A DNA stretch of 49,006 nucleotides from FCB group bacterium (GCA_013152835.1 JAADFQ010000129.1:1-49006); one strand, 5' to 3'. Numbered from the stretch's first letter, positions 1 to 49,006 are shown. Notes: generated by a model from the letters alone, not told the origin. Made by a program: numbers and translations.

Positions 1-1
1 C

Positions 2-844
2 CAGTTTACTGGCGCCAATCCCCTCCAGGTTTTTCCAGCGGGTAAACGAGAGACCGACTCCCAGCGTTGTAATAACGATTACCCGCCAGGTTGAGTGGGA
101 AATAATCGCACCCAGGGGTGGCAGCCATTCACCGAGGCGATAGGCAAAAAATGAACCGGCCGCCGCCACGGCCAGTAGAATCATCCAATCCGTAGTCTCA
201 GGAACGCGCGAGGTTGACCGTTGAAACGATTCTACCTTTTTTTGCAAGGATTCAATGGCAGTTGTATCAGCTCCGGTGCGTTCGTCAAACGATTTGGAAC
301 GGGCTGCCATAAACAACAATATACCGGTCCAGGTATAGGCCACGACAACATCCACCACCACGATCATACCCAACATGGCATCGGTGGCTCCCACCGATTT
401 ACCAATAGCGATAAAATTAGCTCCGCCACCGATCCATGATCCGGAAAGGGCAGCCATTCCTTTCCAAATATCGGCTGGTAAATGAGACTGAAAAAGCCAC
501 AGGGATAGCGGACCTCCGATCACAACACCAAGCGTACCGGAAAGGAACATGATTCCGGCTTTTGGTCCCAACCGCAGGATTCCTTTGATATCGACGGCCA
601 ACGTCAACAAAAGCAAACTGGCAGGTAAAATATACGTCTTGATCGCCGAATAGACAGGAGCGGATCGGGGAATAATGTTGAAATGAGATAATAGTGTGGG
701 AATAAAATAGGCGAATACCAGCGGTGGAATCACATTAAAAATACGGTGAATAAAAGGTATCCGGTTTCCGGCGAAAATAAACGCCGGCACTACCAGTAAA
801 ACGGCAATCAGCCCAAAAGAATCAGTGATCAGGCTGGGTGTCAT
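2..844 (-). CDS. DUF819 family membrane protein (3' end outside window)
   Basis: Not in the ORF track. Manual translation from ATG at 844 gives MTPSLITDSFGLIAVLLVVPAFIF...IPPLVFAYFIPTLLS...ILPASLLLLTLAVDIKGILRLGPKAGIMFLSGTLGVVIGGP...SGSWIGGGANFIA, typical of DUF819. It overlaps the end of the upstream CBS gene. Confidence 0.85.
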   Translation of the reverse strand, partial: MTPSLITDSFGLIAVLLVVPAFIFAGNRIPFIHRIFNVIPPLVFAYFIPTLLSHFNIIPRSAPVYSAIKTYILPASLLLLTLAVDIKGILRLGPKAGIMFLSGTLGVVIGGPLSLWLFQSHLPADIWKGMAALSGSWIGGGANFIAIGKSVGATDAMLGMIVVVDVVVAYTWTGILLFMAARSKSFDERTGADTTAIESLQKKVESFQRSTSRVPETTDWMILLAVAAAGSFFAYRLGEWLPPLGAIISHSTWRVIVITTLGVGLSFTRWKNLEGIGASKL

Positions 845-1898
845 CCGAAGCTGTTCTGGGTTTTATCTGTCGGGAGTGCAGTCGGGATTTATATTTTTCC
901 CGCGCCAGTTTTCGAAGATCAACAACTGAGTCATGTTCATCCACAATTTCTACACCCAGGAGGGTTTCAATCGCATCCTCCAACGTAATCAGGCCGGTGG
1001 TGGTCCCGAATTCATCAGCAACGATAAATATCTGCTGCCGTTGGCGTACAAATTCATCCAGAATATCCGCCACGGATTTTTCTTGCTGGACCGTGATTAT
1101 TGGCTCCATCAGTTCTTCAATGCGAACGTCGAAACGATCCTCGGCCTGGGCATTGACTAAATCATAACGATGGATAAACCCAACCACATTGTCCATATCC
1201 TTTTCATAAACGGGAATCCGGGAATAGGCGATTGGTGAATGGCGTTCGATCACCTCACCTACGGTCGTATCTTTTGCTACGGCAAATATCACCGATCGCG
1301 GTGTCATCACTTCTTCCGCTACCACATTCCGCAGGTTAAACAGGTTTTCGATGATTTCACTTTCTTTCTCTTCGATGGTCCCTTCGGTTTCACCAATTTC
1401 GGCCATGGCGATGACCTCTTCCCGGGAGACGGACAAGCGATGTTTATCATCCTTAAACAACCCGGAAAACCGCACCGAAAGCCAGACAAAGGGATACGTA
1501 AGAATAATGAGAAACTCAATGATGTACGCCGAAGGAAGCGCCAATCGTTTCCAATAGACAGCGCCAATGGTTTTAGGGATAATTTCTGCAATTACCAAAA
1601 TTGAAAGGGTCAAAATCGCAGAAGCAATTGCCAGATAATCGCTTCCATAGATTTCCAGAGTTTTGGCACCGACACCGGCAGCACCCACCACATTGGCAAT
1701 TGTATTTAAAGACAGAATGGCCGCCAGCGGGCGATTGATCTCCGATTTAAGCGCATCCAGTTTAGCGCCTGCTTTGGGATTTGTTTTATGTACTACCGAG
1801 ATGTAGCTGGGAGTAATCGTCAACAGGACGGATTCCAGGAGTGAGCAAAGGAATGATACTCCGAGAGCCAGGAAAAAATAGAATGCCAGGTAATTCAT
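822..1898 (-). CDS. CNNM/DUF21 + CBS-domain protein (CorC/HlyC-like Mg2+/Co2+ transport family)
   Basis: SFLCSLLESVLL, AILSLNTIANVVGA, EIIPKT, VMTPRS, YSRIPVY, VADEFG..GLITLED motifs. Confidence 0.92.
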   Translation of the reverse strand: MNYLAFYFFLALGVSFLCSLLESVLLTITPSYISVVHKTNPKAGAKLDALKSEINRPLAAILSLNTIANVVGAAGVGAKTLEIYGSDYLAIASAILTLSILVIAEIIPKTIGAVYWKRLALPSAYIIEFLIILTYPFVWLSVRFSGLFKDDKHRLSVSREEVIAMAEIGETEGTIEEKESEIIENLFNLRNVVAEEVMTPRSVIFAVAKDTTVGEVIERHSPIAYSRIPVYEKDMDNVVGFIHRYDLVNAQAEDRFDVRIEELMEPIITVQQEKSVADILDEFVRQRQQIFIVADEFGTTTGLITLEDAIETLLGVEIVDEHDSVVDLRKLAREKYKSRLHSRQIKPRTASDDTQPDH

Positions 1899-1948
1899 CG
1901 GCTGAATTTACAGAGGAAATTAGGAGTGTTTTCCAGAGAAAACGGGAA

Positions 1949-2662
1949 TCATGAGGCCGGAGCAGATTGATGTTTCTTTCGCCAGCGGGAAATTCCAAAG
2001 GGAGCATAAACAATCATAAAATGCAACAGCGCGGCAAATTCAAGGACGATCAGGTGATAAGGGAATTGACCGACAATGAACGGATTATCTACGATCGGAG
2101 GTTTGCAGATGTACATATAATTTGCATCCAGGAGCCAGTTAATGCTGCCGATCACCGGTAAGACCAACTGTGTCCAGGCAAACATTTTCAACCAGGACCA
2201 TTCCGCCGGTCTCCGTTTTAAGATCAGTGTCGCCCACAACGCCGCGAGGATAATTCCTCCATGCGAGATATAATATTCATAAAAGAAAATACCCTGTGTT
2301 CCCAGTGTGAATTCCGGTGTCATCAATGAATGAAATGCACCTGGGATTCCCCAGTAGAAGACAATATAATAAATCCACATTGGTTTATAAAGCAGGGCAA
2401 AACCCGATAACCAGGCCGATATTCCGCACATCTGTAAGGGAAGGCTGGATTGAACGGTCCATTTCCCTACCCACATTTCATAGGGTTGCATGCCTACAGC
2501 CACGAAGATAAGAAAGATTCCAATGACACGGGTCATTTTCTCCACGGTTTTAGGAGGCAGTTTTTTCCCCAGATAAAGCAGGATGAATACTCCTAATCCA
2601 GTAGTCAAAATCGCTTTCCACCATAAAGGCCCGAATAACGGGATAATTTCATGTTCAATCAT
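1949..2662 (-). CDS. YwaF/TIGR02206 (TMEM164-like) integral membrane protein
   Basis: LPLQMC, WGIPGA, YYISHG, NWLLDANYMYI motifs. Start moved to MIEHEII (2662), giving an ATGA overlap with the upstream gene. Confidence 0.85.
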   Translation of the reverse strand: MIEHEIIPLFGPLWWKAILTTGLGVFILLYLGKKLPPKTVEKMTRVIGIFLIFVAVGMQPYEMWVGKWTVQSSLPLQMCGISAWLSGFALLYKPMWIYYIVFYWGIPGAFHSLMTPEFTLGTQGIFFYEYYISHGGIILAALWATLILKRRPAEWSWLKMFAWTQLVLPVIGSINWLLDANYMYICKPPIVDNPFIVGQFPYHLIVLEFAALLHFMIVYAPFGISRWRKKHQSAPAS

Positions 2663-4728
2663 GTTGCACCTTTCATTATAGTTTGAATCGCAACCCGTGC
2701 CTGACGCCATTCCGGAGCGGATTCATCAACATTTCTCCAGATCTTTTCCAGATTTCGATAGGCACGCCGGGCATTTTCCAAATCCCCCATATCACTATAT
2801 ATCATCGTTTGTAAATAAAAACTCCGAGGATAGTTGAATTCGTAATTGGCCGGATCGAAACTAAGACTCTGCATTTGGTTCGTCAAGGTAAGCGCATCTC
2901 CGGGCCGGCCGTTTTTCCAATATGCAATGGCCAGTAAATATCGCCCGAATGGCCCCGGAAATATATTTTTTATCAGCGATTCACCAATGGGAATTACATC
3001 GGCATAATTCTCATGCATCATAGCATTCAGACACTCCATATATTCCGAGAAGCGAATACGGTCATCAGGTTTTTCCGTAATTGAACTGGATTTCATTTCC
3101 TTCTGTACGGATACCCAACTTTCGCGATCCCCGTTCAAATAGGCCAGAAATCCTTGGATAATCATTTTCTGATACCATAACTGGCGCGAGGTTGTATCAA
3201 TCCCACTCTGGTTAATCCATTCCTTGCTGATCGCCATTTGACCACCCAGACCGGCTAGATAGGCCGCTTCCATAGAAATAACCTGTTCCCAGACAGAATC
3301 CGGTTTTCCACGATACGTCAGGATATCCCTGGCGCCTGCCAGATAAGTCCCCCGAATAATATAGGATGATGCCATAAGTTCAAGACAACGCATTCGGTCT
3401 CCCCGTCCGATAGATTGCTCCATAAGCGTATGACAGATATCCACGGTTTGATTGTAATCTCCGGCAAAGTAATGTGTTTCGGCCAACTGTAATTTCAATC
3501 GACGACTCTCCCGATCCGAGTTCAACGCCCGATCCAACAGGTCCAATGCCTGATCAAAATCTCCGATCACGGTGAGAAATTGGGCCCGTCGTTCAACGCC
3601 CAGAGGATGGAGCGGATTTTTTTTCAGGATTTGGTCAGTGAATTCCAGACCGCGTTCATAAAACTTGCGAAGCATATAGATATCCAGGATATGTACATAG
3701 GCCAGTTCAAAGTCGGGATCCAGTTTCAACGTATGTTCCATCGCATCCAGGGCTCGTAATTCTTCACCGCCACCGTGAAAATAGGCCTCTCCCAGATTGT
3801 ACCAATATTCTTTCTCATCCGGTCGTAGATGCACCAAGTCCTGAAAAACATCCCGGGCTTCATTGAATTGCTTATGAACCAAGTGCTCCAGACCTTCCAC
3901 CATGAATTTTTCTTCGTTGGATAAGCTGACATTTCGTGATTGAATCTTTTCCAGCGTTTGGGCAGTTGCATCGGGACGAATATCGCCATGAGATTCCGCC
4001 CACCATTGGGCCATAACCTTCTTAAATAAGGCTTTTTTAAAATGGGGATCAAGGTCCAGGGCGGCGTCAAACGAATGAATCGCTTCAATATATTTTGCTG
4101 AATTCAACGCCTGAATACCAGCCAGATATTCGGAGTAGGCCGGAATGGATGTACTGGTTTTTTCCGCTACCGGAATGGATACGGGTTCTGAAACTGATTC
4201 CCGCGGTTCCAGATCCCGTCGGATGGATTCGGACAGGGCATCCACAAGCTTGAAAAGATCAGTTCCTTCCACTTTATGGGAGTTGATGACCACCCCATCA
4301 ACCGATCTGAGAAGTTTGGAGGTAATAATGGTTTTTGATCCCATCTTAATAATACGACCGGTTAACAATGCACTGGCTTCGGCTGATCGGGCGATATCCA
4401 GAACCGGATTCCGCAAAGAAGCGTTGGTTTGTGTGTTCAACAGGGATTTTTGAACATCCAGCAGTCGTTCCCAGGATAAAATTCGGTAATCACGAAGACC
4501 GGTCAGGTCGGTAATGATCAAATCCTGGAGGATTGCTCCCAGACTTGACTGGCTTGAATCGGGGACCAGGCTTTCAAAAGGAAATACCGCCAGGACGGGT
4601 AATCCCGGAAGATCCGACAGGGATTCGGGAGTTTTCAATTTGGGAATTATATAGAGTAAACCCAGCGTAACAACCACGACGATGGGAAGAATTCTATTCG
4701 TGGACGACAATGAACGAAAACCGGACAT
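2659..4728 (-). CDS. Membrane-anchored TolB-like (FlgO-type) domain + TPR protein
   Basis: N-terminal TM helix; LAVFPFESL...LQDLIITDL...LLTGRI...TSTSIPAYSEYLAG; many TPR repeats (ALDLDPHF, LRPDEKEYWYNLGEAYFH, LKLDPDFELAY). Confidence 0.8.
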   Translation of the reverse strand: MSGFRSLSSTNRILPIVVVVTLGLLYIIPKLKTPESLSDLPGLPVLAVFPFESLVPDSSQSSLGAILQDLIITDLTGLRDYRILSWERLLDVQKSLLNTQTNASLRNPVLDIARSAEASALLTGRIIKMGSKTIITSKLLRSVDGVVINSHKVEGTDLFKLVDALSESIRRDLEPRESVSEPVSIPVAEKTSTSIPAYSEYLAGIQALNSAKYIEAIHSFDAALDLDPHFKKALFKKVMAQWWAESHGDIRPDATAQTLEKIQSRNVSLSNEEKFMVEGLEHLVHKQFNEARDVFQDLVHLRPDEKEYWYNLGEAYFHGGGEELRALDAMEHTLKLDPDFELAYVHILDIYMLRKFYERGLEFTDQILKKNPLHPLGVERRAQFLTVIGDFDQALDLLDRALNSDRESRRLKLQLAETHYFAGDYNQTVDICHTLMEQSIGRGDRMRCLELMASSYIIRGTYLAGARDILTYRGKPDSVWEQVISMEAAYLAGLGGQMAISKEWINQSGIDTTSRQLWYQKMIIQGFLAYLNGDRESWVSVQKEMKSSSITEKPDDRIRFSEYMECLNAMMHENYADVIPIGESLIKNIFPGPFGRYLLAIAYWKNGRPGDALTLTNQMQSLSFDPANYEFNYPRSFYLQTMIYSDMGDLENARRAYRNLEKIWRNVDESAPEWRQARVAIQTIMKGAT

Positions 4729-4770
4729 CGTTAATTTAATTTTCCGGGATCACTGCGAATATCATGTTTC

Positions 4771-4798
4771 GGAAACACCGAAAATATCCGGTGTTTCC
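4771..4798. promoter_or_regulatory. Perfect 10-bp inverted repeat in a divergent intergenic region
   Basis: GGAAACACCG-N8-CGGTGTTTCC; function inferred only. Confidence 0.35.
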
Positions 4799-5025
4799 TG
4801 TATCTGATCGCGTACGCTGTTTGGTTGAAAGACGCATTAGTAACTGTTTAGCCGTCAAGTGATTGTAGTATGGATAAAAAATTTAGGGTCAGTCTGGTTA
4901 TTTTACCATGATTACTTGAACCGATTCACGGATGGCCAAACGTGAACCGTCACCTGCCTGGCATGGGTACTCTTCGTTAACTTCAACGAAGGAATTCATT
5001 CAACAAATACAGGACTCTTCACCCT

Positions 5026-5844
5026 TTGGATCGACACCTGAAACGATTGTATTACGGTACTTTGCTGGCTATCACGGGATTGCTTTTCCTGGCGGCGATC
5101 ACAGGATATTATGTATTGAACCGCATCCATACCTTACCGGGTTGGTATGTCAATAATCCGGATGAGTTTATTCTACCCCTTGAACCGGCCTCTGCCAATA
5201 CTCCTGAGATTGCCATTCTTCACCCCAATATTTTCGACAGTACACTGAATAAGGTACGCAAAAACACTACGGACGAACCGCAAATAAAATCAGCCTCCCG
5301 TTCCCTAATTATAAATCCAAAAACAGCGACGAATAGAAAACCTCCGCTGCCGGGAAATGCATTGGAAACCGCCCGGCAATCACGATCGCATCAAAACAAT
5401 AAAAATCCTACCCAACTCCGGAAGCAATATATATCCGAAGCTGAATTGCCATTGATTCTGGTGAATACGCTGGAAGAAAACCTGAACCAGGATATCCGGC
5501 ACGGGATACGGGCCATCCGAGCCAAAATATCCGTCGACAAATTGCAAATTGAATCGATTCTGGACGTGGACTACTTCAATTCAATCCAACAATTACAGTC
5601 CGATCCAATTTGGAATTACATGAGGAAAATCGGCGGAGATGAACTTTATGTTATGGTGGAACTATACCCGAGTAAATACAAATATATCAATCAATTATCT
5701 CCAAAATCGAATCTCACAATAGGGGATGTCACGCTTTCCCTGTCACAGGTTGAAAGAATGACCGGTATTTCTGTCCGTCAAATGATAAAATCGTTGGATC
5801 TGCCTGTGATTCGGTTATCGTCCGGCGCTCTGGTTGCCGGTTAG
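5026..5844 (+). CDS. Hypothetical protein with single N-terminal TM helix
   Basis: 272-aa ORF, TTG start, hydrophobic segment TLLAITGLLFLAAITGYYVL; no family recognised. Confidence 0.6.
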   Translation: MDRHLKRLYYGTLLAITGLLFLAAITGYYVLNRIHTLPGWYVNNPDEFILPLEPASANTPEIAILHPNIFDSTLNKVRKNTTDEPQIKSASRSLIINPKTATNRKPPLPGNALETARQSRSHQNNKNPTQLRKQYISEAELPLILVNTLEENLNQDIRHGIRAIRAKISVDKLQIESILDVDYFNSIQQLQSDPIWNYMRKIGGDELYVMVELYPSKYKYINQLSPKSNLTIGDVTLSLSQVERMTGISVRQMIKSLDLPVIRLSSGALVAG

Positions 5845-5907
5845 GGATTTCGTTTACACCGTGATCTTCCGGAGACCTTTTTCTTCAAATTTGATTCAAC
5901 AAAGCTG

Positions 5908-7194
5908 ATGATTTTTCTGATCGTTGTTATTCTGGTCCTGGCTCTAATTCATGGATACGTGGGATTCCGGATCATTCCCTCATTCCAGCTTTCCACCACG
6001 GGAAATTTCTGGTTCTGGTGTTTGGTCGTATTGCTAACCTTTCTGCCTTTGATACCAGCCCTGCTCAGATATAAGGGATTTGAAAACTCCTGGATTGATA
6101 AGGTATCCTGGGCCGGATATTTCAGTCTCGGATTTTTCTCTCTGGCCTTTCTTCTGATTCTTGGTTTTGATCTTCTTTGGATATTTAAACTTGGCTTGGA
6201 ACGATTGGGCCTGGTAATTCCCGGCTTAACCAGACCTGATCATCTCTCGGAAACGGTTTTTAATCCCCAGCGAAGAATATTTATCAGGGATACAGTTACA
6301 TTTGGTTTATTAGGGTTATCGGCGGGGCTTTCCGTCTGGGGACTGTTTGAAGCGCGTCGGAGTGCCTCTATTTTTCGAATCTCTGTCCCAATCGAAAATC
6401 TGCCTCCCGGCTTGGAAGGGCTGCGGATTGTGCAATTATCAGACATCCATGTAGGTCCCACGATAAAACGGGACTATGTGCAGCGCATTGCTGACCAGGC
6501 CATGTCCTTGAACCCTGATATCCTGGTTATGACGGGTGACCTGGTGGATGGATCGGTAAAATATCTGCAGAATGACATTCAGCCGCTCAAACAACTCCAA
6601 GCCCCTATGGGAAAATATTTTGTAACCGGAAATCATGAGTACTACAGCGGTGTTTCCCATTGGATTCCCGAAGTGCAAGCGCTTGGATTCATACCGCTGA
6701 TTAATGAACACCGTATCGTGACTCGTGGAACAGCGTGCCTGACGATTGCCGGAATTACCGATTTTACCGCCCGGCAAATGGATCCGGAAAACAAGCCCAA
6801 TGTGAAGCAGGCCCTGGCCGGTTCTCCGAATAATTCGATAAAATTGTTATTGGCTCATCAACCGGGAAGTATTGATGAAGCGGCTCGGAATCATGTGGAT
6901 TTACAATTATCGGGACATACACACGGAGGCCAATTTATCCCTTTTAACTGGGTTGTAAAACAGGCTCATCCATACATCGCCGGTCTCTATACCCATCATG
7001 GGACGTGGATCTATGTAAATCGAGGTACCGGTTATTGGGGTCCGCCCTTACGGTTGGGGGTTCCTTCCGAAATCACCATATTGACGTTAATTAACGGAAC
7101 AAATGGAGCCCCACGCCTGCGTGCCAAAACGCACTATGGCGTGCAGGCACGGGAAAATCCCGTGGTACCTAGCAAAGCACAAGCACGCCCATAA
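5908..7194 (+). CDS. Membrane-anchored calcineurin-like metallophosphoesterase (YaeI/YkuE type)
   Basis: SDIH, TGDLVD, GNHEYY, LLAHQP, LSGHTHGGQ, GTGYWGPPLR, SEIT motifs. The last ~30 codons derive from the downstream hairpin element. Confidence 0.93.
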   Translation: MIFLIVVILVLALIHGYVGFRIIPSFQLSTTGNFWFWCLVVLLTFLPLIPALLRYKGFENSWIDKVSWAGYFSLGFFSLAFLLILGFDLLWIFKLGLERLGLVIPGLTRPDHLSETVFNPQRRIFIRDTVTFGLLGLSAGLSVWGLFEARRSASIFRISVPIENLPPGLEGLRIVQLSDIHVGPTIKRDYVQRIADQAMSLNPDILVMTGDLVDGSVKYLQNDIQPLKQLQAPMGKYFVTGNHEYYSGVSHWIPEVQALGFIPLINEHRIVTRGTACLTIAGITDFTARQMDPENKPNVKQALAGSPNNSIKLLLAHQPGSIDEAARNHVDLQLSGHTHGGQFIPFNWVVKQAHPYIAGLYTHHGTWIYVNRGTGYWGPPLRLGVPSEITILTLINGTNGAPRLRAKTHYGVQARENPVVPSKAQARP

Positions 7195-7260
7195 GGGCGA
7201 CATCCCGATCCCGGGATGATAGAAAAGGATTCATCCACGGCCATAGGCCGTGGTTTTCTC
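7105..7260. mobile_element. Short non-autonomous palindromic element (IS200/IS605-type end hairpins, PATE/REP-like) with nested 32-bp insert
   Basis: Five hairpins in ~155 bp. The two outer ones follow CCACGG-N7-CCGTGGT (the left one after removing 7116-7151). No transposase. Confidence 0.6.
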
Positions 7261-7318
7261 CATATCGGGATAAAACGGTGAATTGAATTCAGGTAATTTT
7301 AATTGAGTCGGAAACAGA

Positions 7319-7705
7319 TCAGGCCATTGCAGAACTGGCTATATAGTGATCCACTTTTTTTATTAATTCGAAGATTGGATAGGGTTTGGCGATATATTCG
7401 TTACAACCGGCGTTTAAACAATTACGCATATCCTGAATAAAAGCATGTGCGGTAACAGCAATCACCGGTAATGATTTCAGTTTCTTATCGTTACGAATAA
7501 AACGGGTGAGATCCAACCCGTCTTCTTTACCGTCCAGAGACAAGTCAAGCAATACTAAATCAAAATCATCTTTACTAAGCCAACGCTTTGCATCTGGTAC
7601 GGATACAGCAGATTCAATTCTATATTTCCTGCCAATCGTCTTTTCATAAAGTACCAGAGTATCCAAATCATCTTCCACAACAAGTATGTGGGGATGGTTA
7701 CGCAT
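7319..7705 (-). CDS. Single-domain response regulator (CheY/DivK-like receiver)
   Basis: LVVEDD, DLVLLDL (phosphoacceptor Asp), IAVTA, YIAKP; GGAGGG RBS upstream. Confidence 0.93.
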   Translation of the reverse strand: MRNHPHILVVEDDLDTLVLYEKTIGRKYRIESAVSVPDAKRWLSKDDFDLVLLDLSLDGKEDGLDLTRFIRNDKKLKSLPVIAVTAHAFIQDMRNCLNAGCNEYIAKPYPIFELIKKVDHYIASSAMA

Positions 7706-7846
7706 GTATTCCCTCCACGTTATCCATGCCGGAATTTAAGCGAATTTTTCGAAAATGATTGTGCTTTTTACGGATCATAATTCGATTATCGGATTACCAT
7801 ATTATATTGGGATTTTCACAGTCGGCGATTGTAAATATCTTACCGC

Positions 7847-8953
7847 TTATTGAATAAAAACCTGCCCCGACTTAAGAAACTGTTTCCCCGAGATTTGAAC
7901 AACCGCACCTTTTAACTCCAGTTCCAGCAGCTTTGAAAGAAGCTGAATAACATCTATTCCGGTTTCTTCCGCAAGAGCATCGATTTGAATTGGATCATGA
8001 CTTAATTTTTCGAGGATGAAGCGTTCTTCCCGATTTAAATCCAGTTCCAGGTTTTGCTGCATGGGTCGGACAGGCTTGTTCAGCTGTTTTTCTATATTCT
8101 CCAGAATATCATCTACTTTAGTAACGGGAACCGCTCCATTCCTGATAAGTCGGTTGCAACCCACACTTTGTTTATCCGTTATACGTCCCGGTACTGCAAA
8201 CACTTCGCGGTTCTGATCTACGGCATTCAGGGCAGTCAGAATGGCACCGCTCTTCGTCCCTGCTTCGATGATTATGGTCCCCAGTGACAACCCGCTGATG
8301 ATGCGATTCCGCCGGGGAAAATTCGTTGCATCAGGTTTTGTTCCCAATGGGTATTCGGAGATCATGGCACCCTGTTCCATGATTCCCTGAGCCAGTTTTT
8401 TATTCTCCGCCGGATAGATTCGATCCACGCCGGTTCCCAGAACAGCCAGAGTTCGCCCCCCTGCTGCTACGCAAGTATTGTGTGCCACCGTGTCAATCCC
8501 CCGAGCGAGACCACTGACAATGGTCAGGCCCAGGGAAGTTAAATCTTTCACTAACCCGGTTGTCACTTCCTTTCCATACCGTGTCATAGATCGTGTTCCC
8601 ACAACCGCAACACAGTCGCCCCTTGGGGGTACTCGGTTTCCACGCACATAAAGTAAAACTGGAGGATTATATATCTTTCGCAATAATAGAGGATATCCAT
8701 TATCATAAAAGGAAACTATTGTAGTATCCAGTTTCCGTGCGTTATCCAACTCTCTACGGCCATAATCGAACTTAGAGTATTCCTTGATGTGTCGGGCCAG
8801 TTTCATATCAATACCCGGAACCAGACATAACTGCTGAACAGATAAATTAAAAATAGTAGTCTCTAACGAATAGGCAGAGATTAAACTGCGAATGCGATGC
8901 GGCCCCAATCCGGGTACATTCAATAAATTAAGGAGTTGCTCCAGACTGTTCAT
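7847..8953 (-). CDS. dprA: DNA-processing protein DprA/Smf
   Basis: YPLLLRKIYNPP, VAVVGTR, IVSGLARGID, NFPRRNRIISGLS, EAGTKSGAILTA, C-terminal winged helix. Confidence 0.97.
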   Translation of the reverse strand: MNSLEQLLNLLNVPGLGPHRIRSLISAYSLETTIFNLSVQQLCLVPGIDMKLARHIKEYSKFDYGRRELDNARKLDTTIVSFYDNGYPLLLRKIYNPPVLLYVRGNRVPPRGDCVAVVGTRSMTRYGKEVTTGLVKDLTSLGLTIVSGLARGIDTVAHNTCVAAGGRTLAVLGTGVDRIYPAENKKLAQGIMEQGAMISEYPLGTKPDATNFPRRNRIISGLSLGTIIIEAGTKSGAILTALNAVDQNREVFAVPGRITDKQSVGCNRLIRNGAVPVTKVDDILENIEKQLNKPVRPMQQNLELDLNREERFILEKLSHDPIQIDALAEETGIDVIQLLSKLLELELKGAVVQISGKQFLKSGQVFIQ

Positions 8954-9905
8954 TCAAATAGGGAACTATGGATTTTATTAATGTATCCAATCCTTCTCCC
9001 GAATGGGATGAAATGGATAGATAACCTTCAACATCCCGGGAGTCATCGGGACCGATTAAATCGATTTTAGATCGTACCCAGATTTGTGGCTTTTTTAACA
9101 GATGGGGATTGAAAGCCTTCAATTCGTTTTGCAATAACCTGAGTGTTTCGTCCGGTTCCGGTGTCAGGCAATCTATCAGAAAAACCAATACCGATGTACG
9201 TTCAATGTGTCGCAGAAATTGGTGTCCCAAGCCTTTTCCCCGGGAAGCACCTTCAATCAGACCCGGAATATCCGCGCAGACGAAAGAAGCATACGGACCG
9301 TATTTTACGATCCCCAGATTGGGATTTAGAGTAGTAAACGGATAATTAGCAACTTTGGGACGCGCATTCGATAACGTACTGAGCAGCGTTGATTTTCCGC
9401 TATTGGGAAGACCGACCAATCCCACATCAGCCAGTAATTTCAATTCCAGACGAAAAGTGCCGGACTCGCCCGGTAAACCCGGCTGGGCATATCGCGGCGT
9501 CTGATGCGTGGAAGATTTAAAATGAACATTCCCCCGGCCCCCTTTTCCTCCTCGGCAGACCAGGAATTCCTGATCACCGGCGACCAGATCGGCGATTACC
9601 TGTTCTTTCTCCAGCGAATAGACCTGCGTGCCCGGAGGAACTTTGATCGTGATATCGTGTCCATCGGCGCCAAATTTCCGACTCCCCTGCCCATGACCGC
9701 CATTGCGAGCGCGATAAACTCTCCGGTATGGGATGTCCTGGAGTGTTCGCAAATGAGGATCAACTTTGAGATATATATGTCCTCCCCGCCCCCCGTCACC
9801 TCCATCCGGTCCTCCTTTCGGAATAAATTTCTCCCGGCGAAAGGAAACCGCACCCGGCCCCCCATTCCCGGCAATTAATTGAATTTCAGTGACATCTATA
9901 AACAT
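8928..9905 (-). CDS. obgE: GTPase ObgE/CgtA
   Basis: FRREKFIPKGGPDGGDGG, GLPNSGKST, YPFTTL, DIPGLIEGA. Confidence 0.98.
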   Translation of the reverse strand: MFIDVTEIQLIAGNGGPGAVSFRREKFIPKGGPDGGDGGRGGHIYLKVDPHLRTLQDIPYRRVYRARNGGHGQGSRKFGADGHDITIKVPPGTQVYSLEKEQVIADLVAGDQEFLVCRGGKGGRGNVHFKSSTHQTPRYAQPGLPGESGTFRLELKLLADVGLVGLPNSGKSTLLSTLSNARPKVANYPFTTLNPNLGIVKYGPYASFVCADIPGLIEGASRGKGLGHQFLRHIERTSVLVFLIDCLTPEPDETLRLLQNELKAFNPHLLKKPQIWVRSKIDLIGPDDSRDVEGYLSISSHSGEGLDTLIKSIVPYLNEQSGATP

Positions 9906-9931
9906 GGTAATGATCTGACTGTATAGAATTT

Positions 9932-9962
9932 AAAAAAGGGCGCGTAATACTACGCACCCTTT
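9932..9962 (-). terminator. Rho-independent terminator after icd
   Basis: Minus strand AGGGTGCGTA-GTAT-TACGCGCCCT followed by a T run. Confidence 0.75.
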
Positions 9963-9986
9963 CCTAGGATTTCATCCACGGCACAA

Positions 9987-11264
9987 TTACATATTGGCAA
10001 TGATTTCGGAACCGAATTCCGAACATTTCAATTTGGTTGCACCATCCATCAGGCGATGGAAATCATAAGTCACACGTTTCTTGATAATCGACTGTTCGAT
10101 ACCCTGTACAATCAGATTGCCTGCTGCTTTCCATCCCAGATGCTCCAGCATCATCACTCCGGACAAAATTAACGAGGATGGATTCACTTTATCCAATCCG
10201 GCATATTTCGGCGCTGTTCCGTGAGTAGCTTCAAAAATAGCATGTCCCGTGGAATAATTAATGTTAGCACCGGGAGCAATGCCGATTCCACCTACAATGG
10301 CGGCTAATGCATCGGAAATATAGTCGCCATTCAGATTAAGAGTTGCCACTACATCATATTCAGCCGGTCGTAATAAAATCTGTTGTAAAAAGGCATCAGC
10401 TATAAAATCCTTAATCAACAATTTTCCTCTTTCCAACGCATCGTTCTGAACCCGGTTTGCAGTTTCTTCATTCTCAGCAGATTTAATTCGGTCATATTCA
10501 GCCCAAGTGAATACCCGATCCCCATATTCCCGTTCTGCAAGCTCATAACACCACTTTTTAAATGCGCCCTCAGTGAATTTCATGATATTCCCCTTATGAA
10601 CAATGGTCACTGATTTCCGTCCGTGTGAGAGAGCATAATCGATCGCCGAGCGCATCAGTCGTTCGGTGCCTTCCAGAGAAACCGGTTTAATTCCGATAGA
10701 GGAGGTTCTTGGAAAACGAATTTTCGTAACACCCATCGTGTTCATTAGAAAATCCTTAACCTGGTCAACGCCAGGTTCTCCATACATCCACTCAATTCCT
10801 GCATAAATATCTTCTGTATTCTCGCGGTAGATCACCATATCCACCAATTCCGGACGCTTTACGGGGGAAGGAACGCCCTTAAACCAGCGCACCGGACGGA
10901 CGCAGGCATAAAGGTCCAATTCCTGGCGTAAAGCCACGTTCAGGGAACGAATCCCCCCACCTACCGGGGTCGTTAAAGGCCCTTTAATCGCAATAACGTA
11001 TTTCCGGATGGTTTCAAGGGTTTCCTCCGGAAGCCAGGATCCGGTTTTCGTAAAGGCTTTCTCACCGGCATAAACTTCTTTCCAGACAATTGATTTTTCC
11101 CCATTAAAGGCTTTTTTAACGGCAGCATCGATAACACGAACGGTTGCCGCCCAAATATCCGGTCCGGTTCCATCCCCTTCAATAAATGGGATGATCGGAT
11201 GATCCGGAACCTGTAAAGAACCATTTACCATCGCGATATTTTGACCGTTAGTTGTTGTATTCAT
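9987..11264 (-). CDS. icd: NADP-dependent isocitrate dehydrogenase (dimeric)
   Basis: [62 protein letters not shown]. Confidence 0.98.
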
Positions 11265-11270
11265 TAATTA

Positions 11271-11528
11271 TTAATCCTGTTTTTTTGGTTTTTCTGACTT
11301 GGTTTTCTTTGATTTATCTCCGGACTGCTTTTGTTTCGACGGAGCAGATTTATAGTCCGTAAGATAATACCCGGAACCCTTAAATATCAGTCCGGTTCCG
11401 GAACTGATTAGTCTGTGCACGGCCTCATGATGACATTGAGGACAAGTCGTCAGGGCCGGTTCCTTAATGGATTGGAAGGTTTCAAACCGATGACCACAAT
11501 CCCCACACTGGTATTCATAGGTTGGCAT
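11271..11528 (-). CDS. FmdB family zinc-ribbon protein
   Basis: [14 protein letters not shown]...CPQC...[11 protein letters not shown]. Confidence 0.92.
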
Positions 11529-11586
11529 AGCGCAATAACTCCTGAAATATCGAAAATAATAGAAGGGAAATTTACAAAGAACAGGA

Positions 11587-12066
11587 CTAATGAAATTTAA
11601 TTTTTAAATACTCCATTACCATTGTGGGAACATAATCGCTGATATCACCATGTAATTTGGCTACATCTTTTACAACTGTTGAATTCAGGTGAATAAATTT
11701 TTCATCAGGCATCATCAGGATGGTTGTGATTTCCGGAGCCAGATGATAATTCATCATTGCCATTTGAAATTCAAATTCAAAGTCCGATACATGACGAAGG
11801 CCCCGAATTAGGGCAACGGCCGATTCATCTTGGGCAAAGGTAGCTACCAGCCCCGGCGTGGATTTCACTTGCACGTTGCGAATATGACGCGTCGATTCCC
11901 GAATGAGTTTCATTCTTTCTTCAACCGTAAACAATGGTTCCTTGGATGGGTTGTCGGCAACACCGAAGATGAGTTGATCGAACAATTTTGACGCACGGGT
12001 GGCAATATCCACGTGCCCGTTGTGGATCGGATCAAAGGTTCCGGGATAAATCACTTTTCTAAGCAT
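11587..12066 (-). CDS. coaD: Pantetheine-phosphate adenylyltransferase
   Basis: [23 protein letters not shown]. Confidence 0.97.
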
Positions 12067-12580
12067 GTTTTGTCCAGATCATTAACCGGGTGTCTCCATA
12101 CGTACGGATTTGATCACAATGAAAATCCGTATCCTTCCCGTGTGATTCCAGAATGAAGCGCCCTTCCGATGAGAGTTTCTCTAAAGATAATTTAATCAGA
12201 GATTCCTTTTCTCTAAAGTCTAAAAGACGGTATGGCGGGTCGGCAAAAATAATATCTGCGTAATGTGATGAGTTTAAATAATGAAAAGTATCTTCAGCAA
12301 AGAAACGGAACTGTGTTTTGGAAAATTTTTCCGCAGTTACGCGAATCTGTTCAAGACGTTTCCGATGGTTCTCGACAAAATGGACCGGGTCCGCCCCGCG
12401 GCTGGCTGCCTCAAACCCAATAATTCCCGTACCGGAGAATAAATCCACAAAATGAACCTGATCCAGTGGTCCCAATATATCAAATAAACTTTTACGAACC
12501 CGTGACTGTGTGGGACGCACACCTTTACCCAGTCCCGGACCGATTTGAATTCCTTTATACTGTCCGGAGAGTATTCGCAT
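12059..12580 (-). CDS. rsmD: 16S rRNA m2G966 methyltransferase RsmD family
   Basis: MRILSG, VRPT, DLFSGTG, EAASRGA, DPPY, YGDT; adjacent to coaD. Confidence 0.93.
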   Translation of the reverse strand: MRILSGQYKGIQIGPGLGKGVRPTQSRVRKSLFDILGPLDQVHFVDLFSGTGIIGFEAASRGADPVHFVENHRKRLEQIRVTAEKFSKTQFRFFAEDTFHYLNSSHYADIIFADPPYRLLDFREKESLIKLSLEKLSSEGRFILESHGKDTDFHCDQIRTYGDTRLMIWTKHA

Positions 12581-12590
12581 GGTGATGGCT

Positions 12591-14174
12591 CTACGAATAA
12601 ATTGCTATATAGAAAAAGACCGTCGTTTGGCCGGTTAATTTTTGTACTAGGACTTTCCGTAATACTACATTATCCCCCAGTTGAAGGAGGCGGTTCCCGA
12701 TATCCTTTGTATCCTGACTCTTATTCAGCCTGATAATTACCGGCTGGTAATTTCCGGATGGATAGTTGGTCAGCGCAAATGTCCTGACCTGACCAATATT
12801 CCAGTGCTGAATCGAATCCACAGCCGCCGAGGCTTTAATGATTATTCCTGCCGGGGGACTCTCCTCAGGCTCCAATGAGAATACATTTTTTCCCTCGTCA
12901 GAATAAATCTCCACTTTCCCGTCAATCACAGCAAAACCGGATGAGGTCAGCTTCTTTAACCAGGCCGTAGTATAGTTTAACATGCTTACTGAATTTTTCC
13001 GTAAATCTGGTATTGTTGTTCCGGTTTTCACCTGCTGCGGTTTTGCCGCAATGATTCGTTCGGTTCCGTCCCGCTTTGTCGGAAACCATTTGTCCAAATA
13101 TGGATCAGCCAGCCCGGAATAATATATTCCACCAAACAGGAGAATACCGGCTAACAGCCACCAAACAACCGGTGATTTTTTCTTCGGTTGTTCCGTATGA
13201 TTGTTCTGCGTTGGTACAGATTCAGCTTCGCTCTTGGCAGCACGTTCCAAACGTTCCAGGTGGCGTAACCGGGCGTTTTCATCCGGTTCCGGCTCAGGAA
13301 CACTAACCTGATCAAAAAAGTTTAAGATTCTGTCTGTCGACTCCGATTCAATTACCACCGAAAGAACACCTAAATTTCGGTGCAAATCCCGCTTCCACCC
13401 ATGAGCTTCTCCATAGGTTTTCAGTTCAGGATCAAGTTCATGCTTCTGTACCGGGATATTTTTCCAGACATCGGAACGTCCTTCAGGAAGTTCTTCAACA
13501 AACCGGAAGGGAGTTCGGAAGGAAGGACCCTCGAGTAATCGTTCAACTGACTTTGAATCCCCGACTATTGATGCTGCCCGAATAGTGCCGGAATAAAACC
13601 TTATGGATGCCCGGAACGGTAGTGAACCGACACTCCCGGATAACTGGTATGACCGAGGTTCAATAAATGTCCAGATTGAATTCCTGGGATAATCCAGACT
13701 AATCAGGGCTGAGGAAACCGGACTACACGAAATGGACCGCCCACCGGATTGTGTCAAGGATTGCTGAATACTATTCAGAATGCTCCGATCGATACCACTG
13801 ATCCAGATAAAAGAAGAATCGGTTTCGGGATGAAAAGAACAGATTTCATAATATTCAAAAGACTCCGGCCAGGATTGATTAATCCACCATTGGATATAGG
13901 CTTCAATCCCCTCTTCATCCAGACCATCGTCAATCGTAAGGCCACCGGTCATCACCAGATTATCGTCGATCAGGACTTCGATTTCCTGTCCCAGAAATCC
14001 GATTTCAGAAGTAATACTGTTTAAGGTTTCGGAAATTATCCCGGCTGGATTCTTCGATAACAGTAGCTGTTTGTAATAGGGGTTGTCGACGACGCGGGAA
14101 ATATGATATCCCTCCGCGTCCTTCCCCCATTCTATACAGGAAATTGATTTATTGGATATGACGAGTGTAATCAA
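12591..14174 (-). CDS. Hypothetical PilM/GspL-like cytoplasmic domain + TM + periplasmic domain
   Basis: N-terminus ITLVISNKSISCIEW and WISGIDRSILNSIQQSLTQSGGRSISCSPVSSAL resemble PilM elements; TM VVWWLLAGILLFGGIYY. CDS is secure, function is not. Confidence 0.5.
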   Translation of the reverse strand: MITLVISNKSISCIEWGKDAEGYHISRVVDNPYYKQLLLSKNPAGIISETLNSITSEIGFLGQEIEVLIDDNLVMTGGLTIDDGLDEEGIEAYIQWWINQSWPESFEYYEICSFHPETDSSFIWISGIDRSILNSIQQSLTQSGGRSISCSPVSSALISLDYPRNSIWTFIEPRSYQLSGSVGSLPFRASIRFYSGTIRAASIVGDSKSVERLLEGPSFRTPFRFVEELPEGRSDVWKNIPVQKHELDPELKTYGEAHGWKRDLHRNLGVLSVVIESESTDRILNFFDQVSVPEPEPDENARLRHLERLERAAKSEAESVPTQNNHTEQPKKKSPVVWWLLAGILLFGGIYYSGLADPYLDKWFPTKRDGTERIIAAKPQQVKTGTTIPDLRKNSVSMLNYTTAWLKKLTSSGFAVIDGKVEIYSDEGKNVFSLEPEESPPAGIIIKASAAVDSIQHWNIGQVRTFALTNYPSGNYQPVIIRLNKSQDTKDIGNRLLQLGDNVVLRKVLVQKLTGQTTVFFYIAIYS

Positions 14175-14182
14175 GTTAAGGA

Positions 14183-14938
14183 CTAACGTTTATCCCAACT
14201 CTTAACTCCATCTTCAATATAACCGTGGTTCGAGGCTTTGAAAGAAAAAATACCATAACGGCGTTCTCGATATTCATCCACAATTGGGCTGGCGATCCTG
14301 AAACTTCCGTCTTCGGAAAGATTAAGATCAAAAGGTTTTCCTGTTAGTGGACAGTAAAGCATGTTGGTATCCGGCATATAGGTGTCGTAATACGTAACGG
14401 CTTCTACCCTTTCCATTGGTGTTTCCGCCACAATTTCACGGAGATTGGGATCATTTTGATATTTTTTTAATTCCCGTTTCTGAATATAGACCGTGTCGAT
14501 CCGGTTGATACTGACATCATAAAGTAAAAGGGTTACAGTTGTATCCTGAATTGTATCCCGGCGTGTTTTTCTAAATCCGAATGTTGTATCAAATTCCGCG
14601 TCAAAACCTTCCGGTACATTTACCGTAAATGATTTGGACTTGAGATACAGGGTTTGTTCATCGAGGAAAGTGGAGTCAGCCATAAGCGAATCCCGGACAG
14701 CATCTACGACCTGAACAGCCGTGGAACCATCCACGTTATAATCACCCAGTAACTCCTTATAAAATTGTTCGATCTGATAAACATTTTCCATGTAAAACCG
14801 ACTTTTGTTGGCATAATAATCTTCTTCTTTCCAGATCTCTACAGGAACATATATCGAGATCACCAGAAAAATAAACGCCAGCACCATCAGCACCTCCAGC
14901 AGGTCGCCGTATCGTTTTTGTATCTTTTCGTCCATCAT
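14183..14938 (-). CDS. Hypothetical protein with type IV pilin-like N-terminal helix
   Basis: KRY|GDLLEVLMVLAFIFLVISIYVP has Glu at +5 and Pro at +22 as in pilins, but no G|F cleavage site. Confidence 0.5.
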   Translation of the reverse strand: MMDEKIQKRYGDLLEVLMVLAFIFLVISIYVPVEIWKEEDYYANKSRFYMENVYQIEQFYKELLGDYNVDGSTAVQVVDAVRDSLMADSTFLDEQTLYLKSKSFTVNVPEGFDAEFDTTFGFRKTRRDTIQDTTVTLLLYDVSINRIDTVYIQKRELKKYQNDPNLREIVAETPMERVEAVTYYDTYMPDTNMLYCPLTGKPFDLNLSEDGSFRIASPIVDEYRERRYGIFSFKASNHGYIEDGVKSWDKR

Positions 14939-14950
14939 ATCTGATTCACC

Positions 14951-15355
14951 TCATAGACTGATATAAGGGCGGATTTTTTCCAACGTCTTTTCACCGATTC
15001 CCTTAATCTTTTTTAATTCATCCGTTGATTTAAAGGGACCATTTGCTTTGCGAAACTCAATAATGCGCTTTGCTGTGACCGGTCCAATCGTCGGGAGCGA
15101 CTCTAATTCTTTACGATTTGCAAGATTAATATTAATGAATTCATCGGGTGGTTTTGTAGTCTTTTCTAAACGGTTATTTTCTGCACTTGTGACGAGTGCG
15201 GTTGTATCCTGAGGGGTTCGTAAAACAGCCATTGGAATCGCTGTTTTGCCACTTCTAACCCAATACCTGCGAACGATACCGGTTATTCCGCCGATGACGA
15301 TGGTTAAGGTAATAAATGTCAGGACCCTCCGCTCCAGTGGGGTAAAAAGAGTCAC
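14951..15355 (-). CDS. comEA: ComEA family helix-hairpin-helix DNA-binding/uptake protein
   Basis: N-terminal TM; ININLA..ELESLPTIGPVTAKRIIEFR..NGPFKS.DELKKIKGIGEKT. Confidence 0.92.
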   Translation of the reverse strand: MTLFTPLERRVLTFITLTIVIGGITGIVRRYWVRSGKTAIPMAVLRTPQDTTALVTSAENNRLEKTTKPPDEFININLANRKELESLPTIGPVTAKRIIEFRKANGPFKSTDELKKIKGIGEKTLEKIRPYISL

Positions 15356-15357
15356 GG

Positions 15358-16485
15358 TTATAATTCAACTTTTGAAAATTTCGGTTTAGAATCAGGTGAA
15401 GATTTAATAAAATCTTCGAGGAGTGATTTTTGTTGGCGATTCAAGGATTTGGGAGTCGTTACTTGAACACGGACCAGTTGATCACCTACCCCCCTCCCAT
15501 GTAATCGTGGAAGTCCTTTCCCCCTCATCCGTAACACCTGTCCGGATTGAATGCCGGAAGGAATTTTCAGGGAGGCGTGCCCATCAACAGTCGGGATTTT
15601 TATTTCGGTTCCAAGAGCTGCTTCAGCAAATGAAATTTGGGCTTCAATGAAAATATCCGCATCGTTTCGGGAAAAGAAGGGATGATCTTCTTCATCAAAA
15701 ATTACTACCAGATCTCCCGGATGAATATTTTTACCGCCCTGGTTTCCCTGACCTTCCAGGGTCATGTAATTCCCGGCCTGAACTCCTTTGGGAATATTTA
15801 TTTTTATTGTTGCTGATTTCCGTTCAACCCCATTACCTCTGCATACGGTACAAACCTGTTCGATAACTTCTCCGCTCCCCTGACAAACCGGACAGTCACT
15901 GACAACAATGGATTGCCCGAAAAAGGACTGGGAAACCTGCCGAACCTGACCCGAACCGCCACAATGTTTGCAACGAACAGCAGAGGTTCCTTTACGGGCG
16001 CCGGTTCCATTACAGGTAGAACAAATTTCATTTCGTTTTATTCGAACCTGTTTTTCCACTCCATGCAATATTTCTTTATAGGTCAATTTCAGGGTGACCC
16101 GTAAATCCCGTGCCTTGCGAATAGACCGGCCGGATCGGGAGCGTCGCCCTCCAAAGATCTCTTCAAAGGGATTATTGCCACCGAAGATATCTCCGAATTG
16201 ACTAAATATATCGTCCATGGACATATGGAATCCGCCAAATCCACCTCCGCCCGCATTATCGCCCAGTCCCACGCCGGCATGTCCGAACCGGTCATAATTG
16301 GATCGTTTGGATGAATCACTTAATATGGAATAGGCTTCCGCAGCTTCTTTGAATTTCTGTTCAGCTTCTTTATCACCCGGATTTTTATCCGGATGAAACT
16401 TCATGGCAATTTTACGGTAGGCTCTCTTGATATCATTTTCAGAGGCCGATTTGGAAACCCCCAGAACATCATAGAGATCTTTCAT
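15358..16485 (-). CDS. dnaJ: Chaperone DnaJ
   Basis: J domain with HPD, G/F region, four CxxCxGxG repeats. Confidence 0.98.
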   Translation of the reverse strand: MKDLYDVLGVSKSASENDIKRAYRKIAMKFHPDKNPGDKEAEQKFKEAAEAYSILSDSSKRSNYDRFGHAGVGLGDNAGGGGFGGFHMSMDDIFSQFGDIFGGNNPFEEIFGGRRSRSGRSIRKARDLRVTLKLTYKEILHGVEKQVRIKRNEICSTCNGTGARKGTSAVRCKHCGGSGQVRQVSQSFFGQSIVVSDCPVCQGSGEVIEQVCTVCRGNGVERKSATIKINIPKGVQAGNYMTLEGQGNQGGKNIHPGDLVVIFDEEDHPFFSRNDADIFIEAQISFAEAALGTEIKIPTVDGHASLKIPSGIQSGQVLRMRGKGLPRLHGRGVGDQLVRVQVTTPKSLNRQQKSLLEDFIKSSPDSKPKFSKVEL

Positions 16486-17033
16486 TTTTTATTCACAATC
16501 ACTTTGGCATGACGCAAGACCCGATCTTTATAGCGATATCCTTTTTCGAATACCTGTAAAATCGTATTATCCTCCTTTTCGGGATCCGTTTGCACCATCA
16601 TCGCGTCGTGTAAATTGGGATCCAGCCTGTCGCCCGGTTCGGCAAATGAAACCAGGTTCCAGTCATCAAATTGTTTTGCTAATCGTTTTTGGATCAATTC
16701 AACCCCTTTGATTAACGATTCTACCTTCTGATCCGAACGGTCGCCCCTGGCCGCTTCCGCCAGTCGTTCCAAATCATCCACAACCGGTAATAATTCACGA
16801 AGAATGGTTTCGCCGTTATAGTTTAAAATACTTTGTATTTCTTTTTCCTTGCGACGACGAAAATTATCGAACTCAGCCCGTATGCGAAGATTTTTTTCTT
16901 CGGCCTGAGCAAGCGATTCCGTCAATTCTTTAATAACTTTTTTCTCTTTGGAAACCGGTGTCTTCTTCCGGGAAACCGTTTTTTGAGCTCCTGCGGTAGT
17001 TTTTTTCTCCGGTGTATTTTTCTTAGCAGACAT
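16482..17033 (-). CDS. grpE: Nucleotide exchange factor GrpE
   Basis: RAEFDNFRRR, LLPVVDDLER, DPNLHDA, KGY..DRVLRHAKVIV. Confidence 0.97.
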   Translation of the reverse strand: MSAKKNTPEKKTTAGAQKTVSRKKTPVSKEKKVIKELTESLAQAEEKNLRIRAEFDNFRRRKEKEIQSILNYNGETILRELLPVVDDLERLAEAARGDRSDQKVESLIKGVELIQKRLAKQFDDWNLVSFAEPGDRLDPNLHDAMMVQTDPEKEDNTILQVFEKGYRYKDRVLRHAKVIVNKK

Positions 17034-18045
17034 CTGGCATTATCTCCACAAATGAATCTAACAGTTGTTTAACTTTTTTATACGATAACCGTGTTGGTCC
17101 CAAAATAGCTAATTGACCCGTGATCACACCGCTGGAAAACGGTGCCGTGATTACCGCACACCGGTGGAGTAGCTGATCTTCATTTTCTGACCCGATGGAC
17201 CAGAAAATATCCGGCGTATTCAATGACCGGTTGATCACCGGTTCCAATTTGCCCTCATCCAACGCTGTAATTGTATCGTTGAGCATAGTTTGATCCTGAA
17301 ATTCAGGATGTGATAATAACGGTTGAAGCGACGAAGAATAAATCAGCATATCCGTTGAAAAATGAAAATATTCCTCGGTATGATTCAGAATGATCTGTAC
17401 AATTTCATGATTGAAGACTTCCGTTTCTTTCAGCCGACTATCAATTGATGAAATTATTTCAGCCAAGGTTACCCCGGATAACCGTTCATTAAGCATAATA
17501 CGGATTTTTTCCAAATCCTTGGGATTCACACGAACATCCAGATTGAGAACGATCGATTTTACCATCCCGGATTCCATTGCCAGAACCATCATTATGCGTT
17601 CGTCCGTAAGAGAGATAAGCTCAATATCACGAAGAACACTCTGGTCCGGATCAGGAATCACGACCATTCCAAATAATTGACTCAATTTTCCCAATAATTG
17701 TGCCGTGGCCTGTAAAACATTATTGATATCCACGGATAAATGCGTCAATTCTTCCACTACTTCGGGGGGTAATATGTTTTTTGGATGATCTTCCAGACAA
17801 TTGTCCACATAATACCGATAACCTTCATCAGTTGGAATCCGGCCCGCAGATGTATAGGGATGAGTCAGTAATCCTTTTTGTTCCAGCCGGAACAGGATTT
17901 GGCGAATAGAAGCGGAACTCAGGGGAATGGAATACCGCTGTTTGAGATGTATAGACCCCACCGGTTGGATAGAGGAGATGAATTCCTCCACCGTTTTTTT
18001 AAGGAGTTGTTTCTCGCGATCAGTTAAAATGATTTTTTTATCCAT
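17023..18045 (-). CDS. hrcA: Heat-inducible transcription repressor HrcA
   Basis: LTDRE, PVGS, SSASIR, HPYTSAGRIPTDEGYRYYVD, LGPTR. Confidence 0.96.
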   Translation of the reverse strand: MDKKIILTDREKQLLKKTVEEFISSIQPVGSIHLKQRYSIPLSSASIRQILFRLEQKGLLTHPYTSAGRIPTDEGYRYYVDNCLEDHPKNILPPEVVEELTHLSVDINNVLQATAQLLGKLSQLFGMVVIPDPDQSVLRDIELISLTDERIMMVLAMESGMVKSIVLNLDVRVNPKDLEKIRIMLNERLSGVTLAEIISSIDSRLKETEVFNHEIVQIILNHTEEYFHFSTDMLIYSSSLQPLLSHPEFQDQTMLNDTITALDEGKLEPVINRSLNTPDIFWSIGSENEDQLLHRCAVITAPFSSGVITGQLAILGPTRLSYKKVKQLLDSFVEIMPDVC

Positions 18046-18099
18046 AATTCAATCAGTAAAATTACAGACTTGCATTGATGTAGAACAAGATATGAGGCT

Positions 18100-18969
18100 T
18101 CAGGTTCGCAAGAATTTTGATACGGCCCGTTGGGCGCTGACGATCCCCACAAAAATCGATACCAGCAACAGGGCAGGCAAAAGCATAGGGTCGGGATTAA
18201 TGTGGAAACGATAACGACTCAATAAAACATTCCCCCACCTTAGCGCGCCCATAGTAAGCCCGTAGGTCAGCAATCCCGCGGTGATCGACAATAATATTGA
18301 TTCCACCATAAATGGTATTTTTATAAACCAACGGGAAGCTCCGATTAGTTGCAGCGACTTCATTAATTCCTGACGCGCATAAGCGGATAAACGAATGGTC
18401 CCGGACATGATAACAATTGTGATCAGCAAGATAACCGCCGCTATAAGGACTTCAATTTTCACCGCCTGTTCATAGGCTTTTTCAATCCTTGTGATTAACC
18501 GTCCCTGATAACTGATTTCATCCACGCCCTCAAGGGCACGAATCTGTCGAATAATTGCCTCGGGATATACCGGTTCTTTCGTATCCCGCACAACATTGAC
18601 AACGCAACTCGGCGGTAATGGATTATATCCCAACATTAATTCCACATCTTCACCAAACTGATCTTTAAATATTCGTTTCGCATCATCCGAAGTAATGATT
18701 GTCGTGGATCGTACTCCTTCGATAGCATCGATTTCACTCTTTAACCGGGACAGATCATCGGTACGTACATCCGGAAGAAAAAAGACTTCAATTTTATATT
18801 TCGATCGTACATACTCGATCAGTTGATGAGAATTTACACCGATAACGAACAAAACACTGAGAACGGCCAGATTCAGAACCATGCTCACTACCGTCGTAGT
18901 CGCTGTCAGTTTATGCCGAACTATATTCCGGATACCCTCCGAAATCAGGAATGCCAAGCGATCCATCAT
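18100..18969 (-). CDS. ftsX: Cell division permease FtsX
   Basis: NPLPPS, TIRLSAYARQE..LQLIGASRWFIKIPF; follows ftsE. Confidence 0.93.
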   Translation of the reverse strand: MMDRLAFLISEGIRNIVRHKLTATTTVVSMVLNLAVLSVLFVIGVNSHQLIEYVRSKYKIEVFFLPDVRTDDLSRLKSEIDAIEGVRSTTIITSDDAKRIFKDQFGEDVELMLGYNPLPPSCVVNVVRDTKEPVYPEAIIRQIRALEGVDEISYQGRLITRIEKAYEQAVKIEVLIAAVILLITIVIMSGTIRLSAYARQELMKSLQLIGASRWFIKIPFMVESILLSITAGLLTYGLTMGALRWGNVLLSRYRFHINPDPMLLPALLLVSIFVGIVSAQRAVSKFLRT

Positions 18970-19619
18970 TCGCCGAGTAACCGTCCCTTTTGCATCTGAA
19001 TCACACGCTGATCCCGTCCTTTGATCAGATTGTAGTCATGAGTGCTCATGAAAATCGTTACGCCATCTTTGTTAATCGAGTCCAACAGCGCAATCAAATC
19101 AAACGATGTTACCGGGTCCAGATTACCGGTAGGTTCATCGGCCAGGATAATATCCGGGTCTTTCACGAGGGCTCGCGCAATACACACCCGTTGTTGTTCC
19201 CCTCCGCTTAACTCCGACGGTTTATGGTTTTCTTTTCCCTTGAGACCTACCTGATCCAGCACTTCGGGTACCAGCGCGGCAATATTGTTTTTCGAATGTC
19301 CCATCACGTGCAAAGGAAGCGCCACATTCTGCGCCACCGAACGATCATCAAGTAAATGATAATCCTGAAAAATCATTCCAATATTCTGCCGAAGTTTTGG
19401 AATCTGTCTCCGTTTGATTTTATTGGAATAATACCCATCAATTTCCACAACCCCTTTATTCGGAATTAGATCCATATAGATCATCCGCATCAGCGTTGTT
19501 TTCCCGCATCCGGTTGGACCAATCAGAAATACAAAATCACCCTCACGGATTTGAAAACTAATATCATAGATTCCTCCTCCGCGGCGAAATTCATATGTGA
19601 CGTGTTGAAATTCTATCAT
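18966..19619 (-). CDS. ftsE: Cell division ATP-binding protein FtsE
   Basis: GPTGCGKTT, IFQDY, LSGGEQQRV, LADEPTGNLD. Confidence 0.95.
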   Translation of the reverse strand: MIEFQHVTYEFRRGGGIYDISFQIREGDFVFLIGPTGCGKTTLMRMIYMDLIPNKGVVEIDGYYSNKIKRRQIPKLRQNIGMIFQDYHLLDDRSVAQNVALPLHVMGHSKNNIAALVPEVLDQVGLKGKENHKPSELSGGEQQRVCIARALVKDPDIILADEPTGNLDPVTSFDLIALLDSINKDGVTIFMSTHDYNLIKGRDQRVIQMQKGRLLGE

Positions 19620-19628
19620 TCTTTACAG

Positions 19629-20555
19629 TTACCGCTGAAATAGAAAATACACAAAAACCGTATAGCTGAGCACTAATAACCCTGATGCCCAGCGAGGAAC
19701 CTTTCCTGAAAATCTACTCAGGGGTAAAAAAGTCAGTCCGAAAAGAATCATTAAGGGAATTTCGAATGTATTGATTGATGGTGAGATTTTGAGCGGTTTT
19801 AGAATACTCACGATTCCAAGGACTGACAAGAGATTAAAAATGTTCGATCCGATAATATTCCCCAGGGAAATGGCACCCTGGCGTCTGAAGGCGGCGACGA
19901 CTGAGGTAGCCAGTTCCGGCAGGCTGGTTCCAAAAGCCACTACCGTCATTCCAATCACCATTTCACTGATTCCATAAATACGCGCAATCGTGATGGCTCC
20001 ATCAATAAACCATTCGCTCCCAAAATACAATAAAATACTGCCAACGACTAATAATCCGACGGAAAATACGGATGAATGAACGCGGTCGGATACGACCTCC
20101 ACATCTACCGGAGGTTTTAGAAACTTTTTTGTGGTGTAGAATATCAAGGCCGAAAAAAACAATCCGCCCTCCCATCGCGCCAGAGTTCCGTCCATGGCAA
20201 AGATCATTAAAACCAAGGATATAACCAGATAAAAAGCCAAATCCCGGATAATCACCGGGAGATTAATGGCAATCGGGAAAATAAGTGTACTCAGTCCCAG
20301 GACCATGCCGATGTTGGTAATATTTGAACCCAGGACATTTCCTACTGCAATCGAATCCGAATTATGAATTGCCGCTTTGACGCTGACGAATAATTCCGGT
20401 AATGAAGTACCAAAAGCCACAATCGTCAGGCCGATTACCAGTGGGGACATCCGCAACATCCGGGCGATATGGACGCCTCCTTTCACTAACCACTCGGCCC
20501 CAAAATACAGGGTAATCGAGCCCAAAAGCAGTTTAAGGAGACTCAGGCCAATCAT
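19629..20555 (-). CDS. yrbG: Ca2+/Na+ antiporter (YrbG/CaCA family)
   Basis: Two GTSLPEL alpha-repeats, each followed by GN(V/I)xGSN. Confidence 0.93.
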   Translation of the reverse strand: MIGLSLLKLLLGSITLYFGAEWLVKGGVHIARMLRMSPLVIGLTIVAFGTSLPELFVSVKAAIHNSDSIAVGNVLGSNITNIGMVLGLSTLIFPIAINLPVIIRDLAFYLVISLVLMIFAMDGTLARWEGGLFFSALIFYTTKKFLKPPVDVEVVSDRVHSSVFSVGLLVVGSILLYFGSEWFIDGAITIARIYGISEMVIGMTVVAFGTSLPELATSVVAAFRRQGAISLGNIIGSNIFNLLSVLGIVSILKPLKISPSINTFEIPLMILFGLTFLPLSRFSGKVPRWASGLLVLSYTVFVYFLFQR

Positions 20556-21139
20556 CAGGAATATAAATTATGTCTGTCGATAAATTCCCAAACCGGCTGT
20601 GTAACCATATAACGGATAGTTTTATTTTCTTTCCAACGTCTTCGGATTGTCGTAGATGATATTTCGATCCGGGGAATATTGGAAAATCTTACTTTTCTTA
20701 AGATCCAACTTTCGACCGTACTCGGTTTAAATCCCGGTCGTAAGGCAACAATAACCTGACATTCTTCCAGAATTTTTTCCGGTTCTTTCCAGGTTTCAAA
20801 TTCACCAAGCGTATCGGATCCGATTAAAAAATAGGTTTCGTTCCGCGTAAGTCCCCGTTCTGATTTTAATCCGCGAATCGTATCAATAGAATAGGAAACA
20901 CCTCCCCGCTTAATTTCAATATCGGAAATTTCAAAATGCGGATTACTGGCAACGGCGCTTTCCAGCATTTTCAGACGCAGGTTCACCGGTGTAAGGGGCG
21001 ACGATTGTTTGTGCGGGGGTATCAGGGCCGGGATAAAAATAATTTTATCGAAATTTTCCGCTTCACAGATCGTCTGAGCAATTAATAAATGTCCAATATG
21101 AGGCGGGTCAAACGTTCCCCCAAATATGCAAATTTTCAT
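20555..21139 (-). CDS. nadD: Nicotinate-nucleotide adenylyltransferase
   Basis: FGGTFDPPHIGH, SYSIDT, LIGSD, ISST; start at MKICIF gives an ATGA overlap with bamD. Confidence 0.96.
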   Translation of the reverse strand: MKICIFGGTFDPPHIGHLLIAQTICEAENFDKIIFIPALIPPHKQSSPLTPVNLRLKMLESAVASNPHFEISDIEIKRGGVSYSIDTIRGLKSERGLTRNETYFLIGSDTLGEFETWKEPEKILEECQVIVALRPGFKPSTVESWILRKVRFSNIPRIEISSTTIRRRWKENKTIRYMVTQPVWEFIDRHNLYS

Positions 21140-21906
21140 CCTTTTGCCTTTTGAAGTCGACGCTCGCATTTTTTCATGGCCGTGTCCGCTTTGTCAATCA
21201 GTTCAGCGTCCTTCAGGTTCTGCTCATATTGAACATAGATTTCCCGGGCCTTTTCGATATCCCGCAATTCGCAGTAGGCTATTATTAACCCCAGATAGGA
21301 TTTGGACAAATATTCCGTATCATAATATGATTTTAACACTTCATTAAAAGCATCAATAGCTGAATCATAAACGCCGAGTTTGATATACAGGATTCCAGTT
21401 TCATAGGCTTTGCGACCCAGCTTGTTTCGCAATTTTTTCATCATCTCATTGGCTTCATCAGTAAATTTTGAGTCCGGGTAATCGTCAAGAAATTCCTGAA
21501 TTTTTTCAATTGCCTTATTGGTGCTGGTTTGATCCAGGTAGTATTCGGGAGATTCTTCGAAATAACTTTGACAAATCCGCCAACGCGCTTTTTCAACAAA
21601 GGGACTAAACATCATTCGACGGGTTAATCGGTCATACTCTGAGATCGCCAGAATATACTCTTCATTATTAAAATACGACTCCCCCAGATAGAACATGGCA
21701 TCGTCTCCCCATTCCGTGTGGGAGCCGCTTAACACGACATAGTTAAATTCATCCTGGGCCTGGACATATTTCTTTTTATTGAAATATTCCATCCCCTTTT
21801 TGAACCGTGCCTCAAAATCCATTTCATCTTCAGGTTTTGATCCCGCACAACTAAAAACGGTTAAGAAAAACAAGCCGCCGAGTATAATCAGAATAATTCG
21901 TTTCAT
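21136..21906 (-). CDS. bamD: Outer membrane protein assembly lipoprotein BamD
   Basis: Lipobox VFSC, TPRs, ESPEYYLDQTST.KAI..IQEFLDDYPDS, YYDT. Confidence 0.9.
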   Translation of the reverse strand: MKRIILIILGGLFFLTVFSCAGSKPEDEMDFEARFKKGMEYFNKKKYVQAQDEFNYVVLSGSHTEWGDDAMFYLGESYFNNEEYILAISEYDRLTRRMMFSPFVEKARWRICQSYFEESPEYYLDQTSTNKAIEKIQEFLDDYPDSKFTDEANEMMKKLRNKLGRKAYETGILYIKLGVYDSAIDAFNEVLKSYYDTEYLSKSYLGLIIAYCELRDIEKAREIYVQYEQNLKDAELIDKADTAMKKCERRLQKAKG

Positions 21907-21910
21907 TGGT

Positions 21911-22825
21911 CTACCAGGTTAGAGCAAAAGCAATTCCACCGATTCCATACGGTGCTTTCCGGTCGTAAATCAGCCCCATCGTAGGTTTCACTTTATTCCG
22001 TCGTTCAATAGAATTTCGATTAGAACTCCACAACGCTTCAAAGGCGCTGGCAACATGATTAAACATGATGGCGCTAACGGCAAATTTTGCCATTTTAAGA
22101 TAAGAATTATTTTTCGCCCGTTGAGAAAGGTAATTGTCACGATGACGGGTCATGATCAGGATTTCAGTACTGTCGCCGACATCTTTCTGTTTTTCCCAAT
22201 AGAGTGGATTTCCATCCTGATCATATACATCATCCCAACCACCCACGAACTGATCATATTTTCCGATATTTTCATAGAAATCCCGATCACGTAAGACGAT
22301 TAGCCCGGGATCATTCCCCAATTGTCCCAATGTATCCTGGGCAATGAGCACACCGTTGAGTTCCAAAATCAGATGATGAGTGCCGCCAAAACGTACATCG
22401 GCATAACTCACCCCCAGAACCGGCGTATTGGTGATAAAGTTTTCCAGAGTCCAATGCTGGTCAGCATATTTTTCATAATTAATGCGTATATCTTCGGCCC
22501 GGGTTGACCAATTCCAGTAGCTGTACAAACCAAATAATTCAATCCCGGCAAATAAGGACGTTCGCCACCACGCTTCGCGATTATAATACTGTCCCAACCC
22601 CGGCACAACCAGCGACATAACCAGCGGACGACCATGATAAACGATAGCCATGGAATCGGTTGAGTCCTGGACGGTCATGGTTGAATAAATCGGTGTTTCG
22701 AATCCCCGGTAATAGTTGTCCAGAATTCCTTTACCAAACCCGCTCGCACTGATGACCAGCAAGGAAAGAAAGAATTGGTTAAAAACCGAATAGGATCGTG
22801 AAATAGTTTCTGTTTTCATGGCCAT
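21911..22825 (-). CDS. Conserved hypothetical membrane protein (DUF5683-like SLVVPGLGQ motif)
   Basis: MSLVVPGLGQYYN, FYENIGKYDQFVGGWDD, NHVASAFEA, C-terminal aromatic residue. Confidence 0.6.
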   Translation of the reverse strand: MAMKTETISRSYSVFNQFFLSLLVISASGFGKGILDNYYRGFETPIYSTMTVQDSTDSMAIVYHGRPLVMSLVVPGLGQYYNREAWWRTSLFAGIELFGLYSYWNWSTRAEDIRINYEKYADQHWTLENFITNTPVLGVSYADVRFGGTHHLILELNGVLIAQDTLGQLGNDPGLIVLRDRDFYENIGKYDQFVGGWDDVYDQDGNPLYWEKQKDVGDSTEILIMTRHRDNYLSQRAKNNSYLKMAKFAVSAIMFNHVASAFEALWSSNRNSIERRNKVKPTMGLIYDRKAPYGIGGIAFALTW

Positions 22826-25739
22826 ATTGAATTGTCTGTTCTTGGTATTGTTTTTGAAAAGAAGTCAGCCCACGGTGTATTTCCCAGCCAATCGCCACCG
22901 GGAAATTATAAAAGCTGAACCCATTTATTCGCCATTGAAATCCGATAGATTTTTTCATCGAGAAATCCGTATCCCACGCATCACCAAATTGAAACAGGAT
23001 TCCCGCTACCGAATTCTGCCAGATTAACCATCCGGTTTTGATATGCCGTTCCCTGAAAACAGGAACCCGGAAAGCTAATCGTTCGACAAAAAGGTTTTTC
23101 CCCTCCATGCTGTAGAACGGATATCCTTGTATCCCCGGAAGTCCGCCACCAAAAAAATTAAAGAATGAGTCGGCTTCCTGATTGGAAATGTAGCCAAATT
23201 CAGTCTCCGTCGTCAGGGTCCACCGGGGAGTGTGTGGAATATCTTTCGACCATTTTATGTTTCCTTCGAATCGCCATAAATCGTTGGATTTAAAAATTTC
23301 CTGCAATGTGCCGGCATTATTCAGGTCCAGTCCATCTATGAAATCGTTCAATTCGTATGTTAGTCGCAAGTCTGCCACAAATTGTTTTGACGGATTAATA
23401 TTTCCATCGAAACGAGGTTGGTGAATATCCGTTTTCCAGTGTATACCCAGGGATGAACCGCGATAATAATCATAGGCCAGTCCACCCTGGAGGGCTTCCC
23501 CGGGAATCGTTTCTTTGATAAAAGCCCGGTATCGCTGCCAATTCCCGTAGAGTTCCAAATAATCAATCCCGAAGATCGGAATCAGCATTCCTCCCTGGAA
23601 TTGAACCATGCGAAAGCGCAGGTTATTATCAATTGAATATACGCTGTATAGATTACGCTCAAAGGTATTTCGTGTTAAATAGGTGGTTTCAGCATAAAGT
23701 GTTGGAAAAAACCGGTGGAACTCAAATCTGAAGAATAAATCCACATCCTTGTTCCGATTCATTCCGGCGCCCCCAAAAATATTCAGGCGGTGTAAAATCT
23801 CATCGGAATAAAAATAAAAACCCGGTTTAAACGTGTTATAATCCATCATGAGACGGGGCAAGAGAAACATGGGCGGAAACTGATCCTCGTATGCATAGAT
23901 TTCACGTTGAACATCCTGCTCCAGAATGGGTCGTTTCAGCTGTCCGTTTCGGCGGTAATAAACCGGAGAATAGCCCACCAATTCATCATCGACCGGTACC
24001 AGGGAATCCATTAAGGCGATTTTATAGCCGCCGTCTGCATATTCTACATATAAACATTGCCCGGAGGAATTGACATTGGGCATAAAGGCACCACCCAAAA
24101 CATTCGTTACAAAGGTCTGCTTCCCGGTTTCCGGATTCAACTGATATAAATTAAAAATCCCGGTTCGGTCGTCAGCATACAGCCAATTCCCATCAGGAGA
24201 CACGGTTAAATCACGTTCATCCCATTCCCGGGTATTTAACAGGGGACGAATCGTTGAATCGGAAAAATCATAGGCATATATATTCCGAAAATGATTCGTT
24301 GTGGCATCAAATACCAAGCGGTTTTGATCGGAATCGAAATGCAATTGATGAACCAATCGATGGTCCTGGAAATCGGTCAACTGACTGATGGAGCGATCTG
24401 CCAGGGAAAGCATGAAAACATTTTCCATCCCATCCCGGGTGGATATATAAGCAATGGCCGAATCCCCGGGAATGAATACCGGTGACCGTCCCCGGGAATC
24501 TTTGGTCAATCGCGTGGATTTGTCTTTCTGAATATCATAGGCAAAAAGATCATTATAACTGGAACCGGATCCATTGGGATGATCGGGACGGCGACTGTAA
24601 TAAATCGTTTGTCCGTCCGGAGACCATGCGGCTGCACTCTGTACTCCCTTGGCTACCAGCTTCTCTTTTTTTGTAGCCATATCATGTATGTATAGATTCG
24701 TCTGGCTAAAATAATCATTCCCGCGATTGGAAATATAAATAAAGCGTTTACCGCCTTTATCCCAGATCGGATATAAATTTGTTGTCCCTTCGCCCAATAT
24801 AATCCGGCCGCCGACTTCATGGGTTCGAACAGTTTCCGTCAGGATTTCGTATCGTTTTTCCAAGGTATGTGCAAATTGGGAATAGAGGCTGTCGCCATCA
24901 ATCCCCACGGTTCTTTTTATCGCCTGATTTATGGAAAAGCGGGTTGGACGGGAAAGTTCCTGAACCAGTTTGCGAAGTTTATCCGATCCATATTTCACGG
25001 CAATAAACCGGGTCAGCGCATATCCTGAATTGTACACGGATTCATTCCCAATGCCCCGTTTTCCGAAAGAATTCATGGCCGGAAAGGACAACAGATTATC
25101 ATGCATCACGCGATCACGCAGAATCATATCGCGATGGGTGTCCCAATTATCATAGTCCGACCCGTCAAACTGGTACTGAGCCAGTCCTTCCGCCAGCCAG
25201 GGTGGGACCACCGTCCCGGGGACAGCATAGCTGATAATTTCATTGGGATAACCGAACAATACGTCTTTCCGCTTTTCCGGTTCATATCCGATCCATTGCA
25301 GATACAGAGCGGGGAAATTTTGTCCGGCTTTCATGGACTTCTGCATCGTCACGATATGGGTGAATTCATGGGTCACTACATTTTGTAGCCACCGGTGGGA
25401 ACCGCGTAATTCATAATCCAGAGGACTGGCCCAGATAACAATTTTATTATCGTAATAATAGGCTGCTCCATTGGCAATATCATCCGTATCCATGAAGATC
25501 AGGTGTGTTTTCGATTTGGGTTCATACTGATACAGCTCAGTCACTTTGGGATAAATGAGTTCCGCCACCTCGGCACCTTCCTGGGCGCTGTGTCTGGTAG
25601 CATCGTAAAAGTGAATAATGAAATGCTCCGTCTCGAATGTTTGCCAGTCCAATTCCGGATGATTATAGGCAAACTGGGCAAATCCAACACCTGATATGAA
25701 CAATATTATTGCTGTTATATATAAGGTTATCCTTGCCAT
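22779..25739 (-). CDS. Secreted gluzincin (peptidase MA-like) + PD40/TolB-like beta-propeller + Omp85-like beta-barrel protein
   Basis: Signal peptide; WQTFETEHFIIHF; HEFTH and WLAEGLAQY; WSPDGQTIYYS repeats; FFGGG..GIQGY (VRGY-like); terminal YFTILFGF. Confidence 0.8.
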   Translation of the reverse strand: MARITLYITAIILFISGVGFAQFAYNHPELDWQTFETEHFIIHFYDATRHSAQEGAEVAELIYPKVTELYQYEPKSKTHLIFMDTDDIANGAAYYYDNKIVIWASPLDYELRGSHRWLQNVVTHEFTHIVTMQKSMKAGQNFPALYLQWIGYEPEKRKDVLFGYPNEIISYAVPGTVVPPWLAEGLAQYQFDGSDYDNWDTHRDMILRDRVMHDNLLSFPAMNSFGKRGIGNESVYNSGYALTRFIAVKYGSDKLRKLVQELSRPTRFSINQAIKRTVGIDGDSLYSQFAHTLEKRYEILTETVRTHEVGGRIILGEGTTNLYPIWDKGGKRFIYISNRGNDYFSQTNLYIHDMATKKEKLVAKGVQSAAAWSPDGQTIYYSRRPDHPNGSGSSYNDLFAYDIQKDKSTRLTKDSRGRSPVFIPGDSAIAYISTRDGMENVFMLSLADRSISQLTDFQDHRLVHQLHFDSDQNRLVFDATTNHFRNIYAYDFSDSTIRPLLNTREWDERDLTVSPDGNWLYADDRTGIFNLYQLNPETGKQTFVTNVLGGAFMPNVNSSGQCLYVEYADGGYKIALMDSLVPVDDELVGYSPVYYRRNGQLKRPILEQDVQREIYAYEDQFPPMFLLPRLMMDYNTFKPGFYFYSDEILHRLNIFGGAGMNRNKDVDLFFRFEFHRFFPTLYAETTYLTRNTFERNLYSVYSIDNNLRFRMVQFQGGMLIPIFGIDYLELYGNWQRYRAFIKETIPGEALQGGLAYDYYRGSSLGIHWKTDIHQPRFDGNINPSKQFVADLRLTYELNDFIDGLDLNNAGTLQEIFKSNDLWRFEGNIKWSKDIPHTPRWTLTTETEFGYISNQEADSFFNFFGGGLPGIQGYPFYSMEGKNLFVERLAFRVPVFRERHIKTGWLIWQNSVAGILFQFGDAWDTDFSMKKSIGFQWRINGFSFYNFPVAIGWEIHRGLTSFQKQYQEQTIQYGHENRNYFTILFGF

Positions 25740-25744
25740 TTAAT

Positions 25745-28604
25745 TCAATTGATAATCCCGATTTTGAGAATTTTTTCTTCTGTTTTAATTCCTGCATAGG
25801 CAGTAACCCGAACAAAATACACGCCGGGTTCCACATCACCTACATCCCACACTAATTCTTGTGGCAAAATCGGTTCCGGATTTTCCATTGTCCAACGTTT
25901 TACAAAATATCCGGATAAGGAATAAACAGTTATCTCCACCTTATCAGCTTCACTGGTTGTATATCGCAGCGTAACCCGTCCTTCTTTGGCCGGATTGGGA
26001 TAAGCATAGGTTTGGGATCGAAGAAGAAGTTGGTTTTCGCCAGAACTCTTTGCCGGGTATTCTCCATAGACGGTACGACTATGAAATACATTGTTATCCG
26101 GCAATAGCCAACCGCTCTCATCTTCCGGAAAATCGGAAATGACCCAGGAGCTATATCGACAGACCAACACGGAATGGCCCTGATAATTCGCAATTTGCTC
26201 CAACCGATCGGCAGGATCGACACCAATCGTCAGTTGCCGACGACCGTTTCCTCCCCAAACCGTAATGACGCCGCTGGAATCCTGGGTAACGATTTCCCTC
26301 CCGGCGGTTTCTAATATATCCCCGGCGAGAACCACCTCTGCATTCCCCACAGAGATCGGGAATCCGGATAATAAGGTAAAATTGATGTCAAAAACGTACA
26401 GCTTCCCTTCCTTAGAAAGCGCAATTATATCCGGGAGTTGATCGTCATTGATATCCGCCGCCAGAATTTGTGAAAACCGGACCGAAGAGAATCCGGTCGC
26501 TTGTGGTGGTAAACTTCTATCAATCCCCCCGGTAGTATTAATTGTAAATATAGGTATCGGGTCCAATGATAGAATTGAACTTGAATCCTGTATATCAAAA
26601 ACTACCGAGTGTCCAGGATCCGGCCACCAGTAGTTCAATGCTTCATAAATACTATCTTTGTCGACGGTAATAATATCCGTCGGATAAAAAAGCCGGATCC
26701 GATTACTGTTTTGATCACCTTTAATATAATAATCGGTTCCATTTACAGAGACAGATTGTTCCCATTCCCGGGAAAATTGTTGGTTGTCGGAAAGCCAGCG
26801 ATAACTTGTTATCCTGATTGAATCTTCAGTGGCTTCAACAACTGCTAACTGATTTTGGGGATAAGACCCAGTCTGAACGAGGGTGAGTTCACCCATAATT
26901 GGACTGTGAAATACGTTCAATTGATTCAGATTATCCATTGTCCATAGCCGGTTTTCACCACCAATAATTTCGGCATTTCCATCCTGATCAAAATCATAAA
27001 TCAGACGTATCGGTTCATCCAAATCGGACAGTTCCGGTATTTTTCGTCCGTTTCGGAAGAGAAAAGACATGGTATCCGCCGGCGGGCCGATGCTGTCAAT
27101 TATCACGTAGGACTCGGCGCCGGAATTGGTCCGCGTATCGGGATAGGTCAGTGGGCCAAAGCGGGGATAGCCTCCGGCGGCGCCCGGATTCACCCGTTCA
27201 TGTTCCCGATTACCTTTAAACCATAGATCCCCGAAATAACCGGCAGAGGGATCGGCCGTTAAGAAAATGTTCGGATAACCAATATCCTGTGCACCGTCGG
27301 CTTCCTCCAGATCGACGCCACGATTTTGTTTATCGCCATTGATCGTATAATGATCCATTCCGTTCTGAATCCGGGCTTCATCCACATGCCAGATCAACAA
27401 TCCAGTCCCCGGGAGGCCCAGGTCATAATTATCAAACCCTGTGATGACTCCGGTTAGTGAATCGGTCGTATGCGGTACCGAATCCAGGATAATCTCTACC
27501 AGGGGCGGCGAAGTACCGGTCTGTTCCCACATCCGATAGCGTGTAGAATCCAAATTGACACCGGGTCGCCAGGCATTATCCCGGGCTTCAATCAGGAAAT
27601 ATTCATCCGATGTCAGGGCAATTTTCACGGCATTGCCTTCCGATCTTGCCGGAAGTTGAACATTTTCCGGCGCGTGAACAACCTGCGGAGTTTCCCATTC
27701 TGCAAACATCCGGGACCAGATATCAGGCGGGGAAGGAATTAAACCTCGTCCGTTATTGGAGCCCTGGTCCATGAGGGAAAACACGCCCACACCGGACGCC
27801 CCCGTTTCCGTGTACCAGAGAGGCGGTAAACCCAGGGCAAAGCCGGTCATTAACGCAAAAGTTCCGGTTAAAGCATATTGAAAATCGCAGGGTTCTGACG
27901 CGTCTAATAAGGGGTTTGATTCGGAATACAGTAAATGATTCTGGGTTTCCGGTAAAATCACGCCCTGGGTGACGGTAGCGTCGCCAATTACCAACGACCC
28001 GGAACCGGTGGCAGCCAGCAGCATCGCCGGATCAACAAATGTAGACGGAATATCTTCCGGAGTCGGATCTAGAAAGGGAAGCGAAAAATCCTGTCCGATT
28101 CCGGCGTGAAAGATGACAATAACATCCGGGATTGAAAAATCGATCTGATCCTCAGTATAGGCCGCATCCAGCGCATCTTTGAATAATTCAACCAGGCCGT
28201 GCATCCTGAACTTCCGGTTCATTGTAAGGATTGTAATAGGACATGGAATGTGGTAATACATAAACGGTGTTGTTGGATATGGGGAACACCTCTGATTGGT
28301 CCATGTCCAATCCCAGTTTATTATAACTCACCGATCTGAAATAGTGGTCAATGGCCTGGTAATGGCTCAGGAAATAATTTCGGTCGTGAGGCGGTGGATC
28401 GAGGGTATAACGACCACACGTATCAAAATCCGTATTTATTAAAAACGTACCGTCACCGGTGGTCCCTGGTGAGTCATCCGGCTCAAATGCCACCCGGACA
28501 CCATAGACGATTTTATTGCCTGTCAGATCAGACGCCCAAATCAAAGACGAAATAATCCAGACGACGAACACGATGGCCCGGACTATGAACATGACATATT
28601 TCAA
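25745..28604 (-). pseudogene. M6 (immune inhibitor A)-like protein with FG-GAP-like repeats and T9SS type A CTD, split by a 1-bp frameshift near 28195 (real or sequencing error)
   Basis: ORFs 28188..28604 and 25745..28261 join as QDAR/LVELFKD when one C is removed. Motifs: IFHAG, FSLMDQGS, GLLIWHVDE, GVDLEEADG, DINDD..DII, and CTD YPNP...GVYFVRV...KILKI. Confidence 0.8.
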
Positions 28605-28613
28605 TGGATTATA

Positions 28614-29981
28614 TTAAAATTCCCAGCCGAGGGAAAATCGCATCGTATTGGTCAAGGGATGTCCCGGAGGGCCGGAAGTATATCCAAAATCAAATCCATA
28701 TCCGGCAAACCGAAGTCCGATCCCAAAAGTGGGATTATATATTTTTCCGGTCTTATCGTATAGATATCCTGTTCGCAGCGCGAAATAATTGGAATACCAG
28801 TATTCCAGACCGATGTGATGGACCAGTTGATCCACTTCATTCATGATCGTCCGGTCTTTTGCGGACCCCACTTCTTTTTGGCCATATTGATTATAGATAC
28901 CCCAACCCGCATCGCCATATTCTAAACCATTGGCAGGGTCGGCACCGGCGACAACAATTTCGCCTTCATCCAGATCAATTTTGCCATTATTATTATTATC
29001 CTGCCAATCATAGCCGCCAATGATTCGATCGTTAGAACCACTGGAAGTGGACCGGTCAATGTCACCACCTAAAAGCCAATCATCAACCCAGGAAGTGAAA
29101 ATCGCTAAATATATCGGATCCGTGTGAGCGATCTCTTTCTTTCCTTCTTTATTGTAATCGGCATTTTTTGTCGATTGATGTCCATATTCATCGTAACCAC
29201 CAATAGCGCCGTTTCCATCCCAATCCATATCCGGATAACTGGCCACCAGGATTTTCTGGATATCGTACGAAAAATTAAGCCGGTTGTATTTAGACTTGAG
29301 AAGCTTGAGATTCATTCCCACGGTAAGATTGGTCGGTTGCGGATCGGCCTGGGCCGGATCAATAAAAGATACCTTAGGGCCAATATTGGTGATGGTGGCA
29401 CCGAAATCTAATCGTGATCCCAATAAATCTTTTCTGAGATAACCGATATCAAAACCAAAATCGGTGGAAGTCCCTTTCCCCTTTTCGGCTCCGGCTCCCT
29501 GCTCAGCCAAATGCTGATAGGAGACCTTAACATTGAGTCCAAAAGAAGATTTTTTCGAAAGCAAGGCGCTATACGACCCGGCAAACGCCATCATATAACT
29601 GGTAAAGGTGCCTAAATTCTGACCGGTTTCATCGGTTCGAATCTGCTGTCCCAATCCAAGATAGATCAGGTGGCCGCCTACCGTCCCCAGATTGGGAATT
29701 TCGTGACGCATGGTAAAAAAGTCGTAGTATAAATCGTCTGCCAGGTTCGGTAACCAATTCACATGCATCAGGCCTAATTCCGTACCTTTCAGGAATCCAA
29801 GACCGGCCGGGTTCCAGTACGATGCGTAAGCATCATCGGCAATAGCGACTTGACTCTCGCCCATGCCTCCGGCACGCGCTCCAGGCGCAATTAATAAAAA
29901 TATCGCACCTGCTTCGCTTTGCGCGGACAGGCCGGACAGGGTTATGAGAAGAAGCGCACCTTTGGTGAACATTGATTTCAT
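28614..29981 (-). CDS. porV: T9SS shuttle PorV (PorV/PorQ family outer membrane barrel)
   Basis: FLLIAPGARAGGMGE, YWNPAGL, NWLPNLADD, ITNIGPKVSF, PTNL, GLEYWY..FALRTGY, HPLTNTMRFSL; GGAG RBS. Confidence 0.88.
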   Translation of the reverse strand: MKSMFTKGALLLITLSGLSAQSEAGAIFLLIAPGARAGGMGESQVAIADDAYASYWNPAGLGFLKGTELGLMHVNWLPNLADDLYYDFFTMRHEIPNLGTVGGHLIYLGLGQQIRTDETGQNLGTFTSYMMAFAGSYSALLSKKSSFGLNVKVSYQHLAEQGAGAEKGKGTSTDFGFDIGYLRKDLLGSRLDFGATITNIGPKVSFIDPAQADPQPTNLTVGMNLKLLKSKYNRLNFSYDIQKILVASYPDMDWDGNGAIGGYDEYGHQSTKNADYNKEGKKEIAHTDPIYLAIFTSWVDDWLLGGDIDRSTSSGSNDRIIGGYDWQDNNNNGKIDLDEGEIVVAGADPANGLEYGDAGWGIYNQYGQKEVGSAKDRTIMNEVDQLVHHIGLEYWYSNYFALRTGYLYDKTGKIYNPTFGIGLRFAGYGFDFGYTSGPPGHPLTNTMRFSLGWEF

Positions 29982-30129
29982 TGTTTCTAATCTCCGATTT
30001 TATTTGGGCTCCCTTTCGGGAATCTGTTAGCAAGGTGCGATATGCTTCTCCTATAAATTGGCGGCGAATCTATTTCCCACATTTGGTAGCAGTCAAGTAA
30101 TGAATCTTCATCCTATTTTGTTCCGTAAT

Positions 30130-31959
30130 TTACCGAAGAAAGAACAAACTCAGAATAGGGATATATGTGATGGCAAGCACAACGGCGAGACGGATCAAAA
30201 AGAAAGGGAGCGTCGCTTTATAAATAACGGGCATACTTTTATCAAACCGATATGCGGACAAAAATAAATTCATTCCAACCGGCGGTGTCAGAAAACCGAG
30301 CTCCAGGTTGGCCAGAAATATTACGGCTAGGTGAACGGGATGAATTCCAAAATGGGTGCTCAGAGGAACAATCAGCGGTACAATCACGATAATCGCTGAG
30401 AAAATATCCATCAGACAACCGACCAGGAGAAGTAATAAGTTTAAAAACAACAGGAACAGGTACGGAGAATGAATTGTCGATTTTACAAAACTCAGCAATT
30501 TCATGGGCACCTGGGCATCCACGAGGAAACTGGTTAATCCCATGGCAACACCAAGAATAATCAATACTCCGCCTATCAACGTAGCACACTCCACAATAAT
30601 TCGCGGTAATTGATTCCACGATATATCCCGGTAAACAATCATTTCTATGATCAACACATAAAAGACAGTCACGGCTGCCGTTTCCACCAGGGTCATGAAT
30701 CCACCGAATATACCAATAAGAATAAGGATTGGTAGGGCTAGTTCCCATTTCGCCGACCAGAGAACCGATACGATATGGCGCCAATTATGCGATACGGAAG
30801 AAGATTGTTGATTTTTTTCCTGAAATAAAGCCCAGCCAGCAATGGACACAACTAACAAAACACCGGGTATGGCTCCCCCGATAAAGACATCCTTTACCGA
30901 TACTCCGGCCGTAACACCAAAGATAATTGCCGGTAGACTGGGGGGGAACAGGAGTCCCAACGAACCGGCGACCGTAATCAACCCCAGTGAGAATTGGTCT
31001 GAATAGCCTTCTTTTTTCAGTAAGGGATAGAGTAATCCGCCCAGGGCCAGAATCGTCACACCTGAACCACCCGTCAAGGCGGTAAAAAACCCGCTTAATA
31101 CGACCACAACAATGGGGGTGCCCCCCGGTATCCATCCGAACAACGTACGAAAGACCTCAAAAAGACGTTGCGAAGCCTTGCTCTCGGCCAATAAGTATCC
31201 GGCAAGGGTAAACAAAGGCAACGTCGGTAACGTGGGTGAAACGACAATCCGGTAGGATTCAGCCGGGATGGAACTGGCCGGCGTTCCGTTCCACCAGAAC
31301 AGAACCAGCGCTATGCCACCGAGACCGACAAAAATGGGCGCGCCGAATACCAGAGCCGTCAATATTGAAAGGCAGGCGAATAAAACAATGATCAGCGTTG
31401 GCTGCAGAGCTTCAATAACCAGAAGAAGAATAATGGCCATAGCGATCATCAGAAAGGACGCTCGGAATACGCGCTGATTGCCGCTTTTTAGAAATATCTG
31501 AATCGCAATAAGACCATATCCCAGAGGCATAATAATTTGTGCCACCCATCGAGGCAGATTCGGTGCAATATCGATGGGATATAAGAATTCCCAGCGTATT
31601 AAATCCAGACTTCCCCACAGTAATCCAATGACCACGAGAAAGGAAACAATCTTTGCAAACCAGCGCCAGCCATTGAATGACTCTTCCGGTTGAAACAGCG
31701 GACGCGTTGTTAAGGCCAGCATCTTCCCCTGTCTCATGGCCAGAATAGCACCGATAAATCCGATCCACAAGGTAAGATGCTGAACAATCACCGGCGCTGC
31801 CGGGATACCCGGAATATGAATTATCCGGGAAACGACTTCCAGGGTGGGTATAAAAGCAATCAGGAAAAAGGCGCAGAGGGCCAAAATATCTTCCCCATAC
31901 CGGAGGCCGCTCACAAAAATCTGCGAACGGGAAGTACCAGACTGGGTAGGTTCATTCAT
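30130..31959 (-). CDS. TRAP transporter fused small+large permease (DctQM / TatQM)
   Basis: LWIGFIGAILA (DctQ), LPLFTLAGYLL, GSLGLLFPPSLP, HFGIHPVH, LGFLTPPVGMNLF (DctM). Confidence 0.93.
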   Translation of the reverse strand: MNEPTQSGTSRSQIFVSGLRYGEDILALCAFFLIAFIPTLEVVSRIIHIPGIPAAPVIVQHLTLWIGFIGAILAMRQGKMLALTTRPLFQPEESFNGWRWFAKIVSFLVVIGLLWGSLDLIRWEFLYPIDIAPNLPRWVAQIIMPLGYGLIAIQIFLKSGNQRVFRASFLMIAMAIILLLVIEALQPTLIIVLFACLSILTALVFGAPIFVGLGGIALVLFWWNGTPASSIPAESYRIVVSPTLPTLPLFTLAGYLLAESKASQRLFEVFRTLFGWIPGGTPIVVVVLSGFFTALTGGSGVTILALGGLLYPLLKKEGYSDQFSLGLITVAGSLGLLFPPSLPAIIFGVTAGVSVKDVFIGGAIPGVLLVVSIAGWALFQEKNQQSSSVSHNWRHIVSVLWSAKWELALPILILIGIFGGFMTLVETAAVTVFYVLIIEMIVYRDISWNQLPRIIVECATLIGGVLIILGVAMGLTSFLVDAQVPMKLLSFVKSTIHSPYLFLLFLNLLLLLVGCLMDIFSAIIVIVPLIVPLSTHFGIHPVHLAVIFLANLELGFLTPPVGMNLFLSAYRFDKSMPVIYKATLPFFLIRLAVVLAITYIPILSLFFLR

Positions 31960-32938
31960 TCGATAAACTGAGCGTATCCAGTTTCATCAGAGTATCATAC
32001 ATTTTTTCCGAGATAAAGGAACCACGCAGTTCAGGATACCAACTGCGCACTAATTTTTTCCAGGTCGTATATTCTTCTTCAGTCGGATAAACCACGGTTA
32101 GGCCGTGTTCAACCATTGCATCAATGGCCTTCTGATCAGCAAATCGACCGGTGGCTTGGTGCTTCGCCCCTATTTCATGAGCGATATCCAATAGCGGTTG
32201 CTGATACTTTTCCGGAATTTGATTCCATTTCCGCTTATCCACCACCATGGCGGCAGTAACCAACCCCCATTTCATATATAACATGTGATTGGCCACTCCG
32301 AACCATTGGGACGACAGAGCAAATAAAGGGGTCGTTCCTACGGCATCGATTAGTCCTGTCTGGAGCCCGGACAAAGCATCTGTTGATGCCAGCGAAACGG
32401 ACTGAAAGCCGGCAGACTTCCATAACTCACTGGATTTAAAATCACCGGCCCAGGTGAATATTTTCAAGTCCCGGAGGTCATCCGGTGTCCGAATCTCCTT
32501 ATCCGTAAACCAGTACGCCCAACCAATATCAGCCCAATACAATAACTTAAATCCATTTTTATCGATTTGTTTTTCCAGGTCGGGAGAAATAATGGTACGA
32601 ATCCGGTCCACATCTTCATAATCCTGAAAATACATTGGCATGATGAAAGCATAGACATCGGGAGCCAACTCCGACAGGCCCTCGGTCGTGATACCGGCGG
32701 CATGAATTTGACCAATGCGCATCTTTCGGATCATATCCCGTTCATCACCCACAACCCCATTAGGGTAAATTCTCAGCACGACTTGTCCGTCGGTGGCTTC
32801 GGCCCATTGCTGCCCCATGGTGACAAGCTGACCGTACAATTCGGTACCTTCCGGAGCCAGTGTAGCGAGCTTGATGACAATTTTCTTGGGATAAGCCCAG
32901 GCACTAATTACCAGTAACCAAATAATCCAGCGTTTCAT
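31952..32938 (-). CDS. dctP: TRAP substrate-binding protein DctP (TatP type)
   Basis: IKLATLAPEGT, IYPNGVVGDE.DMIRKMRIGQ, TPDDLRDLKI, LQTGLIDA. Confidence 0.92.
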   Translation of the reverse strand: MKRWIIWLLVISAWAYPKKIVIKLATLAPEGTELYGQLVTMGQQWAEATDGQVVLRIYPNGVVGDERDMIRKMRIGQIHAAGITTEGLSELAPDVYAFIMPMYFQDYEDVDRIRTIISPDLEKQIDKNGFKLLYWADIGWAYWFTDKEIRTPDDLRDLKIFTWAGDFKSSELWKSAGFQSVSLASTDALSGLQTGLIDAVGTTPLFALSSQWFGVANHMLYMKWGLVTAAMVVDKRKWNQIPEKYQQPLLDIAHEIGAKHQATGRFADQKAIDAMVEHGLTVVYPTEEEYTTWKKLVRSWYPELRGSFISEKMYDTLMKLDTLSLSNE

Positions 32939-32945
32939 AGTATTC

Positions 32946-33860
32946 TCAGTAAAATAGTTCTTCTTCCCTGTTTAATAACCATTGAGCCCGGCGCTGCGCG
33001 ATAACGTTGGATAAGCGGTTGGATGGATTTGTATCTACGTCAAAGGAAAGCGCTTTTTCGAGTAAAGCGTGGAACTCTTCCCGATCCTGGTTTCTTACGG
33101 ACACTTTTTCCGCCAACGTCACCAGGATCGATACATCCTGTCCACTGGATGCTGTTAAGGCCTTTTGAAAATAATCACGGGCCCATGCCTCACCGTTCTT
33201 GCCCGCATCAGGTCGGGACAGTGACAACGAAATCATGGCTGAATAAAGACTTCCGTGATTCCATCCGGCATCGAGGTCCAATGCGCTTTCCATGAGTTTC
33301 ACGACTTCCGGAATTCGAATCACCATTTTCGGATCGCCCTGACTGGAAGCTATTTGTCCACCAAGAGCAGCGCCCGTCCAGTACAAAAGGGGAACATCCT
33401 TTTCAACGAATTGAATATCAGGATTTGAATTACCGCTAAGCCATTCAGGAAAACCGGGGTGTCTAATTTCCAGGGCGTGAAGGCCATAACCGGTTGCTCG
33501 TTCAAATAAAATACCGGCCCGTTGGTATTGCTCCAAGCCTCGTTGGTAATTATCCAATATTGTCCGGTCGGCTTCTTCCATAACGAAACCATACGTGTAC
33601 ATCGTGTAGGCACTGCAACCCAGTTCCAGTAAAGCCGTATTATTCGGATGCGTTTCGATCAGTGCATCAATAATTTTTAGATTGGTTGGGAAAGAAGCCG
33701 CCACCAGTTCCGGATCTTTTTCCGACATGGTTACATAGGTTAAATTGTCCAGGAAGGGATCTATCTTTCGTTTTAGTATCGCTGTCGGACTGCAACTATA
33801 GAGAAATAAAAAAGCAAAGATCAGAGAGGCTTGGCAGGATTTTTTAGGGGCGAATTCCAT
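32946..33860 (-). CDS. tatT: TRAP transporter T-component lipoprotein TatT
   Basis: Lipobox LYSC, DPELV..SFP, YTYGFV, LYWTGAA, NVIAQRRAQWLL...EELF; upstream of dctP. Confidence 0.88.
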   Translation of the reverse strand: MEFAPKKSCQASLIFAFLFLYSCSPTAILKRKIDPFLDNLTYVTMSEKDPELVAASFPTNLKIIDALIETHPNNTALLELGCSAYTMYTYGFVMEEADRTILDNYQRGLEQYQRAGILFERATGYGLHALEIRHPGFPEWLSGNSNPDIQFVEKDVPLLYWTGAALGGQIASSQGDPKMVIRIPEVVKLMESALDLDAGWNHGSLYSAMISLSLSRPDAGKNGEAWARDYFQKALTASSGQDVSILVTLAEKVSVRNQDREEFHALLEKALSFDVDTNPSNRLSNVIAQRRAQWLLNREEELFY

Positions 33861-33898
33861 ATCGGAATCTACGTTCCGATAGGTTTTTCAGTCTACGG

Positions 33899-35206
33899 TC
33901 ATTCGTCAAATAAATCCTGATAGAGAGGAAATCTATTACAGAGAATCTGCACTTCGTTGCGCACGTTCTGTTCTTCCTGTTCATCATCAGGATTCTTGAT
34001 AATCCGGTCGATCAGATTCACAATCGTTTTCATTTCGTCCACACCAAACCCGCGTGTTGTAACGGCCGGAGTACCGATGCGGATTCCGCTGGTAATAAAG
34101 GGTGAACGTTTATCGAAGGGAACCATATTTTTATTGACGGTAATACCCGCACGTTCCAACGCTTTTTCAGCCGCTTTTCCCGTTATCGCTTTATTGGTGA
34201 GATCGATTAAAACAAGATGGGTGTCGGTTCCGCCGGAAACCAGTTGATAATCTCTCGACAGAAATTCAGCGGCCATGGCTTGGGCATTGTCAATAATTTG
34301 CCGGCAGTAATCCCTGAAGCCAGGTGTCAGTGCCTCACCAAAAGCCACCGCTTTGGCGGCAATAATATGCATCAACGGTCCCCCCTGAATTCCCGGCATG
34401 ACCATGGAATCGAGGATTTCAGAAATATTTTTCACCCGGCCTGATTTAGGGGCGGTAAGACCGAACGGGTTCTCCCCGTCCTTCCCCACCATAATCATTC
34501 CACCGCGAGGTCCGCGCAGTGTCTTATGGGTCGTCGTGGTGACCACATCACAATAGGGCATCGGCGAGGGATGAAATCCCGTAGCAACCAGCCCGGCGGG
34601 ATGGGCAATATCGGCCATTAAGAAAGCGCCGACAGTATCCGCAACTTCATGAAATTGCTCAAATTCAATAAACCGGGGATAAGCGCTCCCTCCGCATATA
34701 ATGAGCCGGGGCTTGTGTTCCCGGGCCAACTTCATAACTTCGTCAAAATCGACGCGTCCCGTATCCGCATCTAAGTGATAGGGTATAATATTAAACAATT
34801 TGCCAGAAAAATTCACCGGGCTGCCGTGCGTGAGATGACCGCCATGGGCTAAATCCAAACCCATGATAGTCTCGCCGACCTTGACGAAAGTAAGTAAAGC
34901 GGCCATATTGGCCTGAGAACCGGAATGGGGCTGAACATTCACATATTCTGCATTAAACAAGCGGGATGCCCGTTCCCGGGCCAGATTTTCCGCTTCATCG
35001 ACGATATCACAACCACCATAATATCGTTTCCCGGGATAACCTTCGGCGTATTTGTTGGTCATCACGCCGCCAGCCATTTCCAGCACCGCACGACTTACAA
35101 AATTTTCGGAAGCGATCAATTCCAACGTATTATGCTCGCGCCCGATTTCTTTTTTCAGGATATTATAAGCCTGCGGGTCAGAAGCGGCCAGGGAAGCAAA
35201 AGACAT
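33899..35206 (-). CDS. glyA: Serine hydroxymethyltransferase
   Basis: [45 protein letters not shown]. Confidence 0.99.
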
Positions 35207-35214
35207 TATTAAAT

Positions 35215-36492
35215 CTACCAGTTAGCCTCTTTATTCAATTTTTCCGTTACCCAGCGGTAACAATCGCCGGTTGGCGTGAGATAACCCTGGCGTTTTACTT
35301 TCGGATCCAGCATGAACCAATTCGCTTTGGTGAATAGCACTTCATTATCGCTGAGCCATTGCCGGGATGATGAATACCGTTTGTAATTGTTACTTTCCGC
35401 TTCCTGAAAATATTTACTGGCCAGGGAAGCGACAATCCGATCGTCATCCGTTAAGCTGGTTCCGCGGCAATTCTGAAAGGCCTTATAAAACACCTTACCC
35501 TTTTGCCCCAGGGATTCACCGTTAGAGCCGGAAACCTGTATGGCTTTTTCCGCCCAGCGAAGCGCTTTGCCAAAATCTTTCAACTCAATATTCAAATCGG
35601 AGATTTTAATCGCCACCCGGAAATCACGGGGATCCAGTTTAAACAGTTCTTCATAGGCTTTTGAGGCATTCTCCAGCGCGTCGATGCTGCTGTATGTATC
35701 CGCAAGTTTTCGGTAGGCCAGTCGGCTGGTATTATCCACGGAAATTACCTGTTTGATCACATCAATGGCTTCCTCGGGGCGTTCCGCATTCAGTAAACGT
35801 TCCGCATAATCGATTCCATAGGATACATTTTCAGGATTTTTTATGAACCGTTCCCGAATGAATTCCAACGGATCTTTCCCGCTTTTTTCATAGGCCACGG
35901 CCAGTTCGCCCTGGGCGATTTCATTATCCGGTTCCAGAGCGACCAATTTACGCAGAACATAAATCTGATCATCATAACGCTCATCTTCACTGTAGAGATC
36001 GGCTAAGTCCGTCAGAATAGAAGCGTCATCCGGCGCCATATCCATAAGTCGTTCGTACTCTACAATCTCTTTATCTTTTTCGCCCTGTTTTTTATAGGAA
36101 TAGGCCAGTCGTTTTCGTAAATCAACGTTATCAGGTAATTTCTGAAGACCTTTCAGAAGGACAAACTCGGCACTATCGTATTTAGCCAGATATTCATAAG
36201 CAATTGCCCAATAGAGGTAAATTTCTTCTGGTGGTGAAAATTGAGGATGGGATTCATCACATCCCAGATCAATAAGATCACCATAAATACGCACGGTTGC
36301 CGGCCAGTCCTGGTTTCGGTAATATTCAGCGGCGGAACTCATTAGCCGCGGACAGCGGACATTTCTAAGGGAATCCAGAGTGCTGCTATCCGTTTCCGTT
36401 GCGGCTCCCTGATCCTCAGGTGGAACGCACATAATGACCAACGACACAACCGCAACAAGGGTTATCACCCGACGATTGAAAAGATGATTCAT
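35215..36492 (-). CDS. Exported TPR-repeat protein (possible lipoprotein)
   Basis: Hydrophobic N-terminus ending VIMC; many TPR units; start MNHLF gives a TGATG overlap with the upstream gene. Confidence 0.8.
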
Positions 36493-37769
36493 CAAATCTC
36501 TCTCCTTTTTACGAACCAAATGTCACTTAAACTCAGGTTAATGGAAAATTTCTGAATCGTATCTACCGGGCTTAAGCCACCCGATCGTAATCCGTAACTA
36601 TAATCGAAATCGATATAATTATCGGTAACACCAAATTTAATACCAAGACGGGTTGTGACTCCAACTTCATTTATCCCGACAGAATTACCTGTAAAATTAA
36701 ATTGACTCCCATAGATGCCCGTAGAATAGCGTAAACGACTAGGTAATGTTTTTGTATACTCCCCGGTGAATTTATGCCAGGTGAGCGACCAGTTCAGATT
36801 GTTATTTAACGGCTGATGATTTAATGTTGCCTCGTCTGCGTTTTTTCCGTTTTCCTTCCAATAACTCACCTGTGTTACCAGTTGGGATGTTTTACCGGTA
36901 TGTACCCCGGTAGCCAGTTCGATAAAAAACGGAGCATGAACGTCATTAATCGTTGACGAAACCGGTTCCAGGTTCGCAACGGAAGACGGAAAATCATATA
37001 AATCATGGAAATCATCATTAATCCCGGACTCATTGACATCCTGGAATAACTGGTACTGATTTTTCGTTATTGAAACTGGAGAAAAGGCCAAACCCAAGGA
37101 AGTTTTCACCCATAGGGAATAACTATGAAACTGCATATCATTAAAGGATAAATAGAATTGTACAAGACTTCCTGAATAGTCTGACCGTGTCCATTGAACA
37201 AAATTATCATTTCCCAGATCCAAAGATGATTTCACTCTCCGCGATCCAAATAACCCGGAAAATTTGATTCCTACATCAATCCGTTCATTAAAGCGGGTAC
37301 CAAATCCGATGAATGCCTGTGACATTCCTCCGGCCGATTGCATGGATCCCGATAAGGTCAGTGTATCCTCCCAGCTCTTGAACGTTGATATTTCGCTGGT
37401 AAGATGATAACTCTGGTCCAGATAAGGTTCGAGACCGAGACCAAATGCATATTTTTGTTTAATTGGAAGAATGAACATGATTTGATTCAGATTACTGCCC
37501 GACCGAAAAAGTCCGTTATCCCCTTTAAGAGAAACACCGCCATAGTTTGCTTTTATAATCGTGAATCGAAGATATCTCCACGAGGAGGGATCAGATGTAG
37601 ATGCTTTGGAGCTGAGATCAAAACTAAATCCGGGTGTGTTTCCCAACCACCGCGGCTGAGCCGATGAGGCGAAGTCCCCTAATCCAGTTCCACCGACATT
37701 CACCTGTCCCGCCAGGATAGTTACTGACAGGATTAATCCAGATAGGGTTACTCTATTTCGATTGCACAT
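36492..37769 (-). CDS. FadL-like outer membrane beta-barrel (Bacteroidota BamG-like)
   Basis: Signal peptide, GLGD.., DPSS (NPAS-like), FGLGLEPY, GGMSQAFIGFG, amphipathic strands, C-terminal LSLSDIWFVKR. Confidence 0.7.
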   Translation of the reverse strand: MCNRNRVTLSGLILSVTILAGQVNVGGTGLGDFASSAQPRWLGNTPGFSFDLSSKASTSDPSSWRYLRFTIIKANYGGVSLKGDNGLFRSGSNLNQIMFILPIKQKYAFGLGLEPYLDQSYHLTSEISTFKSWEDTLTLSGSMQSAGGMSQAFIGFGTRFNERIDVGIKFSGLFGSRRVKSSLDLGNDNFVQWTRSDYSGSLVQFYLSFNDMQFHSYSLWVKTSLGLAFSPVSITKNQYQLFQDVNESGINDDFHDLYDFPSSVANLEPVSSTINDVHAPFFIELATGVHTGKTSQLVTQVSYWKENGKNADEATLNHQPLNNNLNWSLTWHKFTGEYTKTLPSRLRYSTGIYGSQFNFTGNSVGINEVGVTTRLGIKFGVTDNYIDFDYSYGLRSGGLSPVDTIQKFSINLSLSDIWFVKRREI

Positions 37770-38961
37770 AAAGGATTCTTAAATGAGTATTACCTGTTGT
37801 GGAAAAATGAATTACATCAAACGGATTGGTGTTTGTTTTGGCATAAAGTTTAATACCCAGATTAGGGTAAGAATTCTGCCGGATTGTCTGTAGGTACGTC
37901 TTCAAATTCACTTTCAAGTTTCCGCCGGAAATAATAGCATCAGATGTAAAAAATCCCCGGACGGAAATATCGTCATTCTCTTTTTCCATATATTCTGTAG
38001 ATGTCAGTGTGTCGGCCACCGGAACAAATTGGATTGCAAACTCTGAATTAAACGTAGTGTCGGCAACGGGTAACGATAATTCTGCCTGGTCGATGAGTAT
38101 CATCCCCTGAAGAGAATCCAAAACAGCGAGATCGAGATTTACAATTGCCTTGAAACCCCTCCCGGAAGAGATACTCAGGTATTGTTGATCTTTTAATGAT
38201 ACAGGCGGCGGAGTAGCAATTGTCACATCCTTAGTGACAGCAAAAGACCGTGCCAAAGTATCCAGAACATTTCCCTGAGAATCCACCGTTCGGAAATTAA
38301 CCGTGATTGAAGGGGGATTTGAGGATTCACGGCTCATCAATCGCAGGGAATCGTTAAGGTCGCCAACCAGGTTCAAACCAATGGTTCGGCTGCTGAGCGA
38401 ATCGGTAAACGATGTGGCAAATTGAGAAAAATCCCAGCGGAGAAATGTATCGCCGGTATCGGGAGGGATAAGGAGAAATTGCCCCGATCCAATGGAAATT
38501 CCCCGGGAATAGTCCGTTTCGGAGAAATTCATATAGTTTGATTTCGATTCATTGAATATTGAATCGGAAACATCGGAAAAGTTTACCGCCTCTACATTCG
38601 GAGGAAGAAAAGTCGAGTCCGTTTGAACGGGAAATTGCATAAAGATGCTATCGATCCGAATTGAGTCCGATTCCATCAATTTTTTCCAGGTAAGCGCCGA
38701 ATAACCGCTCGCTGCATTGGCAAACTGAACCAGTACGAAGCGACAAGAAAAAGAATCGATTGTCCCTAAATACAATTTATTTTGTGCGCCGAATTCCGGT
38801 GGAATATGATATGTAAATCCGGAGATATCTGATATCGAAAGGGTGTCCGCAAGCATTAGATGATCCGAGGTTAACCCGCTTTGAACCGGGGTTTCTTCAC
38901 AGGACCAGAATATAACTCCCAGAATCACCCACAGGGGTGTGCGTTGAAGCAGTTTTTGCAT
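37753..38961 (-). CDS. Lipoprotein, DUF4270-like (Bacteroidota BamH-like)
   Basis: Lipobox FWSC followed by acidic EE; LYLG, RIDSIFM, IDQAELSLPV, C-terminal LRILY; lies directly after a half glycogen synthase as DUF4270 genes do. Confidence 0.6.
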   Translation of the reverse strand: MQKLLQRTPLWVILGVIFWSCEETPVQSGLTSDHLMLADTLSISDISGFTYHIPPEFGAQNKLYLGTIDSFSCRFVLVQFANAASGYSALTWKKLMESDSIRIDSIFMQFPVQTDSTFLPPNVEAVNFSDVSDSIFNESKSNYMNFSETDYSRGISIGSGQFLLIPPDTGDTFLRWDFSQFATSFTDSLSSRTIGLNLVGDLNDSLRLMSRESSNPPSITVNFRTVDSQGNVLDTLARSFAVTKDVTIATPPPVSLKDQQYLSISSGRGFKAIVNLDLAVLDSLQGMILIDQAELSLPVADTTFNSEFAIQFVPVADTLTSTEYMEKENDDISVRGFFTSDAIISGGNLKVNLKTYLQTIRQNSYPNLGIKLYAKTNTNPFDVIHFSTTGNTHLRILYVQSK

Positions 38962-38979
38962 GGTGTGGACTACGCTGAC

Positions 38980-39807
38980 TTATGAGAAAAGTTTCTCAAT
39001 CGTAGCATCGATACTATCGGCGATAGCAGAGTAATCTGGATTTTCATCATCATCCCAGGGAATAACGTCCACTTTTCCGGCATTTGCCTTAAAACCCTTA
39101 CGTTTCAATAACTGGGTTGAATTCTGATTGGATGGGGTATCGAAAATAATAATCCGATCAGCGGAATAGGCGGCTACCTCATAGCAATTCAGTGTGGCTC
39201 CCTTTAAATCCTCGGGAACGGTTACACCTGCCGATTCATAAACGGAACGAGCAAAAGTGTCGTATTCATCCAAATTGTGAATAACCAGCACTGTATGAAT
39301 ATCTTTGTAAAATGAATCTTTGGCATATATTTCCCGGTACGCCAGTGGAACCAGAGACGTCTGCCATCCATTACAGAACACAATATCCGGGCTCCAAAAC
39401 AGATGCGGCAAAGATGCCAATGCTGAAATACTGTAAAAGGCAGATCGCATATCATTGTCACTTAATACGCGGCCATTTTTTGCTTTGTACAATAAATTAT
39501 TCAAAGGTGAAAACCATTCTTTATGTTCCAGGAAATAGACCTGAACCCGGGTTTTCGGAATAAAGGCGCTTTTTGCCGAAACCATCTGATCCTGACCCTC
39601 AAAAGTAAACGGTATTTCACGGAGACGGATTACCTCGCGGAGAATATATTTTCTTTCACTCACGAACCCATACTTGGGAATCATGGTTCGGATATCATGC
39701 CCCTTCGATTGAAGAGCCAAAGGAACTTTGGCGGAAAATTCCCCGAGGGGTGAGGTGGATGCAAAAGGAGTAATTTCAGTCGTTAAATAAAAGATCTTGC
39801 GAGCCAT
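38980..39807 (-). CDS. Glycogen/starch synthase N-terminal (GT5) domain-only protein
   Basis: EITPF, GHDIRTMIPKYG..SERKYILREVIRL, PDIVFCNGWQTSLVP, IHNL; only 275 aa; KTGGL replaced by STSPL. Confidence 0.85.
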   Translation of the reverse strand: MARKIFYLTTEITPFASTSPLGEFSAKVPLALQSKGHDIRTMIPKYGFVSERKYILREVIRLREIPFTFEGQDQMVSAKSAFIPKTRVQVYFLEHKEWFSPLNNLLYKAKNGRVLSDNDMRSAFYSISALASLPHLFWSPDIVFCNGWQTSLVPLAYREIYAKDSFYKDIHTVLVIHNLDEYDTFARSVYESAGVTVPEDLKGATLNCYEVAAYSADRIIIFDTPSNQNSTQLLKRKGFKANAGKVDVIPWDDDENPDYSAIADSIDATIEKLFS

Positions 39808-39815
39808 AAATGATG

Positions 39816-40643
39816 CTATTCCATATTTAATTGTTTCAAAGATTCTTTGGCTTTATCGACATATTCACTTCCGGGAAAATAATCCAGGAGGCGCTTATAT
39901 TCATCGCGGGCTTTTTCCAATTCGCCCATACTTTGATAAGCCAATCCAAGTTTTAGCTGAGCGTCATCATCTTTGTCCGTCCCGGGAAAAGTGAATACCT
40001 TCCCGAACTCGATGACTGACCGTTTGTAATTTTTCTGTGAATAAAAACATTCCGCCAACCAATACTGACTGTTATCGGCCAATTCATTCCGGGGGTCGGC
40101 TACAACCAATTCAGAGAAGCCCCGTATGGCATCTTCATAACGACCATTTTGATAGTTACTCAGGCTTTCAATATAACGATTCTTATATTGCTGTGGAGTC
40201 AATTTGGCAGTCTGACTTACCTCGGGAGGTTCATTTTTTAAATTATACATTTCCGTGAAACTGTTCGTCAATGTAACCACTTTATTTTCGATCATGACTA
40301 ACTGTGCAAGGATCTCGAAATTGGTGCTATCCGTATAAGCAGCTTTATCTTCCAGAATATGGATTTTATTCTGCAGGGTGTTGATTTTATTGATAATTGA
40401 AATATCTACAGAATCGGATTGTTTTTTGGCTTCGGTAGCAGCACGGAGTGTATTTTTTAAATCCGGAAGCAAGATCCTGATCTGGTTATCCAGGCTATCA
40501 ATTCGTACTTTTTCCCGATTGATGCGTGCTTCCAACCGTTTGAACTTTCGTTCCACATCACTCTGCTGTCCAAAAACAATGCCGGAAAGGAGGATGATGA
40601 AAAAGAGTATGGGTTTGCCGGAGATGAGCTGTCGCATAGACAT
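39816..40643 (-). CDS. cpoB: Tol-Pal associated coiled-coil/TPR protein CpoB (YbgF)
   Basis: Signal peptide, coiled coil, LADNSQYWLAECFY, DAQLKLG, YFPGS. Confidence 0.85.
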   Translation of the reverse strand: MSMRQLISGKPILFFIILLSGIVFGQQSDVERKFKRLEARINREKVRIDSLDNQIRILLPDLKNTLRAATEAKKQSDSVDISIINKINTLQNKIHILEDKAAYTDSTNFEILAQLVMIENKVVTLTNSFTEMYNLKNEPPEVSQTAKLTPQQYKNRYIESLSNYQNGRYEDAIRGFSELVVADPRNELADNSQYWLAECFYSQKNYKRSVIEFGKVFTFPGTDKDDDAQLKLGLAYQSMGELEKARDEYKRLLDYFPGSEYVDKAKESLKQLNME

Positions 40644-40739
40644 CCTTTACATAATTGCCAAATCGAATACAATGAATTTACCGAGGATATATAAGGAACA
40701 TCAATATCTTTCCCGGATTTGGAACCAATGCCCGATCAC

Positions 40740-41969
40740 CTAATCCATCGGATTCAAATCGGCACGCAAAATAAAGCCGGCCATCACAAAGGAGGACAGT
40801 AAAAATGATCCACCGTATGAAATAAATGGCAATGGCAATCCTTTAACCGGAATCATCCCCACCGTCATGGCAGCGTTAACAAAAACATGGGCCAGAAGAA
40901 TAATCGAAAACCCAAAAAGGATTAAACTGGTAAACCGTTCTTTTGACTCATAACTTTTCCGGACTGTCCTCAGAATGATCCAGGTAAAGACAATTAATAC
41001 AACCGCAATGGTTATGAAACCTAATTCTTCGCCAATGACCGATAAAATAAAATCCGATTCCTGAACCGGAAGAAATTTTAAATGGGTTTGGGTTCCCTGT
41101 CCCAGGCCCTTTCCGAACAATCCTCCGGACCCGATGGCCGTCTGGCTCTGGATAATTTGATAGGCGGCTCCCAACGGATCCTTCTCCGGATTCAAAAACG
41201 TTAATATTCGGTCTTGTTGATATGGTTTGAGTAGTGACCAGAAATATGGGGATAACAATCCCAAAAAAAGGTTACTGAAATACAACACAACACCGGTGAT
41301 AATTGTGGGTCGGGATAAATAGATTATAACCAGAAGCAAAAGACCCCAAACCGTAAAGGAAATCGAATGAAATGCGGTCAGGATACTAATAACCGGTCCA
41401 ATAAATAAAAATAAATGATATGGTCGGGCACCGCCCCAGAACAGCATGGGCAGCAATGGTGCGAAAATAATGATGGATGTTCCCAGGTCAGGTTGTTTGG
41501 CAATAATACCGGTTGGAATCAATACCAGGACCATCGCCGGGATCAATGCCGGGATATTCAGGGAATCGGGTTTCCGGTCGGATAAATACCGTGCGACCGC
41601 TACTACGGTGGCAATTTTAGCCAGTTCAGCCGGCTGAAATTGCATCCCCATCAGCGTAATCCACCGATGCGTACCGGCCACCTTGGGAAGCAGGAAGGGA
41701 ATCAAAATTCCGATGATGGCTAGACCATATAGTCCGTATGCATATTTATGAATCTTCGAAAGGGGAATAAAAACAACCAGGAAGGCTAAACTTAATGCAA
41801 GACCGAGGAATAAACCTTGTTTGGCGTAGGAATGTTGATACCAGGTACCCGGTTGGTTGGAACCAATACTGTATAAAGCCGCCAGCCCGATTCCAACGAG
41901 AAAAAGAATCGCCAGCAATACATGCACCGGAAAATTGGAAAGATATCCTTGCCGGGTAGCCTTACTCAT
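40740..41969 (-). CDS. rodA: Rod shape-determining SEDS glycosyltransferase RodA
   Basis: RWI..FQPAELAK, QPDLGT, YQIIQSQTAIGSGG, DFILSVIGEELGF, PLPFISYGGS. Confidence 0.96.
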   Translation of the reverse strand: MSKATRQGYLSNFPVHVLLAILFLVGIGLAALYSIGSNQPGTWYQHSYAKQGLFLGLALSLAFLVVFIPLSKIHKYAYGLYGLAIIGILIPFLLPKVAGTHRWITLMGMQFQPAELAKIATVVAVARYLSDRKPDSLNIPALIPAMVLVLIPTGIIAKQPDLGTSIIIFAPLLPMLFWGGARPYHLFLFIGPVISILTAFHSISFTVWGLLLLVIIYLSRPTIITGVVLYFSNLFLGLLSPYFWSLLKPYQQDRILTFLNPEKDPLGAAYQIIQSQTAIGSGGLFGKGLGQGTQTHLKFLPVQESDFILSVIGEELGFITIAVVLIVFTWIILRTVRKSYESKERFTSLILFGFSIILLAHVFVNAAMTVGMIPVKGLPLPFISYGGSFLLSSFVMAGFILRADLNPMD

Positions 41970-41974
41970 TCGAA

Positions 41975-43816
41975 TTAAGGATGCTGGTTTGTGGGATCTT
42001 CATGAAGGATTTCATCCCGCAATTCCGGACGAATCTCCTTTCCAATCCCTTTAGCCGCTAACTGACCATCATATTTCGCAAATGCACGGGCAAACATCTT
42101 CCTGGCTATGGGAGCCGCCACTTCCCCGCCATGTCCTCCGTTCTCGATTAACACGATAATGGATCGAATCTGATCGCCTTCCTTCCCGATTCCCACAAAC
42201 CACGCATGAGGTTCACCATGGGGATTCTCGGCGGTTCCGGTCTTGCCGCTGACAGATAAACTGTCGATGTGTGGATCTGACAGATGACCGGTTCCATGCC
42301 GCGCGTGAACCACCTGGTATAAGTATTGGTCCATCATGGTCCATAGTTCTTCAGGAAGATTGGGACCGTTAACCGGCTCCGGTTGTAAATCCAGATTTAC
42401 ATGCAACCGGTTTGTTTTTCCGTGCATCGCCACCATATTGACGAATTGTGCCATTTGCATGGGTGTCACCAGTATTTCTCCCTGACCGATTGCCAAATTC
42501 AAAAGAGCACCTTTGGCCCATCCGCGTCTTCCGAATTTTGCGGTCATATACGCAGCCGTAGGAATGACTCCGGCAGATTCAAAGGGAAGATCTATCCCGG
42601 TTATACGACCAAATCCAAAATCACGTGCCATTTGAGCCAGATCGTCCATTGTCGTTCGTTGAATCGCATTAAAAAAATAAACATTACAAGATTGAACAAC
42701 CGCTTTTCTCAAATTCACTTTCCCATGACCATATTCGTTCCAACAGTGGAAAACCCGGTCGCCAAAACGATAATTCCCAACGCAGGTAAACGTTTCTGTC
42801 GTATCCAGGAGTCCTTCAGACATCAGGAGCAGGGTCGTAATAATTTTAAATGTGGACCCGGGTGGATATTGTCCATTAATCAGACGGTTTAACAATGGTT
42901 TCATTGTATCCCCGATTACTGTCGCCCATTCCTGATCTCTGATCGTTCCGGTAAATAAATCGGGTGAATAATCAGGAACACTGACTGCTGATAGTATTTC
43001 GCCTGTGACCGGATCGGATAAAATCAAAGCACCCACCCGATCCTTCATCAATAATTCGGCCTCTTTTTGAAGTTCAAGATCGATAGTCAGGGAAAGATTC
43101 TTACCGGGAATTGGTTCTGCCGAGGCCTGCCCCGGAAGTTGGCCCATTTCACGACCGTAGGCATCTACTTCATAATATTGGACCCCATCCTTCCCCCGTA
43201 ATATGGATTCGTAGGATTTCTCCAACCCCTGCCAACCGATCATATCACCGGGATGATATAACCGGGTATTGTCCTGATTATCCAGCCCCGGTTGATCCAC
43301 TTCCTTGATATATCCGAGAATATGGGCTAACCTGACTGAAGAAGGATAAAAACGATTCGGTATTTTCTGATAGTGAATTTGGGGTAAATCAAATCGGTTT
43401 TCTTCCAGAGCACTGATTTGGGAGAACGACAAATCCTTGGCCAATCGCACCGGTGTATACTTGCTACGAAAATATTTATGAAAATTATTACTTAACGCAT
43501 TGGAATCCAGGTTTGTATAGGACTCGATTTGCTGAAACATGGGTTCAACATCTTGTAACTCCTCTGGAATCACACTTAAAACATACATGGGAAAATTATC
43601 GGTAATCAGAATACCGTTCCGATCGAAAATCAAGCCCCGGGGTGCAATTACAGGTACGGCCCGTATGCGATTAACCTCGGCCTGTGTTTTATATTTTTCG
43701 TGATTATAAATCTGGATAATAAAATAACGGATGAACAAACTCCCCATGATAAGCAGGATAACCAGATTCGCTACCCATAGCCGCCCCTGATTAATTCGGT
43801 TTTCAGCTTTAAGCAT
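41975..43816 (-). CDS. mrdA: Penicillin-binding protein 2
   Basis: APRGLIFDRNG, SxxK (PGSTFK), SCN, KTGTAE; in mre operon. Confidence 0.96.
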   Translation of the reverse strand: MLKAENRINQGRLWVANLVILLIMGSLFIRYFIIQIYNHEKYKTQAEVNRIRAVPVIAPRGLIFDRNGILITDNFPMYVLSVIPEELQDVEPMFQQIESYTNLDSNALSNNFHKYFRSKYTPVRLAKDLSFSQISALEENRFDLPQIHYQKIPNRFYPSSVRLAHILGYIKEVDQPGLDNQDNTRLYHPGDMIGWQGLEKSYESILRGKDGVQYYEVDAYGREMGQLPGQASAEPIPGKNLSLTIDLELQKEAELLMKDRVGALILSDPVTGEILSAVSVPDYSPDLFTGTIRDQEWATVIGDTMKPLLNRLINGQYPPGSTFKIITTLLLMSEGLLDTTETFTCVGNYRFGDRVFHCWNEYGHGKVNLRKAVVQSCNVYFFNAIQRTTMDDLAQMARDFGFGRITGIDLPFESAGVIPTAAYMTAKFGRRGWAKGALLNLAIGQGEILVTPMQMAQFVNMVAMHGKTNRLHVNLDLQPEPVNGPNLPEELWTMMDQYLYQVVHARHGTGHLSDPHIDSLSVSGKTGTAENPHGEPHAWFVGIGKEGDQIRSIIVLIENGGHGGEVAAPIARKMFARAFAKYDGQLAAKGIGKEIRPELRDEILHEDPTNQHP

Positions 43817-44284
43817 TTAGCGCAGCGGACGAACAAATTGGAGAATTCCCATCAGACTTAAGGTATAGAACGATGTAAGAATCCAGATATTCAGAAATTG
43901 CAAAAAATCAGTGTCCCACAAATACTGGAACCGGAAAAAAGAATAAATGAAAAAACTGAGTAAAACGATCCCTATCCAAATGATTGTAAAGGTTGCCGGG
44001 ATGAATCGCTGGTATTTCCCCTTTAAAAATCCGGAAAGATAACCTGTCAAAACATAGATTAATGATGATAAACCAAAATAGCTCCCGACTCCGATCCCAT
44101 CGATAATTAAGCCACAGAGAAATCCAACGATAACGGCGAAAAAACTCCCGTTTGAGACTCCGATATACACGATCAGGATCAGAAAAAAGTCAGGCCGGAC
44201 ACCCCGGATGGTCAGCCAGGGACCAATCAGAAACTGGAGAGCCAGCACTCCCAGCGTTATCAGGATTAATTGATTATTCTTCAT
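43817..44284 (-). CDS. mreD: Rod shape-determining protein MreD
   Basis: PDFFLILIVY, GFLCGLIID; hydrophobic; between mreC and mrdA. Confidence 0.88.
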   Translation of the reverse strand: MKNNQLILITLGVLALQFLIGPWLTIRGVRPDFFLILIVYIGVSNGSFFAVIVGFLCGLIIDGIGVGSYFGLSSLIYVLTGYLSGFLKGKYQRFIPATFTIIWIGIVLLSFFIYSFFRFQYLWDTDFLQFLNIWILTSFYTLSLMGILQFVRPLR

Positions 44285-45071
44285 GGGCGTCCTTTATCAC
44301 AACGAATACATCCGCAATGCGGCTGAGGTCACTGGCCAACTCAACGCGGACTTTTTTCTCATATCGCCCGCGAATATTTTCAACTCCCGTCACCGTTCCA
44401 ACCGGTAAATATTTTGGGAAAATATTACTGAATCCACTCGTTACTACCCGGTCTCCGATAGAAATATCCGCATTTTTGCGAACTTCCTGAATTTCGGCTT
44501 CATTACCGCCGATCCAGCGTAAAATCCCGGTGGTTCCGTTGGGTTGGATTCGGACGCTGATTCGAAAATTCATATCGGTATAGATCTGGACTGTCGAACT
44601 GAAATCGCCGCAAAGGATCGTTTTTCCTACCACTCCATCCGATGAAACCACAGCCATATTCTTTTGTACGCCGTCTTTTTGACCAACGTCAATAATCATG
44701 GAAGTGGCATGGGGTGTAATGCCTTTCATGAGCACATTCGCCGGTACCAGAGTTAGCTGACTTTGTTTCCTGAATTCCAGTAATTCCCGCAGATGATCAT
44801 AGTCCTTTTTCAGATTAAGAAATTCCTCCAATTCTAATTTCAACTGGAGATTTTGATTCCTCAATTGATCGTTTTCATCATGTAAACCAACCAGTGAACG
44901 ATAGTATTCCAGGGGGACTAGGAAAAATGAAAACGTGTCAATAGCTTTGGAACGAATGAGTTGGACATTCGGTGCATTATTGATGAACAGGAGTCGGACA
45001 GAGATTAATAATAATAAAAAAAAGGTGACGTGTTGACGGTTGGATACGATTGCGAGGTAAATTCTTCTCAT
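44274..45071 (-). CDS. mreC: Rod shape-determining protein MreC
   Basis: Coiled coil, IDVGQKDGV, GVVGK, GDRVVTSG..IFPKYLPVG. Confidence 0.95.
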   Translation of the reverse strand: MRRIYLAIVSNRQHVTFFLLLLISVRLLFINNAPNVQLIRSKAIDTFSFFLVPLEYYRSLVGLHDENDQLRNQNLQLKLELEEFLNLKKDYDHLRELLEFRKQSQLTLVPANVLMKGITPHATSMIIDVGQKDGVQKNMAVVSSDGVVGKTILCGDFSSTVQIYTDMNFRISVRIQPNGTTGILRWIGGNEAEIQEVRKNADISIGDRVVTSGFSNIFPKYLPVGTVTGVENIRGRYEKKVRVELASDLSRIADVFVVIKDAHEE

Positions 45072-45077
45072 TGCAGA

Positions 45078-46106
45078 TTACATTAACACAGCCTCGTATT
45101 TAGGTATATTTTCCAATACATTTCCGGTTCCCTTAACTACGGACAGTAAAGGTTCTTCCGCGATATTTACCGGAACATTGGTCCGTTCCCTGATTATCTG
45201 ATCAATTCCCTTCAGTAAACTGCCACCACCGGTCATAATAATTCCCCGGTCCAGAATATCAGCAGCAAGTTCAGGCGGGGTCTGTTCCAAAGCTCTTTTC
45301 ACGGCTTCAACAATATTCGCCGTGGGATCTTTAAGCGATTGGCGAATTTCATCGGATGATACTTCAATCGTTTTGGGAATTCCCGATACCAGATCCCGGC
45401 CTTTTACTGAGATGGAATCCATCTTCATCCGCATGGCAGAGCCAACCGCCTTTTTAATGTTTTCACCCGTGGGAAGACCAATTTCCAATTTATGTTCATT
45501 CCGGAACCATTTAACAATCGATTCATCCATTTCGTCGCCGGCAATCCGGATTGCCTCTTTCGTAACCACACCGTTTAATGCGATCACCGCAATTTCCGTT
45601 GTTCCGCCTCCGATATCCACGATAATATTTCCAACCGGCTTATCAATATCCAGCCCAATACCAATCGCCGCTGCCACCGGTTCTTCGATAAGGTAAACTT
45701 CCCGGGCATTCGCTCGCTCTCCGGAATCTTTTACGGCCCGGCGTTCGACCTCGGTAACCCCCGAAGGTACACAAATCACCATCTTCGGTCGGGCAAGCCG
45801 GTTCAAATTTATTTTCCGGATGAATCCCTGGAGCATACCGTCCGTCATGTTAAAATCGGCGATTACACCATCCTGGAGCGGACGAATTACTTCCAACTCA
45901 CGGTGTGTTTTTCCCATCATTGCCTTGGCATCATTCCCCACGGCCATGATTTTACCATCGTGCACCGAACGGGCTACGATTGATGGTTCATTAATGATTA
46001 TTCCCTTACCCTTGAGCCAGATTAGTGTATTGGCGGTCCCCAGATCAATGGCAATATCGCCAGAAATCCAGTTTAGCGAATCTTTGAGTGATGAAATGAA
46101 TCCCAT
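45078..46106 (-). CDS. mreB: Rod shape-determining protein MreB
   Basis: IDLGTANT, EPVAAAIG, DIGGGTTE, TPPELAADI, TGGGSLL. Confidence 0.99.
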   Translation of the reverse strand: MGFISSLKDSLNWISGDIAIDLGTANTLIWLKGKGIIINEPSIVARSVHDGKIMAVGNDAKAMMGKTHRELEVIRPLQDGVIADFNMTDGMLQGFIRKINLNRLARPKMVICVPSGVTEVERRAVKDSGERANAREVYLIEEPVAAAIGIGLDIDKPVGNIIVDIGGGTTEIAVIALNGVVTKEAIRIAGDEMDESIVKWFRNEHKLEIGLPTGENIKKAVGSAMRMKMDSISVKGRDLVSGIPKTIEVSSDEIRQSLKDPTANIVEAVKRALEQTPPELAADILDRGIIMTGGGSLLKGIDQIIRERTNVPVNIAEEPLLSVVKGTGNVLENIPKYEAVLM

Positions 46107-46214
46107 GATGGTACTACTTGTTCCGTTTTTGCCCTAAAATCGTCGATAAATCTACTTCAGTCCGTCTTCAAATCATCTCAATTTATCCAACCGTGATAAA
46201 AAGTTCGATAATGT

Positions 46215-47279
46215 CTAAATCAACTCAATATGACTCTGATCACCCAGCATAAAACGTAAATTATTGGGTTTCCCCTGACGCCTTTTTACCAGCACATTTT
46301 GTCCGAATAACGAACCGCTTACCCGTTGATTCAGATCCCGGATACATCCGCCCTCCATTAACACCGAGTATTCGATTTCACTATTTTGAATCTCGCATTG
46401 ATTTCCGATAGATGTATAGGGTCCGATATAGGCATTCTTTATTGTAACTGATTCGCCGATGATTGCCGGACCGCGGATGATTGAATTTTCAATAGCACAT
46501 TGTTTACCAATCGAAACTCGTCCGGAAACGGTCGTCGTTGGGAAATCGGCTGGTTGAACGGAATTTTTCAGACTATCCAGAACCAATCGATTGGCTTCCA
46601 GTAAATCCTCCGGTTTTCCCGTATCCTTCCACCAGCCCGTAATTTCGGAAAACGAAACAGAGAATCCTTTTTCAAGTAAATATTGATGAGCATCGGAAAT
46701 TTCCAGTTCGCCACGGGTCGAAGGCTGAATGGAGTTTACCGCTTTAAAAATACTGGAATCGTATAAATAAATCCCCGTTACTGCAAAATCACTCTTGGGC
46801 TTGGAGGGCTTTTCTTCAATGGAGATAATTCGATTACCATCCAATTCCGCCACTCCGAATCGGTTCGGGTCCGGTACTTTACTCAGAACCAGATGGCAAT
46901 TTGTCTTTTGGGATTGGAATTCATCGACAAACCGTTGAACACCGCCCACAAGAATATTATCGCCCAAGTAAAAAATAAATGGCTCATCCCCGATGAAGGA
47001 TTCAGCGATTTTCACTACATGGGCCAGTCCTTTAGGTGCGGACTGAGGGATATACGTGATCCTGAGACCTAACGATTCCCCCGATCCAAAGGCCCGTTCA
47101 ATTGATGTGTCGCCCGCATTTATAATTACGCCGACATCCTGAATTCCGGCCTCCGCCGAATATTCCAGCGCATATTGAAGCATCAATTTATTGGCAATCG
47201 GGATTAAATGTTTGTTCTGCGTATGCGTAATTGGTCGCAGCCGGGTTCCGTGTCCACCGGCAGTGATCAGTGCTTTCAT
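46215..47279 (-). CDS. rfbA: Glucose-1-phosphate thymidylyltransferase, long form (with hexapeptide-repeat tail)
   Basis: GGHGTRLRPIT..NKHLIP, LGDN, EKP, PSTRGELEISDA, WWKDTG, YIGPYTSIG. Confidence 0.9.
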   Translation of the reverse strand: MKALITAGGHGTRLRPITHTQNKHLIPIANKLMLQYALEYSAEAGIQDVGVIINAGDTSIERAFGSGESLGLRITYIPQSAPKGLAHVVKIAESFIGDEPFIFYLGDNILVGGVQRFVDEFQSQKTNCHLVLSKVPDPNRFGVAELDGNRIISIEEKPSKPKSDFAVTGIYLYDSSIFKAVNSIQPSTRGELEISDAHQYLLEKGFSVSFSEITGWWKDTGKPEDLLEANRLVLDSLKNSVQPADFPTTTVSGRVSIGKQCAIENSIIRGPAIIGESVTIKNAYIGPYTSIGNQCEIQNSEIEYSVLMEGGCIRDLNQRVSGSLFGQNVLVKRRQGKPNNLRFMLGDQSHIELI

Positions 47280-47806
47280 GTACGGATTCCTTTTTTAAGT
47301 CCTTCTTTGCTGAGTTCATCTGCGCGGCTGTTTTTTTCCCGCGGAATATGTTGAATCGACCACTCTGAAAAATGATTGACTATTTTTTTCACCTGGTGAT
47401 ACAGGGGAATCATGTTAGGATGTTTCACCTTATACTTCCCGTTGATTTGACGGACAATCAGTTCACTGTCAGCAAAAATCTTCAGGGAAGTAATGTTCAA
47501 ATCCTGCGCCATTTTGATTCCGCGTATGAGGGCTAAATACTCGGCTTCATTATTCGTTTTATGGCCGACAAATTCGGCAAAAGAATAGATTTCTTCACTG
47601 CCTTTATTGATATGACCACCGATACCGGCAGCTTTCAGGTGTAGATTGGCAGCCCCATCTACAAATAATCGGAAGTGATTCCCTTCTCCTTCCTCCGAAA
47701 TGAGAGTGCGTATTTCCTGTTGTTCCGTCTCCGGTAGTTTGTTCAGTACTTCCGGAACCAATATTCGTCTGAGAATAGCCAGTTGTCGGTGGGTAATAGT
47801 TTTCAT
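47276..47806 (-). CDS. rnhA: Ribonuclease HI family protein (archaeal/Ty1-like type) with short N-terminal extension
   Basis: FVDGAA, TNNEAEY, ADSEL, HIPREKNSRADELS; start MKTITH gives an ATGA overlap. Confidence 0.9.
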   Translation of the reverse strand: MKTITHRQLAILRRILVPEVLNKLPETEQQEIRTLISEEGEGNHFRLFVDGAANLHLKAAGIGGHINKGSEEIYSFAEFVGHKTNNEAEYLALIRGIKMAQDLNITSLKIFADSELIVRQINGKYKVKHPNMIPLYHQVKKIVNHFSEWSIQHIPREKNSRADELSKEGLKKGIRT

Positions 47807-48603
47807 ACGTGTTTCATCACCGGATTGGATCCTTGTTTGGCAGGACATTCTTCCCAATAATAACACCAGTAGCATAATTTCGTCTCATGGGGCATAAACG
47901 GTTTTTTCCCTTCAACATGGTCTCTGATTTGATCAATATTACATATTATTTTCTTTTTCAGGCGGGTTAATTCGTCCGAAGTTCGCGTCGAATGTACTAC
48001 GAAACCCGGCTGTAAAAAATGCCAGACAAGCTGGAATGATTCAGCCGGCTCTCGAGTTAATTCCCAACCCAGTTGATACAGCGCTAACTGTTCGTCTTTA
48101 TCCGCAGCCTGCTGGGTTAAAGCCCGTTTACCGGTCTTGTAATCATGAATTACAATTCCCTTCCCATTGAGTCTATCCACCCGGTCCAGGATTCCCACCA
48201 TCAAATAATTCCCGGAATCGTCCAATGAAAATTCCAGACGCTCTTCGGTAGCGATAACCGGTTGATCAAAGGGGAAATGAATCCGATAAAACCTGGCTAA
48301 CATGGATTCGCCAAGGCGAAAATAATCCCGGACGCCCATAAAACGATTGACGATAGCGATTCGTGAATGCCAATTGGACTTCCATAGATCAGAGAAAGAA
48401 GCCAGTACCGTATCCAGAGAAGGGGGAAATTCTGTTGCGAGTTGTCGGGAATACAGGTGTTCCAATGTCTCGTGAATTCTTTTCCCCAAAAACGCTTCGA
48501 TACCTTCATCGGGTTTCCGGACACCCTCTATGTAACGGATATAAAACTGTGCCGGACACTTTTTATATGATTGCAGCCGGCTGTGAGAAAAGTAATCCAG
48601 CAT
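47803..48603 (-). CDS. PD-(D/E)XK RecB/AddB/Cas4-like nuclease with Fe-S cysteine motif
   Basis: FSHSRL..YKKCP, LG..IHETLE, GILDRVD, IHDYKTG, QLALY, CYWCYYWEECP. Confidence 0.9.
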   Translation of the reverse strand: MLDYFSHSRLQSYKKCPAQFYIRYIEGVRKPDEGIEAFLGKRIHETLEHLYSRQLATEFPPSLDTVLASFSDLWKSNWHSRIAIVNRFMGVRDYFRLGESMLARFYRIHFPFDQPVIATEERLEFSLDDSGNYLMVGILDRVDRLNGKGIVIHDYKTGKRALTQQAADKDEQLALYQLGWELTREPAESFQLVWHFLQPGFVVHSTRTSDELTRLKKKIICNIDQIRDHVEGKKPFMPHETKLCYWCYYWEECPAKQGSNPVMKHV

Positions 48604-49004
48604 TAAAGACCGCGGAAGGGATCGCCCACTAAAGGAACATCGAGACGGTAATCCCCAAACCCATTATAATCGATAAATAAAAATTGGCGATTTATCCGGT
48701 GGTAATACCATAGTTCATAATTTCGCTGGGATTGGGTGCTGGCGCTGCGTTCCACTTCATCCGGTGGTCCGAAAAGAACATAGATCATGCCCATATCCGT
48801 CATCCATCCGGCAGAAAACCCGGAAAAATGATCGTTGGAATATTTAATACGACGATAATATTCATCCATGAGCTCATTCTGTTCCGTATCAGGATTCGGA
48901 TCTCTTGCTTTCCAAAATTCCTTAAACAGGGCTTCCCGTTTCTGACCATCCGCACCTTTCAACTTACGCCGTTCTTTATCATCCAAAATATAAACCATCT
49001 GCTG
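48603..49004 (-). CDS. GWxTD domain protein (5' end outside window)
   Basis: FWKARDPNPDT..NELMDEYYRRI.YSN, GWMTDMGMIYVLFGPPD; frame is open to the window edge. Confidence 0.92.
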   Translation of the reverse strand, partial: QQMVYILDDKERRKLKGADGQKREALFKEFWKARDPNPDTEQNELMDEYYRRIKYSNDHFSGFSAGWMTDMGMIYVLFGPPDEVERSASTQSQRNYELWYYHRINRQFLFIDYNGFGDYRLDVPLVGDPFRGL

Positions 49005-49006
49005 TA

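Follow-up and report, generated by a model that had tools for sequence, protein, structure and literature searches.

Two overlapping genes of a Fidelibacterota (Marinimicrobia) genome, encoding a 402-aa lipoprotein and a 425-aa β-barrel, are best explained as the Fidelibacterota versions of BamH and BamG, i.e., as core subunits of the BAM complex together with BamA and BamD, a reading to which we give a probability of roughly 0.8. It is built on homology observed in sequence and in fold, on signal and motif features, and on synteny. The occurrence of BamG and BamH outside Bacteroidota has already been published, and a Bacteroidota-type BAM complex in other FCB phyla is also in print. The suggestion of the preliminary description that this lineage has such a complex fits the BamG and BamH homologues and bamD, and has these precedents in print.

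Gene layout of the locus

The window, i.e., the whole 49,006-nt stretch of DNA that was analyzed, comes from a Fidelibacterota MAG that is 87.7% complete. Four consecutive, tightly packed ORFs occupy positions 35215-39807 of the minus strand, and are listed here with the gene directly upstream and with bamD:

39816..40643, minus strand: CpoB/YbgF-like TPR protein, directly upstream of GT5N; TIGR02795 at 73.8 bits, below the cut-off of 90.1
38980..39807, minus strand: GT5N, 275 aa; PF08323, N-terminal half of glycogen/starch synthase, catalytic motifs lost, no signal peptide
37753..38961, minus strand: bamH-like predicted surface lipoprotein, 402 aa; E-E directly after lipobox Cys21, two β-sandwich domains, 11 D-[ST]-hydrophobic motifs
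36492..37769, minus strand: bamG-like 14-stranded FadL-type barrel, 425 aa; NF053685, Gln-start N-terminal tail, conserved C-terminal D-I-W-F-V-K-R-R tail
35215..36492 (to 36519 with the TTG start), minus strand: TPR lipoprotein, 425 aa (ATG at 36492) or 434 aa (TTG at 36519); TPR families, M-C-V-P-P lipobox
21136..21906, minus strand: bamD; TIGR03302 at 131 bits against a cut-off of 81.4, 13.3 kb from the cluster

A gap of 18 nt separates GT5N from the bamH-like gene, the bamH-like and bamG-like ORFs overlap by 17 nt, and the stop codon of the barrel gene overlaps the start of the TPR gene as TGATG, provided that the TPR gene begins with the ATG of position 36492, before which stands AGGAG. 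The tight packing extends past the four genes: 8 nt lie between them and the end of the CpoB/YbgF-like gene on the upstream side, and 8 nt between them and the start of glyA on the downstream side, so that they are part of a longer envelope cluster on the same strand, in which rodA, PBP2 and mreBCD stand before the CpoB/YbgF-like gene. The four tightly coupled genes, the barrel C-terminus reading ...LSLSDIWFVKRREI, the SC-EE start of the lipoprotein and the position of bamD 13 kb away were all confirmed as the preliminary description had given them. In addition to bamD, the genome encodes BamA fragments and SprA. SusD was not found in this 87.7% complete genome and SusC gave no match up to the cut-off, and thus one proposed class of BAM clients may be missing.

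The 425-aa barrel is a homologue of BamG

Structures of the Bacteroidota BAM complex are available from F. johnsoniae (9n2d), B. thetaiotaomicron (9hiv/9his) and P. gingivalis (9hjm). The sole NCBIfam family matched by the barrel is NF053685 (BamG), over the full length of the model (positions 38-397 of 397; E 1.2e-22), with a score of 80.6 bits that falls far short of the 250 bits set as curated cut-off; metagenome barrels of Bacteroidota type reach 394 and 450 bits on this model. No match to Toluene_X or any other Pfam family was seen at E≤0.1. When a profile of the barrel family (35 sequences) was searched against the PDB, exactly three chains were matched at E≤1, all of them from BAM entries: 9n2d_B (1e-19), which carries the name 'Bam G', 9hiv_F and 9hjm_F. 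These alignments run end to end, including the N-terminal Y-G-x-G and the C-terminal W-F-V-K tails. The same three chains headed the Foldseek results (E 1.5e-20 to 3.4e-18, TM 0.69-0.73); FadL came next at E 4e-10 and a TM of about 0.5, with FadL, TodX and PorV together spanning 4e-10 to 1.7e-7. Two motifs can be aligned with F. johnsoniae BamG, Q..Y-G-x-G close to the mature N-terminus and D-x-W-F-V-K at the C-terminus; tail residues 1-45 are modelled at pLDDT <50. In the BAM literature, it is an extended tail at the N-terminus of BamG and a tail at its C-terminus that contact BamA and BamD; BamG is further characterized there by co-purification with BamA and by being essential.

The other FadL-like barrel of the genome is a Toluene_X member, and neither that barrel nor its neighbor matches the bamG-like or bamH-like family profiles; the pair described here is the only one of its kind in this genome. 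As the preliminary description proposed, the barrel is a homologue of BamG: its profile retrieves three BAM chains only, and Foldseek ranks BamG above FadL.

The modelled fold of the 402-aa lipoprotein resembles BamH

The lipoprotein begins ...VIFWSC-EETPV, i.e., C21-E-E-T-P-V, and was modelled by AF2 with a pLDDT of 88.9. A comparison with known structures by Foldseek had been proposed for both proteins, and BAM chains came out on top for both. For the lipoprotein, the top three were 9n2d_C, 9hjm_G and 9his_G (E 1.5e-13 to 5.6e-8), with the fourth match, at 4.6e-4, about four orders of magnitude behind them. Which subunit these chains represent is named by no tool output, and we infer that they are BamH from the entry titles, the chain sizes and the descriptions in the papers. 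VIA gave Z scores of 18.3 (9hjm_G), 18.0 (9n2d_C) and 16.1 (9his_G), with 341-350 of the 402 residues aligned (~85%) at 8-11% identity. The next VIA match was a single-domain chondroitin-sulfate CBM (8wab_B, Z 13.4), a fold that has been ascribed to BamH (Liu et al.); a two-domain match over the whole length was made by BAM chains only. These results support the lipoprotein as a homologue with the elongated two-domain fold of BamH.

The family name DUF4270, which had been proposed along with BamH, did not stand at the level of sequence. DUF4270 (PF14092) was not matched by the lipoprotein, which has no Pfam match at all at E≤0.1, nor by any of the 52 members of its family at E≤1, nor, in a search at E≤1 that did match a B. 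thetaiotaomicron positive control, by anything in the genome. The lipoprotein-family profile found none of the BAM chains by sequence at E≤10. Hints of DNRLRE and CBM96 were weak, and DUF4270-labelled clusters were among the nearest to the lipoprotein in a language-model comparison, which we treat as a lead only.

Surface lipoproteins are recognized by a minimum of two acidic residues among the six that follow the lipid-bearing Cys (Silale et al.). The lipoprotein has such acidic residues, from which surface exposure is predicted, and among the 29 orthologues of the same order acidic residues fall in the first four positions after the Cys in 28, the exception having its first at the fifth. The D-[ST]-[AILVMT] motif occurs 10.35 times per protein in the family compared to 2.44 in shuffles (4.25x), and at eight alignment columns it is present in at least half of 52 sequences. 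Bacteroidota BamH is O-glycosylated at the D-[ST]-hydrophobic motif (Liu et al.), and the lipoprotein is probably O-glycosylated as well. It has ~100 residues fewer than BamH of B. thetaiotaomicron and F. johnsoniae; BamH of P. gingivalis, which is a proven subunit, likewise has a short chain of 439 residues. In the BAM complex of Bacteroidota, BamH engages BamG with its N-terminal tail and its proximal domain.

The flanking GT5 half-enzyme and TPR lipoprotein

The 275-aa protein has PF08323 as its sole Pfam match (139 bits, 2.4e-40, residues 4-220). GlgA models match it over about the first 190 of roughly 480 positions, far below their cut-offs, and the C-terminal Glycos_transf_1 (second Rossmann) domain is absent. 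In alignment with starch synthases, K-T-G-G-L is changed to S/E-T-S-S/P-L (STSPL in the window protein) and N-D-W-H to N-G-W-Q, i.e., Gln stands where the 'DWH' motif has His. The K-x-G-G-L residues and the D-W-H histidine are those that we take to be catalytically important in GlgA. The short form was present in 148/151 sampled genomes of the phylum, often beside a separate full-length GlgA (~490 aa), and its mean column identity is 60%. By these features, GT5N is a predicted cytoplasmic pseudo-enzyme.

The TPR protein matches TPR families and has an M-C-V-P-P lipobox and four conserved cysteines, with C22, C47 and C78 invariant, and is predicted to be a periplasm-side lipoprotein. TIGR03302 (BamD) is absent among its 22 NCBIfam matches at E≤0.1, and this genome encodes its BamD elsewhere, at 21136..21906. 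Of 100 Marinimicrobia loci, 85 carry a matching TPR ORF. Aligned by hhalign with the TPR proteins encoded after bamG in contigs of Bacteroidota type, the TPR family matched end to end (probability 98.6%, E 1e-15, 359 columns) with three cysteines of the two families in register. In a plain HMM search, the Bacteroidota-type TPR profile missed the window protein at E≤0.1, and the Marinimicrobia profile also matched other TPR proteins of the genome, down to 2.6e-24.

Conservation of the gene order

The order GT5 half, bamH-like gene, bamG-like gene and TPR lipoprotein is shared with many genomes: it was found in 29/29 other genomes of the same order, in 20/20 loci sampled across another 15 families of the phylum, and in 65 of 80 named Marinimicrobia contigs, the remaining 15 of which each have <3.7 kb of sequence beyond the GT5-half gene. 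Every Fidelibacterota locus that was examined and had sufficient flank showed it. Upstream of GT5N, most of the loci in the order have a CpoB/YbgF-like gene; in one genus with seven small genomes (0.8-1.1 Mb) rodA takes its place, and the cluster, including GT5N, is retained in genomes of this size.

In Bacteroidota, the primary bamG and bamH genes are at separate loci (Bt4367/Bt4306 and Fjoh_1412/Fjoh_0823). The arrangement given for these loci in the preliminary description finds support: by locus tags, B. thetaiotaomicron BT_4307, a 'potential glycogen synthase', adjoins bamH BT_4306, and 16/34 Flavobacteriaceae-like contigs have a TPR gene after a bona fide bamG. In 18/34 Bacteroidota-type contigs, lptC follows bamG and there is no TPR gene. 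The neighbors of bamH and bamG in Bacteroidota thus support the proposal that two loci which are apart there are joined here. The gene numbered next to F. johnsoniae bamH, fjoh_0824, provided one of the two native promoters (the other being that of ompA) in the systems used for depleting essential BAM components (Liu et al.).

A model for the gene pair and its alternatives

From these homologies, we infer that the lipoprotein is exposed at the surface and glycosylated, and that the pair binds BamA and functions in the BAM complex. In such a model, BamG would be a FadL-type barrel packed against the back of the BamA barrel, and BamH a two-domain protein, anchored by lipid, exposed at the surface and probably O-glycosylated, that is docked on an extracellular pillar of BamG, where it would roof the site at which new barrels fold. 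Together they may help to build outer-membrane proteins with large external parts, e.g., the type IX secretion channel SprA, which is present in the genome. Their genes would be translationally coupled within a long envelope operon, and the order of dead GlgA half, bamH, bamG and four-cysteine TPR gene appears to be ancestral; in Bacteroidota it is split into two loci.

Could the pair instead be unrelated to protein assembly, the barrel serving for uptake or as a shuttle, like FadL or PorV, and the surface lipoprotein binding glycans? The FadL fold of the barrel, with FadL, TodX and PorV among its structural matches, the carbohydrate-binding-module fold of one lipoprotein domain (8wab_B) and the DNRLRE and CBM96 hints point that way, but the BamG chains outscore FadL by 8 to 10 orders of magnitude and have the higher TM, the Toluene_X match of the other FadL-like barrel is missing here, the BamG-specific tails are conserved at both termini, only BAM chains match both domains of the full-length lipoprotein, and the genomic context is one of cell-envelope housekeeping; we consider this reading very improbable. 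It is also improbable, if somewhat less so, that the pair corresponds to BamG2-BamH2, an operon-encoded alternative pair of paralogues, rather than to core subunits. Bt1785-Bt1786 are adjacent in a putative operon, like the pair here, and BamH2, like the 402-aa protein, is short by ~100 residues relative to BamH. Against this, the pair is the only one in its genome and is found throughout the phylum, including genomes of ~1 Mb, both of its flanks match the primary loci (the glycogen-synthase-like gene at BT_4306 and the TPR gene after barrels scoring 394-450 bits), and the proven P. gingivalis subunit is short as well.

A broader proposal, which adds to the assignment as BamG and BamH and does not replace it, is that all four genes are one functional unit, with the TPR protein a periplasmic BAM accessory, e.g., docking on the conserved C-terminal tail of BamG, and the dead GlgA half a cytoplasmic factor tied to the production or modification of BamH. 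The conserved linkage suggests a role for both proteins related to BamH and BamG: GT5N is highly conserved, nearly universal in the sampled genomes and immediately upstream of the bamH-like gene at each of the 29 + 20 inspected loci, including those of the smallest genomes; BT_4307 neighbors bamH, and the fjoh_0824 promoter is among those of Liu et al.; the TPR start overlaps the barrel stop codon, its gene follows bamG throughout the phylum and in the 16 Flavobacteriaceae-like contigs, and hhalign pairs the two TPR families over their whole length. This is, however, evidence of linkage, and gene order in a long housekeeping operon could last through inertia. GT5N, having no signal peptide, could not contact outer-membrane proteins; the accounts of subunits co-purified in three Bacteroidota species mention neither protein type; the contigs with lptC after bamG dispense with the TPR gene; and the link between the TPR families fails at the plain HMM level. 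We therefore hold the four-gene unit to be tentative and rather doubtful, and think it unlikely that the cluster is the ancestral BAM operon of the FCB superphylum with both unstudied members as real accessory factors. If it were, the TPR protein would serve BamG or BamA in the periplasm as an assembly or docking factor, and the pseudo-glycosyltransferase a cytoplasmic factor coupling the supply or O-glycosylation of the motif-rich BamH to envelope growth.

Comparison with known systems

Compared to GlgA (GT5), GT5N retains a recognizable N-terminal Rossmann-type domain (PF08323), whereas the C-terminal nucleotide-sugar domain is absent and other residues stand in place of the lysine and glycines of K-x-G-G-L and the histidine of D-W-H; many genomes of the phylum have a full-length GlgA as a separate protein. 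With the FadL/TodX channels the barrel shares 14 strands and an N-terminal segment; it differs in a fold score below that to BamG, in having no Toluene_X match, and in the conserved BamG-type motif of its N-terminal tail. The adjacency of bamH2 and bamG2 in B. thetaiotaomicron (Bt1785-Bt1786) has already been noted in print, and the pair here resembles it in the neighboring barrel and lipoprotein genes and in the short BamH-type protein; the B. thetaiotaomicron pair, however, is an extra copy that was undetected in proteomics, whereas the pair here is single, phylum-wide and flanked by the genes of the primary loci.

The closest comparison is with BamG-BamH of Bacteroidota. Shared are the FadL-type barrel with BamG motifs in both tails, the two-domain fold of the lipoprotein with its acidic export signal after the Cys and many D-S/T-hydrophobic motifs, and a genome that encodes BamA, BamD and SprA. 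The differences are the strong divergence (80.6 bits on the BamG model, no DUF4270, 8-11% identity to the BamH chains), a BamH-like protein shortened by ~100 residues relative to F. johnsoniae and B. thetaiotaomicron, and the position of the two genes, which are at separate loci in those species but adjacent and apparently translationally coupled here.

Organization of the cluster

The four genes and bamD were placed from the listing of open reading frames (ORFs) in the window, as follows.

Genes of the cluster, in gene order, and bamD
39807..38980, minus strand: GT5N, the N-terminal half of a glycogen synthase, 275 aa; ORF
38961..37753, minus strand: BamH-like lipoprotein, 402 aa; ORF, start ...VIFWSC-EETPV
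37769..36492, minus strand: BamG-like barrel, 425 aa; ORF, end ...LSLSDIWFVKRREI
36519..35215, minus strand: TPR protein; ORF
21136..21906, minus strand: bamD; score over its cut-off

The listing confirmed the preliminary description of four tightly coupled genes, of the end of the barrel and the SC-EE start of the lipoprotein, and of a bamD gene nearby. Within the cluster, GT5N and the lipoprotein gene lie 18 nt apart, the lipoprotein and barrel genes overlap by 17 nt, and the barrel and TPR genes share a TGATG stop/start, provided that translation of the TPR protein begins at the ATG at 36492, which has AGGAG eight bases upstream. The tight packing goes past both borders of the four-gene stretch: only 8 nt separate it from a CpoB/YbgF-like gene upstream, and another 8 nt from glyA downstream. 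The identity of glyA was read from its translation, as were those of the probable rodA and PBP2 genes that precede the CpoB/YbgF-like gene; mreBCD would lie further upstream, judging by ORF positions and sizes. A promoter and terminator scan gave 31 promoter-like sites versus 30.3 in shuffles, none of them informative for the borders of the operon. A search for expression data listed no RNA sample, and a single DNA run contained a small share of the query words. The region 31952-33860 of the window, downstream of glyA, includes a TRAP-transporter T-component gene of the TAtT family (PF16811, 226 bits), beside which a 328-aa and a 609-aa ORF read as putative genes for the TRAP solute-binding and membrane proteins.

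The barrel is homologous to BamG

The barrel matched no Pfam family at E≤0.1. The sole NCBIfam family to match it was BamG (NF053685), over the full length and with an E-value of 1.2e-22, at a score of 80.6 bits that is below the cut-off of 250. A profile of the barrel family (alignment A2, 35 members), run against PDB sequences, matched exactly three at E≤1, all of them chains of Bacteroidota BAM complexes: 9n2d_B (1e-19), 9hiv_F (1.3e-18) and 9hjm_F (4.7e-11). Chain 9n2d_B carries the name 'Bam G', and the alignment to it runs end to end, from the Y-G-x-G segment near the N-terminus to the W-F-V-K tail at the C-terminus. The same three chains were the best Foldseek matches of the AF2 model of the barrel (pLDDT 82.4), with E-values of 1.5e-20 to 3.4e-18 and TM scores of 0.69-0.73, and FadL stood behind them (4e-10, TM about 0.5). 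The family model, the profile search and the structural search thus bear out the early reading of this FadL-like barrel as BamG.

The other FadL-like barrel of the window genome is a Toluene_X member, and neither it nor its neighbour matched the profiles of the barrel and lipoprotein families. The lipoprotein encoded before this second barrel (458 aa; contig C40, stretch at positions 55-2379) has 312 aa and is unrelated to the BamH-like family; its complexity is very low, with Trp/Tyr/Gly-rich stretches followed by Ser/Arg/Lys-rich ones. The predicted mature N-termini of most BamG-like barrel orthologues in the order start with Gln after the signal peptide (G-Q-S, A-Q-S). An N-terminal glutamine is a habit of the secreted proteins of Bacteroidota, which these Gln-start barrels of Fidelibacterota resemble in that residue.

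The lipoprotein has a BamH fold

The lipoprotein belongs to a compact family, with 67 representatives at E≤1e-3, nearly all of about 400 aa. It had been described as DUF4270-like, and at the level of sequence this did not hold: none of 52 aligned members of the family matched DUF4270 at E≤1, the lipoprotein itself had no Pfam match, the family profile matched no BAM chain among PDB sequences, and DUF4270 had no match in the entire window genome in a search in which the B. thetaiotaomicron control was positive. As a lead only, a language-model search placed DUF4270-labelled clusters among the nearest to the lipoprotein.

At the level of fold, the likeness stood. The AF2 model of the lipoprotein is a confident prediction (pLDDT 88.9, pTM 0.82), and its top three Foldseek matches were 9n2d_C (1.5e-13), 9hjm_G (3.4e-8) and 9his_G (5.6e-8), the next being at 4.6e-4. 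VIA-align superposed 341-350 of the 402 residues on these three BAM chains, with Z scores of 18.3 (9hjm_G), 18.0 (9n2d_C) and 16.1 (9his_G); the next match was 8wab_B, a single-domain chondroitin-sulfate CBM (Z 13.4). BamH is described as having two domains, with a chondroitin-sulfate CBM fold at the BamG-proximal end (Liu et al.). We infer that the three chains are BamH because the entry titles, the chain lengths and this description of the fold fit, the lengths of 439 versus 520 being taken as fitting the 88-residue difference in Silale et al. The reading of the barrel and lipoprotein as a BamG/BamH pair is well supported. Since both proteins fail the curated sequence-model tests, they are homologues that have diverged, not members that pass the models.

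Surface-export signal and O-glycosylation motif

Two glutamates directly follow Cys21 of the lipoprotein. In 28 of 29 orthologues of the order, acidic residues likewise occur among the four residues that follow the cysteine, and in the remaining one (genome L025) the first is at the fifth position. In Bacteroidota, the mark of a surface lipoprotein is two or more acidic residues within six of the cysteine, and BamH-K meet it (Silale et al.). A crude regular-expression lipobox screen of the window genome found this signal, two or more acidic residues among the six after the cysteine, in 22 of 106 candidate lipoproteins. These residues may represent a Bacteroidota-like surface-export signal in Fidelibacterota.

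The lipoprotein family is also rich in D-[ST]-[AILVMT] motifs, with a mean of 10.35 per member versus 2.44 in composition-preserving shuffles (about 4-fold), or 2.53 per 100 aa versus 0.37 in 300 sampled long ORFs of the genome; the window lipoprotein (37753-38961) has 11. In an alignment of 52 sequences, the motif recurs at eight columns in half of the members or more, and at one of these columns 48 sequences have it. The barrel, GT5N and TPR families showed no enrichment (ratios of 1.49, 0.81 and 1.26). According to Silale et al., every glycan site seen in the BAM maps has a D-T/S-hydrophobic motif, and seven of the 12 glycan sites of the P. gingivalis complex are on BamH. We infer from sequence that the BamH-like lipoprotein is probably glycosylated and surface-exposed. 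The strong, conserved enrichment suggests that Bacteroidota-style protein O-glycosylation, together with acidic lipoprotein surface export, extends to Fidelibacterota.

The gene order is conserved across the phylum

A search with the 402-aa protein matched 31 of 151 sampled genomes, namely the window genome, 29 others of its order and one weak match elsewhere. All 29 of these other genomes of the order have a CpoB-like gene or rodA followed by GT5N, lipoprotein and barrel, and in 14 of them the start of the TPR gene was detected by BLASTP at the edge of the flank. In seven small genomes (0.8-1.1 Mb; L015, L020-L024 and L026) that belong to one genus of the order, the GT5N, bamH-like and bamG-like genes are kept and rodA lies directly upstream in place of the CpoB-like gene.

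The short GT5N gene itself was found by alignment search in 148 of the 151 genomes, including 95/95 of those of high quality, and many genomes of the phylum encode in addition a distinct, full-length GlgA (about 490 aa). Outside the order, 20 of the 118 matching genomes, from 15 families, were sampled. In all 20 loci the gene after GT5N encodes a lipoprotein of 372-975 aa, recognised by the lipoprotein profile in 13; behind it stand a BamG-like barrel gene and then the gene for another lipoprotein, about 425 aa long, whose lipobox reads C-[VATQIM]-P, and rpiB and glyA are the usual genes thereafter. In four genomes from other orders of the same class (L114-L117), the gene between GT5N and barrel encodes 761-975 aa, about twice the usual size, and these enlarged lipoproteins keep the lipobox cysteine followed by acidic residues. 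A wider genome scan with the GT5N alignment gave 343 relatives, the best 80 of which were all from Marinimicrobia; all four genes stood in order on 65 of these 80 named contigs, and each of the other 15 had less than 3.7 kb of sequence past the GT5N gene. The four-gene order is apparently ancestral.

GT5N lacks a signal peptide and consists of the N-terminal GT5 domain only. Relative to starch and glycogen synthases, K-T-G-G-L is changed to S/E-T-S-S/P-L and N-D-W-H to N-G-W-Q. Residues of both motifs matter for GT5 catalysis, and by sequence GT5N would be a pseudo-enzyme. Even so, its conservation is high (48 columns are invariant in an alignment of 21 sequences), and genomes as small as 0.8-1.1 Mb have kept the gene. 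A search for a separate C-terminal GT domain gave six Glycos_transf_1 matches in the genome, none an evident partner.

Other BAM components and clients

The window genome was assembled as a MAG with 257 contigs that total 2.61 Mb, at a completeness of 87.7%. BamA is read as present and split by the assembly, since frames of 337-657 aa match positions 3-278 of the BamA-family model on contig C32, 281-728 on C103 and 146-732 on C202. A frame of 2088 aa encodes SprA, the channel of type IX secretion. SusD was not found in this incomplete genome, and matches to the SusC model covered only its N-terminal part, none at the cut-off. According to Liu et al., BamGH correlate with SusCD/SprA.

BamG loci and the TPR protein in Bacteroidota-type contigs

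A scan of metagenome contigs with the motif at the C-terminus of F. johnsoniae BamG gave 120 stretches, 58 with a BamG-like ORF. Two of these barrels, tested on NF053685, scored 394 and 450 bits, and among the relatives of the TPR protein of one such contig are some, 74-77% identical, that are named Flavobacteriaceae. The gene order is coaX (type III pantothenate kinase), bamG, then a TPR gene or lptC. In 34 loci the sequence extends 1.5 kb or more downstream; of these, 15 have the TPR gene directly after bamG and one has it 362 nt further on, its product, of 442-466 aa, carrying an ordinary signal peptide. In the remaining 18, the same strand of the examined flank showed no TPR gene of that type, and in all of them a gene for a lipoprotein of about 184 aa directly follows bamG, identified as lptC in the one scanned. 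The coaX-bamG-LptC-family order of these 18 contigs links bamG to an LPS-transport gene. Neither the GT5N nor the lipoprotein family had a match in the examined flanks of the 58 loci.

Plain HMMs do not resolve whether the TPR proteins of the two phyla correspond. They fail the control, as the Marinimicrobia TPR profile matches unrelated TPR proteins of the window genome at E-values reaching 2.6e-24, and the Flavobacteriaceae-type profile did not find the window TPR protein at E≤0.1. Because this control fails, the recovery of 31/31 by jackhmmer was discounted as evidence of orthology, with TPR drift a possible cause. In a profile-profile alignment the two families matched end to end over 359 columns (55-428 of one, 28-461 of the other; probability 98.6%, E 1e-15), with three conserved cysteines in register and a similar C-x-W-I motif at the C-terminus. 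As controls, a generic TPR protein of the window genome aligned locally only (104 columns, 86%) and the single window TPR sequence aligned out of register (9%). The TPR proteins are probably orthologous across both phyla. Complex prediction for the mature barrel and mature TPR lipoprotein from family alignments gave 0.00 versus a mark of 0.32, which informs neither way.

Comparison with the Bacteroidota BAM complex

The description of the Bacteroidota-type BAM complex dates only from 2025; in Bacteroidota the additional subunits are essential. Of the seven other FCB phyla, six have conserved BamG and BamH according to Liu et al., whose text contains neither 'Marinimicrobia' nor 'Fidelibacterota', and a literature search found no paper naming both 'BamG' and 'Marinimicrobia'. 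The BamG-BamH core is now seen, in a compact gene order, in an abundant, uncultivated marine phylum. This provides cross-phylum synteny evidence for two conserved neighbours, the apparently inactive glycogen-synthase half and the four-cysteine TPR protein, and their conserved linkage makes both candidates for a role in outer-membrane biogenesis, which the preliminary description had raised. In the text available from the two BAM papers, 'glycogen' is absent from both, 'TPR' from Silale et al., and 'TPR' and 'tetratricopeptide' from Liu et al., where the bam gene organisation is given as a figure.

BamG and BamH are Fjoh_1412 and Fjoh_0823 in F. johnsoniae (Liu et al.) and Bt4367 and Bt4306 in B. 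thetaiotaomicron (Silale et al.), and by these locus tags the primary bamG and bamH genes lie at separate loci in those species. Bt1785 and Bt1786, their paralogues, lie in a putative operon according to the paper, and Bt4306 is a DUF4270 protein according to its preprint. By numbering, BT_4306 adjoins BT_4307, which another paper calls a 'potential glycogen synthase'; the adjacency of a GT5N gene and bamH in Bacteroidota is thus indicated by locus tags in papers. The depletion systems for essential BAM components of Liu et al. were built on the native ompA and fjoh_0824 promoters. Both Bacteroidota neighbourhoods match the cluster, that of a GT5-like gene and bamH by locus tags and that of bamG and a TPR gene in metagenome contigs, and, as proposed from the sequence at the outset, the two are contiguous here.
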